A DNA stretch of 64,000 nt, filler included, from Sphacelaria rigidula (taxonomy: Eukaryota): assembly GCA_964200075.2 (NCBI GenBank). It is 9 parts of 9 records of this genome, joined end to end, with 100 filler letters (N's around TTAATTAATTAA, not from the genome) between each part and the next. Parts side by side here need not be neighbours in the genome. Positions count along the whole stretch, not along the records: positions 57,013 to 64,000 come from CAXNAA020017065.1; 8 more parts are not named here. One strand, given 5' to 3'. Made by a program: the position numbers and the translations under genes. Below are positions 1-64,000 of this stretch, in pieces; the stretch's first letter is position 1, and the number at the start of each line of letters is the position of its first letter. Below the pieces are notes generated by a model, which did no database searches, was not told the DNA's origin, and was given only the letters and a program-made list of their open reading frames with translations.

Positions 1-560
1 TGAAATTTTAATAGTGGGATTGTGTTGGATTTTAACAAAATCAAAACAAATCAATTGAGAAAAAAAGAAGGGGGGGGGGGGTGATTCCACGAAAAACAGG
101 GGCTCACAAGTGTGTCAGGCGACCTATCCACTCGGGGTTCGTTTGTATTTTGGTAAAAGCGGTGTCAAATGGTATGAATGGATGTGCCTTATTGGTCTCA
201 AGCGCGTTCGAACAACCGTTGCTGCTTTAAAGGACAATTTGAGGTGGAATTTCGTGGGAGAAACGCCCCATAATACGCCCCCCCCCCCGTATCGTAACAT
301 CACACTTCGGCGTAAGCTGCGTGCAAATGTTGTCTATCCAGTGATAATGAGAACCTCGGTTCACGTAGTTCTGTGTAGCTTGCTGAAGGTTACGTTTATA
401 CGGACCCCGGTCTTCGCGGTTTACGTAGACATCGTTATGTATTACCAAATGTTAAATACAAGTGGAGATAAATTATGGTGATTGAGGCAAACAAAAAAAA
501 ACTGTTCTTTTTCTCTCGTGCTGCATGCAAGTTTTACGTCCTCCTGCTGTCCTTCCTCAC

Positions 561-723
561 CATTTGTTCTCGGCTGGCTTTGGCGAGCTCCCCGTAAGCC
601 TCGGCATCTGTTTCAGCTAGATCATCCAACATTTTCCACACGTTGGCTGCCTCTGGACCCATGTCTCCCCCCACCCCACTCAATCCCATCTGCCGAGCGA
701 CCGCGGCGACCTCTCTCATCCTT

Positions 724-724
<1 letters not shown>
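561..724 (-). CDS. Internal or first coding exon of a PIH1D2-like (PIH1/R2TP-family co-chaperone) gene
   Basis: CAG acceptor after a (CA)n tract at 725-727 and GTGAGG donor at 560-555. Translation GRMREVAAVARQMGLSGVGGDMGPEAANVWKMLDDLAETDAEAYGELAKASREQM; the WKMLDDLAETDAEAY motif resembles the PIH1D2 N-terminal W..LDDLA.SDPE.Y motif, recalled from memory and not searched. Confidence 0.55.

Positions 725-725
<1 letters not shown>

Positions 726-765
<40 letters not shown>
726..765. repeat. (GT)n microsatellite
   Basis: About 20 perfect GT units, directly upstream of the exon acceptor on the minus strand. Confidence 0.95.
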
Positions 766-768
<3 letters not shown>

Positions 769-1273
769 AAGGGAAGCCCATGCAGAGCGGTGGGCACCGA
801 TCGCCTGGTCAGCTAAAGCCCGAATTCTGCTAAGACCACAAGTGTGACCAGTACCATGCCATTCATTCGTGCCATCGATATAGCTGCTGTACCTGGATTC
901 CGGCATTTTCAATCCGTCCACCTATTCCTTCCGTGGGTGGTTTGACAGGAGAGGTGTATACGCGTGCGAGCGAAATCGCCGTCGGCTGCAGGCTCATGAT
1001 TGTTCGTTTGCCCTGTCCTTCCGTGAGGAACCCGGCGTAAACCTTGGTGCTATGACTTTGAAGATGAGCACCACCAGTAACACAAAATATCAATTATTGC
1101 AGAAAACTATAACAATGCCGGCAACCATGGCTAGGGACGAGATGTCGAGGCGCTCGGCGACCCACCCTGTACATTTGCCAAATGTGCTGCCTGAGCGCTG
1201 CCACGCGGTGTTGGGAATCGTTTGGGCAGGAACAACACCCTTCGACGGGTACAGCCACCCTTCGGCGACATAC

Positions 1274-1348
1274 CAACTTCAGAACGCTTCGAGGTGTGTG
1301 CAGACGATTTTCGAAGACGGTGCGTGCCCGTTGACAGACCTTTGAGCT
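1274..1348 (-). CDS. Possible upstream 75-nt exon of the same gene
   Basis: ctcacag acceptor and GTATGT donor. Phase 1-1 joins in frame to exon 561-724 (ELKGLSTGTHRLRKSSAHTSKRSEV|G). Could instead be 5' UTR. Confidence 0.3.
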
Positions 1349-1712
1349 CTGTGAGACGAGTGCGCTTACATTAGGGTTGGCATTGGTCGTAGCGCGCAGG
1401 AGCTGTCGCTGATTGAGATACCAATGGGTCACCAGTCGCACCGCAGTGAGTGTCAGAATACAAAACCAAAGCATACTATAATAGTAAAAAAACAATGAAA
1501 AGAAAAAAACACTGTTTGGGTCCAGACTTAACGCTGATTTCATATTCTAATCACCCAGAATATTTAATTCGTCGCACTTGATTAGCTGATCGTTCGTCGC
1601 CTGCATGATTGAGCGGTGCACTACGAAATAGTATCACTACCACAGATGAGCCCTAACTCTGCAGGCCCTCTATTTCCGCCTACACCGAAAGATTCAACCC
1701 GAAACGGTGGCG

Positions 1713-2090
1713 AGTGGTGTCACGGTAGAGGTGCACTTTTTGGGCCAGAAGCTGTCTCAGGTGGAACACTTGGGCCTAGGTCTTGAGTTCGAAGCTCATA
1801 AGAGCATGGCGGTGCTTGCACTGCGCCAAGTTGATAGTTTGTTTTTGTAGGCGCAACCCCCACACTGCCTTGAGCAAAGCTTGCGAACGCTCGAGGCGCC
1901 TGCCCCACATGAGTGCCGCCAGGCAGTCTAGCCGAGCGTCCGGGTAAGCGGCGCTCGAATTCGCTCACTGGGTATGTTTTTGTGTTAGGTTTCCTCCCTT
2001 CGTCAAGGGAAAATAAAAAACAAGAAACAAAAACTTGGGCCTAAGTGAAGAGCCTCAGAAAGTGTTGTGCACCCCTACCGTGGCACCACT
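1713..2090. mobile_element. MITE with 24-bp TIRs, interrupted by a SINE-like insertion
   Basis: AGTGGTGTCACGGTAGAGGTGCAC (1713-1736) is the reverse complement of GTGCACCCCTACCGTGGCACCACT (2067-2090) with 2 mismatches. The same end motif recurs near 3619-3634. Confidence 0.7.
1779..2032 (+). mobile_element. SINE-like retroposon (family B), copy 1
   Basis: 11-bp TSD ACTTGGGCCTA (1768-1778 and 2033-2043), A-rich 3' tail, homologous to 20274-20508. Confidence 0.7.
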
Positions 2091-3159
2091 GTGGCCGTAG
2101 GTTACCTACCTCAAGGCGAATATTGCAACGTGCCTCGTGTTGATGCGATTGTCAAGGTGTAAGTGAGGTACTATCATGGTGTGCGCGTGTTGAATAACCT
2201 CGTGACAGCGTCTTGATGGGTTGTGCAATACGTAGTTGCCAACCCCACGTTTCGCAAGGCGTTGCAATGTCAGTCTCAAGATATCCCTTTGGTTACCTGT
2301 GTGAGTTTCAGAACTATGCGAATACCGCGGATCTACGAAATTCTGCAATCGGGTTTGTTGGGAAAATATTGTGTGCTGCCGCAGTGCTTCCCGACAGGTA
2401 TTGCGCGACCAGTAGTGAGTTCAGAGGTGGTGGCTGGGTACTCGCGTGATGGATGGGAGGTTTTGCCATGCTGCATCCGTCCCGTTATCGTCGAGGAACC
2501 CATGGAGTGGGTGTGATTTTCATGACATAATTTCAATTGGGTTTCAAGCGTAATGTTTTCGGGGGAGTAGAGGTTGGAAATTATTCACTCGCCTAGCCTC
2601 GGGCTAGCCCGTACGAAGACAAGCGCTACTCTGCTCCCTCATTGGGAGATCCACCAACTGAATACTTGACCAAGCAAGGCAAAGTGAGACCTGCTGCCAT
2701 GCGGTACTCGTTGCCTTTTTTCTCGAGCGACGGGATCACGGCTGGTGACTGACTGCGGCACGATGCCCCGTGTGTATCGTAAGGTATATCACCCCTAGGG
2801 TCTGTCAGAAGCAAAATTCTGTACACGTTGCCCGCGCCCCCCCACCCCACCCCCGTCCCGCAATGCAATTTTTCGAAAGTTGTCATGGTTGTTGTGCCTT
2901 TTTGTTCAAAATTGTTGAAAATATTATATCAAGAAATGCTGATGAAAACCGCAAAGTCTGGTTGCCTCTGCGACGTTCGCATATTTACTTCTGCTTCTGG
3001 CCCGCTCTGTCAAAATGACCTTGGGCGCCGGCCACGCTCCTTGCCAAGGATCTGTGTACACAGCAGCTCACCGCATCCGCTAACGCCTCGGCTATAAACT
3101 AGGGGGTAATAGGCTGGATATCCCCGCCCGCCCCCCCCCCTGGTCCGGCGAAAACCCGG

Positions 3160-3240
3160 CGTGCTCCGTCCCGATATTGTAGGAATGCGAGGTCAATGGT
3201 CTTATGACTATGGCATGCATGATCATGAGTACACCCCTTC
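3160..3240 (+). mobile_element. Short 3'-end fragment of a sister subfamily of the C-tailed LINE
   Basis: GTGCTCCGTC..GATGCGAGGTCAATGGTC..ATGACTATGGC..ATGAGTACACCCC aligns with the LINE 3' end at 54620-54690 (minus) and with 11745-11825 (minus). Confidence 0.55.
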
Positions 3241-5947
3241 ACACACCCCTCCCTCAAAAACATGATTTTCGATCTTAGGGCCTACGTGTCCAGAAATTTT
3301 TTCTCGGCTGACCCTTGGTCACCCTTACATAAATATTGGCCCAAGATACTGATACTGTACCTGATGAGACGATGTCTGGATGTGAGCGATGCCTATGATA
3401 GGGAGGGGTGCACAAATATCTTCCGAGGTTAGAATTGTTTGGAGCTCTTCATCTCATCTAAAACACGACGTATGGAATATGTGAGAGTTCGCCAGGGTTA
3501 CTATTCCGGTATGCTAGGGATATTCCGCATGCATTTGCAAACGGGGGTGCCCTTACCCATATTATTTTTCATATAGAACAGTTAGGAGCCCCTGAACCGG
3601 ACAAGATTTTGCGCAAAAGTGCACCCCTACCGTAGAGTTGCTCATGTTCAGTAACACCCCCCCCCGTGTATGATAACGTTTTCCCCTCCCCAACGTTGTC
3701 GACGAGAGGGATGACCCTGAACTCCCGAGAGTAGCGCTTATTTTGTCGAAGATCTTGACATCATCGGTCGAATGGCACGACCTTCGGCGTGATATGCACT
3801 GGCTACAGTTTAACGCGCTGCCGTCGCGGCCCTGGACCAACCGCACTTTTCGTCAAGTAACACCTGTCTTTACCTCCGGATGTTCCCTCACCCTGAACAA
3901 GCGGAAAATCCACCGCGTACGGCATCATAGTACAGCTGTATCCCCCCCCCACGTCCTACCTTCACTTTCTCGAGCTCAATTTCTCGCAGAAAAGCTCCCT
4001 AAAGACACACGTGTTACCCAACCGTGCATCATTTGAAGTATCTAGTCGGGTTTATCTGCGTGTATGCTCTCTTTAACTGGCGAATGTTGCAACTCTCAAG
4101 AATGTCGAGGCCAATGGTTGTAGGTCTGGGCTTCGCTGAGATACACTCGGATGTCAAGCACGATCTTTGATCCTTCCTACACCACACCTGCATCCCTCCT
4201 GCCGCCGATATCCCCGGGCCGTGCCGCGTGGAACAGTGCCGCATTCATGATGATATCACATATGCAGGCAGAGTTCAACGGAGCGCCGCGCGAAAGTACG
4301 AACCCGAGACATCAACAGCCATATCCAAAATTGGAGTATGGCAATAGACACCGGATACATTTTGCGCTTGAGACCTGCTGATGCTCCCGGAGGTACCGTT
4401 GTTGACCGATATGATACAATGGATTTAAATACCTACTCTCCCACATGTGCATGTAAGTTGAACTAAATTTATGCTGTGAGAATTTTTGAATGAATGTCCG
4501 GTAGATATTGATTTTTTGTAAACACACATGAACACTGGTAGGTACAACTGTATCTAGTATGACACCAAACTTGTACACTAAAAACAAACCCACCAACGGG
4601 AGTTGCGCGCGTCTATAGACGAATATAGCATCTAGAAACACAAATAGCAATCCAAAATAAAAGTGAAAACACAGGGAGAGACGACACTCAAAACCGGGTA
4701 TTACCCCAATTGAAAGATACACCTACACAAGCACAGAGTGCGTAGTCATCGAAGGACGGTATTCAATTTTTTCCTGTGTATCTCTTCGACACGGACGAAG
4801 CGACAAAGGCAGAGTCACAGCCGCTTTCAAAACGTTAACGGATATCGACGGGCAGTGCTTTTGTACCACAGCAAATACAGCTCCAAATTCCGAGTTGACC
4901 AAATATACTGGAAAAAAACAAGCAACCAGCTGCCTCTTCTTACACCAGAGCGCCCAGCAGTCATGTGCAAGGCTACCCACAACAGCGGTGGCAGTGATGG
5001 AGATCGTACCGGCTGCGGAGGCAACAGAAGCGGTGCCCTTCAACGTAGCTTGCGGCACCTCAAGCGCGGAGGAGCGTCCGACGCCGGTAAGGGAGAGTGT
5101 TGATTGCCCTAATGTCATCGTGTTTTCCAGTAGAGTTTTCGAAGTTCAACTAGTCCCACTGTCTGTTGTTCAAGTCACTTGTATAGGCGAGGCGGGGAAA
5201 GGAAGTGATGAAGAGAGGCGGGTGGAAAGGGGGCTGTTGACTGTGTCGTCTTCGCGAGAGGCTCGACCAATAGGGTGTGGAATCGATTGACGCAGCTGTT
5301 TATAATTTCTGTCATCCATGAGTGAAAGCCTGCGATCGCCGTCTCTCCTCTTCATCCTGTCAAAAATACAGTACAGATATTACTGACTGTTCTCGTAGTA
5401 GTTCAAAAAAGAGCGGGTTCGGTGTTTGTCTTCGTTCTTTACTACTTCGGGCTATACAACAAATGAAACCGCCCACATTTGTGAGATACATCCCGCCAAC
5501 CTGCGTACTGTCTGTATAATAGTGGCACCGACAACCGGTACCTTCGTGTATGCCCGTGAAATTCTCAAGCATACAGCAGATCCCCGCGCAAATTGTGGCT
5601 ACGCAGTTGTTCGACGGGTCGGGTCACTCAATTGCCAGATTCCCAGCAAATCGCTGCAAATACACAACATATTTTTGGCTAGCAGAACAGTGTCCGGGCG
5701 GCACGGGGGGGGCGGGGAGGAGGGTACTTGAAGTCTGAAGGGAATAGACCACACAGAACATGATCGCATGCCACATGACCATCATGCACACATCACCCGC
5801 AAGCGGGCCGCACGGTCGCAAACCGTAAACGACGCGCCGCGGTTTCCGAGCCTACCATGTGTAGGGGGAAGAGGGGGGGCGAGGAGCGCGCGATGAGATA
5901 TTGCCGTTCGCACGAAACAGGAACAAGAGCAGAGCGTTGGGGGTCAT

Positions 5948-6045
5948 CCCTTGGACCGCGAAAGTAGGTCACCTGTTGAATCGGCATCAATTTCACTCGA
6001 AAAAAGTATCCATGATCGAGGTGGGCTAGCCTGGCGGTCGAAGGG
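5948..6045. mobile_element. piggyBac-type mini-MITE (~100 bp), diverged copy
   Basis: CCCTTGGACCGCG...GCGGTCGAAGGG ends and internal TGTTGAATCGGCATCAAT shared with 19567-19759. Confidence 0.6.
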
Positions 6046-6437
6046 ACCAGTGTTGGAGTCTGAATGAGCAGACCAGAAACGTTACGGGATAACAACAGGA
6101 CACACACAAGACCACATCATCCACGCACACGACGAATAGCCCGTATCCCATAAACAAACCCGCCGCATTTTCGAAGATCGTCATGTACAAACTGGCTCTT
6201 GTATCGTGAGGGAGCGCAAGGGATGGCACAAGCATTAGAGAGGTACGAAATGGTACAGTCATGTCTGACTACTGTACCTGACCGCTGCACTAGCTGTAGA
6301 AAGTGGTACTCTGCGCAGACGGACGCCTGGTTGGTCGCTCCTGAATGTTGAGCTGAGTGCTGTACAATAGTAGTCCTTGTGATGAGGCCCTCTCTTTGTG
6401 ACCGAATGTAAGCAAAAGAGGCGCAAGAAGCCAAATC

Positions 6438-6656
6438 CCGCAACTGTGCGAGTTATCACACACCCCCTGTACCGAATTTCAAAGCTCGATCACTCCACAA
6501 CAAGAACAGCATCAGTTCTGACAAGGGTGACGCTGGAAAGATCTCGTCGCGATAGCTGTCCGAAAACGCGTCGTTTGGTATTGGCATCCTCTTCGTCATG
6601 GAGTAATCGAGCTTTAAAATTCGGTCCAGGGGGTGTGGATGACTCGCACAATTACG
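6438..6656. mobile_element. Foldback MITE with ~75-bp inverted arms
   Basis: AACTGTGCGAGTTATCACACACCCCCTGTACCGAATTTCAAAGCTCGATCACTCCA is inverted as TGGAGTAATCGAGCTTTAAAATTCGGTCCAGGGGGTGTGGATGACTCGCACAATT. Confidence 0.7.
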
Positions 6657-7027
6657 GTAAGCGTCCAAAAGCAGTATGTTATTGAGTTTGCGCCGTAGTA
6701 GCCATAGACCCCCCCCCCTCCCCCAGCGGCTAGTCAACGCGCTGCTCTTGGACGCTTGTTTCGTTCTACGCGTCTACTTTGGGTCTCGACAAAACAAAGC
6801 CTGTGAGGTGGTGTTTTAAATCAAGAGCAAAATATTTTTCGATCGAAAAAGGTGCGGCGCGAAAAAGTTTTTTTATAGATTCCGATCTGAGGGAGCTGGA
6901 TATGAGTCATTATTGGTGTTCGCGTCATTGACGTTGATAATGACGACATACGAGCTGGGCCAGCCTAAAAACGGATTTATGCTCTGAAAGCAATATCTCT
7001 TCGACGCAGACGAGTTGGGCCGTGATC

Positions 7028-7127
7028 NNNNNNNNNNNNNNNNNNNNNNNNNNNNNNNNNNNNNNNNNNNNTTAATTAATTAANNNNNNNNNNNNNNNNN
7101 NNNNNNNNNNNNNNNNNNNNNNNNNNN
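7028..7127. other. Artificial scaffold linker (44N-TTAATTAATTAA-44N); identical linkers at 14155-14254, 21282-21381, 28409-28508, 35535-35634, 42661-42760, 49787-49886, 56913-57012
   Basis: Identical 100-nt spacer carrying stops in all six frames. Intervening segments are 7027, 7027, 7027, 7027, 7026, 7026, 7026, 7026 nt, i.e. size-sorted scaffolds. Confidence 0.98.
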
Positions 7128-8905
7128 CCCTGAGTAGGATATCAACGTGTAGCTGTAAGCACATGGTAGTGATGAGACGACGAAAAGCACACACGGAATG
7201 AAAAATTGGCCAAGTTAAAGCGAATGATCAAAGCCACTCTCAATCCACACCCAACTCTCAATCTCACGAACACCTTGTTCAAAGTCAACACCCGCCAACG
7301 ACCACAGAGGGAAAAATGCACATGGGACATATTTAAATGGAGTTTTTTACGGCCAAAATGCAGAGGGGAAAAAACCCAGGTCTGATATAAAGCGCTCTAG
7401 TCTGGAGACGAGCGACTCGCATCCCATAATCACAAAACCACAACCTCTTGGCTCGGTTCTTTAATTTGGGGGGGGGGGGGGCAGTCCTCGGTGCCTTTGA
7501 GAGAGACCATTTCACACCATTTCGAGCACCATTATTTATCTTTTTTCGTTCCGTCTCATAAAAAGATTGTGTTCCCATTCTTCAGGATCCGTTGTTCCTC
7601 CCTGTGTTCTGCTGTAGCACGGTCCACTTGCCTTTCATATAGCGAAGCACACAGCACACAGCTCTACAAACCGCACCAAACAAAGTTTTCGTGAGAGATT
7701 GAGAGTAGAGCGTTGGTTGAGAATTGCTCTTGTTTTTCACTTCAACTTGACCAATTTTTTCATTATGTGCGTGCTTTTCTTCGCCTGAAACACTGGCGTG
7801 TGCCCACAGCAACACGTCGATACCCTACCCAGAGATATCAAGGGCTTCAGTGGCAAACTACTACAGAACGCGTATCGGGCCTCGTGGAGGGGCCTTTCGA
7901 AAGTGAAACTACTCATGCATTAATTTACCCCTTCTCACTCTCGATCGTATCATCTACACTCAATCTCACGAAAACATTGTCAACACCAAAACGCGGCTAA
8001 ATATTATATAAGAGGCAATGCGGAAATAATTTCCCGCCGTGGCGTGTACACACAAGCGCACATAGAGACCGACACTCCTTGCCATGTTACAGGGAGGAGG
8101 CGCGGAGGCTGCCGCCTCACAGTGCTGCTGCTACGGCGGTGGCGACGGCGGGGGAGGGCTTCTACCGACTTAACGAAAACATATTTAATTACGCTTGCGC
8201 GTGCCCCACCATGGTGCCATACACACGGCGGTGGAACTCCCATGATATACGGGACTGCGAGACAAAGAGCACTGCTTGAGACAAGCCGTCGCAGCTCAGG
8301 ATGTGCCCCAGGGCTGCCCGCGATAGCAAGCAACCTCACACCAGCAACTGAGGTTTTATCGAAGTTATCGCACCCCTGTGTGATGACGCCGACCCCTGTG
8401 CGACAATCGGATTAAACTGTATCGCAGTTCCGTGTCGACTGGAGATCGCCCTTCGACAGCGAGGCAGTCGACGACTCAAATTCACTTACGGGTGTAAGCA
8501 AACCACCTTGTTCTCGTACTGATTTTTGTATTCCACTGCGCCTTTCAGTGAGGACCCTAAACCTCGTATCCCGACAACTACCGAGTCAGAAATCGCCATT
8601 TTTCGACTGAACGCCGTACTGACTCGGCAGATGAGACACGTGGGCGCCCGAACGCTTCCGTGCTCAGTGCCCTACTGTAACGAACCACAGGGGCAACCCC
8701 TCGAAGATCAGAAGGTGCGATGCACGAAGAGAAGCGTAGCCCTTCAGTACGCTTTTGTGATCTCCGGACTGAAGGGGAGAGGGGGTGGACCGAGTGCCTC
8801 GCAACCATACCATCAAATTAATAAATTTTTACGCCAAACAATACTCCAAGGCCGAATCTCATGCAACACCGACGAAAAATCTGACATTCTCGTAAGCACA
8901 CACGT

Positions 8906-9255
8906 GGTCGCCCCGGTGGCTCAGTTGGTAACCTCGCAACCTTCTGACGGTTGGGTCGTGGGTTCAAACCTTGGAGCGATCTGGGATGGTTTCTCACACA
9001 ATGCCTTAACAGTGGAGAGCTATGTCGTGGGTACACAAAATTCGACTTTATGGTCGACGACGGAAAGGGGCCGCTGAACACCTCTTGCGATAAAAAAAAA
9101 AGGTAAGCACCTCAGGAGGAAGGTGGAAAACTAAAATAAACGAAGAAAACTGCGTTGCCCTTCCCCCTGTGTGACCCCGGCTGGTGCGCCCACATATACC
9201 GAAAGGAGTAGACCGGCGTCCAGAATAAATGGGAAGACAACACAACACACACAAC
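8906..9255 (+). mobile_element. tRNA-derived SINE (family A), full-length copy
   Basis: Pol III A box TGGCTCAGTTGG (8917-8928), B box GGTTCAAACC (8961-8970), ~350-bp body and (CA)-rich tail; collinear with 19858-20220. Confidence 0.85.
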
Positions 9256-11744
9256 CTACAGTACCTCGAAGCGTAGGTGTATGATAAGATCAGCGCAACA
9301 GCAAACAAGCCGACTTGGACATGAAAGAGTACGGAGGCCCGCCAATTGAAAAACAATAACGACCGCGGTGGGTAAATTTACACGTTGGTTCACGGTCATA
9401 ACATGTAATAAGTCCGACGTGTCTATCGGCAGCGGAGAAGCACGAGAGGCGAAAAATCGTGCACGCTGCACGTAGGCAGGCATTGCAGTCAATGGCATGA
9501 CATCCACCACGTACACGCGTATAGTAGACATACATGTTACCGCGGAGGTCACGTATCGTACAGCAACCCCGCCTCCTTCCTCCCTCACGTCCGCGAAACG
9601 AACAACAACAAGTGAAAACACTCGAATGTATGTACAATATCCAGCAACTCAGCTAAATGAACGACTACAAAGGGGGGAAGAAGCTTGCACAGCGTCAACC
9701 AGCGGTACAATTTCTGCACACGACTACTACTACTGCTGTTGTGGCCTTAAAAATCTATACAGCACTACGTTTGTTTCACGTTTTCGGTAGCTCCACACAA
9801 CACGTGAACGTTGTCGACGATCGATTTCAAAACCGCATTATGCTGGCCCGGGCGAGTATGAAATGACCGCGTATGGCGCATGACAGGGCACGTCATGACA
9901 ATACTAGACTCTGCTCGCCGGCAGAAATGAAGCTCATACGAGACGCGAATCTCCCCCCAACACCTCGAACTCGAGTGCTCGTGCTCGCAAAGTTGACGCA
10001 GCCGTAGAACTCCGAGCCTTTCCCTCGAAGCCCTCGCATCGACCATCGACCATCGAACGTCTACCGCCGTTGCTTCTACAGCTTTACCCTATCGCTACGA
10101 CGCTCCCACAGGTATATTTTAACGGCAGTATATATGCTCACGCGCACATGAGAGGCAACAAACAAATCGATACGCACTGTACCCAAAATGAACGTATGGG
10201 TATATGGTGCAAGAGTCTGCCAGCTTGCACACAATGGTACAAACGATCACGACGGACACTACGAGTGAGGTGGTAACAAAAAAGGTGGGAGTGCTGAGAC
10301 GTTATTCTGTATTGCTGAATTTGACTACACATGCGCCACAACTCGCTTACCAGGCACACAGCCAGCGACTCTGAAGAGTGAACATGCAAAAAAAAAAAAA
10401 CGCACGGATTGAACAGAAGTCGCACACTTGGTAGCTACTTGCCGAGTTTTTAACCGAACAAATACCCGCGCAGCTTCATCTCGTCGATGTACCGCTGACG
10501 AATCTATCGAGCATTTGAAGCAACTGGAGGGAACAGATGTCCCCTTCAATATAGGTCAAGAGTAATGGAGAAGTAAGCAGGGGCCGATTGAGCCGAAAGT
10601 CAGGTGCAGTCTGACAAACCCGCCTCGGGAGAGAGAATCCCCACCCCCGTCCCTCCTCTCTCCGATGTAACAAGGAAAAAAAAACATGGACGCTGCCATA
10701 GCAACAGCAAAAGAAACGCCGCGCGGAAATCCGATATAACAGAATTTGCATCCACCTGGAGTCCTGCACATGAACGACTAGATTTTGCATTACTGAGTAC
10801 CGACGTCGACTTCTTACGAACATCCTTCTCTGGCTATCTTGCCTAAAGTCCGTGCCATTTACCATTCCACGCATGTTATTGGCGTGTGATGAGACTCTAA
10901 CTGCGACACAGCAAACATGCATGCGTGGGTACAGAGGAGGTCCGCTCACGAAAAAATGAAAATCAGGCTGAGCCTGACTTTCAACTCTGATGCAAAAGCC
11001 TAACTGTCTCGAATTTAGTATTACCCTAGTCGCTGAGGCTCAACATTCTCTTAGTTAGTCCTTTGAAAATCTTGGCCCCATTCTCTTGCATCCTCGTTTT
11101 TCATGAGCAGGCTGCTACTACTGTACGTGGGTACTTGCGCATCGCAGTACTGGAAAATGACGAACATTCAACCGGTAGATGATGACATATAACGGACACC
11201 GGACGGAACCACCACATTCTCCAGCAGGAGGTGGGGGTGGGGGGCGTGGAAAGCATAACTCATACGGCACATAAACTCACCGAAGAACATACGACTACGA
11301 AAGAGAAGATACAAAGAAACATACAAGCATGAAGGGTGCGCTGTGGTTGAGAGCCTGGTGGTTGATAAACACGCACGGTCCGGCAAAGCTGCAAGTGAGC
11401 AGGATGGCCGCGAAGGACCAGAAAGATTGGCACATATACGGTGTTTCTAGTTATGATCCCACCATACACACTAGAGCGGTTTTTCCAGAGTTCGGGGTCT
11501 CGCTATCGTGCGGTCAAATCGCTCGTAACAGGCCCGCTGCACTACTACCGCATCTCCATGTGTCTGCACTACACCCCCGACAGATTAGCCAGGCAGATCT
11601 CGTGACGCGACACTGCAATGGTGCCAGCACTACCAACGCCTTTTTCGGTAACCCTGCCCAACGCACACAGACTTTTGTTAAGTGACAAATTTCCACGTGA
11701 AGAGTTTTCGGGCAGCGGACGGGGGCGGCGGGCGGCGGGCGGCG

Positions 11745-11825
11745 AGAGGGGGGGTGTACTCATGATATTGCGTTCCATAGTCATAGGACCATTGACCTCG
11801 CATCCCTACAAAGCTGGGATGGAAA
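11745..11825 (-). mobile_element. Short 3'-end fragment of the LINE sister subfamily
   Basis: Reverse complement GGGATGCGAGGTCAATGGTCCTATGACTATGG..ATGAGTACACCCCCCC matches 3160-3240. Confidence 0.55.
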
Positions 11826-11986
11826 CACGTCGGGCTGTCACCGGACGAGGTTCGACATCAATCACCCATCACCGTGATGTGTTCGCCGAGTCGCATGAAG
11901 GGCGAGTTGCACCCTGCTGATACTGTTCGGCCTGGAGCGTACTGATCACGCGGGCGGGGGGATAGCACGAACACTGCGCCATGCGT

Positions 11987-12137
11987 TCAGCGCCTTTTGC
12001 CGTCGTCTTGGAAAACAGACGCTCGAAATGCGATCTGCTCCCGCCTGTGGCGCTCGATGATACCCGTCAAGTGAACTCGCATCCTGGCTTTCATGGCTTC
12101 CAGCTGAGCTTCCAACGGCGCCAACTCCTCTCGACAT
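11987..12137 (-). CDS. Terminal coding exon of an unidentified gene (coiled-coil-like C-terminus)
   Basis: Pyrimidine-rich intron and ctgtag acceptor at 12138-12140. Phase-2 frame reads CREELAPLEAQLEAMKARMRVHLTGIIERHRREQIAFRASVFQDDGKRR*. This frame is not in the ORF track. Confidence 0.5.
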
Positions 12138-12565
12138 CTACAGCGAAGTAGTCACAAATATAGTCGTTGGTGGAGAAGCAGGGCCGGGGGACGGGGGACG
12201 GGGGGAATGGAGGGAATAAGGCAGAGTACAACTAGAGCGGATAGGGGTGTCAACGAGTTTAAGGCGTTTCTCGGAAGAGTTCCGACAGCAGAGTGAGAAG
12301 AACACCACGGTAAAAATCACGCTAGTTTCACGGTTGTTGCAGGAAGCGAGGGCGCGCACGAACCGCAATGGACAGTGGCATCAACGACACCGTCGGCTCT
12401 GTACTGTAGTTCGAATAGAAGGAGGTGATCTCGGGTGTTAGGTCCAGATGGACCCAACGATTTCAAGCAAGCATGCTGCGCATGCATATTTCCCCCACGT
12501 ATGTCTACTTCAAACGTTCCTGTGTTGCCCAACATTTTACACATTGCACAGATCAGCTGCCTGTA

Positions 12566-13158
12566 ACTGTAGCTCGAGCTAGCTCTTCTTCCACGTAGCT
12601 TTCCGCGGCCTATGAGAGCCACATGAGCCACGCATGTTTGCCCTGAGTGAGCTGTCAGAGAAACGTGAGCTACGCGTGTTTGCCCTAGGTGAGCTACCAA
12701 CCCGTTGCTCATCAGCGCATATTTTCCGTGGATGATCTATGAGAGCTACATGAGCTACGCATGTTTGCCGTGGATAAGCTGTGAGAGCTACACGAGCTAA
12801 GCATGTTTGCCGTGGATGAGCCGTGAGAGCTACACGAGCTAAGCATGTTTGCCGTGGATGAGCCGTGAGAGCTACATGAGCTACGCGTGTTTGCCGTGGA
12901 TGAGCGATGAGAGCTACGTGAGCTACGCATGTTTGCTGCGGATGAGCTATGAGAGCTACGTGAGCTACGCATGTTTGCCGTGATTGAGCTATGAGAGGTA
13001 CACGAGCTACGCATGTTTGCCGCGGATGAGCCATGAGAGCTACGTGAGCTACGTGTGTTTGCCGTGGATGGGCTATGATAGCTACATGAGCTACGCATGT
13101 TTACCCTGGGTGAGCCATGAGAGTTACGTGAGCTACGCGTGTTTGCCCTGGATGAGCT
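12566..13158. repeat. 42-bp minisatellite (~13-14 units)
   Basis: Unit approximately GAGCTACGCATGTTTGCCGTGGATGAGCTATGAGAGCTACAT; gives the 14-aa periodicity seen in overlapping spurious ORFs. Confidence 0.9.
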
Positions 13159-13860
13159 GCCGGGTGTAGGCACCAGTCACCAAGCAGCAACGTTTGAACG
13201 TTTGACACCGCAGCAGGCGACCTCCCTGCCGCCGCCATGGTATATCACCCCTCACTTTGCTGTGTTGGGTGACATTGAAATGCTCGGTGCGCACCAAGGC
13301 ATAAGTAGAGCTCCACACTATTGCCAATCTCGTGTGTGTGTGTGTGTGTGTGTGTTCAGCCGATTTGGCGGTGTGAACGATGCAAAGTCTACCCGTGCTG
13401 CGCAGCACCAAATGCTGCACTGTCTCTCCGTTAGCGTTCATGACTCCTTCAACCATCGTGGTGGACGACATGGTGCTCCAAAATGATTGATATGCGGCTT
13501 GTCTCCTCCTTGTTTCGAACTGCCGCTATGCTGTATGTACCGCTGTACCGTACCGCCATGCCGTGTGCCGTTGTATTCTGCGTTGCACTGTGCTGTACTG
13601 CAATGTACGGTACTGCATTCTGTACTTCGCTGTGCTTTCAGAAACCGTAGTCCAGGCACTTCTCCAGGCAAGCCTTAGAGGTTAGGGCCTAGGGTGTCTT
13701 GAAGAAAAAAAACGATTGAAAAAGTAGAGGGAAGGAAGATTCCGATCCGATACGTCCACGCTATTTATGTTTTTACATGGCTTTAACTTTTGTTCACAAT
13801 TTCTCACGCGCAACCGGAAGGCAAAAATGGGAAAACTCCACACGTCGGACGAATAAGCCC

Positions 13861-14076
13861 CCTGTACCTCGAGCTAGCTCTTTTTAAGCGTAGCTCCATA
13901 CTGAGATATGAGAGATACATGAGCTGCGCATGCTTTCCCCGGGTGAGCTATGAGAGCCACATGAGCTACGCATGTTTGCCCTGGATGAGTTATCAACCCG
14001 TAGCACATCGGCCCATATTCGCCTTGGGTGAGCTATGAGAGCGACATGAGCTACGCATGTTTGTACTGGGTGAGCT
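13861..14076. repeat. Second, shorter array of the 42-bp minisatellite
   Basis: Same units and the same leader (CTGTA.CTCGAGCTAGCTCTT) as 12566. Confidence 0.8.
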
Positions 14077-15203
14077 ATTAACCCTTTTGGGACCGCACCC
14101 CCACTAACACAGGGTTGACCCTGTGTTAGTGGAATAATAAAAAATAAGTCTTCGNNNNNNNNNNNNNNNNNNNNNNNNNNNNNNNNNNNNNNNNNNNNTT
14201 AATTAATTAANNNNNNNNNNNNNNNNNNNNNNNNNNNNNNNNNNNNNNNNNNNNCCACGCGTGTACTTTTTCCAAGTGAATATTGATGCCGATTCAGCAG
14301 GTGACCTACTCTCGCGGTCTGACGGTCAAGTCCTCCTACGGAGCTTGGGGGGGGGAGATACTTTCGCTCTGTGTTACTCTTTCGTATCTTCCCTGCAATA
14401 GAGAAATGCGACTTCAGCCCCATTTTAGTGTTGAACCCCAAAGTTTAAAATCGGCTGTTACATGTAGAGATGCAAGTTGGATAAACGTCGCTATCTGCTC
14501 AAACGCGGGCAAACTACGTGATCATATAAAGTTCGAATGCTTTATATATAGAATATCAGGAGATTTCCATGCCGGTTGGTAATCCCGAACTCAGGTTACA
14601 TCACAAGCACAGCATGTATATTGCACAAGATATTACATATCATTTGGTAGCAGCACAAAACTACTTGTCGTAAGCCGCCCTCCCCAGCATGGCGGCCGTA
14701 CCACTGCAGCAGCTTGGCGGAAGTACTCGAAGTCGATTACCGCCGATCCCGCCGAAGCTAGCGCACTCACTGTTCATAATCCATCGATCATCGCGAGTTC
14801 AAAGTCATTATCCAGTTCAGAGTTCAAAGTCATTATGCAGCCGCCAAATTTGCTTCCCTACGGCAAGCCTACGGCCACAAGAACGGCAACTGACCCACCA
14901 AAACTCCTCGGTTTTGGGCTGCTCATGTCGAAGAGGACCCTACGTGATGCGATTGATCGTTTGATTCCGTATATTTGTAGAGAAAGAATGAGGTTTTTAC
15001 ACACAGCTGATGTGGTCATTTCCTCATTCTCGATTCCTTGGGGGGGAGGGGAGGGGGGGGGGGGGGGGGGGCCCTGGTGCGGGGACGTTCGCTTTGGGGG
15101 CCCCTTGGTTTGGTCCGTAGGGTATGGAAGGGGGAACGCACGGTTNNNNNNNNNNTGGGTTTTTGGTAGGGGGGGTGGGTGTGTTGGTTTTTGGGTGGTG
15201 TGT

Positions 15204-15237
<34 letters not shown>

Positions 15238-18200
15238 GGCCCTGGTGCCGTGACATTCCGATTTGGGGCACCTTGGTTTGATCCGTAAGGTATGCTACGG
15301 AGAACGCACGGTTGAACTATGGAGTGGATAGAACCGCTCCGTAGAAAAACCGCTTCTCACGGTTCCAGCCGCGCAGCTGTACTCGTAATAATACGGAGCG
15401 GGGCGATTTTTTCCTATATTGTCACGGAGCGGATATCCGTACTTTATCATGTAACGGAGCAAAGCGGATTTTTGTGGTGGGTTACGGAGCGGATCGGAGC
15501 GGATGTCCGTTTGTGAGGAAAGTCACGGATTATCACCGAGTAGATATAACCGTCCCCTACAGTACTAAAGTCACGGAGCGGTGCGGTTCGTCGAACCGCA
15601 CCGTAAAAATCTGCTCCGCGGATTTATTCATAATCCATACACATTCCTGGCAAGAAGTAGAGATGTACGCAAAGGGTACGTACGACATTCTAGCTGCTAG
15701 AATGACATTAGAATGACATAACCTTTGCTTATAGGGTATACTAGGTTTGCCTCGCGAAGCAATCTGCCCCAGGGTCACAAGAAGGGAGACTTGCGTGGTA
15801 GTCTCAGCTTCCACTTGTACGTACACCTTCACGCACCACCAAAAAATTGAAATCAAATCATTTTGAGTTGCCTGGAAGAACCCACATTCGGAGCAGTACT
15901 GACAAGGTACTGACTGTACCTTGACTGTACCTATATGCACATGCTGACTAAAGGAGCAGCTATTAATTCAATGTTTAGCTGAGTCAACGAGGGGAAGTGA
16001 AAGCCTCTAGGGAATTGTCAACGTTTTCTCATCGTATTGTGTGTGTTGCAGTTGTGACCTGTGTAACTGCTACTGTGCTGCAGTACCGCGCTCTCTCTGA
16101 CCGCACTGTATATATACTCTTGTACTGCTACTTTACCATGCTTTTGCACCGTCGTGTTCTCGTTATCCCTGAACAGACGTGTACAGTGATACATAAGCCA
16201 CAATTTGCACGACCTGACATCATGATATCTCTGCGGATGGTCCTTACATAGCCACAACTGGAATCTCCGATCACATACATGAATACGACATCAATGCATC
16301 TCCATCTTCGAAGCTGGCGAAGGATTTAATATTTGATACTCCATGTGCATGAATTAAATTGTTGTGGTATCTTGCCCATGTGACACGAACTCGGTGAAAC
16401 AAGTAGCAGCACCTCCAGCTCACCAAACCGCAGGCACGAGGATTACACAAATAGCAGATAGCAGATAACTGCACACACAGTACAGTCAGCAGCGACCACT
16501 TTGCTGGAAACACAAGACATCAGCACGCGATAGGACGATAGTATCTCTGAGAAGGAAGAGGGCGTTGATTGCGCAAGGAGACATGGCGACTTTCGTCCGC
16601 ACGCACACAGGCGATCTCGTAAGCCGAAAAGCTCAGGTTCACGGCTCTCAAAATCTTTATCTCAAAGGAAAGGTGCGAACATCTATTTGTAAAACTTCAC
16701 TCCCACGTACAGCAGCAGCAAGTCAGGAGTACAGGCAGCCTGTAGTTGTGCTTTGAATGTGATACACGGCCGGCCGCGTATGTTGGCTGGCTCTGTGTCT
16801 GCGCGTAGGTCGCTCAGTTCTCCACTACAGGGTGCGAATGAGAAAATCGTCTTGTTGCATTTGGTTCATGTGCAAGGATGCTGTCAAGTTGTTCAAGATG
16901 GCACGCTATGGTGCTGACTTTTGAAGGAGTCGTTTTCGGGTCGCAACGAGTCGTACTATTTATGTACAGGTTGTAAGCAGTAAGCAAGCATACTTGGTTC
17001 TGGTCACAAGATTGCGGCAAAACGGCCAGACCGGCACCTCCCGTATGGCACACCTGGCCACCAGCCGATGTAGAGTGCGGAATGCACGCATGGCAAAGGT
17101 TGCGCGGCGCATGCTGTTGCTCTGCCGCCACCTCTACTTTGGAAGCAGCGGATTGGTGTGCTACCTCGCCAGGCGCTCTCGGGGAATGCACACGAGGCAC
17201 CCCGCTTGTGCTCTGGATCTGTCTCACCACATGAAAAATACCCCGACCGAACTTCTCACACGTGAAAACCTGCAAACCAACATACATCTTGCCATCTCTG
17301 ATGGTCCCGCAACCTAATTTGAGTTAGTTCGCACCAAGCAGACGAAGGACTCGGAGCCATGCGCCGTGAATGCAGGCAACAGACCATATATCCCGGTAAA
17401 TGTAGTAGTGGCATGGTTGCGCTCCGTTTGCTGAGCCTGTACCAGCAGTGTTGCCGGCGACAAAATACTTGTGCAAAATCGGCGCTCGCCATCTGCCCGC
17501 ACTGACCAACACATGACCACAGAGACTGATGCTGAGGCATATAGATCTGAAGAAAGTTTTTGTTCTGTTTTTGTTCACTTTTTCACCCAATATTCTCCGC
17601 GTTCTCCCCTTCAAATGTGCACCTCCCTCATTATGTTATTTCATCAAATGGCACCCCACATGTTGATACATGATCGTCGATTTCAAAGTACCGCGGCTCC
17701 CTCGAGTGCGCCGGTGGGTCACAAGAAGGGATAGCTAGCCAGCGTGTCGAATGTTTTTTGTGAACAGTAATCGGGACTGGTACAGACGGTATGTAGTGTA
17801 TGTAGGGGATTTGAATTTTCAGTGTTTGTGTGAGTTTCGCGACCTTATGGTGCCTGCGCGGTGGCGTCAATTTGATGCCTTCGAGTTCTCAAAGAAAATG
17901 ACTTATGCTACTGTCCGCTTGAATCAACCCTACACCCCATTACTGTGGTTGCTAGAGTGAAGCATCTTGTTACCCTTTGGCCGGCAGGACTGACCATGCG
18001 CTGAATCGACATTACTTGCTCATTAGAAAGATCCGTGGATAAGCCAACATTCTAAGAAACCCTTTGTGCAAGTGTGGTTCATATGCTGAATCGACATCAT
18101 GTGTGTATTCGAATGAATTTGTATTATTAGTGACCCAGATGACGAGGGCGGGTTTACAAGAGGGGGGTTCACTCGAGTTCGTCGTCCGGATCGTTACGGT

Positions 18201-18867
18201 CTGCGGTTGACGCGTCGACCGCGTTGCGGGAAGTCCACCTGCATCATACATACGTTTTCAACTGAAATTGATGCCGGTTTGACAGGTGACCTACCCCTGG
18301 GGTCAAAGGGGTAATGTAACTCCAGCCCTAGCCCTGACCCCAGTCCCAGTCCTACTGCATACTGGGTGGCGCTCGAGTAAGGGATAGAGACAGATGTAAT
18401 GATGCAGGCCCTTGTAGGCACAGTGTGCATTGGCAGAGCTCGAGTGATGACTTCCGCTGGAACGGGTGCTGCGCTCGGTACTGTCAGCGGTTGGATATCT
18501 GACTCCGATGATCCAGCACTAGAATAACATAGTTCAGTGGAGTCCACCCGATTTCGCCCTTACAATAAATGATCAACATGATCCCGGATGAAAATATGGG
18601 GGAAAATAGTGTAGGATCATCAGACTCAGACCACTCGACCCCTCCAGGGTTATTAGTCAGTCCCGATTGCCAGTCATGTGTAATGTGCAGCATGGGTTTT
18701 CGCAGATATCGGCTCCGACTTCCGAGGGTTCCTGATATATGTCGGGCGAGGATTAGTCCTTTGACCTGTAGTATCGCGTCGAGACAGTTTCACCCGCTAA
18801 CAGTCCAGGGATTCCGATGATTTTACGGAAGGGCGTGCAGGTTCCCCAATCGTCCGTGAATGAGGTT

Positions 18868-19331
18868 CACACCGAGAACCCTCGGGCACGCGGATGCAAA
18901 AGTGTTTCCTCCCTAGGAAAAGTGTGGGTTGTCGCACCTTTACTCGGCGCCTGTGCGCCACTTAAGATCCGGATTTTTATGTCTAGGCTAAAATCATGCC
19001 GAATCAACCATAGCACCCTTCCGAGTGACATACTAATGTACTACCGTCAATGCTCCCCAGATCAACCATGCCGTGTTGCCAGTATTTTTTCAGTACAGTG
19101 TATCACTTGAGATGGTGAGAAATTTCTCGGATAGGTCTACTTGATTTTAGTTTGATGAGCGACAATTCGGATCTTTAATGGGGCTATCCTCCAAGTGTGC
19201 TCCTAGCTTGCGCAGAACGCGTTTTGGTCGAAATCGGCGCCCGGTCCGGCAACACACCCTTTGCCTATGTCACACTCTCCACCCCTTCGCCCGAGGGTTC
19301 TCGGTGTGCCATCGTTGGGGTTAGGGTTAGT
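18868..19331. mobile_element. TIR element with perfect 20-bp inverted repeat and TTAGGG-like terminal units
   Basis: CACACCGAGAACCCTCGGGC (18868-18887) pairs with GCCCGAGGGTTCTCGGTGTG (19289-19308), followed by CCATCGTTGGGGTTAGGGTTAG. A related end lies at 20788-20845. Confidence 0.6.
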
Positions 19332-19562
19332 GTTGGTGCTATAGTTTGTTCGAAGTTTCAAAAGTTTCTGAGTAATTTCTCATCATCCCAAGTGGTGAAC
19401 TGACGTCGATTTTTTTAGGTCGGGCATCACGCCTGAAGAGGGGTGGGATGAGTATTGGAGTGACTATTATAACTTCCCTTCCGGGCGGGATGCTTCGATG
19501 CTTCCGTAGATATGCAATGCCCCTCCCTCCCAAAAAATTGCCCAATACCACCCACCTGGAGG

Positions 19563-19763
19563 TTAACCCTTGAACCGCGAGGTTATTCTTCTGTTGAATC
19601 GGCATCAATTAGAAAAGTATGCATGATCCAGAAAGACTAATCTCACGGTCTAAGGGTTAACCCTTAGAGCGCGAGATTAGTCTTTCTGGATCATGCATAC
19701 TTTTTTTTCACTTGAGATTGATGCCGATTCAACAGAAGACTAACCTCGCGGTCCAAGGGTTAA
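19563..19763. mobile_element. Inverted dimer of a piggyBac-type mini-MITE: TTAA-[19567-19656]-TTAA-[19661-19759]-TTAA
   Basis: Three TTAA sites. Both units start CCCTT and end AAGGG, and unit 2 is the reverse complement of unit 1. TTAA TSD and CCCT/AGGG termini are piggyBac hallmarks. Confidence 0.85.
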
Positions 19764-19857
19764 GCTGGTTTGTACCATTTGACGATCACACACGGACAAA
19801 AAACGAGGGTGCTTTTTACCCTCTGCACAATCTTTCAATCTTCCCCACCCACAGACC

Positions 19858-20220
19858 GGTTGCCCCGGTAGCTCAGTTGGTAACCTCGTAACCTTGTGAC
19901 GGTTGAGTAGTGGGCTTCGATTCCCGGAGCGATCTGGGATTTTTTCTCACACCATGCCCAACAGTAGAGAGTGACTATGTCGCGGGGTACACAAATTTTG
20001 ACTTAACGGTCGATGAGGGAATGGGACTGCTGAACCCCTCTCGCGATAAAATAAAAAGGCAAGCACCGCAGAAGGGAGGTGGGTCATTAAAATCAAATTA
20101 AAAAACAAAAAAAGCTCCTGTGTTCATCTTCCTCCTGTGTGACCCCGGCTGATGCGCCCACATATACCGCAAGGTGTGTAGACTGGCGCCCAGAATAAAA
20201 GGGACGACAACACACACACG
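19858..20220 (+). mobile_element. tRNA-derived SINE (family A), copy 2
   Basis: TAGCTCAGTTGG A box, TTCGATTCC B box, body homologous to 8906-9255, (CA)n tail. Confidence 0.85.
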
Positions 20221-20273
20221 CATTCACACCCTTCATGTGTCAAGAGCTGTGCTCTGTTCAGTAGCACTGAGCA

Positions 20274-20508
20274 CCTAGGGCCGAAGCTCATACCAGTAAG
20301 GCGGCGCGTGCACTGCGCCGAGTTGACAGGGGGTGGGTTTAGTGGGTTGGGTCCCCACATTGGCCTTGAGCAAGGCTTCCGAACGCTCGAAGCACCTACT
20401 CTACATGACTGCTACGAGGAGGTGAAGGAAGCCTGCAGGTAATCGCCAACGAACCCGCTTGCGGTGAGCTTTCCTACTTCCTTCAAGGAAAACAAATGAA
20501 AGAGTACT
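20274..20508 (+). mobile_element. SINE-like retroposon (family B), copy 2
   Basis: 13-bp TSD GTAGCACTGAGCA (20261-20273 and 20509-20521); homologous to 1779-2032. Confidence 0.7.
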
Positions 20509-21381
20509 GTAGCACTGAGCAGAGATTGAACCCGTGTGTGCAGTGGAGAGCACGGGCTTGGTACATACTTGTACCTACTGCACTACTGTTGTTTTTATTG
20601 AAGTCGCGCTGATGAAAAAAAAGCCGCCTGTACTAAACAGCAGTCAGCCCTTGTAGGCGATTTGTTGAATCGCCATCATTTACTCTTGAACAAAAAGGTG
20701 AAATTTTGCCGATTCACCTGATCGTCTTAGATGTGTTCACCACTTGGCCGATGAAGAACTTTCTCGGAAACATTTTTTTTCAAATAACGCTAACCCTAAA
20801 ACCCTAACCCCAATCCCAGGCATACCGAAAACCCTCAGGCAAGCGGGGTACAATACTGTACATACGGTGGTGGCCCTCGGATATCGTTCGGAGCGTGGCA
20901 TCAGATATCACGCATATCTCGCTTCGAGCTTCCATGACCCGAAATTGGCGAAAAAATATATAACGAACGAAAGAACCAAGTGTTGAGTGTTGAGTGGTGA
21001 GCGTTGAGCGAACAAAATAGTATTACCCGTCCGTGTCATTTCAGAGTGCACACATCGCAGGATCGAAGTGCAAAATGAAAGAAGATACCTCATCGAAAAA
21101 AGTTAAGGGTACCACGTTTGACGGAGAACAAAATAATTTTGCGTTACACTCTGATCCTGAGATGTTTGCACTCTGAAATGACAATCGTTTTTCGAAACTC
21201 TCTATTATTGAATTTATTATTATTATTATTATTATTTCCGCACATTAGTCCGATCTCGCGAACCCGTGGTCACAGACGTAGNNNNNNNNNNNNNNNNNNN
21301 NNNNNNNNNNNNNNNNNNNNNNNNNTTAATTAATTAANNNNNNNNNNNNNNNNNNNNNNNNNNNNNNNNNNNNNNNNNNNN

Positions 21382-21796
21382 AAAAAATAAAAAAATATTA
21401 AAAAAAAAAAAATAAAAAAAAAAAATCAACCATCCAACCATCCATCCTCAAACAATCTTTAACTTATTTAATTAATTAATTAATTAATTAATTAATTAAT
21501 AATTATTTTTTTATATCATTTATATTGTACAATGTTATATGCGTCTATTAGGTGATACTGAACAGTTGCTGCCCTGATTAGGTGATCTACAGCGGAATAA
21601 ATGACTACATTACGTGATGTATGTGAGATATCGGCGTATATCGGTGCAATGAGTAATTAAACAAATTAAAGTGAAGTGAAATGAAATGATATATAAGAAG
21701 TAATCGATAATTGATGATTATCAATGAATTATGTAAATAATAAGGTTGGGTTGGGGTTTGGATTATTGTTTTTCAAACAAGGGGAAGACATAATAA

Positions 21797-21827
<31 letters not shown>

Positions 21828-22470
21828 TGATGATGATGATGATGATGAGAAGAAGAAGAAGAAGAAGAATATATGATTGTATATAATAATCAATTAATTA
21901 AAGTTTGTTTGAGGATGGAATGGGAATGTTTGTTGGGATGGGAACTGATTTCTAATTTTAGGACAATATGGAAACAATATGCCATACAGTGCGCGGTATC
22001 GTTGACGCCTGCCTATTTCCTACACAAAGGGAACACGAGGTCTGTCAGACTTTTCTCACTGAGCTGAAGTTTTGTCCCAACCAATAGCAGGTACTGATGT
22101 GACACGGCGATAGGTACATGGAGGCGAGAGTATCACTGGAAAACGCAACATATCTTACATATGCGGGGATATATGACTATATATGCAATACATTACATTA
22201 TTATGTTTCAAATAAATTCAATATCAGGTTATTTCATCATCATGTAGGTCAGATGCCAGGTGATACACGTCACATAGGCCAGAAATCACGTGATATATAT
22301 ACTATATACTATATACTATATACTATATACTATATACTATATACTATATACCCCAAATATATCACATTCATCGCGATATATGGAAAAATGTGGGGTATAT
22401 GAACTTGACTACAAATATATCAACTTTTATGACATATCACCTTCTTCTGGAGGGGTATATATATATATAC
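21382..22470. repeat. AT-rich low-complexity block with (TTAA)n, (GAT)n, (GAA)n and (TATAC)n runs
   Basis: Seen directly at ~21468-21503, 21797-21848, 21848-21868 and 22295-22350. Confidence 0.8.
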
Positions 22471-23493
22471 CCTTCATCTCGAAAAGTTGATATGATACCA
22501 GGCTCTACCCAACGGGTCTATGAGGCTGTGCCTACAAGGGCACTTCGGATAATGAAATGATGTGAAGGCTAACAACTAAAACTGCGAGGCCAGTGAGACT
22601 GCGGAGTCCCTCAAACAGCCGTGGTCCACCAGTTCTTCCGGCTGGCGTCACAGGCCGTTCCTTGTGGCACACAGGAGTCTTGAAAAAATCCTTTTTTGTT
22701 TTTTATTCGTCATTTCATGCCCTCGAGGAAAGCTGGACGGAGTTCGACACCTTGGAAAATGACTTGCTCTACTCATTGAGTCGGTTCCAGGACGCATCTC
22801 TTCGTTTTCCGGTGGCTTTTGGCCAAATACACTTTCTTCGATACCCTTTCCCCCCCCCCGCAAACCAGCCCCAAAATGTCACGAAAAAAGTGGTCGTACA
22901 GCGCCTAATGTTTGGGTTCAGGCTGCATGAAACGCCTCATATGGGCGACATCGGCGAAAACGAATCCAAGCGTGGGAATTTCCAGCTGCTTGTTGTGCTC
23001 AGCTTTTCCCTTTCCGATTTACGTGTAGACTCTGCCCCCCCAAAACCAGCCACTTTTGGGGGGGGGGGGGGAACTATCGTCGAAAGTGTCCAAACAAGCC
23101 CAGAGGAAAATGGCGTTTTTTTCCAGAGTTGACCGCTCTTGACCGCGTCCTCCTTGGACAGAAATGTAAGCTTGACCAAAAACAATTGTGGTCATCACAG
23201 GAAAACGTGAAGATGTCCTGGGACCGTCTCAACGAGTAGAAGAGCAAGTCATTCCAAGGTAAGCCGTTTTACGACCTTCCCGGAGGGGTCACTGTTGACC
23301 GTCGTGGAGAGGTGTTTACTCCCTGTTGAGGGACAAAAATTGACCCCTCTCGAGCGATCAAACACCGCTCAAAGTGCACGTAACCCGTTTACAGGACTCC
23401 ATCTCCCTCCCTCTAGAGTATCTTTGTGTGGGATATTACTCCAGCGGTGTTCAATCCCTATCTGTAAAGGGGTTTCCTGTTCAGCCTCCAGAG

Positions 23494-23918
23494 AACAGCG
23501 GATTCTCAAAAATGGGGTTTACCAAAAAAATGGGGTTCGACTCAATGACAGTGATTTCCCTGACCTAAAGTCATGGTAAATAACTTTCATATGAACGACC
23601 TCATCCCTCCCGACCTCCCTAAAACTATTTCGGGGGATTTCTAGCCTTCCGTTCCCTCAAAGGGTATGTAGGAAAGCACATTTTTACCCCGATTTCGGGG
23701 TGAAAAAAGGGACGTTTCTTAACCCAAAAATCGCGCTTTCGCACTTATCCTTCGAGGAAACGAACGGCTGAAAACCGCCCGAAATAGTTTCAGGGGGGTC
23801 GGGAGGGATGAGGTCGTCCATACGAAAGCTATTTGTCATGACTTTAGGTCAGAGAAATCACTACTTTTGAGTTGTACCTCATTTTTTTGTTCAACCCCAT
23901 TTTTGAGAGTCCGCTGTT
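23494..23918. mobile_element. Foldback MITE with ~145-bp inverted arms
   Basis: AACAGCGGATTCTCAAAAATGGGG...GACCTAAAGTCATG...CGACCTCATCCCTCCCGACC is mirrored by GGTCGGGAGGGATGAGGTCG...CATGACTTTAGGTC...CCCCATTTTTGAGAGTCCGCTGTT. Confidence 0.8.
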
Positions 23919-24206
23919 AAAGGGATGATACGCCTCCAGGGCCTTCTCTCTCTCTGGAGGGGCCAATTTTCGTGTGGAGGGATTTTTGAGGTAGCCAAAT
24001 GGCCGCGTGTGGGCGACTCATTAACCCTATGGGGACCGGACTCCCAAAAACATGGTGTTTGCAAGCAGAAGCCTTTTTGTGGGTCGAACTATCAAATTAT
24101 TTTGTTTCTTGATTGACCTGGTCAAAATATCACATTTATGGAGGGTATTTTTTTCTCCCGAAAAAATCGGAAGCGTCTGATGAAAGAAAAAACAGCCAGG
24201 TTATAA

Positions 24207-24647
24207 CGGCCGATCATCGAAATCGAGGATGGAGCTTTTCATTGAGGATGAGAATCCGGAGGATTCAAATCTTCGTATCCACACCAAATCTTCGAAATAT
24301 GGTTCCATTCCTTCACCTCCTGGTACAAGTACTTCCTTCATTGTAGCTATTGACAAGTACTATACGTCAGACAAACTTGGATCTCGACACCCGAATTGTT
24401 CGGGGTCTAAGTGAAAAACCAATTTCGGGTAGTTTCGGCGATCCGGCCGGATCACCTAAATACTCCAAATGATGTTCTTCGTCTAGAATCCCAACATTTC
24501 GGTTATCGAAATCCAAATTTGTAAAGCGTGTAGCAGTTGTCAATGTCTAACAGTAGGTGAAGGAATGGAACCATACTTCGAAGATTTGGTGTGGATACGG
24601 AGATTTTGATTTTTCGGGTTCTCATCCTCAATTTCGATGATCAGCTG
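24207..24647. repeat. Long imperfect palindrome (foldback element) centred on GATCCGGCCGGATC
   Basis: CGTATCCACACCAAATCTTCGAAATATGGTTCCATTCCTTCACCT is mirrored at 24555-24600; the centre at 24440-24453 has no spacer. Confidence 0.8.
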
Positions 24648-25493
24648 CTTTATCTATGTCAGCGAGAGTAGGTCACTTGTTGAATCGTACCCCCCTAGAC
24701 CGCGGAGGTAGTCCATCTGGATCATGAATATTTGTTTCAAATATGACTGACGTCGATTAAACAGATGAGCTACTCTTCTCGCTCTCCAGCTCTTTACAGG
24801 TTAAAACTACCGACCCTTTGGGCACACATTGCACAGGTATATACACCTTGGGGGGGGGTATGGATATAGGCCCAATCCAAACACAACCTCATGACCTGAA
24901 CATGTACCTCCCATCGATCAACCCACCCAACTCAATTATCATTGAAGACTGCACACCAACAAAAATTCAACGTTGGGAAGCTCTTCAGTGTGGAATCTGG
25001 CGGGATACGAGGAGCTGCTGAGCGGAAACACGAAACATGAGCAGCACTGCAGACAATCAGGATGGATCACCCTCAGACTCGAGTGGTGGCTCGAGCGGGG
25101 CGGTTCACTGCGCCACCCAGGGATAAAGTAGCAAGACGCACGTCATCGACGTTGATGATAGTGGTTGTGTCGTGGTCATCAAAGCCCCGGCCATGGTCGA
25201 CATACACAGCGAAAAGTATCAGCTGCCATCGGAAGTCGTCAAGGCCGTCGACGATTTTGACGCGCCGAAGAGCTTCCAGAGAGTGGGCAGCCGTGAATGC
25301 TCCTTCATGTACTCTCCGGGGGTATATACGTGAAGTCGATAGATGTTGACGATCCCGTGCACATGTACTACGGCGAGTGTTCGTCTAGTCTTTCTCTATC
25401 AACCCCGTGAAGCCGTTCAGAGTTTTCGTGAACTGTCATCTGTAGTTCGCCGGTGTAGTGACGTAGGTCCTACCACAGGGGTGATGATAATAT

Positions 25494-26037
25494 CAAGACC
25501 GTGTTTTGTAGGGTACGGTTTTTTGTATACCCGGGGTATTTTCCCGGGTATTTACCCTATTCCTTAGAGTTCTCTGATTTCTTTGGGACTGTCATACCGG
25601 TACCCGACAGTTCTGTAGTCTCTGTAAGACCTTCATACCCCTACCCGAAAGTTCTGTGAGTTCTGTAAACTTCCCGGATACCGTTACCCGGGGGCACGGG
25701 TACGCTCTTGATAAGATACTCGGTTGCGGGTACGGTTTTCTGTGCAACCTCCATACCCTACCCGGCGGTTTCTGTGAGTTTTGTAAGCCTCCTATACCCT
25801 TACCCGACAGTTCTGTGAGTTCTGTACAGAATATTTACCCGTATGCGGAGCACGGATATGCTCTTGAAGAGATACCCGATTGCCGGTACGATTTTTCTGT
25901 AAGCCTTCCATATACCGTACCCGGCAAGTTCTGTAAGTTCTGTAAGACTTTCATGCCGGTACCCGATATTCCTGTAAGTTCTATATGGAATCGCATACCC
26001 CACACAACGTACCCGTACCCTACAGAACACAACCTTG
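25494..26037. mobile_element. MITE with ~25-bp TIRs and internal TTCTGT(G/A)AGTTCTGT / TACCCG subrepeats
   Basis: CAAGACCGTGTTTTGTAGGGTACGG pairs with CCGTACCCTACAGAACACAACCTTG. No TSD is visible. Confidence 0.65.
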
Positions 26038-26478
26038 GAGACTTTAGCAAAAACTGGGAAAATGTCACAATTCCGTCAAATAAACGAAAAACGGTGGCAA
26101 CCCCAGAAATATTGTACGAACCTGTGAGCAGGAGATCCTGGAAAAATTCGGCCAGAAACTCCTAAAATTGGGCCCATCCTGGCACTTTTTGTGTGACACC
26201 CCTGCGCCCCTGTAATTCAAGTGATAGAGGAGACTCCGGGTATGGAGGTCACGAGTTCGAATCCTGACAGATCCTCTTTCTCTCGCAGAATCTGGTTCCG
26301 TCGTGAAGGTCATATATCATGCGGTACATGTTTTTTTTTCTTTTTTTTCAAAGAGCAGAGGTTGCAGGACCAGGTTGATCTGCAGTTCACGGCAATACGC
26401 TTAAGCCGGGCTGATTCGGGAAAGTCGAGAAGTTGTTGTGTGATGTGCGTGTGCACGTTTTACGGCTGGCCCAGCTCG
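26038..26478. mobile_element. Tc1/mariner-type MITE, left end missing
   Basis: Homologous to 33306-33893 and 60377-60969; ends CTGGCCCAGCTCG followed by TA. Confidence 0.7.
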
Positions 26479-26635
26479 TACAGTTTTTTCTAGTCACATG
26501 GGCATTTGCACACGCATGGCGATGCGCCTGGGCACACGGAAGTCATCGTCAGAATGTATTTACCCCTCTCTATTCCTTCACGGCTCCTTCTTCACCGCAT
26601 CCCCTTCTCCGGGAATGAAATTAGCGCATGCCCTG

Positions 26636-27395
26636 CCCGAAAAATCTCAGCGGGAACGGTGCTATACGACGTTTGAGCCATTTGCGGCCGGATAACAATG
26701 AATCTGAACACATGATGACTGGTAGGAATAGAAAATCTACGACGTACACTAGGTGATATATATATTTCGTTTTCCTTAACGGGAATACAGGTATCCCGGG
26801 GAAAAGTGTGTCTCATCCCCTCCCCAAGTACGCGGAGGGTCATAAACAAACAGTCAGCGCCCGTTACACATGAAAATGGCGATGTCCCGTCACAGGCTGG
26901 AGGCATCGTTCGGGCGTACTTATCCCATCCTTCTGCTTTATAACCCCCCGCCCCTCCCCCTCTGAGAACAACCAACGTACAAGATAACACCCCCCCCCAC
27001 CCCCAACACCCCCACAACACAAAAGGCAAANNNNNNNNNNGGGCGTTCCTTCCCCACCCTCCTGCTTTATAACCCCCCCCCCCCCCTCCTCGGAGAAAAA
27101 TCAACGTACAGTATCCCCCCCCCCCCCCCGAAAATCTTTGCGGGAAAGAGGTTATTTCATCCGACGTTTGAGCCATTTGCGGACGGACCACAATTGATCT
27201 AGATACTTGACCGGTACCTACGAAGGATTACTATACATATCCTGTTGTGACTAAATAAATATACATTCCGTTTTTCTTAGCGCCGGAATATAGCTACACC
27301 GGGGAAGATATTGTACTCTTACATCCCCCCTTTCAGTACGTGCTGGGGTCATAGCCTACCGTCAGGACCTGTCAAATACGAAAGGCGCTGTCCCC
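26636..27395. repeat. Diverged direct duplication with ~490-bp spacing
   Basis: CGACGTTTGAGCCATTTGCGG and downstream sequence occur at ~26667 and ~27163; a 10-N gap lies between them. Confidence 0.55.
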
Positions 27396-28350
27396 GAACC
27401 GCGAGTGGTGAGTAGATAGAGCATATACATCCTACTTGCTGATTCGAGACGACACTTCGCCCCTTCCCCGATCATAAGATGAGCATGTCTCCTCCCCAAA
27501 CGCTGTCACCTATGTGTGTGAGGGGTGCTATTTCACGTATTGGCCGCTTGCCGGCGGACTTCGTGATGATTCTGGACGCACGAGGGGTATCGTCAAAACA
27601 TGGACACCCTCGCCATGTACCCTCACGATAGTCAGGAGAGCCACCCTTCGTTCACGACAAAACAAAACGGTGGATGCCACCGGCGGGGACGACTACTTCC
27701 CTCATTACTGGAATAACCATGGACCCAACTCCAACACGAGACATCATCAATGAATTGAAGACGTTCTTGACATATACTCGCACATATTACGCAGTAGATT
27801 TTCAACTCTTGGTGACGTCTTGAATATACTGAAACAGCGGGGACGGAAGCGGGGCAACATTAGCCCGCAAGGTGCTTTAAATTCGTATGTATTGGTCAGG
27901 ACCCGTCGGTTCAAGTGCTTAACGTTCGCTTGGCGTTTGCGAAACTTGACTTGACCCAAGTTTTGACAATATATATATATGTCTGGCCCCCCAAATTCGA
28001 TTGCGCGTAGATGCGATTTTTTGGTTGACTTTTTTTTATAATGCACCCTCAATACCTCGAGTTGGCCATGTCGAATGTAAGGTGGTCATTTTCTCAGCAA
28101 AATAATGGGGGATGAAATCGCAAAGGGCACCTCGATTCGGCGTTTCCACAAATTTTACAGGCGGAACATAGTTTTTCCCCCGGACTCATGTCAGAATTCG
28201 GACCGCGAGGGTCTGACCTGGTTTATCGTGAAAGTGCCCTGGGAAAAATAGGCTACGACCCGGCTAGCGTAGAAACGGATGAGAGCTCAAAAGTGGATTT
28301 CCCACCTCAGTTGTTTGAGTCATGCTTGGAATTTTTGCATAAACTGTGGC

Positions 28351-28408
28351 GGGGGGGAGGGGGGCGTACTCATTTGTTGCCTGCCTTAGTCATTTGACCA
28401 TTGACCAC
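28351..28408 (-). mobile_element. LINE 3' end with C-rich tail, cut by the scaffold end
   Basis: Reverse complement GTGGTCAATGGTCAAATGACTAAGGCAGGCAACAAATGAGTACGCCCCC. Confidence 0.75.
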
Positions 28409-29316
28409 NNNNNNNNNNNNNNNNNNNNNNNNNNNNNNNNNNNNNNNNNNNNTTAATTAATTAANNNNNNNNNNNNNNNNNNNNNNNNNNNNNNNNNNNN
28501 NNNNNNNNACTGATTCATCTTGCATTTGGATGACAGCCAACAATGAGTTGCTTTATTCTTTGGTATCGCCACTTCCAGAGACAGCCACGGCTTTTACACT
28601 GCCTCGGGGTGCACAGAGAGGGAGGGGGAGGGGGGAGGTGCCTACTCATTGTTTGCTTGCCTGAGCACCGTTCGAAAGGGGGAGGAGAAGAGGGGATGGA
28701 ACTACGAAAGAGGAAGGGAAAACAAACCTGCGAATACTTTCTTTGTACCCGTTCCGACCACGGCGAGAGGGATTACGCGGCTTCAACAGTAGAAGGTTGT
28801 CCGCTGAGGCTTGCCTGTGCACAAAGCAAATCTCAGTTGCTTGGTTTCCAAGATCTGTTCTAAGATTAGTTGCTGCTCTCTTCACGGCACATCGTTGGGA
28901 GCATAATTGTTTTCGCACGGTACCATCGTCAACCTACTTCGTTCCGTGAGTGGCATCTCCGATTGGCCACTACAGCACAGCAAGTAAGCTAACGTACCTC
29001 GTTCCTCTTTTTTGTTTTTTTGCTGTATTTTCAAGCAGACTATACCTATCCCTGCGTCTCCTGGCACGTCCTATAAACTCATGTTCTCTCAACGGTGGTC
29101 ATGTTCGCGCCCATCAGTTGACAGGGAAACGGAGCGATAGCACCGTTTAGTTGGCGTCGCAAAAACTGTGAATAGACCTACCACGCAGTCCGATAAAAAT
29201 CAACTATGAATGTTATATTCCCACTGCGCTCTTCAACCATTCCTTCCAATCGACTTCCCTCCCGTATTCGGTTTTCGCGGTCAAATGGACGACATCGAAT
29301 ATTGACGCAATATCAG

Positions 29317-29501
29317 GCAACACAACTGGCGATCGTCTTCGCTGAGGCAGATGTTGAAGTGGTGGAAGGCTTCATCGAACGAGTACTGGAAGAGCACATC
29401 TTCCTTCAACAGTCGGATGGCATGACCCTGTCAGACCTTCGACAATGGCTTTCAACGTGGGCAGCAGGAGCGAGTGTGGCCACGGCTGAAGAGTTCGACC
29501 G
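29317..29501 (+). CDS. Penultimate exon of a DsbA-like thioredoxin-fold protein
   Basis: tatcag acceptor, ATQLAIVFAEADVEVVEGFIERVLEEHIFLQQSDGMTLSDLRQWLSTWAAGASVATAEEFD(R), GTGAGG donor. Phase 2 matches the next exon. Confidence 0.7.
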
Positions 29502-29856
29502 GTGAGGCAACGAGACGTGGACGCGGGCAGACGGTGTACTCACGATATTACATGCCGTTGTCATATGACCATTGACTCCGCAGCCCCACAAAGCCAGGGC
29601 GGACCACGCCGGGTTTCTGCCGGACCAGGCTTTGATGGAGGCAGGGAGGGCGGCCGAGGGGGGGGGGGGAATGCACCGACCACTACATCGTCTTCATTTG
29701 CTCTCAGTCACTCTCTATTTTCTGCTGTCCTGATCTCATGTCCTCCCACGTCCCGCATCCGTACTCATCGCACCTATTCCCCCCTCCCCTCCCCTCCCCT
29801 CCGCCTGCGCGCCTCATTCCGATTGTTTCATGATGCACCCGTCACATTCGTGTCAG

Positions 29857-30208
29857 AGGCATGTCAAGCTCGGTTATCACAGAGCGGGTCATGAAAGAAG
29901 TCCAGAACGCCCGCCGAAGGGGTGTATCTAGCACCCCTACAATATTTGTTAACGGGCAAAGATCGATACTCTTGGGCGGGCGGTCGAGTCTGCACCTCTG
30001 GCGGGACGTGCTTGGCACCGAGCTGTTCGGTGTCTCTGAAGTGGATGATGACGGTTATCGTGCGCCACTTGAGGAAGACTTGCTTGATCACCACCACCAG
30101 AGCGAGTCATGGTTTTATTCTGCGTATGATGAGAGCTCTGCCGGTATCGATAACGTATTCTACGCCGGAATCCCCTCCTGGTTAGACGGAATGGGGGAGA
30201 CAATGTAG
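29857..30208 (+). CDS. Last exon of a DsbA-like thioredoxin-fold protein
   Basis: tgtcag acceptor after a pyrimidine-rich intron; the in-frame join CG|A gives R-G-M. ARRRGVSSTPTIFVNG matches the DsbA cis-Pro loop motif GV.xTPT.FVNG. TAG stop at 30206-30208. Confidence 0.75.
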
Positions 30209-30532
30209 TTCTTCGGGCACGCGTTTAAGCTTGTGTTTTTTTGGTTATCATCTTTAATCCCTCCGCTTCCTAGGGACAAGCCCGTACCCTCGAGGGATCG
30301 GTACAGCTCTGAACCTGCTTATGGCCGACATTTTGGTGTCACGGATTGGATCATGAGAGCACGCCCATACCGCGTGGAACTTCGCCGGGGTTGTTTCGTC
30401 ACTCGCTTCCTCGTGCGTTCAACCATGGACAGCAAAATCCGCCGCAAAAAGCCGTATCCCGTTCACTCGTACCGGATGATTCGTGGGCCGGCTAGACCAA
30501 CCGGGACGCACGGTGCGCAGCATGATTGACGG

Positions 30533-30663
30533 CTACTACTGCCGCTACAGATACAACTACAGCTACATCCACTGCCACTACTGCCGCCACTATTGTTGTC
30601 GCCATTGCCACTACTGCCGGTGCTACTACTGCTACTACGACTACTACTGCTACTACTACGACT
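30533..30663. repeat. Degenerate (CTA/CCA/CTG)n trinucleotide repeat
   Basis: Seen directly; explains the Y/C/H-rich spurious ORF. Confidence 0.85.
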
Positions 30664-31483
30664 AGAGAGTGTTGAAAACGCGTTTTCCCTTGTGAGCGTA
30701 ACTATTGTGAGAGTACAGATCTCATGAACCTGACACTTGTCAAAATTTGCTATATTCCCGCACCCTTTTGGGGTTCGAATGTGTTTCGTGGGAAAAAAAC
30801 ACAGCCTGGACAGTAAATTTCACTGTCAAAGGTGTGCTGCTTGCGGTATCGAATACTGCATCTAGTGAATATATACCGTAATATTCGATACTGTACGCAT
30901 TTTTGTTGTCGACAATGTGCTACTTTGTTCAGGGTGTGAGAAACAGCAGTATTCGAAAGTGCCACCTTCGTGAGTAGTACATGCGAAGGAATTGTTTGTT
31001 GTGTCACCGCTGTAGTTTCCTCTGTGCATTGCGAAGACTATCGTGAAGTAACGGTTAGATCGCCGCGTAGTACACTAGTCAGGCCACTTGCCGTCTTTCC
31101 GAACGGCTTTGTTATGGGTCCATGAGCGTATCCGGGGTCGTTGTTTGATGCTCGCTTGGTATTCAGTTTAGATCCCTTTGCTCCCCCCCCCCCCACTCCC
31201 CTGTTGTTGTGTCTCCTTTCTTGGTAGATCTGATGGCTTATATTTGCCTCACCCCGACCGACTCACGGGGAGGCCTTTCCTCTTCCGTGTTTTGATGTCC
31301 TCTTATTGTTGTGCCTTGTATGAATTTGTTTGTTTTCGGAGTCCCAGAAGAAGCAGTTGGCGTTCTTCTCTCGTGTGCAAAGAATAGAAATAGCGGTGAC
31401 GATACGGGAGAGGCGAGCCTATGTCTGTGACCATGAGTTTGGAAGATCGGACTAATATCCCTCGATATAAATAATGATGATGA

Positions 31484-31529
<46 letters not shown>
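31484..31529. repeat. (CTA)n microsatellite
   Basis: About 15 perfect units. Confidence 0.95.
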
Positions 31530-32777
31530 GGGCTACTGGGATACTGTGTAGTCGGGGAAAATGGCGAGATATGTTTTTGCTTCTTGCCTCTGTAAGATCT
31601 ACAGTGAAGTTCATTTTTATGTGGATATTGGAGGAAGACAGCGACGGAAGGCGTGTACAAAACACCGAGCCGGTTGATCGAGTGTCGCTGAGGCTTCAGC
31701 CGAGCCTTAGAGGGCCACAACAGCGGGGAGAAGAGTGTTCAGTAGCACCCAGCAACACCATCAGCTCGGTTGTCAGATTCAACACGAATGGAGTGTCGTG
31801 CTCATCCCTCGAGTACGTCGTGGATCCACACCTTCCTTGACGAGAGTATTATCTGTAAAGATTATCATTTTTTCGATCAAACTTCCAAGATAGGGTTGGG
31901 GGCAGAGGTGTGGACTGCATTGCTGTTGTACCTTGGTTGCGACTACCTCATGCACAGCGACTCTCATGTTCACCTGCTGCCCTCGCCCTTCTCGTCATGG
32001 TGTGTCCCCGCGAGATGCTTGCATCTGTGTATATAGAAACAATCAGACTTTCAACTGTCCAAGCGTTGCTTTCTACTCCCACATCGCTGGATATCTCTGT
32101 GCCGAAAATGTTGACCATTACTTTCTCTCTCAGTTGATATGGAAGGAGTTGGACGATATGGGGAACGAAAAACGTGCCTGTTGTCGTTGCTCTTCGTTTC
32201 ATCAGGAAAAAGCAAAACTTTCGAATTTCAATATGGTGCAAATTTTCATCAACTGCATTTCTGCGGCATACCTGTATAATGGCCCGAAAAAGACGAGGTC
32301 TCGAAAGGGTTCCAGAGTTCACATCGTGTCGAAGTCCCCATGAGACTGAATAGGTGGATTTCCGGCGAGTAGTCTTCTTCGATTTTGATCCACTTGCCGT
32401 ACTACAATTTTGTTGGTGATGGCGTTTGCATCGAAATTATGAGATGACGCAGTTTGACCCCACATACTCAGGGTATGATAAATACAAGATGGATCGCCAC
32501 AAACAACGTTTTCGCCAGACAGAGAGGGCAGTTTTCGACTGAGAAATGTTAGAAGGATCACGTTACTTTGATATGTTACTGTTAATGGATGTAACTCTGA
32601 CGTGTCTGTCTGAGTGCCAGGTGTAGCGATGCCTATTCAACAGATCATCTGTATAGGGAACTGTATTTTCGTTCAGCTAATAATACAAGAAGAGGAGCGA
32701 GGATATCAACCATTCAAACATTTCTCCCATTTATGCGCTGCCTTACATGGCAGGGTATGATAACACGTCGCAAGCAG

Positions 32778-32968
32778 TAGAGAGTTTCGGAAAACGCTTT
32801 TCTGTTATTTCAGAGATTTAATTTCTCAGGGTCAGAGTGAACAATAAAAAAAGCACCTCATCCCCAAAAAACAAGGGGACACCGCATTGGATGGAGAAAT
32901 ATCTTTTCTTCAGACTGATCCTGAGATATCTGCACAAATGACAAAAAAGCGTTTCCCGAAACTCTCTA
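32778..32968. mobile_element. ~190-bp MITE with TAGAGAGTTTCGG TIRs; partial copy at ~21034-21204
   Basis: TAGAGAGTTTCGGAAAACG pairs with CGTTTCCCGAAACTCTCTA; internal arms and core are shared with 21034-21204. Confidence 0.65.
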
Positions 32969-33305
32969 ATGTCATGCATTACTTGTACAAAGATAATCTT
33001 CCGATTAGTACGCTGAGTGCGACTGTAGGGTACTAACGCGTCGCGATTTGGAAGAATCATACATCTACGTTTGCTTGCTTTTGGATCGTATATCCAATGC
33101 CTAACTCTTCGGAATGTTAGCCCTTTGACTGCCAGAGTAGGTGATCAAAATCACGCAGTAACTTTTCAAGAGAAAATGATGTTGCTTCTACAAACGGCGA
33201 AACAGCCCATTCTCAATCAAAAGTTGCATTATAATATCTTTAAAATGTTGTTTACAGTACTACGTGTACACAAAATCAGCAACCTACTGCAGTAAATATG
33301 ATTTA

Positions 33306-33893
33306 CGAGGTGGGCCAGCCAACAGTGGGTAGTTTTCTCGCCTAGGCGACGCACAGCGTAAAAGTAGGAGTTGGGCGCTGATGTTTTGACAGCAGCTTAG
33401 AATGGTCGATATGCAGAATATAAGGAGAGCAGAAAAGAAAAAAAAAAAGTTATGGGCACTTCAAATGTCAGCAAAAACAAGGTAATGCCATAAGTACACG
33501 GTAAAACGAGAATTTACACCTGTTCCCGTGATATATCATTCCCTAGAGTGCAGAAGGTCTTCGTGAAATTTCAGCTCAAGAGTCGTCGAATTGGACCGTG
33601 CGTGCAACGTTTTGCGTGACGCTGCTGCACCACTGTAATTCAAGTGATGGGAGACTCCAACTATGGGGGTCAGCAGTTCGAATCCCGACAAAGTCATTTT
33701 TTTTCGTTCGTCGTTAAGGATATATATCATGCAGTACACGTTTTTTCATTTTTTTTCTTCATTCAACGGCGGTGGCGTGTGTTACCAGGTTGGTCTGCAC
33801 TTCACAGTGAAATGATTACATCTGGTTCATTCGGGAAACTGGGAAAGCTGTAGTGTGGACAACGTCTGGTCGCTTTTAAGCTGGCCCAACTCG
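33306..33893. mobile_element. Tc1/mariner-type MITE (~590 bp) with TA TSD
   Basis: TA|CGAGGTGGGCCAGC ... GCTGGCCCAACTCG|TA, with homologous copies in other scaffolds. Confidence 0.75.
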
Positions 33894-35731
33894 TAGAGCT
33901 CCACTGTCGTTGCAGAGTATTATGAAAAGAAGGTGGGAACAAATGAGACGCTAGTTAATCCGCTTTTTCGCCCGCTTGACTGAATAAGAATCACTCCAAG
34001 TCCATACATGCCTACGCTAACATCTTGTGACTTGGGTCAATGTACTCCGAGACTTTCTCCTGCCTGCTGTCAACATACCTAAATCTTCCCAGCGACCACA
34101 CTGTCACTCTCAATCTGAAGGTACGCTGTGCAGCATAGTCGCCGCAGAGTCCTGGACAAAATCGCTTGCGAGAAATAGCACTGCATATCTACTTACAGAC
34201 AATGTGGCAATAATAGAGCTGGCCAGAGCCCGGGTAAGAGCTACAGTACACCCGTACCTCGTCCAGCTCCAACGAGTTCCCCGAAACACCTACACCGTCA
34301 TCGTTTGTTGATCAATTCGTTCGACGACTGCCTCACATATACTCATTTTCTGTGAATCTAGCCATGGTAATAGGATTATCGTACCTAATGGCAAACACAC
34401 GCGAAACGAAGCATATACGCATATCAACGCGTATAGTACGCCCTCCGATGGCAAGCCCAACCGTGGTTGCTACTTTGGTCGAGAGGAAACCTCTACCGCC
34501 GCATGCTCTTCTTGCCCCTCGCCCGCACGAGCACATTTGTTGGGCTCCTGTGCAGTTGTTCTCTGCGGCAACAGAGAGTGGGAACGGCAAGGGCCGAAAG
34601 AGTAAGGAGGAGGAAAGCGGGGGCGAGGAGTTGAAAGTGCAAAGCTCACGCCGTACTGTAGACAGTACGAAAACCAGAGAACAAACTTACGGTACAGATG
34701 TGCGGGCCAAGCGATGGATAGGACGTCCGATGGAATCTGCATACCGTTGATAGACCTAATGGCTGATTTTCACGTATCATGGTAAACTCTCAGGAATCCG
34801 GTCGTGGTCGTAAAGTGGACGTACCCAAGGTGGATAATCGTAGAGACTCGCAAGAAAGAGACGACAAAAGAAGATGATCGACACGATCGAAGAAGAGGAA
34901 GGATGAGAAAAAAAAGAAGGAAAAAAAAAAACGCAACGGATATTTGAGTCAATCGAAGAATTTGAGAATCAAATTGGTTAACTTTAAAGAAAGGAAAGGA
35001 GAAGAAAAGAAGAAACACCCTACAGTCGTCTGAGATGCAGGACCGGTCGGTCCAATGCTCAGCGTTTGCATCAAGCCCACACAAGCGCAACTAAAATTAC
35101 TGTCGTGTTTGCAAGGGAGAATCGTAAGGGGGTTTCGCAGTGAATGTAGTCACCATATGCCCTCAACTTATGAGTGCGTATGGACGACAGACTGCACACT
35201 ATCGGATGATATTGATGCGATGGATGCACGCACCGATGGAGGCAAGCAATAGGCTAGACATGCGTGGGAATTCGGTAGATATTCCCGAGATTAGGACACT
35301 TTCTACGATAGCCCCCCTCAAAACCGGCCCAAAAGTGTCACGATACCCAAACGTTGGAATTCCCAGCTGCTCGTTGTGCTCGGCTTATCCTATTTCGACT
35401 TACGTGAAGATTTTGCCTCCCAAAACCATGCACTTCTGGGGGGGGGGGGGGGCGGATTCTTTTTGTGCTTTCCTTGCTGATTTTCCCTTTTGACCCCCCT
35501 CCCTTTCGAACCGGAGGAATTATCGGGGGGGGGCNNNNNNNNNNNNNNNNNNNNNNNNNNNNNNNNNNNNNNNNNNNNTTAATTAATTAANNNNNNNNNN
35601 NNNNNNNNNNNNNNNNNNNNNNNNNNNNNNNNNNATCGCTGCTGGGAATGCTGTGCAGTGTGTTTACGCACAAACACTACTCTTCACATGCAGCTGCGGG
35701 CGCAAGGTACTGGCGGAAAAAAGAACTGATT

Positions 35732-35804
35732 AGGTTGGACAGGGAATCGATCCCGGACCTTTGCCGTTGAACAAACTCTGTCTTACACACGGAGCTACGT
35801 GTGG
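35732..35804 (-). mobile_element. tRNA-like head (degenerate tRNA or SINE)
   Basis: Reverse complement CCACACGTAGCTCCGTGTGTAAGAC...GGTCCGGGATCGATTCCC has A/B-box-like spacing but no clean cloverleaf. Confidence 0.35.
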
Positions 35805-38800
35805 TAGTCGTTTAGAGTTGGTCAAGTTTCTTGTACTTCTGAATTTTGGGGCCCTCGAAGGTCCGTGTCAATAACACTGAACTCCCCCGAATTGTTTTTA
35901 GAGGCACGAGTGTAATGGAAATCTGAAATTTGGACTGCCGCTGCTGTTCGAAATAAATCCTAGTTCCAAACTTGGAATAGGGCAAAAAGGATCCATTCGA
36001 AATAAACCCAAATTCCAAACTTGGAATATAGTTGAGAAAGGATTCATTTCGAAGAGCTTCAGCTGTACAGACAATCCCATATACACTGTATATCGCAGAT
36101 GGAATTTGTACACCACCAAGAACACCTGAAATTAGGTGGAGAAAGAACTTGCTCGCGAGCAGCTTCAGCTGTTCAAGTCCTACTTACTGCTCGCAAGCTT
36201 TTGTTGCAGCTGATGTCATGATAATAGATAGGAATTGACCTCGCTGATAGATGCATACACCTGATGAAAACCCCGTAATCCCGCGTCGACGAAACTAACA
36301 CAATATACAGGGGATAATGGAACATCGATCTTATCGCATACTGGGTAATCGGGATATATATTCACAACAATAAACTATACTGGACTGTATACAATACCAT
36401 TGCATGCGGGACAGTGCGCTATACCACCGTGCTTATACGTGCGGCGCCATGTACTGCAGATGGCTGGCTATAAATACAATGTACAGATGCCTGCGGCTTA
36501 TTTTGATATATGGAGCGGGTGTTATATACCATCACGAACTCCAGTTTTTCACGCCCGTTCCACATTATGTATTTGCGCGCACAGGTGCTGCAGCACAGTA
36601 AGTAGGGCGTGAAAGGGAAGGGGAAAAGTATACAGTACAGAAAGCGCATTACAATGTGTATATGTGTGTTCTCTACCTACAGTGCGACGTGAAAAGGACT
36701 TGAACAACGTGCAGCATATCGTACGCGCGGCCTGTATGCTGCACTACAGTACGTTATATCGCGGTGCGTCCGCGATCCGCAGCATGCATATGATCGTGAG
36801 TGTGTATATGCGTACCATAGGCGGCCGGTTGATTATTGTTCTTCGCACCCGTGCCTGTATATATACGCACCCCGCGTACGTCATCGCCGCGCGATGTCGC
36901 GACCATGAAAGAAGTAGGTGCTCAAGTTTTCACCAACGAGAAATACATCATATCCACCCGCCGCACGGCAGTGTGTATGTGTCTATATCCCTGTGCCCAA
37001 CCCGTGCTCTTTGCTGCGGGGTTGTGGTGGTGTAGCTGGGCGGAATAATAACACAGTTGTGCGGGCGGGTGCTTTTGTTGATGTTCGATTTGTGTGCGGT
37101 GAAAAATATGCGGAGTGATGGTCCACATATATACTATTCATATACGATTGATTAAGAGCTTGTCCTTCTGTCCAAAATAAATTCCTTTTCGCTCGATTCA
37201 AATTGGGTGAAGAGGAATTTACCTCGGATAGGAGAACAAGCTGTTGAAGATATATTAATTTACAAATTTTGTACCGAAATCTTTGGAATTTTCGAGCGAA
37301 AAACTTGAGGTTTTTCCACCAAAACACTACCACATGACTGTGCAGGGCTTTGCTGACGTGCCTACACAGGGCTGCAAATCCAACCCTGGGGAAAACCCTA
37401 TCAAAACGCTACGAGGGGTACAGATTTTGCATTTCACTATCGGGGTTTTTTCACAAAGACTGTGGAGGGCCCTGTACGGACCCTGTACAGTGCGCCCCAC
37501 AGGGTGATATCTGTCCATGTGTGAGGCACGTCGCCCCAATACAAACCAGTTGCTCCCGGCCACCCAGTATCCCTCTGCGCAGCATCTTTCAAGACATTTG
37601 CTGAGTGTCATATTTCGGACAAATGAAGGTAGCTCACAGAGACGAGACTTTTAGAGCGCTGTTGTTGGAGCGTTACTCGTTTGATTGACGGATGAAGATC
37701 GCGCCGTGTTGCACAACACGGAGGGAAGAGCGAATCATGCTGTTCTCGTCGCGTGCGGAGTGGCCCGTTCGACAAAACCACGGGCACCCATCTGCACGGT
37801 ATGAAGGACCAAAGCGACGACTTTATAGATTTATACTGTTGTTGCCCAGCATCAGCTGCGTCAAAGAGGAAATGTTTTCGAATTAAAAGTCTGGAACATC
37901 GGAGAATAATAACCGCGTCAACCGTTGCTGCTGTCTGCATGCCTTCGAACAGCTTCAAACGATGTCGGCGAGACTCTGTCCCCCCGCAACACGTACGACA
38001 AGCTTTACATGTACGTTAGGATCATAACCTCGGTCCAGGACAGGACGGGGAGTGATGCCGTAACGGGGGTACAAATAGCAAAGGAGTTCACGAACGTGAG
38101 TAAAGGAATGTGAAAAACGGGGTACTACAAAACCGGGTCTGCATTACACGGGGACGATAGTGGGCATTGGGTGAAGTATAAAGTCGTATTGTATCATATG
38201 TGCACCGCGAGTCATTTATGTTACATCTCGGAACCGAGTCAAGTCCGCTTGTATTGTTGTAAACTAGTTACCGGAGGGTTTACGACGTGTGTACTGCGTC
38301 TCCCACCCGCTCATACGCCGAGAAACAATCCAGTATGCAGCGAACACGACAGACGTCGACCACGTATGTAATGCAGCACGCACGGCGGTCGCAGTGAAGA
38401 TGCCGCTCTGGAACGGGGGGGCGACGATTCGATTTGGGGGCCGGTACCGATATTGTGTTCAGTCGGGAGAAGTTGTGTACGGTAATATGAATCATTTTGA
38501 ACTTCCACGGACGCTGAAACGGCCGACACGGATTCACCGCATCTGGTATATGTTTTTCTCCACGGTCCGATGGTGCCCCCCTCGTTACCGAGAACAGCTG
38601 AGTTTGAATTCTCTGCCGCTGGTGACGATGCGGCACTGGCGAAAGGCCTACTTCGCCGCTACACCGGAAGAAATGAAGGCCATTACCTGGGCGTTCCAAA
38701 CGTCGGACCCCGGTATCGACGCAAAATGTATTTCGCTGACGTACCTGAAGAGCAAGGCTTCCAGCGATCTACACGCCAAACCCGCAGCGCAATCGATGGC

Positions 38801-39234
38801 CGCCAATATGCTCGTAAGATATGCATCGCCGGTATATCCAGTCGCTTGTTGTGGCAATCTCGAGTTATCTTCCATTAATTCGCCGCACCGAAGGATGACA
38901 AGAGTGTGTCATGCGGTATGTGTCCTGTTTGATGGACCGTAATAACCAATTTATCCAGGGTATAACTACACATACCCCCCCCTCCGCTCAAAGCAGTCTA
39001 TTTTCAAAATTGAGGATAGATTTTTGGTAGAGGACGAACCTCGGGAACCTTCATAAACATCGAAAATATTTCGAAATTAAAATGCAAAAGCATTCTCCGG
39101 CTGTGATGTGTGACCTCACTCATCGTAGCAAACAAAATATAAGATCAACAGTGTTTTGTACCGGAATCACTGGAGAACGATATCGTTCCGTATAAACACC
39201 GGAGGTCACGAATTGAAGATGGCCGTTTTCGAGG

Positions 39235-41170
39235 ATGAGCGAGGCCACACATCACAGGCGGAGAGTGCAGAGGTGTCTTTATTTCGAATGTATCGCGATG
39301 CTTATGAAAGATCCGAAGGACGGTACCCAAACAACATTCATCCTCAATTTTCGACCGTACCACGACAGACATTCGAGGGCGAACAAGATGATACCCACAC
39401 CGAAAGATTGGGATCGGATCACCAAAAACGCCCGCATCACGGACAATCTGGTGGAGAGAATCCAGAGCGTTGTGCCTCGTCTTGCTTGGACGGACAGGTT
39501 TAAGGAGTGAGTGCCGTTAATCTGTAGCCCGGCCGCCGCCCGAGGTAAGGCGCTCTGTCTATATCGAGACCACGTAAGAATGCGCCGCCGTATGCGTAAG
39601 TATCACTGCACACTAGTTGACCTGTCACAGAATGGGGTGCGACGTTTGATGTTTTCGATTCCAATTTCTGTGAACAGCGGCGTGCACAAAATGATAGACG
39701 GTACGTACGGGTTGGAAGATTTCCAGCTGTTCGTGGGGGACTATATATAGCCCGTGGACAAGACGATATCAGAGACAAGAGAAAGCCTGCCGGCTAAAGA
39801 ACAGGAAGGCGATGCCATGAAGGAATTCGAGGCGGTCTACAAGGGAAGACTTCCACGGCCCTTGGAGCTGGTGCGTTACTTCCCGTCGGCAGTTGACTTT
39901 ATTCTAAGAAAGTTCAGATATATATTCGCTGTCGCGAGCTGATCGGTGACCGGCCTCGATGCTCAGGCACGGAAGTCAACTGTATCTTTCCCGGTAGAAC
40001 TGGTTGAGGAGTGTAAAACACCACCGCCCACATACATCTGCACTCCAGAGACAAAGCAGAGACTTACTGCCGGCCGTCCCTTCTTTTGTATCTTAGTTCA
40101 TACTAGACATACCAGAGATCTTGCCCTCACCGCCGTTCGCAGATGACACAAAGAGAGACCCTCAAGTCATTCAGCGAAACGTGGAGGAAAAAATGGAACG
40201 CGATAAACGATAAGACAGCACGTTTAAAACTCGTGGGTGGCGGCGGCGAGGAAGACGTGAACGACGCATCTGTTGGGGAGGCCGACGGCGAGGGTGAGGA
40301 GGGCCGGGACCGCCCAGCAGCGGGTATAGTCGCAAGGGCAAAGTGTGCGAGTCGCGCAAACCCACCGTAGACGTCAGGTGAGCGTGAAATTAACGCACAT
40401 GGAGTATCTAGTCGGAGGGCCGGCACCGAGAGACACATCCATCGACGAAGGCATTGCTTGCGAGACTGTCGATCGATTCGCCGCCGACATATATTCCTCT
40501 GTCCCCCTTCCCGTAGGTACCGATGTACGCACTGCAGGGTTGCACACTATACGTTCTGCGACCTACTCGTCCCTATCTCAGAAGATGCGACTCTGGCCGA
40601 GCGAAAAAAGCGCCTTTGCATATCGTGCGAGGGCGAGCCAGAGCACTGGAAGAGGAAATAATCTCAGGATCCAGCCGGAGACGGCGTTACATCAAATAGC
40701 GGGGAGAAAGCGAGTAAGGCAAGAGTTCCCCGACCGCCCGCCGGCGCCACCATGGAAAAGCAAAGGTGCGAAGCTCGCAGATCCAGACGAGCGTTTCCTC
40801 ATGTGAAAACAGTCGCCGGTGAATTTCATTTTTTCATCACGTGTCTCTCAGCGAGTGTCCTTGATCACACAACCCTTACTTCCCCGTGGATATACCAACG
40901 CTACAAAGGACCGATCGGTTCGCAACTATGGCTGTGTAGCCTTCATGCTCTCGGAGTACACCGTGAGAGTGTTCCTACGTCAGGGTGGGGGAGGGGAGGG
41001 GTGTGGCGGCGTAAGGCAATACCACAGGTCTTAATCAGACGCCAACACTCATGGACGGGAAAAAAACGTTTTGGAGACATGCCGTGCCCCCCCCCAAGAG
41101 TTGCGCTCGTAACAAGAACACAAAACAAGTAAACGCAATGAGATCATACATTAAAGGGAGTCGGTGTTAA
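39235..41170 (+). pseudogene. Decayed intronless long ORF of unknown identity
   Basis: ORF-track segments 39235-39510, 39511-39750, 39754-39942, 39946-40146, 40345-40806 and 40819-41034 share one frame, mostly separated by single TGA/TAG stops. 40143-40370 bridges them by frameshift. No family recognised. Confidence 0.55.
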
Positions 41171-41627
41171 CTGCAGGCTAATAAATATGAAAGAAGAAAT
41201 ACGTAATAATGCCCCGTCGGATAGGGTGCGTGTTTCGACGGTGCTTTTGTTGTCTGCCTCAGGATCGCACTTCACCTGCGTTCTTCCGTCGGATATCGAT
41301 ATGTACCGTGTGGGATGGCCTTCGTTTTTTCGCACAGGCGCAAAACTTATACCACGCACGCGGAAACCCTATCCCGTAGAGGGTGTGAGCTCATCGATGG
41401 AGGCGACTCAGTTGCTGTGGCACGCCAGCCGAAGCTTCTCCTCGTCTCCTTGGATGCCGAGAAAAGCATCCTGACACTAACAGACGACCACGTCAAGAGA
41501 TACTTCAAACGGTTCGTGGGCAAACTGCTGAGCGCCTTGCATCCTTTAGGGACGATCGCATTTGCCGTGCCGCGGCCGTGGTTTCCGCATGGAAATTGAA
41601 TCAGAGGTACTACCGCACACGCAATAC

Positions 41628-41945
41628 ATAGAGGGGGAAATGCGGGATTTAAATGGAGATGGTATGGAATCGTTTGGTACATGGAATTGTGGCGAGAAAA
41701 CGATCGCTATACTCGGAGATAGATGGTGGCCACAGAAGGTGAAGCAGGAAGGGGATAAGATCTGTGAAGAATTTTGTGTCATGTATGGAAGAAACGTCAT
41801 GATTGCCCAAATGTTGGAGGTATTTATTAGGTGTAGGAACGGTGCTCCGGCTAAGTGTCGGGCGGTCAATGTTCAAATGGCGAAGGGAAGCAAAAACGAG
41901 TGTGCACCCCCCCCCCCGCCCGACCGCCCCACCCCGCCCCGGCCC
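41628..41945 (+). mobile_element. 5'-truncated LINE copy (ORF C-terminus plus C-rich tail)
   Basis: IEGEMRDLNGDGMESF..GEKTIAILGDRWWPQKVKQEGDKIC matches LEGKMRNVNEGGTESF..REKTKGIPGNEW of the 54.6-56.8 kb element. Confidence 0.8.
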
Positions 41946-42760
41946 TCGCTGTCGCCGATCCGTCTGCACCACGTCACAGACGCCATCACTCAAGACCACA
42001 CCATGGCGCTCGAAGAAGACCCTGTCCTCATCGAATATTCCAGCAAACACGGGGGCTCTCGGAAGAGAGAAGAGAAATTATATTTCTACCCGCATCACGA
42101 AGCCATCATGGTGGCCAACAAACGGTCAGAGCAAGAGGGGAAATCTTTCACGGTGAACCAAAGGGTCACATTTGCCGACCCCTACGGCAGCACAATCAGG
42201 GGAAAAAACCAGACTGCTGGCAGAAGATCGGCGGCGGGCACACCGAGATGTTGACGTACAAGCAAGGAGCTCCGGCCGGCGGCCCCGAAAATTCTTCCCC
42301 CCCAGGATTGTTGCGCACCTTCGTCTGGAGGTGATGGCGCGTCCGGTGGTTAATGGAAGGCAGCAGCCACCCCTCGTGATGTTGTCAGACGGTTCAGTCA
42401 TAGTCGATATTTGTATGGATTGGTAGTTTTTCAAACCGTGTACACTCGGTCCTATACCACTTTTTACTCCCATATCTTCGATCACTACACTATTGGGTCT
42501 TGTGTTTTCTCCCTCACACAAGCGTAACGCAACTCGTCACGCGACAAGCGGGTCGTTGTATGTACTATTCTATCAGGGTAGCGTGTCACGAAAGGTGCTG
42601 ATTCATTCGTTGAGCGACGAACCTCACAATCGACCACTCTGCGCGGATCGCGAGGTCTCANNNNNNNNNNNNNNNNNNNNNNNNNNNNNNNNNNNNNNNN
42701 NNNNTTAATTAATTAANNNNNNNNNNNNNNNNNNNNNNNNNNNNNNNNNNNNNNNNNNNN

Positions 42761-45700
42761 ATTCGTGGTAGACCTGGGAGTAACTACTTGCCACAGGTCA
42801 ACATGCGGCTCCCCGCCCCGGCCAGGAGAGTGCACTGCTGGATGTCGTTCGTGTTGGGGGTCAGGTGTTGGAGGTCAGGACACAAGGGCCGGAAGTTGAC
42901 TGCTGGCAAGTAGTTCTGCTCCATATCGGAGGTACACTTGGTAGGAGTCACCTGCAGGAAGTCGATATGCGGCGTCATGCCCCGGCCACGGGGGTGTACC
43001 TTTAGTTGTCGTCCGTGTCGGGAATCAGGTCTCGAAGGTCAGGACACAGGGGCCGGAAGTTGACCCCTGGCAAGTAGTTCTGCTCTCTATTCGTGGTACA
43101 CCTGGTAGGAATTACTTGCCACAGGTCAACATGCCGCTCCCCGTCCCGGCCAGGAGAGTGCACTGTTGGATTTCGTTCGTATCGGGGATCAGGTCTTGGA
43201 AGCCAGGACACAAGGCCCGGAAATTGACCGCTGGCAAGTAGTTCTGCTCTCTATCCGTGGTACACCTGGTAGGAATTACTTGCCACAGGTCAACATTCGG
43301 CTCCCCGCCGCGGTCAGGAGAGTGCACCTTTGGATGTCGTTCGTATCGGGGATCCGGTCTTGGAGGCCAGGACACAAGGGCCGGAAGTTGACCCCTGGCA
43401 AGTAGTTCTGCTCTCTATATGTCGTACACCTGGTAGTAATTACTTGCCACAGGTCAACATGCGGCTCCCCGCCGCGGCCAGGAGAGTGCACTGTTGGATG
43501 TCGTTCGTATCGGGGATCCGGTCTTGGAGGCCGGGACACAAGGGCCGGAAGTTGACCGCTGGCAAGTAGTTCTACTCCCTATCGGAGATACACTTGGTAC
43601 GAGTCACTTGCAGCACATCGATATGCAGTTGCCCGCCCCGGCCAGGAGAGTGCACTGCTGGATGTCATTCGTGTCGGGGATCAGGTCTTGGAGGCCAGGA
43701 CACAAGGGCCGGAAGTTGACCACTGGCAAGTTGTTCTGCTTCATATCGGAGGTAACATCGTAGGACTCGCTCGCAGAAAGTCGATATGCGGCGTCATGCC
43801 CCGGCCACGAGGGTGTACTTTTGGATGTCGTCCGTGTCGGGAATCAGGTGTTGGACGTCAGGACACAGGGGCCGCAAGTTGACCGCTGGCAAGTAGTTCT
43901 GCTCTCTATTCGTCCTACACTTGGTAGTAATTACTTGCCACAGGGCGACCGGCGGCTCCAGGCCGCGGCCAGGAGAGTGCACTGTTGGATGTCGTTCGTG
44001 TCGGAGATCAGGCCTCGGAGGTCAGGGCACGAGGGCCGAGAGTTGACCCCCGGAAAGTAGTCCTGCTCTCTATTCGTGGTAGACCTGGGAGTAACTACTT
44101 GCCACAGGTCAACATGCGGCTCCCCGCCCCGGCCAGGAGAGTGCACTGCTGGATGTCGTTCGTGTTGGGGGTCAGGTGTTGGAGGCCAGGACACAAGGGC
44201 CGGAAGTAGACCGCTGGCAAGTAGTTCTGCTCCATATCGGAGGTACACTTGGTAGGAGTCACTTGCAGGAGGTCGAAATGCGGCGTCATGCCCCGGCCAC
44301 AGGGTGTACTTTTAGTTGTCGTCCGTGTCGGGAATCAGGTGTTGGAAGCCAGGACACAGGGGCCGGAAGTTGACCGCTGGCAAGTAGTTCTGCTCTCTAT
44401 CCGTGGTACACCTGGTAGGAATTACTTGCCACAGGTCAACATGCCGCTCCCCGTCCCGGCCAGGAGAGTGCACTGCAGGATGTGTGGTTCGTTTCGGAGA
44501 TCAGGCCTTGGAGGTCAGGGCACGATGGCCGAGAGTTGACTCCTGGCAAGTTGCCATGCTCTCTATTCGTGGTAGACCTGGGGGTTACCACTTGCCACAG
44601 GTCAACATTCGGCTCCCCGCCCCGGCCAGGAGAGTGCACCTTTGGATGTCGTTCGTATCGGAGATCAGGCCTCGGAGGTCAGGGCACCAGGGCCGGGAGG
44701 TAACCCCTGGCAAGTAGTCCTGCTCTCTATCCGTCGTACACCTGGGAGTAATCACTTGCCACAGGTCAACATTGGGCTGCCCACTCTGGCCAGGAGAGTG
44801 CACTGCTGGAAGTCGTTCGTATCGGGGATCAGGTCTGGGAGGCCAGGACACAAGGGCCGGAAGTTGACCGCTGGCAAGTAGTACTGCTCTTCATCGGAGG
44901 TACACTTGGTAGGAGTCGCTTGCAGCAAGTCGATATGCGGCTCCCTGCCCCGTCCAGAAGGGTGCACTTTTGGATGTCGTTCGTATCGGAGATCAGGTCT
45001 CGGGGGTCAGGACACAAGGGCCGGAAGTTGACCGCTGGCAAGTAGTTCTGCTCTTCATCGGAGGTACGCTTGTTAGGAGTCCTTTGCAGCAAGTCGATAT
45101 GCGGCTCCCTGCCCCGGCCAGAAGGGGCACTTTTGGATGTCGTTCGTGTCGGAGATCAGGCCTCGGAGGTCAGGGCACGAGGGCCAAAGGTATCCCCTGG
45201 CAAGTAGTCCTGCTCTCTATTCGTCGTACACCTGGGAGTAATTACTTGCCACAGGTCAACATTGGGTTGCCCGCCCCGGCCAGGAGAGTGCACTGCTGGA
45301 TGTCGTTCGTATCAGGGATCAGGTCTTGGAGACCAGGACACAAGGGCCGGAAGTTGACCGCTGGCGAGTAGTTCTGCTCTTCATCGGAGGTACACTTGGT
45401 AGGAGTCATTTGCAGCAAGTCGATATGCGGCTCCCTGCCCCGGCCAGGAGAGTGCACGTTTGGAAGTCGTTCGTGTTGGATATCAGGTGTTGGAGGTCAG
45501 GACACAAGCGCCGGAAGTTGACCGCTGGCAAGTAGTTCTGCTCCCTATCGGAGGTACACTTGGTAGGAGTCGCTTGCAGGAAGTCGATATGCAGCTCCCC
45601 GCCCTGGCCACGAGGGTGTACTTTTGGATGTCGTTCATGTCGGGGATCAGGTGTTGGACGTCAGGACCCAAGGGCCGGAAGTTGACCGATGGCAAGTAGT

Positions 45701-46060
45701 TCTGCTCTCTATTCGCGGTACACCTGGTAATAATTACTCGCCACAGGTCAACATGCGGCTGCCCACCCCGGCCAGGAGAGTGCACTGTTGGATGTCGTTC
45801 GTGTGGGAGCTCACGCATCGGAGGTCAGGGCACGAGGGCCGAGAGTTGACCCCTGGCGAGTAGTTCTGCTCTCTATTCGTGGTCCACCTGGGAGTAACTA
45901 CTTGCCACAGGTCAACATGCGGCTGCCCACCCCGGCCAGGAGAGTGCACTGTTGGATGTCGTTCGTATCGGGGGTCCGGTCTTGGAGGCCAGGACACAAG
46001 GGCCGGAAGTTGACCGCTGGCACGTAGTTCTGCTCTCTATCGGAGGTACACTTGGTACAA
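42761..46060. repeat. Satellite DNA, 164-bp monomer (~20 copies), two monomer subtypes
   Basis: GGAGAGTGCACT and GGAAGTTGACCGCTGGCAAGTAGTTCTGCTC recur every 164 nt; array truncated by the scaffold start. Confidence 0.95.
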
Positions 46061-49000
46061 GTCAGACTCCCTCATGGAGGAAGTCGAGCTTGTTATGGTA
46101 TATGTCGTGTCAAGCCGCGCTTGTGTAGGAGCGTGTGGCACAGAAGTGGAAGGGTTGTCAGTGGACGAAGTCGAGCGTGGGATGCTGTACATCGTGGCAG
46201 GCCCACTTTGCGTGGGATCTGGGGACAGGAGTGGGGGAGGCTCATGTGTCGAGTGAGTTGAGCTTTGAGGTAGTTTATCTCGTAGTATGTCACATTAACG
46301 TACAACTGGGGACACGGAGGGGAAAGGGGCCAACTTGCTTGTGGAGGGATTCGAGCTTGGTATGGTATACCTCGTCGCGAGCGTGTTTGACCGGGCGGCA
46401 CGGAAGGGGAAGGCTTATTTGTGGAGAAAGTCGAGCATGGGATGGCGTACCTCGCAGAAGGCTGAGTTTGCGTAGGACCGGGGGGTGGGAATGAGGGAGG
46501 CTTGCGTGTCGAGAAAGTTGAGCTTGGGATAGTACACCTCGTGGCGGGCCGAGTTCACTCGGGGGAGGGGAAGTGAGCGACTCCCTCATGGAGGAAGTCG
46601 AGCTTGTTATGGTATATGTCGTGTCAAGCCGCGGTTGTGTGGGAGCGTGGGGCACAGAAGTGGAAGGGTTGTTAGTGGACGAAGTCGAGCGTGGGATGTT
46701 GTACCTCGTGGCAGGCCCACTTTGCGTGGGATCTGGGGGCAGGGATGGGGGAGGCTCATGTGTCAAGGAAGTTGAGTTTGGAATGGTATACCTCGTGGTA
46801 GGCCGTGTTTGTGTGGCACTAGTGGTCACGGAAGTGAAAAAGGGCGACTTGCTTGTGGAGGGATTCGAGCTTGGTATGGTATACCTCGTCGCAAGCGTGT
46901 AGGAGCGCGGGGCACGGAAGGAGAGGACTCGTTTGTGGAGAAAGTTGAGCGTGGGATGGCGTACCTCGCAGAAAGCTGAGTTTGCGTAGGACCGGGGGGC
47001 AAGGAACAGGAGTGCTCGAGTGTCAAGTAGGTCGAGCCCGCGATGGGGAGGTTCGTGGTAGACTGGGTTCGCGTAAAGGCTTCCTCGTAGAGGGAGTGGA
47101 ACTTGGGATAGCATGCTTCTGGCAGGGAATTTGCGTAGGACCGGGCGGTGACAGTGATGGTGGCTCGCCTAATGAGGAAGTCGAGCGTTAGACGCATGGG
47201 ATGGTGTACGTCGTAGTAGGACGAGTTGATGTAGGACCGGAGAGTGGGAATAGGAGAGATTTGTGTGTCGAGGAAGTCGAGCTTGGGATGGTACACACTC
47301 GTGGCAGGCCGCGTATGCGTAGGATTGAGCGGCACGGGAGGGAACGGCGGCGACTCACTTGTGGAGGTCGAGCTCGGGATGGTTAATATCATGGCCAGTC
47401 GCGCTTGTGTAGGAGCACGGAGCATGGAAGAGGAAAGCTTACGTGTGAAGAAAGTCGAGCGTGGGATGTTATACGTCGTAGCAGACACAGTTTTGGTGGG
47501 ACCGGGGGGCAGGGATGGGGGAGGCTTATGTGTCGAGGAAGTCGAGCGTGGGATAGTACACCTCGTGGCGGGACACGGGAGGGGAAGCGGGCAATTTTCT
47601 TGTGGAGGAAGTGCTTGGTATGATGTACGTCGTGGCAATCCCGTAGGATCGGGAGGTACGGAAGAGGAAGTCTTGTTTATGGAAGAAGTCGAGCGTGGGA
47701 TAGTATACCTCGCAGAAGGCCGAGTTTGCGTAGGACCCGGGGATTGGAGTGGGGGAGGTTTGCGTCGACGAAGTCGAACTTGAGATAGTATACCTCGTGA
47801 CAGGCCGTGTTTTTGTAGGACTGGGGGGCACGGCAATGGAAGGGGACGGCTTGTGGCGAAAGTCGAGCTTGGAATGGTACATGTCGTAGCAGGCTGGGGT
47901 TACGTAGCAGCGCGGGGCACAGAAGAGAAAGGCTTGTTTGTGGGGGAAGACGAGCGTAGGATGGTGTACGTCGTAGCAGACCCAGTTTGTGCAGGACCGG
48001 GAGGCAGGGATGGGGGAGGGTCGTGTGTCGAGGAAGTTGAGCTTGGGATCGTACGACTGGGGGACACGGGAGGGCAAGGAGGCGACTTGCTTGTAGAGAG
48101 AGTCGAGCTTGGTATGGTGTATCTCGTGGCAAGCGCGTAGGATCGGGGGGCACGGAAGAGGAAGTGTTTCTCGTGGAGAAAGTCGAGTGTGGGATGGCGT
48201 ACTTCGCAGAAAGTTGGGTATGGGTAGGACCGGGGGGCATGGAAGAGGGGTGCTCGGGTGTCAAGTAGGTCAAGCGTGCAATGGTGAAGTTCGTGGTAGA
48301 CCGAGTTCACGTAGAGGCTTGCCTGTGGACGAAGTCGAGCTTGGGATAGCATACGTCGTGGCAGGTGGAAATTGCGTGGGACCAAGGGTAGTGGAGACAG
48401 TGGCTTGCCTGTTGAGGAAGTCGAGCTTTGGGCGGTGTACGTCGTAGCAGGCCGAGTTTGTGTAGGAACGGGGAGTGGGAATGGGGAAGGAGTGCGTGTC
48501 GAGGAAGTCGAGCTTGGGATAGTGTACCTTGTGGCAGGCGGTGTCTACGTAGGATTGGGGGGAACGGGAGGGGAAGGGTGTGACTTACTCATGAGGGGAG
48601 TCGAGCTCAGGATGGTATATGTCGTGTCAATCCGCGACTGCGTAGGAGTACGAAGCACGGAAGAGAAAGGCTTGCGTTTGAAGGAAGTCGGGCGTGAGGT
48701 GGTGTGCGTCGTAGTAGCCCAGTCTCGGTTGGACCGAGGTGCACTGGAGATGGAGATCTACTTGTGAAATAAGTCGAGGTTGGGATGGTGTACGTCGTAG
48801 AAGCTCTAGTTTGCGTAGGATCGTGGCGGCCACGAAAGAGGAATGCATTCTTACGAAGGAAGTCGGGCGTATGATGGCGTACCTCGTAGGAGGCCGAGTT
48901 TGCGTATGACCGGGGTGCATGGGAGAGGACGTCGGGGGTGGGATGGTGTAGTCCGTAGCAGGCCCAGTTCGCGTGAAGGTCTGCTTGTGCGTTTGTAGTG

Positions 49001-49330
49001 TGTGTGCTTGTAAGTAGTCGAGCTGGTGAAAGTTGCGTAGGACCAGGGGCTGTAAAGACGATGGCCTATGGGTGAAATATGTCGAGCGCGGGATGATGTA
49101 CTTCGTAGCAGGCTGAGTTTGCGTAGAACCGGGGTGCAGGGGTGGAAGAGACTTGTTGGCGGATGTCGAGCTTGGGATAGTATACCTCGTGGCAGGCGGT
49201 GTTCTCTCGGGAGAGGGGAAGGGGGCGACTTGCTTGTGGAGGAAGTCGATCTTGGCATGGTGTATTTCGTGACAAGCCGTGTTCGCGTGAAGGCTTGCTT
49301 GCGGAGCAGTCGGACTTGGAGATACCAAAC
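46061..49330. repeat. Second satellite, diverged ~80-90-bp G-rich monomer (~38 copies)
   Basis: Recurrent GAGGAAGTCGAGC(T/G)TGGGATGGT(A/G)TAC(C/G)TCGT(G/A)GCAGGC motif; block repeats at 514 bp (46065/46579) and ~1240 bp (47012/48250). Confidence 0.9.
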
Positions 49331-49736
49331 CCGTGACACGTCTCGTGGCAAGTCGAATTCGCGTTAAAGGGGTCGTTTAAGGGGGGTTGGGGGGCTTGCT
49401 CTTGTTTTTTTTCTGGCGTGTGAGATCGTTTCTTGTGCCGCAACACAGATGAAACTTTGAGACTCACAGCCGTGTCTTCGTTATATAAAACAGGGTTTAT
49501 CTGATTGATGAAACCCTTCGGCGCGAGATGCCACCCGTTTGGCTGTAGATCGACCATTGTAAATATGTGACAGGCAAAGTCTCGACCATCTAGAAATACC
49601 GCCACAATTATTACACGGTACAAAAATATGTCATCGGGGGTTGTGGCGGCAAGCATAGCAGCTACCACTCAGCGACACGAGCTGGGCCAGCCTCACGACG
49701 GACTTCAGCCGCCGATTTTTGGTGTGAACATTCCAT

Positions 49737-49786
49737 GGGGGGGGGGGGGGTACTCATTTGTTGCTTGCCCTAGTCGTTTGACCATT
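49737..49786 (-). mobile_element. LINE 3' end with poly-C tail, cut by the scaffold end
   Basis: Reverse complement AATGGTCAAACGACTAGGGCAAGCAACAAATGAGTA followed by a C run. Confidence 0.75.
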
Positions 49787-49895
49787 NNNNNNNNNNNNNN
49801 NNNNNNNNNNNNNNNNNNNNNNNNNNNNNNTTAATTAATTAANNNNNNNNNNNNNNNNNNNNNNNNNNNNNNNNNNNNNNNNNNNNAAAAAAATA

Positions 49896-49967
<72 letters not shown>

Positions 49968-51766
49968 GGGGGGGATTTTCCACTTTTGGGTCATTTGACA
50001 CGGTTTTTGGACCTCCAACAGGAAGCATCGTCATCACACATCTTGGACACTTCCCACCACCCCACCGACGGGAGAATCCAGCCCACTTTTTTCCGACTCG
50101 CTTGGCTCCGAGGTTTCAAGAATGGCCTCTGAACAAAAATGAGGCTGGACAAAACAAATGAGATTCTACAAGCACGTCAGCGAAAAAATAGAAACATGAG
50201 AAAAAATAGCACGGCTCTGAGCAACGAATTGAAAGCACTAACTATATATACAATGCTAGATACGCATCTCAACACGAGTAACCCCATACAGATCGATGCC
50301 GGTATACGCATGCAATAGCTGAATTTTCGTACAAAACAGTCCAATAGTACAGTGACCGCAAAGCTTCGGTGAATGCACGAAAACTCGCGGGGTCGGAAAC
50401 AAGCATCACGTTTCGGACGTCAAAAGCCTGACTTTTACTAGATCCGTAGAGTGCTACCAGCGACAAAAATTCAAGGCGGGTGGCGGGTGTCTATCTTACG
50501 TTGTTGAAAAAAACAAAAACAAGGATAGATACAAACGAGAAAAGGGAGAACGCGAAGAAAATGATAGGGTGTCGTCTGTGAGAGTCACCTACCTCCCCGA
50601 AAGTTTTCCGCCTGAGTTCCAGAGCCCCCGGCGTCGACCTGCACACGCCAGCAGATGCAAGTTAAGCGTTGGACGTTAGGCCCCAGGCATTGGGCGCGTT
50701 AGGCGTTGGATGTTAAACGCGTTAAACGTCTTAGACGTGTCAGGCGTTAAAATATGCGTTTTTAGACGTGTTCGACATTGGACGTGAGACGTCTCACGTC
50801 TCACGTCACATCCCAAAACACGCCACACGTTGAATCCGATGACAAAAAGAGTTTACACATGGCGTAATGTTCAAAGCTTTTATTGGTTTTTCAAGACTAT
50901 AGACATCCGATATGGGTCCCGAAAATGCATACACATACTCGTATACGGATCATGATTCTCGCCTTATACTTCCTGCGCGGGTTGCACACTCCGAAGAAAA
51001 ACTACCCAAGTGCGGTTTTGCGACGCTCTCCGCCGCGATAGAAAAGCAGCGGAACCTCGTTTTGGTGTTTTCTTACACGAAAGCGACCTCACAGTAATAC
51101 AAAAAGCTGACTCTATTCCCATCACATATATACACATACACTGGGGAAAATGTTATGACAAACGGTTCCACGGAGCGTGAGATTCCAGTGGATATGCAGG
51201 AAAAAGCGATTGCTCTGGTCGATGGACTCCTCCACAATCCAGCGCCACAAATGACACATAGTCGAAAATACGCGATTTTTACCGTGAACTTGATCATATT
51301 CGTGTCCCTACAGGGCCCACAATACCGAGGGGACCCCCAGCGTGCTCTCAGTCGCAATCTGGATAATAGATCACATTGTCAAAAGCTTTGTTTACGTGTG
51401 ATACGGAATCTGTTGTCCACTGCAGTTGACGCAACAGTTGGTACTATACGCGGTACACTTTTTAGCAGAGTGATATATGTTCCGAGGTGCGCTTTGTCAG
51501 CACACATTTTGGCCCAAAACCGGCACCACAGGATCCCATCTAAGCATCGCCGATACGTACTTGTGCCTGAAGCACTTCATGCACCCCCCTTCCCCGAGAG
51601 TTCTCGGTTTGCCTTCGGTCGGGATGTGTGGGTTTTAGGGGGCAGCCTTGGGGATGAGCAGCTACAAAGTATGTCCGACCATGGACTCGGGGAGCCGGGT
51701 TGGGAGGGGTACTCGCGAGCAAAGAGTAGTTGCTCTCCGGTATAGCGTCGAGACTGCTGATTTGAA

Positions 51767-51841
51767 CCCTTTGACCGCGAGGGTGGGTGATCTGGATCTT
51801 GTTGTTGATTCGACAGATGACCCACCCTGGGCGTCGAAGAG
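51767..51841. mobile_element. piggyBac-type mini-MITE, diverged copy
   Basis: CCCTTTGACCGCGAGGGTGGGTGATCTGGATC...GATTCGACAGATGACCCACCC...GAAGAG|TTAA. Confidence 0.5.
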
Positions 51842-52192
51842 TTAAAGGTCAGCTAGAGATGCTGCTCCAAAATACGGCCTCACTCTCGAGGGATGAAGCT
51901 TTATTATCTCGCGGTGGTTTGAGTGGACCGCTTCTAAACCGGGCCCCGCCCCGGGGCAGGGGATAGTACTACGGGGGGCGGGAGGTCTTGGTAGTTGGAA
52001 CGACGGCCGCATCTGCGTGAACTTGCGATGGGCAAAATGATCATCGAAGGATGAGGACAAAATAAATCACTCATCCAAGCAACCGCCAGCACGAGATGAT
52101 GGAAAATACTCCATATTACATGACTGCATTTGTAGTTGTCACCTCTTGTGTGCACCAACAAAAAAAAAGTACACCAAAACCACCGCCACACC

Positions 52193-52193
52193 C

Positions 52194-52234
<41 letters not shown>
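52193..52234. repeat. (CAA)n microsatellite
   Basis: About 14 units. Confidence 0.95.
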
Positions 52235-54403
52235 CCAACGGATCGCGAGCCCAGCAATGAACAATGACCAATTCTAGAACCAAATCAGCGCTCACTCATG
52301 CCCTTTGTCCGCTCTGGAGTAAGATCCGCTCTTCCGTCTCCCAAAGATACTCTTCCCGCTGCCCCCGAAGCTCCCGCTCCCGGAAGACGTGGCGTGCCTT
52401 GAGGATCGCCGGCCTCCACGAGACCCGTATATCGCAGTATCACTTTCCGCCACAGAACTCGTCTCCAACGTGGATCCGGGGGAATCCGGTACCTGGCTCG
52501 AGTCATCTTTGCTCACACAGAGCGAAAAAGGATAGCGGGAACCGAAAAAATGGGTGGAAGGGAGCGGTCAATACAAACAAGGATAGGGTTGGAATTTCCG
52601 ATTGCCGACAGATGGAGTACGTGAACCTTACAGTCATTCTCTATGTGCCTATGGTGCCAATGAGACAGATGAAGACACCACACACACACACATAAATCTA
52701 ACAGAGCGGTCACAGGGTTAAGATAACGGAACCAGCCCGGCGTGAGACATACCCACGCTTAGGAGGGCTGACGGGGAGGAGACGGCATATAGGATACTAC
52801 CCGGCGTGCATATCACGGAGTAAAAGTGCTGCATTGGTATATGCTCTAAGTTATCGAACACAGCCACGCGCGGGAGAGATGAAATTCATCGAGAGAGAGG
52901 AGAGGGGAGGCAGAAAGGACAGAGATGCAGGACACGAGACGGTCTGTCATAAAATAGATAGCTTTTACTTCGTGATGCAAATGTATATAGAGAGGAAAGT
53001 GCCCTAGTAGGCCCAGTGCCATATATCAAGCACACTTCGGAAAAAACGGTTACAAAATGATGCTCACTACGTGAAACTCCTCTTTTTTTCGTTCGCAACG
53101 GTGAGTCTACATCTACAGCTTTCGTTTGCGCTCTTCAGAGTGTCAATCGACCTCGTCGCTCACGAGCTACAGCGATCACAGTCACCGGGCCTGGCCGTGC
53201 AGGCTGATGTTCGTTTGGTGTCAATCGTGCTGCTAAGGACGAAGCAAAAGGTGACACGGCATGTAGACTTGAGCGCGGCCCAAGCGGCCCGAAGCCCTGA
53301 CAGGAGCAAGCACATGACACCTACGGCGGCTGAGGAGGCTGTTTTGGCGGTGTACAGCACTCGCCACCTCAAGAGCGGATGTGAAAAGGGTACAACAGTC
53401 GGTCCTACAGCAGTTTTGACCCGACAAGATTTTTTTTATTTTGCTTTCAAGTGTGACGCGGGCGAAATCCGGAGCGTGTGCCCACGGTTGAACCCCCATA
53501 AAATGAGCAAACTGGTACCAGAATACATGATGTTTTTTCGGGAGCCTTCACATATCCACACAGCAGTCAATGCATCAATCTGTTAGTTGTGCGTTACCTG
53601 CCGTGCACGGGGCACGCATGAAGTAAAAATACACGAAAAATTGCCCCGAAATCGACGACCCTCAACCCCGGGGATGTGTGGTTTTTGTCCCCGGATATGG
53701 GCATGAGTGTGCTTTTATTTCCGATAGTGATGCCAAGTACACACATGATGTTTACACCAAATATTGGGTTCTGAGACGTTTCAGAACGTAGGTACTCGCA
53801 TAATACGCAAAATGTGTTTAATAGGACAGCAGTCGTACTTTCAGACTTTTCTGCGCGGAGGAACCATGAACCGCAGAGCCGCTACCGCCTCTCTCCACAT
53901 ACTCTTTTCTTTTCTTATTTTCTCTCGGATGTTGGAGAGTAGTCTCAGCTATCGTTGGATGCCAACATGTCGGTTCAAGTCAAACACTGCCAACAAACCA
54001 GCCATTGGCGTCAGGGGTGGCTTGAGGTGGGCCTAATACGGCACTTTCCTCCATGTACGTAAACATACGTACATCCATTACATTCCGTTTAACTTCAAGC
54101 CAAGATGAGGAAACACAATGAACTCCAGCTGACAGGGATGGAGGTTTCATAAACACCATGTCATTTTTGAATGATCATCAATGCGAGAGCCAAGGCACAT
54201 GACACACAGTAAAAAACAAACATAAACGCACGGCAGACTATGCAACGACAGCGTTGTGAGTACTCGGAATACGCTTTGATGTGTTCACGCTCTCAGTCTG
54301 TCTTTGCTACAACGCGGTTCGTCACAATCAGCGCTGCGGGGGTTGGGAAGAGCGTACTCATTTGTTGGTCGCCTTTGTCGTTTGACCACTGAACACGGGG
54401 GGT

Positions 54404-54436
<33 letters not shown>

Positions 54437-54600
54437 CAATCACCAAGCGCGAAGCGCCGTGGTGTGTTCGGCGAGTCCCATGAAGGATGAGCTGCATCCT
54501 GCTAAGATTGTTCCGCCCGAAGCGTACTAGCTATCTTGCATTTAGATGGCAGCCTCCAATGAGTTGCTTCATTTTCTAGTATCGCCTCTTCCAGAGATAT

Positions 54601-56840
54601 GGTGGTGGTGGGGTGGGGGGGCGCGCGCTTATTTATTGCTTGCCTCAGTCGTTTGACCATTGACCACGCATCCCTTTCGAGACGGAGCACCGTTCCTACT
54701 CCTAATAGAGACACCTTCAACATCTCGGTGCTCATCACGTTTATTCCATACACTACAAAACAACATTTTACATATCTTATCCCCGTCCTGTTTTGCCGTC
54801 TCTGGCTACCATTCATTCCCTGGTATACCCTTCGTTTTCTCCCTACTGTCTAATGCATCAAACGATTCCGTGCCACCTTCGTTCACGTTCCGCATTTTCC
54901 CCTCTAGCACGTCTCGTTCCTCCTCGTATAGTTCACATTCCGCCACTTCATGAGTTCCGCTCTCCATCGATTTGTCACCGAAGCAATTCTGTGCGTTTAC
55001 TTCCTCCTCCTCTCGACGACTGGTATATCTCTGTCTTCTTTCCGGCAGGTCCAGATCCCTCGCCCGAAATCGCAGTTTCAGATTTCGCCGCGTCCATTGG
55101 GGCCATGCAGGTATGTTTTCATCCCAATCCCATCTCTCGACCCCCCGTATATCTTCAGGTGTTCTTCCTCGTCTACCTTGCGTCTGAGCGCTCCCTTTTC
55201 CCTTATTTCGATCATGTCTCTTACTTTTGCCTTGTGCACCGCGCCTCCACCTATGGACAGAGTTTCGTCTTGATTTCCTCCTATCCCCTTCCATACTTTC
55301 TCGACTTGTTTATCCCACCTTATTCCAGCATTACCTATCGTAGTTTTTTTCCATACGGCCTTATCAACTGTAGCTGGCAATCTCTTCCTTTGCATATTCT
55401 TCACGCTACACTGTCATCGCAATTTCCTCATATCTCCATTCGTTTTGAGTGAGAACGTTTCCAAATATGCTCTCAGTGCTGAATTACTCGTCGTTATCGA
55501 GCATACAATTATCTTCTTTGCTGCTGCCGTCTGTGCTGTTTCCAATTCTTCTTCACCAACTCCACGTTCCCCTCCCATACTTCTCCTGCATATTCCAGCT
55601 TTGGCAACATCACGTTCATCACGATCCACCTCCTAATCCTAGTATCTGGCAGCGAGTCTCTGAGGATCACATCCAACCTGCCCACCTATGCCTTACCCTT
55701 TTTCTATTAGTTTATACATGTGTGTATCCCAAGTGCAGCTTAGTTGGATCTCTACGGCAAGGTATACATGCTGGTCTACGATCGGCAGTTCCTCTTCTCT
55801 CCACCTCCATTTGAACTCCACCGGATTTTTCTTATCTTCGTTACAGACGAGTACCGCGCATTTGTTGACGTTCGCTGTCATTCTCCATTTCCTGGTGTAT
55901 CCTAGCGCCGTTTTTTTGTTTCTGTGATCCTTTTGCTGTTTCTGATACCACCACAAAATTGTCTGCGAACATCAATCCTGACACCAGATCTTCACACATC
56001 TTGACTCCTCGCTTTGCTGCTTCTATTGCTATTATCAGGTCACTAATAAATACCTTGAACAAAGTGGGTGATGACATACATCCTTGTGCAACTTATGGTA
56101 AGATATCGAAATATTTCGATATTTCCCCGTCTAGCATCATGGCACTTTTGGCACATTCTGTTATTTTCTTCACCATTCTCCACATCCTTCCTCTGATCCT
56201 AGTTTCCCAGAACTTTTTGCACAGCCCATTTCTCCATACTGTGTCATAAGCCTTTTGCACGTCCAGAAAGAAACAGTACGTTGTCAGCCCGGTGTCTTTC
56301 CTATCTTGAGTAATCCTATCTAGTGTGTACACATGGTCTACGCAGCTACGGTTTGGTCTAAATCTTGCTTGTGCCTCGCTGATTTTCTCTTTTTTCTCTA
56401 GCATCGTTCCTACTCTTATCATTCAAAATCTTATAGAATCTTTCCCCTACCGTGCTCAGTAGCGTCATCCCTCTACAGTTTCCAGGGTCAGCCTTGTCTC
56501 CTTTTTTGAGGAGGCTGACTACTGCTTCTTCTCTCCACCTCTTGGGTTTATACTCGTTTTCCCACATCCAGCTATATAGTATGATCATCACGGTAATCAT
56601 TCCCTCTACCCCGTACTTCATAAGTCCACTCACCGTTTCGTCTGCCCCTGCTGCCTTTCTGTTCTTGAGTTTAGCTGCACACTCCTCTACTTCATCTCTG
56701 GTAAAATCTGCCTGCATTTCTTTGGGTCCGCAATAATCCCGTTTCAATGCCCCTACATTTGCCTCTGCTCACGCGTCGATTACTGTTTCGAGTTCCGTGT
56801 CGAACTCCATGTTTGTGTTTGGTTTTCCTAGTTTACGCAC
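54601..56840 (-). mobile_element. Decayed non-LTR retrotransposon (LINE, RTE/CR1-L2-like): reverse transcriptase plus C-terminal region, with frameshifts and stops
   Basis: RT motifs across frames: LKNRKAAGAD, LLKKGDKADPGNCRGMTLLS, QARFRPNRSCVDH, FLDVQKAYDTV, VAQGCMSSPTLF, LMFADN, NVNKC, YLAV. The 3' end is followed by a C-rich tail. Confidence 0.93.
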
Positions 56841-56844
56841 TACC

Positions 56845-56912
56845 GGTCGCCCCGCCGGCTCAGTTGGTAACCTCGTAACCTTCTGACGGTTGAGTAGGGG
56901 GGTTCGATTCCC
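56845..56912 (+). mobile_element. tRNA-derived SINE (family A) head abutting the LINE, cut by the scaffold end
   Basis: GGCTCAGTTGGTAACCTCGTAACCTTCTGACGGTTGAGTAG..GGTTCGATTCCC, as in 8906 and 19858. Confidence 0.8.
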
Positions 56913-57014
56913 NNNNNNNNNNNNNNNNNNNNNNNNNNNNNNNNNNNNNNNNNNNNTTAATTAATTAANNNNNNNNNNNNNNNNNNNNNNNNNNNNNNNN
57001 NNNNNNNNNNNNGA

Positions 57015-57295
57015 GACGGAGCTAGAGGCATGACTTCTGCCTACCCCTTTGTCGAAGCGGTTCAAGCGGCGGTGAGGCCGTATGTAATAGACGGTAACGA
57101 ACTTGTTGTGTATAGGCAGCTGATCTCCTTCGCGGAGAACTACCCAGAACATGTGACGGAGCATGCAGCGGCTGCTGCGGCATTCAGAAAGGCGTGCTAC
57201 ACTACTGTACTTCATCTGCGGCACAACGCCCCTGCCGTTCGAAGAATATTTGCCGCGGGAAATCGCGGCCCACCCCGACCACGAAGGGCTGTGTG
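57015..57295 (+). CDS. Coding exon of an unidentified gene (5' end cut by the scaffold start)
   Basis: Frame open from the scaffold start: DGARGMTSAYPFVEAVQAAVRPYVIDGNELVVYRQLISFAENYPEHV...RRAV, ending at a TG|GTGAGG donor; protein-like composition. Confidence 0.45.
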
Positions 57296-58054
57296 GTGAG
57301 GTGATGGGGACTATCCAAGGCCCCTAGTGGCAGGCCTCGGTTGCCACATCCTGTTGAAAGCTTTCCTTTGCGACTCATATTACTTGATACACCTGTACAT
57401 AACCTGATGCACACAACACCCGAATCATGGTACAGTCAGTTTGTACCTCCACCTGAAAATAAATGATGAAACTGAAACTTTCGGTCTTCATCTAAACCTG
57501 CCGTTACATATATACGTTGGTTTTTAGCAACATGAAGCCACTATTTCCTGCATATACAGGACACGTCATTCCCAACCAGCCTCGGTGGTCGTTCTGGGGG
57601 CCCAGTCCCAAAAGGGTTCATGTACCATTCGCGGGAATAGATGCGAACAGACGGCGAGTGTTCAGCGTAGAGCTCCCGCCGGTATGTTGGCTATACTCCC
57701 ACATGGCGTTTACATGTTTTCTCCAGTATTCTTACGGCCGATATCGCTTCGTGCACTGGGCGAAGACTGGCTCGGTCTCTCCATAGGAGACACGGTCATG
57801 CGTGTTCCCTGTGCCTCTCGGGAGGTTTCGTCTCCACTTCAACCCCTTGTACCTTGTACGAACGCGCGCCGAGACCGAGGCTCTCATTCTCTTTTGGACA
57901 GCGCACAGGCATTTTGGTACGTCATCCCGCTAGAGCACACCACTATTCCCAACGATGCTAGGCTCGCGTCACAGAAGTTGATGGGAACAGATATACCATT
58001 AGTCGGACAGCATTGCTGGTGCACTAGCTCAGCAAGTATCCTCTCCCCTCCCTT

Positions 58055-58172
58055 CGTTGGAGGTGTCTCTATTAGGAGTAGAACTGGTGCTCCGTCTCGA
58101 ACGGGATGCGTGGTCAATGGTCAATCGACTAAGGCAAGCAACAAATGAGTACGCCCCCCCCTCCTCCCTCCC
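58055..58172 (+). mobile_element. LINE 3'-end fragment with C-rich tail
   Basis: GGAGGTGTCTCTATTAGGAGTAGAACTGGTGCTCCGTCTCGAACGGGATGCGTGGTCAATGGTCAATCGACTAAGGCAAGCAACAAATGAGTACG followed by C run; CCCTCCCTT on both flanks. Confidence 0.85.
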
Positions 58173-58186
58173 TTTGCTGCCCGTGC

Positions 58187-58545
58187 GCCTGCTTTACGTC
58201 AAACACCGGATGATTCTTCAGAAAGATGGGAGAGTGCCACTCACCCCGGAGACGAGCTGTCTGAACAACGCCCGAGCATGGCTCTCCCCCAAACCACCGC
58301 GACTGCGGTTAACCAAGTCTCGGAGAGTCCCTCCGTCTTGGTAGTTCATCACGATGAACAGCACTGTTGCTGTTCATAGTGATGAACTACCAAGCCGGAG
58401 GGACTCTCCGAGACTTGGTTAACCGCAGTCGCGGTGGTTTGGGGGAGAGCCATGCTCGGGCGTTGTTCAGACAGCTCGTTTCCGGGGTGAGGTGGCACTC
58501 TCCTATTTTTCTGAAAAATCGTGCGGTGTATGACGTAGAGCAGGC
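58187..58545. ncRNA. Candidate long hairpin RNA locus: ~177-bp inverted repeat with 4-nt loop
   Basis: Arms 58187-58363 and 58368-58545, loop CTGT, 11 differences and an 84-bp perfect stretch. The inverted repeat is certain; transcription is not shown. Confidence 0.5.
58368..58486 (+). pseudogene. Ser/Thr protein kinase exon fragment (subdomains IV-VIa); mirror copy at 58245-58363 (minus)
   Basis: LFIVMNYQ(A/D)GGTLRDLVNRSRGGLGESHARALFRQLVSG followed by a GTGAG donor resembles CAMK-group L.IVMEY..GG.L.D......L.E..AR..FRQ.VS. No acceptor site or other kinase exons in the scaffold. Confidence 0.75.
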
Positions 58546-58902
58546 AACTCGTTTCCGGGGTGAGTAGGATCATTGCTTAGACGTGTAGAGCATCTCTGTA
58601 ATGCTTGAGAGGACCTCGTGCGGAGTAGACCGCATCGGAATCTGAATATCATCCCTATCCTTAGGGTTAGGGCTACACATGTGTATATGCCATCCTTTTA
58701 TTGCAACTTTTACCATCCTTGGACACGAGATCGTAAGTCTGAGGGAATCAACCCACATCTGCCGCGATATGTTGCCTAGTACTTCCCCTGTCCCTTAAGT
58801 GGGGAACTAGTTGGGGCGCAGATCGAATCTCCCGAACGTGGGCGCGCTTTCCGTGTTATAGTTGAGATCATTCGAAAAATGAAAGAGAAGGGATGCTCAC
58901 AG

Positions 58903-58975
58903 AATTGATTGATTGATTGATTATCTCACATTAGCTGATTGCAACAATCCAGCCCGTGGTCAGGAGCAGCAAAAA
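58903..58975 (-). mobile_element. 3' end of another retroposon with (TCAA)n tail
   Basis: Reverse complement CTGACCACGGGCTGGATTGTTGCAATCAGCTAATGTGAGATAATCAATCAATCAATCAA. Confidence 0.4.
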
Positions 58976-60376
58976 ATAAAACCAGAATAATGAAAGAAAT
59001 AAGAAGGAAGGAAACCGGAGAAGACAAATGCAGTGGCCTCATTAAGGAAAGAAGAAGGGAAGCAGCGATAACAACAAAACAACACCACCAGCAAAACAGC
59101 AAGAATCTACTGTAGGACGCATTGCATACACAGTTTCGGGTTAGAATTGGCCCGATTTTGGCCGATTTTGGCCATTTTCGTGCTGGACATGAGCGACAAC
59201 CTCTACCAAAGTGCCTTTGGATGGGGCATTGCTAGCTTGGCCTATGTTCATGAATTTGGCTGAAACAAAAAATGCCTCACCTACGTCTGTCGCCTAGGGC
59301 CGTTTTTTTGTTTTTGGCCCCCCGTAATGAGGGCGAAATTCGGGCGCTTCGCGGTCCGAATGATTAGTTTTGGCCGTTGGGCCATATGATGGAAATGGAT
59401 ACCCGTAAGAATAAAGTGCGAGGTTTAACTCATCAAGGGCCAACGGAAACCGTGGAAATACGAAGACACAAACCGGACACGGTCACAGTGTTACGCCCAG
59501 TTTAGTGTCACGTTTTTCATCACCACCCCCGAAACGCGACTTGATGGAGCAAATTAAGTTGACAGGGCAAAGTAATGACAACTATGGTGATGGATAGCTG
59601 TAGTACCTATCCTACACTACCCCTCCGTTGAAGTCTGGTCCAATTCCATCCAGTACAGCACACGAACGATCGACGGATGACCGGGAAAAAAGCCGACGAA
59701 ATCTATACAAGCCCAAAAGCCATTTTCCAATATGGCCTACCTACACGCGATCGCAGATAACTCGCGCTGCACGAATGGCAGCCAGCTGAAACTCAAGAGT
59801 CAGGTAGTAATCGCTAATAGCCATCGTTTAACATCAAAGTTGTATCAATTAGTTGTCGGGATCGCGGGTAAATTGCAGCAGATGAACCTTACTGTACGTT
59901 GACGTTTGTAGCTACGGCAAGGGTATGCGCAGCCGCCACGTCGAGGGCTGATAGAGATGCGTCTCAACTTCACAGAGCAATTTGATTTGTCTCTGCAGCT
60001 GCTGTGTGTATGGAGGTATTGCCATCTCGGCGGGGGGTGTTGGGACACATGAGTTGCGCTGGAAAAGCGTATCAGATACTCCTGAGTACCAAGAAAGCCG
60101 ATATCCAAACTAAGCCAGCGGCAATTGCGCCGCGTTTAGGTGCGTTTGTTGTCGGAGATGTCTTCTCCCACACTCCTTCATGGAAACAACAGTGTTGCCC
60201 ATCAGCAGAAAATATAGTTCAAACCTGTGCATGCCTTTATAGCTGCGGTGGCGTGCGAGGTCGCTGCCCAAAACATAGCGTACAAACACGCGCATACTGT
60301 CGTTAGCGAGGCCGTGACCCCTCCGAGTCTAAGGTTAGTCCTCATGGTGAACAAACGAGGCCAAAAAACTACTGTA

Positions 60377-60969
60377 CGAGCTGGGCCAGGTGACAGCGAT
60401 TTGTGATTGTATCCGGGCCGGGTGGTAATTGGTAATCCGAAAGCGTTGGGCGCTGAAATTCTGACACAACATTTGTTTATCACTACGCACAACCTTCCTG
60501 GGGATGCCAAGAAAAAAAGCAGACATTTAGAGCGATTCGAAGTTTCTGCAAAAACTAGAAGAATGTTGTAACTCTGTGAAAATAAATGAGTACGTGGACA
60601 TCGCTACTGTAGTTGTGCGTCCTTCAGTGGAGGACATCCTGGTGCAATTGCGGCCAAAATCTCGAGAAATTTGGCGCAGCATCCCACTTTTCGTGTGGCA
60701 CGGCTGCGCTCCTTGAATGCAAGTGATGCAGTTGACTCTAATTATGGAGGTGACGAGTTTGAATCCCGACGGATTCATTTCTTTGTTCCGTCGGTTAGGT
60801 GCTACATCATTCCGTACATTATTTCATTTTTTTGTCATTCAGCGGCGGTCCCGTGCGTTACCACGTTGGTCTGCAGGTCACATCGATATGCTCAAGTCGG
60901 GCTGATTTTGGAAAGTTAGTAAGTCATGGTGTGACATGTAAATGCGGGATTTACTGCCGGCCCAGCCCG
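60377..60969. mobile_element. Tc1/mariner-type MITE (~590 bp)
   Basis: TA|CGAGCTGGGCCAG ... CCGGCCCAGCCCG; interior homologous to 33306-33893. Confidence 0.7.
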
Positions 60970-63152
60970 CAGCACTATTTTTTTATTCATCTGTGTTATT
61001 TTGCGTCTGAAAGGGAACCAGGGGGGTATCGACAGTTTTATATGGCTTACGATACTGTAGGGAAAAAAAAACTAGAGGGTAGCTTAGTTTTTTATGATGT
61101 TTTTTTATACATGCACTCTTCTGCCAGAGTGGTCAAGTCCGGGGGAACAGTCCGTGTCACGTTCGCATTTTCCGGTGGTTGCAGATTTGTTCCGACTGGT
61201 CTAGCATTTTTGTCTAACAGTCGACACGAGTTGATAACTGTCATGGATTTCTACACCTGACCACCACTTCATCCTAAACTCGATTGATTTTGATAGTTCT
61301 TGGACAAACATACAACTTCGGCTAAACGAACAAGATACAAACACCTCAATCCGTTCATGTGATATGACAGATTTTGCGACGATGAACGCAATTCACCCCC
61401 AAAACGAATTGGAAGTGCCGCACGGTAAATCGAAAGGTTGACTGGCATACGATTGTGTCGGTCAGATTGGTTGTCTTGCGTTTAAACACTCACTTGATTG
61501 AGACATTACTATGTAGCCTCATGCACCACAGGCGATTCGCTGACGAGCGTAGCCAGATCACTCCCAATACACTTTTGCATTCCACGGTGCACCGCACATG
61601 CACGAGCCATCATCGCCATATACATGAGACACGACTCATGACTACAAAATGGAATAAAACAGCCTTGAGTTGTTCAGAAACGTTTGCGCAATCTATCTAC
61701 AGGAATAACGGGCCCAATATTTTCCACAGACTGAAATCAGAACGCGAAATATTCCTCATTGTCGTCGCCCGCTTCCGATGCCGAGTCCTCTCTTTCGGAC
61801 TCGCTGCATTCTGAATCCGAATATGGGATCCAGATCCCGGCTGCAGAGTTTGACCTGTGTCTGCCGGGTTCATCTATTCCGCAGTCGCAAAAGTACCCAC
61901 TGACGGGCTTTTGTCCCGGATGCACCCCCCCTACCCCCTGCCTCCCTCCGCCGTGCCAGTAACGCCCTTCACCATCGGTCATACCAACAGGGTGCCCCTA
62001 GCGCGTTGCTCGCTCCACTTGCCGCGCCCCTTGCGCGTGATGCAGCCGACTCGCCCCTTGCATGCTTCGCTGTTGACCGGCCTTTCCCGTTGCGCGACCG
62101 CCCGCGTGCGCGGCCATCTACGGCGGTGTCACTGATCAGATCTGGTCTCGAGTGCGCTCCACCCACCACCTCCCTCCTGGCGCCGCGCCAACAAGGCTCC
62201 TCACCATCAGTCGTATCAACAGGTGTCCCTGGTGTGCTGCTTGCTCGAGATATCGCCCTCATTCCACGTGATGCAGTCGACCCGCCCCTTGCATGCCTCG
62301 CTGTTGATCGGCTTCTTCCGTTCCGCGATCGGCCGCGTGCACTGCTCTGTCAGTCGCCGGTTTCTTCAGCGGAATTCGCGGCGGCCGCTCGTGAAGGAGG
62401 CGGGGGCAAGAAGCAGCGACCCTGGCAACCGCAGCTCAGAGTGCAGTTCCACTAACACCTGCAACTACGGCATCTTTAGTTTGACACCGCCCTTTCCGGG
62501 TTGAATGGACATCTGAGTATTTGCAGGTTTCCGGATGTGTCGACGCGTGTGTGACTCGACAAGCACACCATAATGTTATCGCATGACAGCTCCAACCCCC
62601 GCTGATATCGACGCTTTTACATCACCCGTGTGGTGAGTCCTCCTCTCGGGTTCGCAGCTGGCGCCCAACTTTGCATCCCATGAGTTGGCCCTGGGGATCC
62701 TCCACATCTGCCGCGAGTGTATGTACAGGGGGTGGTCGGGTGGGGAGTTGAACAACAACACTTCTGATCGAGCGTGTCATCTACCCTGCCCTTCTGACGT
62801 TCTCGCCTCCTGTGGCGACGGAGGTATATGTTCTCCGCCGCATGTAGCGGTCGCGGCGTCCTATCGTGATACTGAAGTACCATCAAAATTGAGGAGTCGA
62901 AATCTATGTCCATGTCAACGCCGGAACTCTCGATCCACGCCATGAGTTAATTTTTTATTCCGGGTGTCAGATTACTGACTCGAACTTCTTCTCCTGCTCG
63001 GGTCAGAAACTGAATGAGTGCGAGTTGTACATTCGCTTGCGTACAACGCGAGCCGTCGGTTTATGACGGCCCCGCTGTTTGTAGGAAGTGATGTAGATGC
63101 GTCTTCATCACATTGCTATACACACTTGTACTCCGAATAGCGTTTTCTTCGC

Positions 63153-63549
63153 AACGGGCAATTCTATAAAATGAGGTTGTACGATCAGTGCCTTCCCCGT
63201 ACTTTCAGCGATGGTGCCCCATGATGTTTTCGTCGGCCTAATGCCCCTCCATCGCGTAGATACTTCTTCTGCACATTTTACCGAATCTGTGAGCTTACAG
63301 CGCTGACCGAAACCGTCGTTTCCCCTGATATGACTCCCCTCAGAAAAAACCAGGGAAAATGATGGTTACTGGCAGCGCTGTATATTCTCACAGAGTCGGT
63401 AAAATCCGCTCAAGAAGTATCTACGCGATCAAGGGGCATTAGGCTGACAAAAAGGTCATTGGGCACCATCACTGAAAGTGTGGGCAAAGCACTGTTTTGG
63501 GCTTGAATCTCATTCCATCGAACAACCTCATTTTATAGAATTGCCTGTT
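63153..63549. mobile_element. Foldback MITE with ~140-bp inverted arms
   Basis: GGCAATTCTATAAAATGAGGTTGT...GCCTAATGCCCCT..ATCGCGTAGATACTTCTT is mirrored by AAGAAGTATCTACGCGAT..AGGGGCATTAGGC...ACAACCTCATTTTATAGAATTGCC. Confidence 0.8.
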
Positions 63550-64000
63550 TCTTGCTGTGAACGCACTTCAGCACAAAGCTCTGCATACTTTGCCGGCACC
63601 GCAATGCTCTGAACTGCACCGAACTTTACTGTACTGTACTACACTGTGCTGTGCTGTGCTGTGCTGTGCTACATCTTGCTGTGCTACATCTTGCTATGTG
63701 CTGTTGGTGCAGTACACGGCAGTCCAGATGACCCATGTACTGGTGCGGATAAAAGGTTTTAACGTTTCCAAACTTCAGTCACATTTGACGTACGACATGG
63801 ATGGATTTCAACACAACATTTCCCTATGGAAAGATTGACCTCTCTAGATGGTGAAAACACTCTCCTAGTCTCTGATGGTGGCGTCATACTGACTCGAACT
63901 CCTTCTCCTGCTCGGGGGGGGGGGGGGGGGGGGGGGGCCCGGTTGCACAGGGTCTGGAAAAGGCCCCAAAAAAACAAACCAATTACAGGACGACATCCGG

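Follow-up and report, generated by a model that had tools for sequence, protein, structure and literature searches.

A kinase-derived 177-bp hairpin in the genome of Sphacelaria rigidula, probably formed by fold-back inverted duplication

The hairpin and its surroundings

The window analysed here is a stretch of 64,000 nt of DNA from Sphacelaria rigidula (assembly GCA_964200075.2), made of nine parts of nine records joined end to end with filler letters between them, and all the positions are given along this whole stretch. A near-palindrome of 359 nt was located at 58187-58545, in which two arms (58187-58363 and 58368-58545) flank a loop of 4 nt. The features of this locus are the following:

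58056..58180, + strand: 5'-truncated LINE 3' end (58056-58161) and C-rich tail, separated from the left arm by 7-25 nt; present about 10 times in the window
58187..58239, - strand: left arm, outer part; inverted copy of a 54-nt non-coding ("intron") stretch, paired with 58492-58545
58240..58363, - strand: left arm, inner part; carries, reverse-complemented, GTGAG (58240-58244) and a 119-nt kinase coding piece (58245-58363)
58364..58367, no strand: spacer or loop CTGT, 4 nt, covered with 0 differences by a contig of sequencing run X2
58368..58486, + strand: right arm, sense kinase coding piece, subdomains V-VIa, LFIVM...QLVSG
58487..58545, + strand: right arm, GTGAG followed by the 54-nt non-coding stretch; GTGAG is a putative donor or V-R codons
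58541..58564, + strand: third copy of the exon end with GTGAG, a direct repeat of 58468-58491 that reads RQLVSGV
58904..59040, no strand: high-copy repeat starting with (TTGA)n, at the right end of a low-copy island; without a second copy in the window

The repeat search resolved the arms into an inner pair (58240-58363/58368-58491) of 124 nt, 98% complementary across a 4-nt gap, and an outer pair (58187-58240/58492-58545) of 54 nt with 87% complementarity. The 177-nt left arm was compared with the reverse-complemented right arm (178 nt) by global alignment and then by a pair-by-pair walk, and 11 differences were detected, namely 10 substitutions and one 1-nt bulge. These are unevenly distributed, in such a way that 3 fall within the 119-nt coding part and 8 within the outer 59 nt (3/119 vs 8/59, Fisher p = 0.0068), and the longest perfect duplex, of 84 bp, pairs 58252-58335 with 58396-58479. 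Six of the differences are transitions, five of which give G-U pairs if the + strand is RNA, a strand bias that is not significant (two-sided p = 0.22). At the protein level a single residue distinguishes the arms, D in the left one replacing the A of the right one. Compared with 58468-58491, the third copy of the exon end has 22 of 24 positions identical, with 17 nt exact at 58548-58564. An initial annotation of this DNA had described two arms of about 177 bp around a 4-nt loop, 11 differences with only 3 of them exonic, an 84-bp perfect duplex, five of six transitions as G-U pairs on the + strand, and a third copy of the exon end and donor; every number given there was reproduced by the repeat search, the alignment and the pair-by-pair walk.

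The window around the hairpin is gene-poor and repeat-rich. Among 134 open reading frames of at least 105 aa, a single one gave a Pfam match above the cut-off, a reverse transcriptase at 56096-56422 (- strand), and two more gave weak matches below it. The LINE 3' ends, of around 80-106 nt with a C-rich, poly-C-like tail, occur in about 10 copies in 64 kb, and these copies confirm that a LINE 3' end lies just upstream of the hairpin on the + strand, as had been proposed. Other LINE 3' ends were found near 3161, 11748, 28351, 28619, 35438, 41813, 49738, 54352 and 54616. Reverse transcriptase fragments (RVT_1, E 3.4e-9) with a matching LINE C-terminal and 3' end were seen on the - strand at 56096-56768 and 54505-54849, and the 3' end of this - strand LINE shows 88.7% identity over 106 nt to the LINE piece beside the hairpin. 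The depth of the LINE 3' end in runs X1, X2 and X3 is 4-5 orders of magnitude above that of the flanks, and joints that go back by 65-81 nt suggest that the 3' unit forms tandem arrays elsewhere in the genome. A 20-nt direct repeat (58040-58059 and 58160-58179, 16/20 identical) brackets the LINE piece beside the hairpin; it is a possible target-site duplication, or merely two C-rich tails.

On the other side, (TTGA)4 opens the high-copy repeat at 58904-59040, with a change in depth and loose contig ends at 58904. As high-copy repeats bound both sides, the hairpin lies in a low-copy island of around 740 nt. Another low-copy stretch, 57712-58055, precedes the LINE piece. Some contigs in X1, X2 and X3 also join approximately 58161, in the LINE tail, to approximately 58904, with short sides of 19-27 nt; these joins are probably repeat-to-repeat adjacencies at other loci.

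Three other long inverted repeats were detected in the window (23494-23918, 63186-63494 and 19560-19766), with arms of 192, 108 and around 100 nt, arm identities of 78-85% and spacers of 0-107 nt. Those at 23494-23918 and 63186-63494 are without another copy in the window, and a coding origin is not apparent for any of the three. With three more long inverted repeats in the window, inverted duplication thus looks recurrent, and its products mostly decaying, in this genome. The kinase hairpin does not have the profile of a MITE or foldback transposon, as no second hairpin copy was found in the window and the depth on its arms is like that of unique flanks. The GC content is around 50%, and the CpG observed/expected ratio is around 0.9-1.1 in most 2-kb bins, without CpG depletion. 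At a fixed period of 7,126-7,127 nt, from 7028-7127 to 56913-57012, eight pairs of 44-N runs flank TTAATTAATTAA; they look like inserted masks and not biology, and two runs of 10 N (15146-15155 and 27031-27040) resemble ordinary assembly gaps.

The presence of this DNA in sequencing reads was also studied. The stretch 58150-60150 was found in six listed runs of three studies, one of these runs being labelled "algae metagenome" and none being recorded as RNA, and the contigs of four runs were aligned on 57100-60150. Run X5 contains only 0.17 of the sampled words. Run X2 belongs to a different study from X1 and X3, and one run may be the assembly's own sample. A 120-nt contig of X2 spans 58306-58425 with 0 differences, thus covering 58 nt on either side of the loop. 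The variants of the right arm continue into the unique flank without a difference in X1 (58450-58930) and X2 (58396-58929), and likewise in the contigs of X3 (58450-58571 and 58568-58930). Among the contigs listed, none bridges the outer left junction (58161-58200). The depth on the arms is within the range of the unique flanks, depth not being equal to copy number, and a second copy at 90% identity or more was not apparent among the depth and variant rows listed for X1, X2 and X3 over 58187-58545, which is a weak test. One 135-nt contig of X3 matches the right arm (58370-58479) unchanged and then carries 25 letters unlike the loop side; it may derive from the parent gene as present in the X3 sample, or from a different junction. 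From run X6, presumed to be RNA, a single 151-nt contig was obtained (58530-58680, depth 2.3) and none on the stem, which has no bearing on expression.

Kinase origin of the arms

The right arm translates in one frame as LFIVMNYQAGGTLRDLVNRSRGGLGESHARALFRQLVSG, and the reading frame is open in both arms. When compared alone with PF00069, this 39-aa piece gave an E-value of 0.054 and 13.3 bits, under the cut-off of 31.7 bits, over profile positions 73-110. The kinase identity is thus based on a homologue and not on Pfam. This homologue, P0001, is a partial protein of 132 aa from Sphacelaria rigidula, the one of 18 candidates that passed in a search of longer proteins, and is 85% identical to the piece over 40 residues (E 2.5e-12). 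It extends into the HRD motif region (…SGVCYLHQRRIIHRDIK…) and matches the catalytic domains of MARK and AMPK at about 1e-22, on which grounds the fragment is assigned to subdomains V-VIa of a CAMK-like kinase. In a tblastn search, P0001 aligned with both arms, the right one at 58370-58495 (E 6.3e-18) and the left one at 58361-58239 (E 3.7e-17), in such a way that both halves of the hairpin are homologous to a protein-coding gene, as in an origin of the type discussed below for Arabidopsis proto-MIRNA loci. The kinase coding sequence that the initial annotation had read in the arms is therefore genuine, as judged by the homology with P0001.

The first residues with kinase homology, LFIVM, coincide exactly with the palindrome centre, so that the turning point lies within the exon or where the exon starts. 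The rest of P0001 was not found in the 58 kb upstream or the 5.4 kb downstream within the window, where the other tblastn matches have E > 0.1; the claim that no further kinase exon accompanies the hairpin thus holds for the window searched with P0001. A complete catalytic domain, with HRD, DFG and activation loop, is not present, the piece covering profile positions 73-110 of 263 with no further exon in the window.

At its other end, the homology with P0001 and P0026 stops at GTGAG. Taken as splice donors, the GTGAGG of the arms is good and the GTGAGT of the third copy is better. GTG AGG also encodes V-R, and P0026 has …SGVRYLH… at exactly that place; because of these V-R codons the exon end is not fixed, and it could fall up to five bases further on. 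The reading of GTGAG as a donor followed by an intron is then plausible and ambiguous. From a GTGAG donor and a retained intron, a duplication at the DNA level had been concluded: the duplication at the DNA level is supported, and the donor and intron are only plausible, given that GTGAGG can be read as V-R. The sequence after GTGAG is wholly different in the arm (58492…) and in the third copy (58565…), so the two continuations must go back to two templates or to an additional rearrangement.

Two relatives of P0001 were recovered. P0026, a paralogue from S. rigidula of 93 aa, is 81% identical to P0001, and P0027 is 56% identical to it; besides these, all the matches are at most 43% identical to P0001, and no full-length parent-like protein was found among them. 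Both P0001 and P0026 are short gene models, themselves truncated, which break off after DFG…CGEYA and continue with a common non-kinase tail, …LFRRR. As this tail is identical in the two proteins, it suggests that dispersed or duplicated truncated copies of the kinase exist in S. rigidula. The kinase gene appears to be lineage-specific, and its host a brown-alga-like genome. A viral origin, as an endogenous giant-virus gene, was also considered, and no relative was found among viral contigs.

Formation of the hairpin and alternative readings

We consider it probable that the locus is a young, single-copy inverted duplication, produced by fold-back or template switch, of a dead fragment of a CAMK-like Ser/Thr kinase gene, without demonstrated function. 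According to this proposal, the right arm, the third copy of the exon end and the downstream sequence would be the remains of a dead copy of the kinase gene. At a distance of a few bases from the break, a broken DNA end or a nascent strand would have reversed direction along its own template, and the left arm would be the 177-nt copy so made, with the 4-nt spacer left between. The arms would have subsequently drifted apart to their 11 differences, and, if the locus was ever transcribed across both arms, the 177-bp stem could be cut by Dicer to give siRNAs as a by-product.

Several observations support this proposal. Fold-back inverted duplications with short spacers at breaks are described for yeast and human in the accessible text of PMC11724301, PMC3907307 and PMC10766183. 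The two kinase copies lie head to head across a spacer of a few bases that independent reads cross (X2, 58306-58425, 0 differences), the fragment is single and local, transposon ends are absent, and no second copy occurs in the window. We infer that the right arm is the original one, as both differences that can be polarised make it the older: it carries A and not D, as does P0001, and T at 58480, as does the third copy. The nearby LINE end and the third copy of the exon end with its different continuation speak against a plain fold-back, and neither of them is explained by the model. The uneven distribution of the differences could reflect selection for pairing in the exon-derived stem, or correction from arm to arm near the centre. 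The structural half of the first reading, a duplication at the DNA level of a kinase fragment in inverted orientation that gives a long foldable stem and is present in independent short-read contigs, is maintained here.

The capability of the hairpin to fold was assayed for 58187-58545, as the initial annotation had proposed. The predicted folding energy of the + strand RNA is -360.9 kcal/mol, against a shuffle mean of -132.4 with sd 5.8 (z = -39.5), and that of the - strand RNA is -340.2 kcal/mol, with z about -40 for both strands; for the + strand as DNA it is -218.4. None of 100 shuffles folded as well as the hairpin, either as RNA on either strand or as DNA, so that the fold is far beyond chance on both strands. 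The advantage of the + strand over the - strand, 20.7 kcal/mol, comes from the five of six transitions that are G-U pairs on the + strand. The locus is thus a long, near-perfect inverted repeat foldable within one transcript, and a transcript across both arms would be expected to form a long, almost perfect dsRNA, a natural substrate of Dicer.

This leads to a tentative alternative, in which the locus is an hpRNA gene: a + transcript across both arms would form the 177-bp stem, and the siRNAs of around 21 nt processed from it would act in trans on the mRNAs of the parent kinase family. We regard this as possible, without expecting it to be the case. In Drosophila, hpRNAs are siRNA loci made of long inverted repeats. 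Long inverted repeats are also a source of hpRNA and siRNA according to the accessible text of LIRBase (PMC8728187) and of Tarver 2015, and brown algae possess Argonaute and process hairpins into 21-nt small RNAs, as reported in the accessible text of PMC4513859 and PMC5381526. In favour of an hpRNA are the near-perfect long stem, with its 84-bp perfect duplex in the exon-derived part, the fewer differences of that part (p = 0.0068), the better fold of the + strand with its G-U pairs, and the related kinase genes in the one brown alga returned by the protein search. Against it, neither a promoter nor a host gene is recognisable in the window, the G-U bias does not reach significance, the closest relative known shares only 85% identity at the protein level, and a second copy at 90% identity or more was not seen among the contigs listed, this being weak evidence. 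Furthermore, the accessible text of the Ectocarpus and Saccharina surveys reports miRNA loci without similarity to protein-coding genes (PMC4513859, PMC5381526), which weighs against a silencing locus derived from such a gene. The more ambitious version, in which a newborn hpRNA gene arisen by fold-back duplication would give siRNAs that tune the lineage-specific CAMK-like kinase family, appears quite doubtful to us.

The proposal of a nascent miRNA gene agrees poorly with the published criteria. For brown-alga miRNAs, the accessible text of PMC5381526 asks for a terminal loop no shorter than 8 nt, excludes stems belonging to an extended hairpin that gives other small RNAs, and expects reads of miRNA and miRNA* with 2-nt 3' overhangs and a precise 5' end; many Ectocarpus candidates on extended hairpins are classed there and in the accessible text of PMC4513859 as siRNA sources, not as miRNAs. 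The kinase hairpin has a loop of 4 nt and an extended stem of 177 bp, so it fails on the loop and on the extended hairpin and is not a miRNA gene now. The matches with Rfam miRNA families are all below the gathering score: MIR5200 reached 58 bits on one strand and 57 on the other, where 70 is required, and mir-606 reached 51, where 80 is required. As MIR5200 matches both strands and does so below the threshold, the Rfam matches reflect structure only. In a literature search, no small-RNA work on Sphacelaria was found, which is not proof of absence.

An improbable alternative is that the hairpin was made by a retroelement, the kinase piece being carried or copied by the adjacent LINE and the inverted copy being a by-product of retrotransposition. 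Two routes could be involved, either 3' read-through of a LINE inserted antisense in a kinase intron or a reverse transcriptase snapping back on its own cDNA, and even jointly they seem improbable. Only 7-25 nt separate the LINE 3' end and its C-rich tail from the left arm, which, read on the strand of the LINE, is kinase sequence in antisense. Self-primed second-strand synthesis gives a tiny loop, such as the one found here. By our own estimate, the chance of a LINE end within around 25 nt of the arm is roughly 1-2% at around 10 copies per 64 kb; a LINE end so near is thus unlikely by chance, and a retroelement-linked origin retains some weight for this reason. However, kinase sequence does not follow any of the further LINE 3' ends that were aligned from the window, the possible 20-nt target-site duplication (16/20) would make the LINE piece a separate, ordinary insertion, and the right arm continues into the third copy of the exon end, which is not predicted by transduction.

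It is very improbable that the hairpin arose in the assembly from a long read that was chimeric or had folded back. Long-read libraries are known to produce artefactual palindromes with tiny loops. Such an artefact would be near-perfect, whereas the arms differ at 11 positions, and the right-arm variants among these differences are reproduced by short-read contigs of X1, X2 and X3, which disfavours a long-read origin. As an X2 short-read contig from a second study also crosses the loop unchanged, an artefact is unlikely, and the hairpin is real DNA.

Finally, it is scarcely credible that the right arm serves as a functional exon in a kinase gene with its other exons outside the window. The frame is open in both arms and GTGAG (GTGAGT in the third copy) suits a splice donor, but the homology sets in at the palindrome centre, no kinase exons occur in the 58 kb upstream or the 5.4 kb downstream in the window, and the locus is a low-copy island flanked by repeats.

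Meaning and comparison with known systems

With the fold-back duplication of a dead kinase fragment as our preferred reading, and neutrality as what we infer for the hairpin, a silent locus would be one more among the millions of catalogued eukaryotic long inverted repeats, and would serve chiefly as an example of a small fold-back duplication that is clean and can be dated. A transcribed one would represent the very first step, in brown algae, of the route that leads from inverted duplication of a target gene to regulatory small RNAs. Brown algae are an independently multicellular lineage in which that route is reported to be absent, and with a transcribed locus the birth of silencing loci would become testable in them. 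Should the hpRNA reading be true, this would be the first such case in brown algae, a lineage with miRNAs of independent origin, and selection on the stem would have left its first trace in the lower divergence of its exon-derived part. The locus would matter more if small RNAs were found, as these would contradict the published picture of brown algae.

The nearest parallel among miRNA genes comes from Arabidopsis, where Allen et al. in 2004 reportedly traced proto-MIRNA loci of the MIR161/MIR163 type to inverted duplication of target genes. The kinase hairpin is like them in its inverted arms, in the homology of the arms with a protein gene over their whole length and in the near-perfect pairing, as expected for the earliest stage. 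It differs in its loop of only 4 nt and in being a hairpin known from DNA alone. The host lineage also differs, as the accessible text of the brown-alga surveys is without a gene-derived miRNA locus (PMC5381526). With the miRNA loci of Ectocarpus and Saccharina themselves, as described in the accessible text of PMC4513859 and PMC5381526, it shares a genomic hairpin and the expectation of 21-nt products, and it departs from them in the small loop and in the extended hairpin, both of which fall outside the criteria of PMC5381526.

The hpRNA or long-inverted-repeat siRNA loci of Drosophila, and those of plants in the accessible text of LIRBase (PMC8728187), resemble the kinase hairpin in having a gene-derived stem of more than 100 bp that is able to target a gene by complementarity. 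Membership in that class rests on Dicer-dependent small RNAs, whereas the kinase hairpin is known from its sequence. The spacer of typical transcribed hpRNA genes is also far longer than the 4 nt found here.

The last comparison is with fold-back inverted duplications (PMC11724301, PMC3907307 and PMC10766183, in their accessible text). The published events are either very short (around 5-34 bp) or very large (kb to Mb), in contrast with the 177 bp of this hairpin. In the head-to-head arrangement, the spacer of a few bases, the local origin and the absence of transposon ends, the kinase hairpin is like them.
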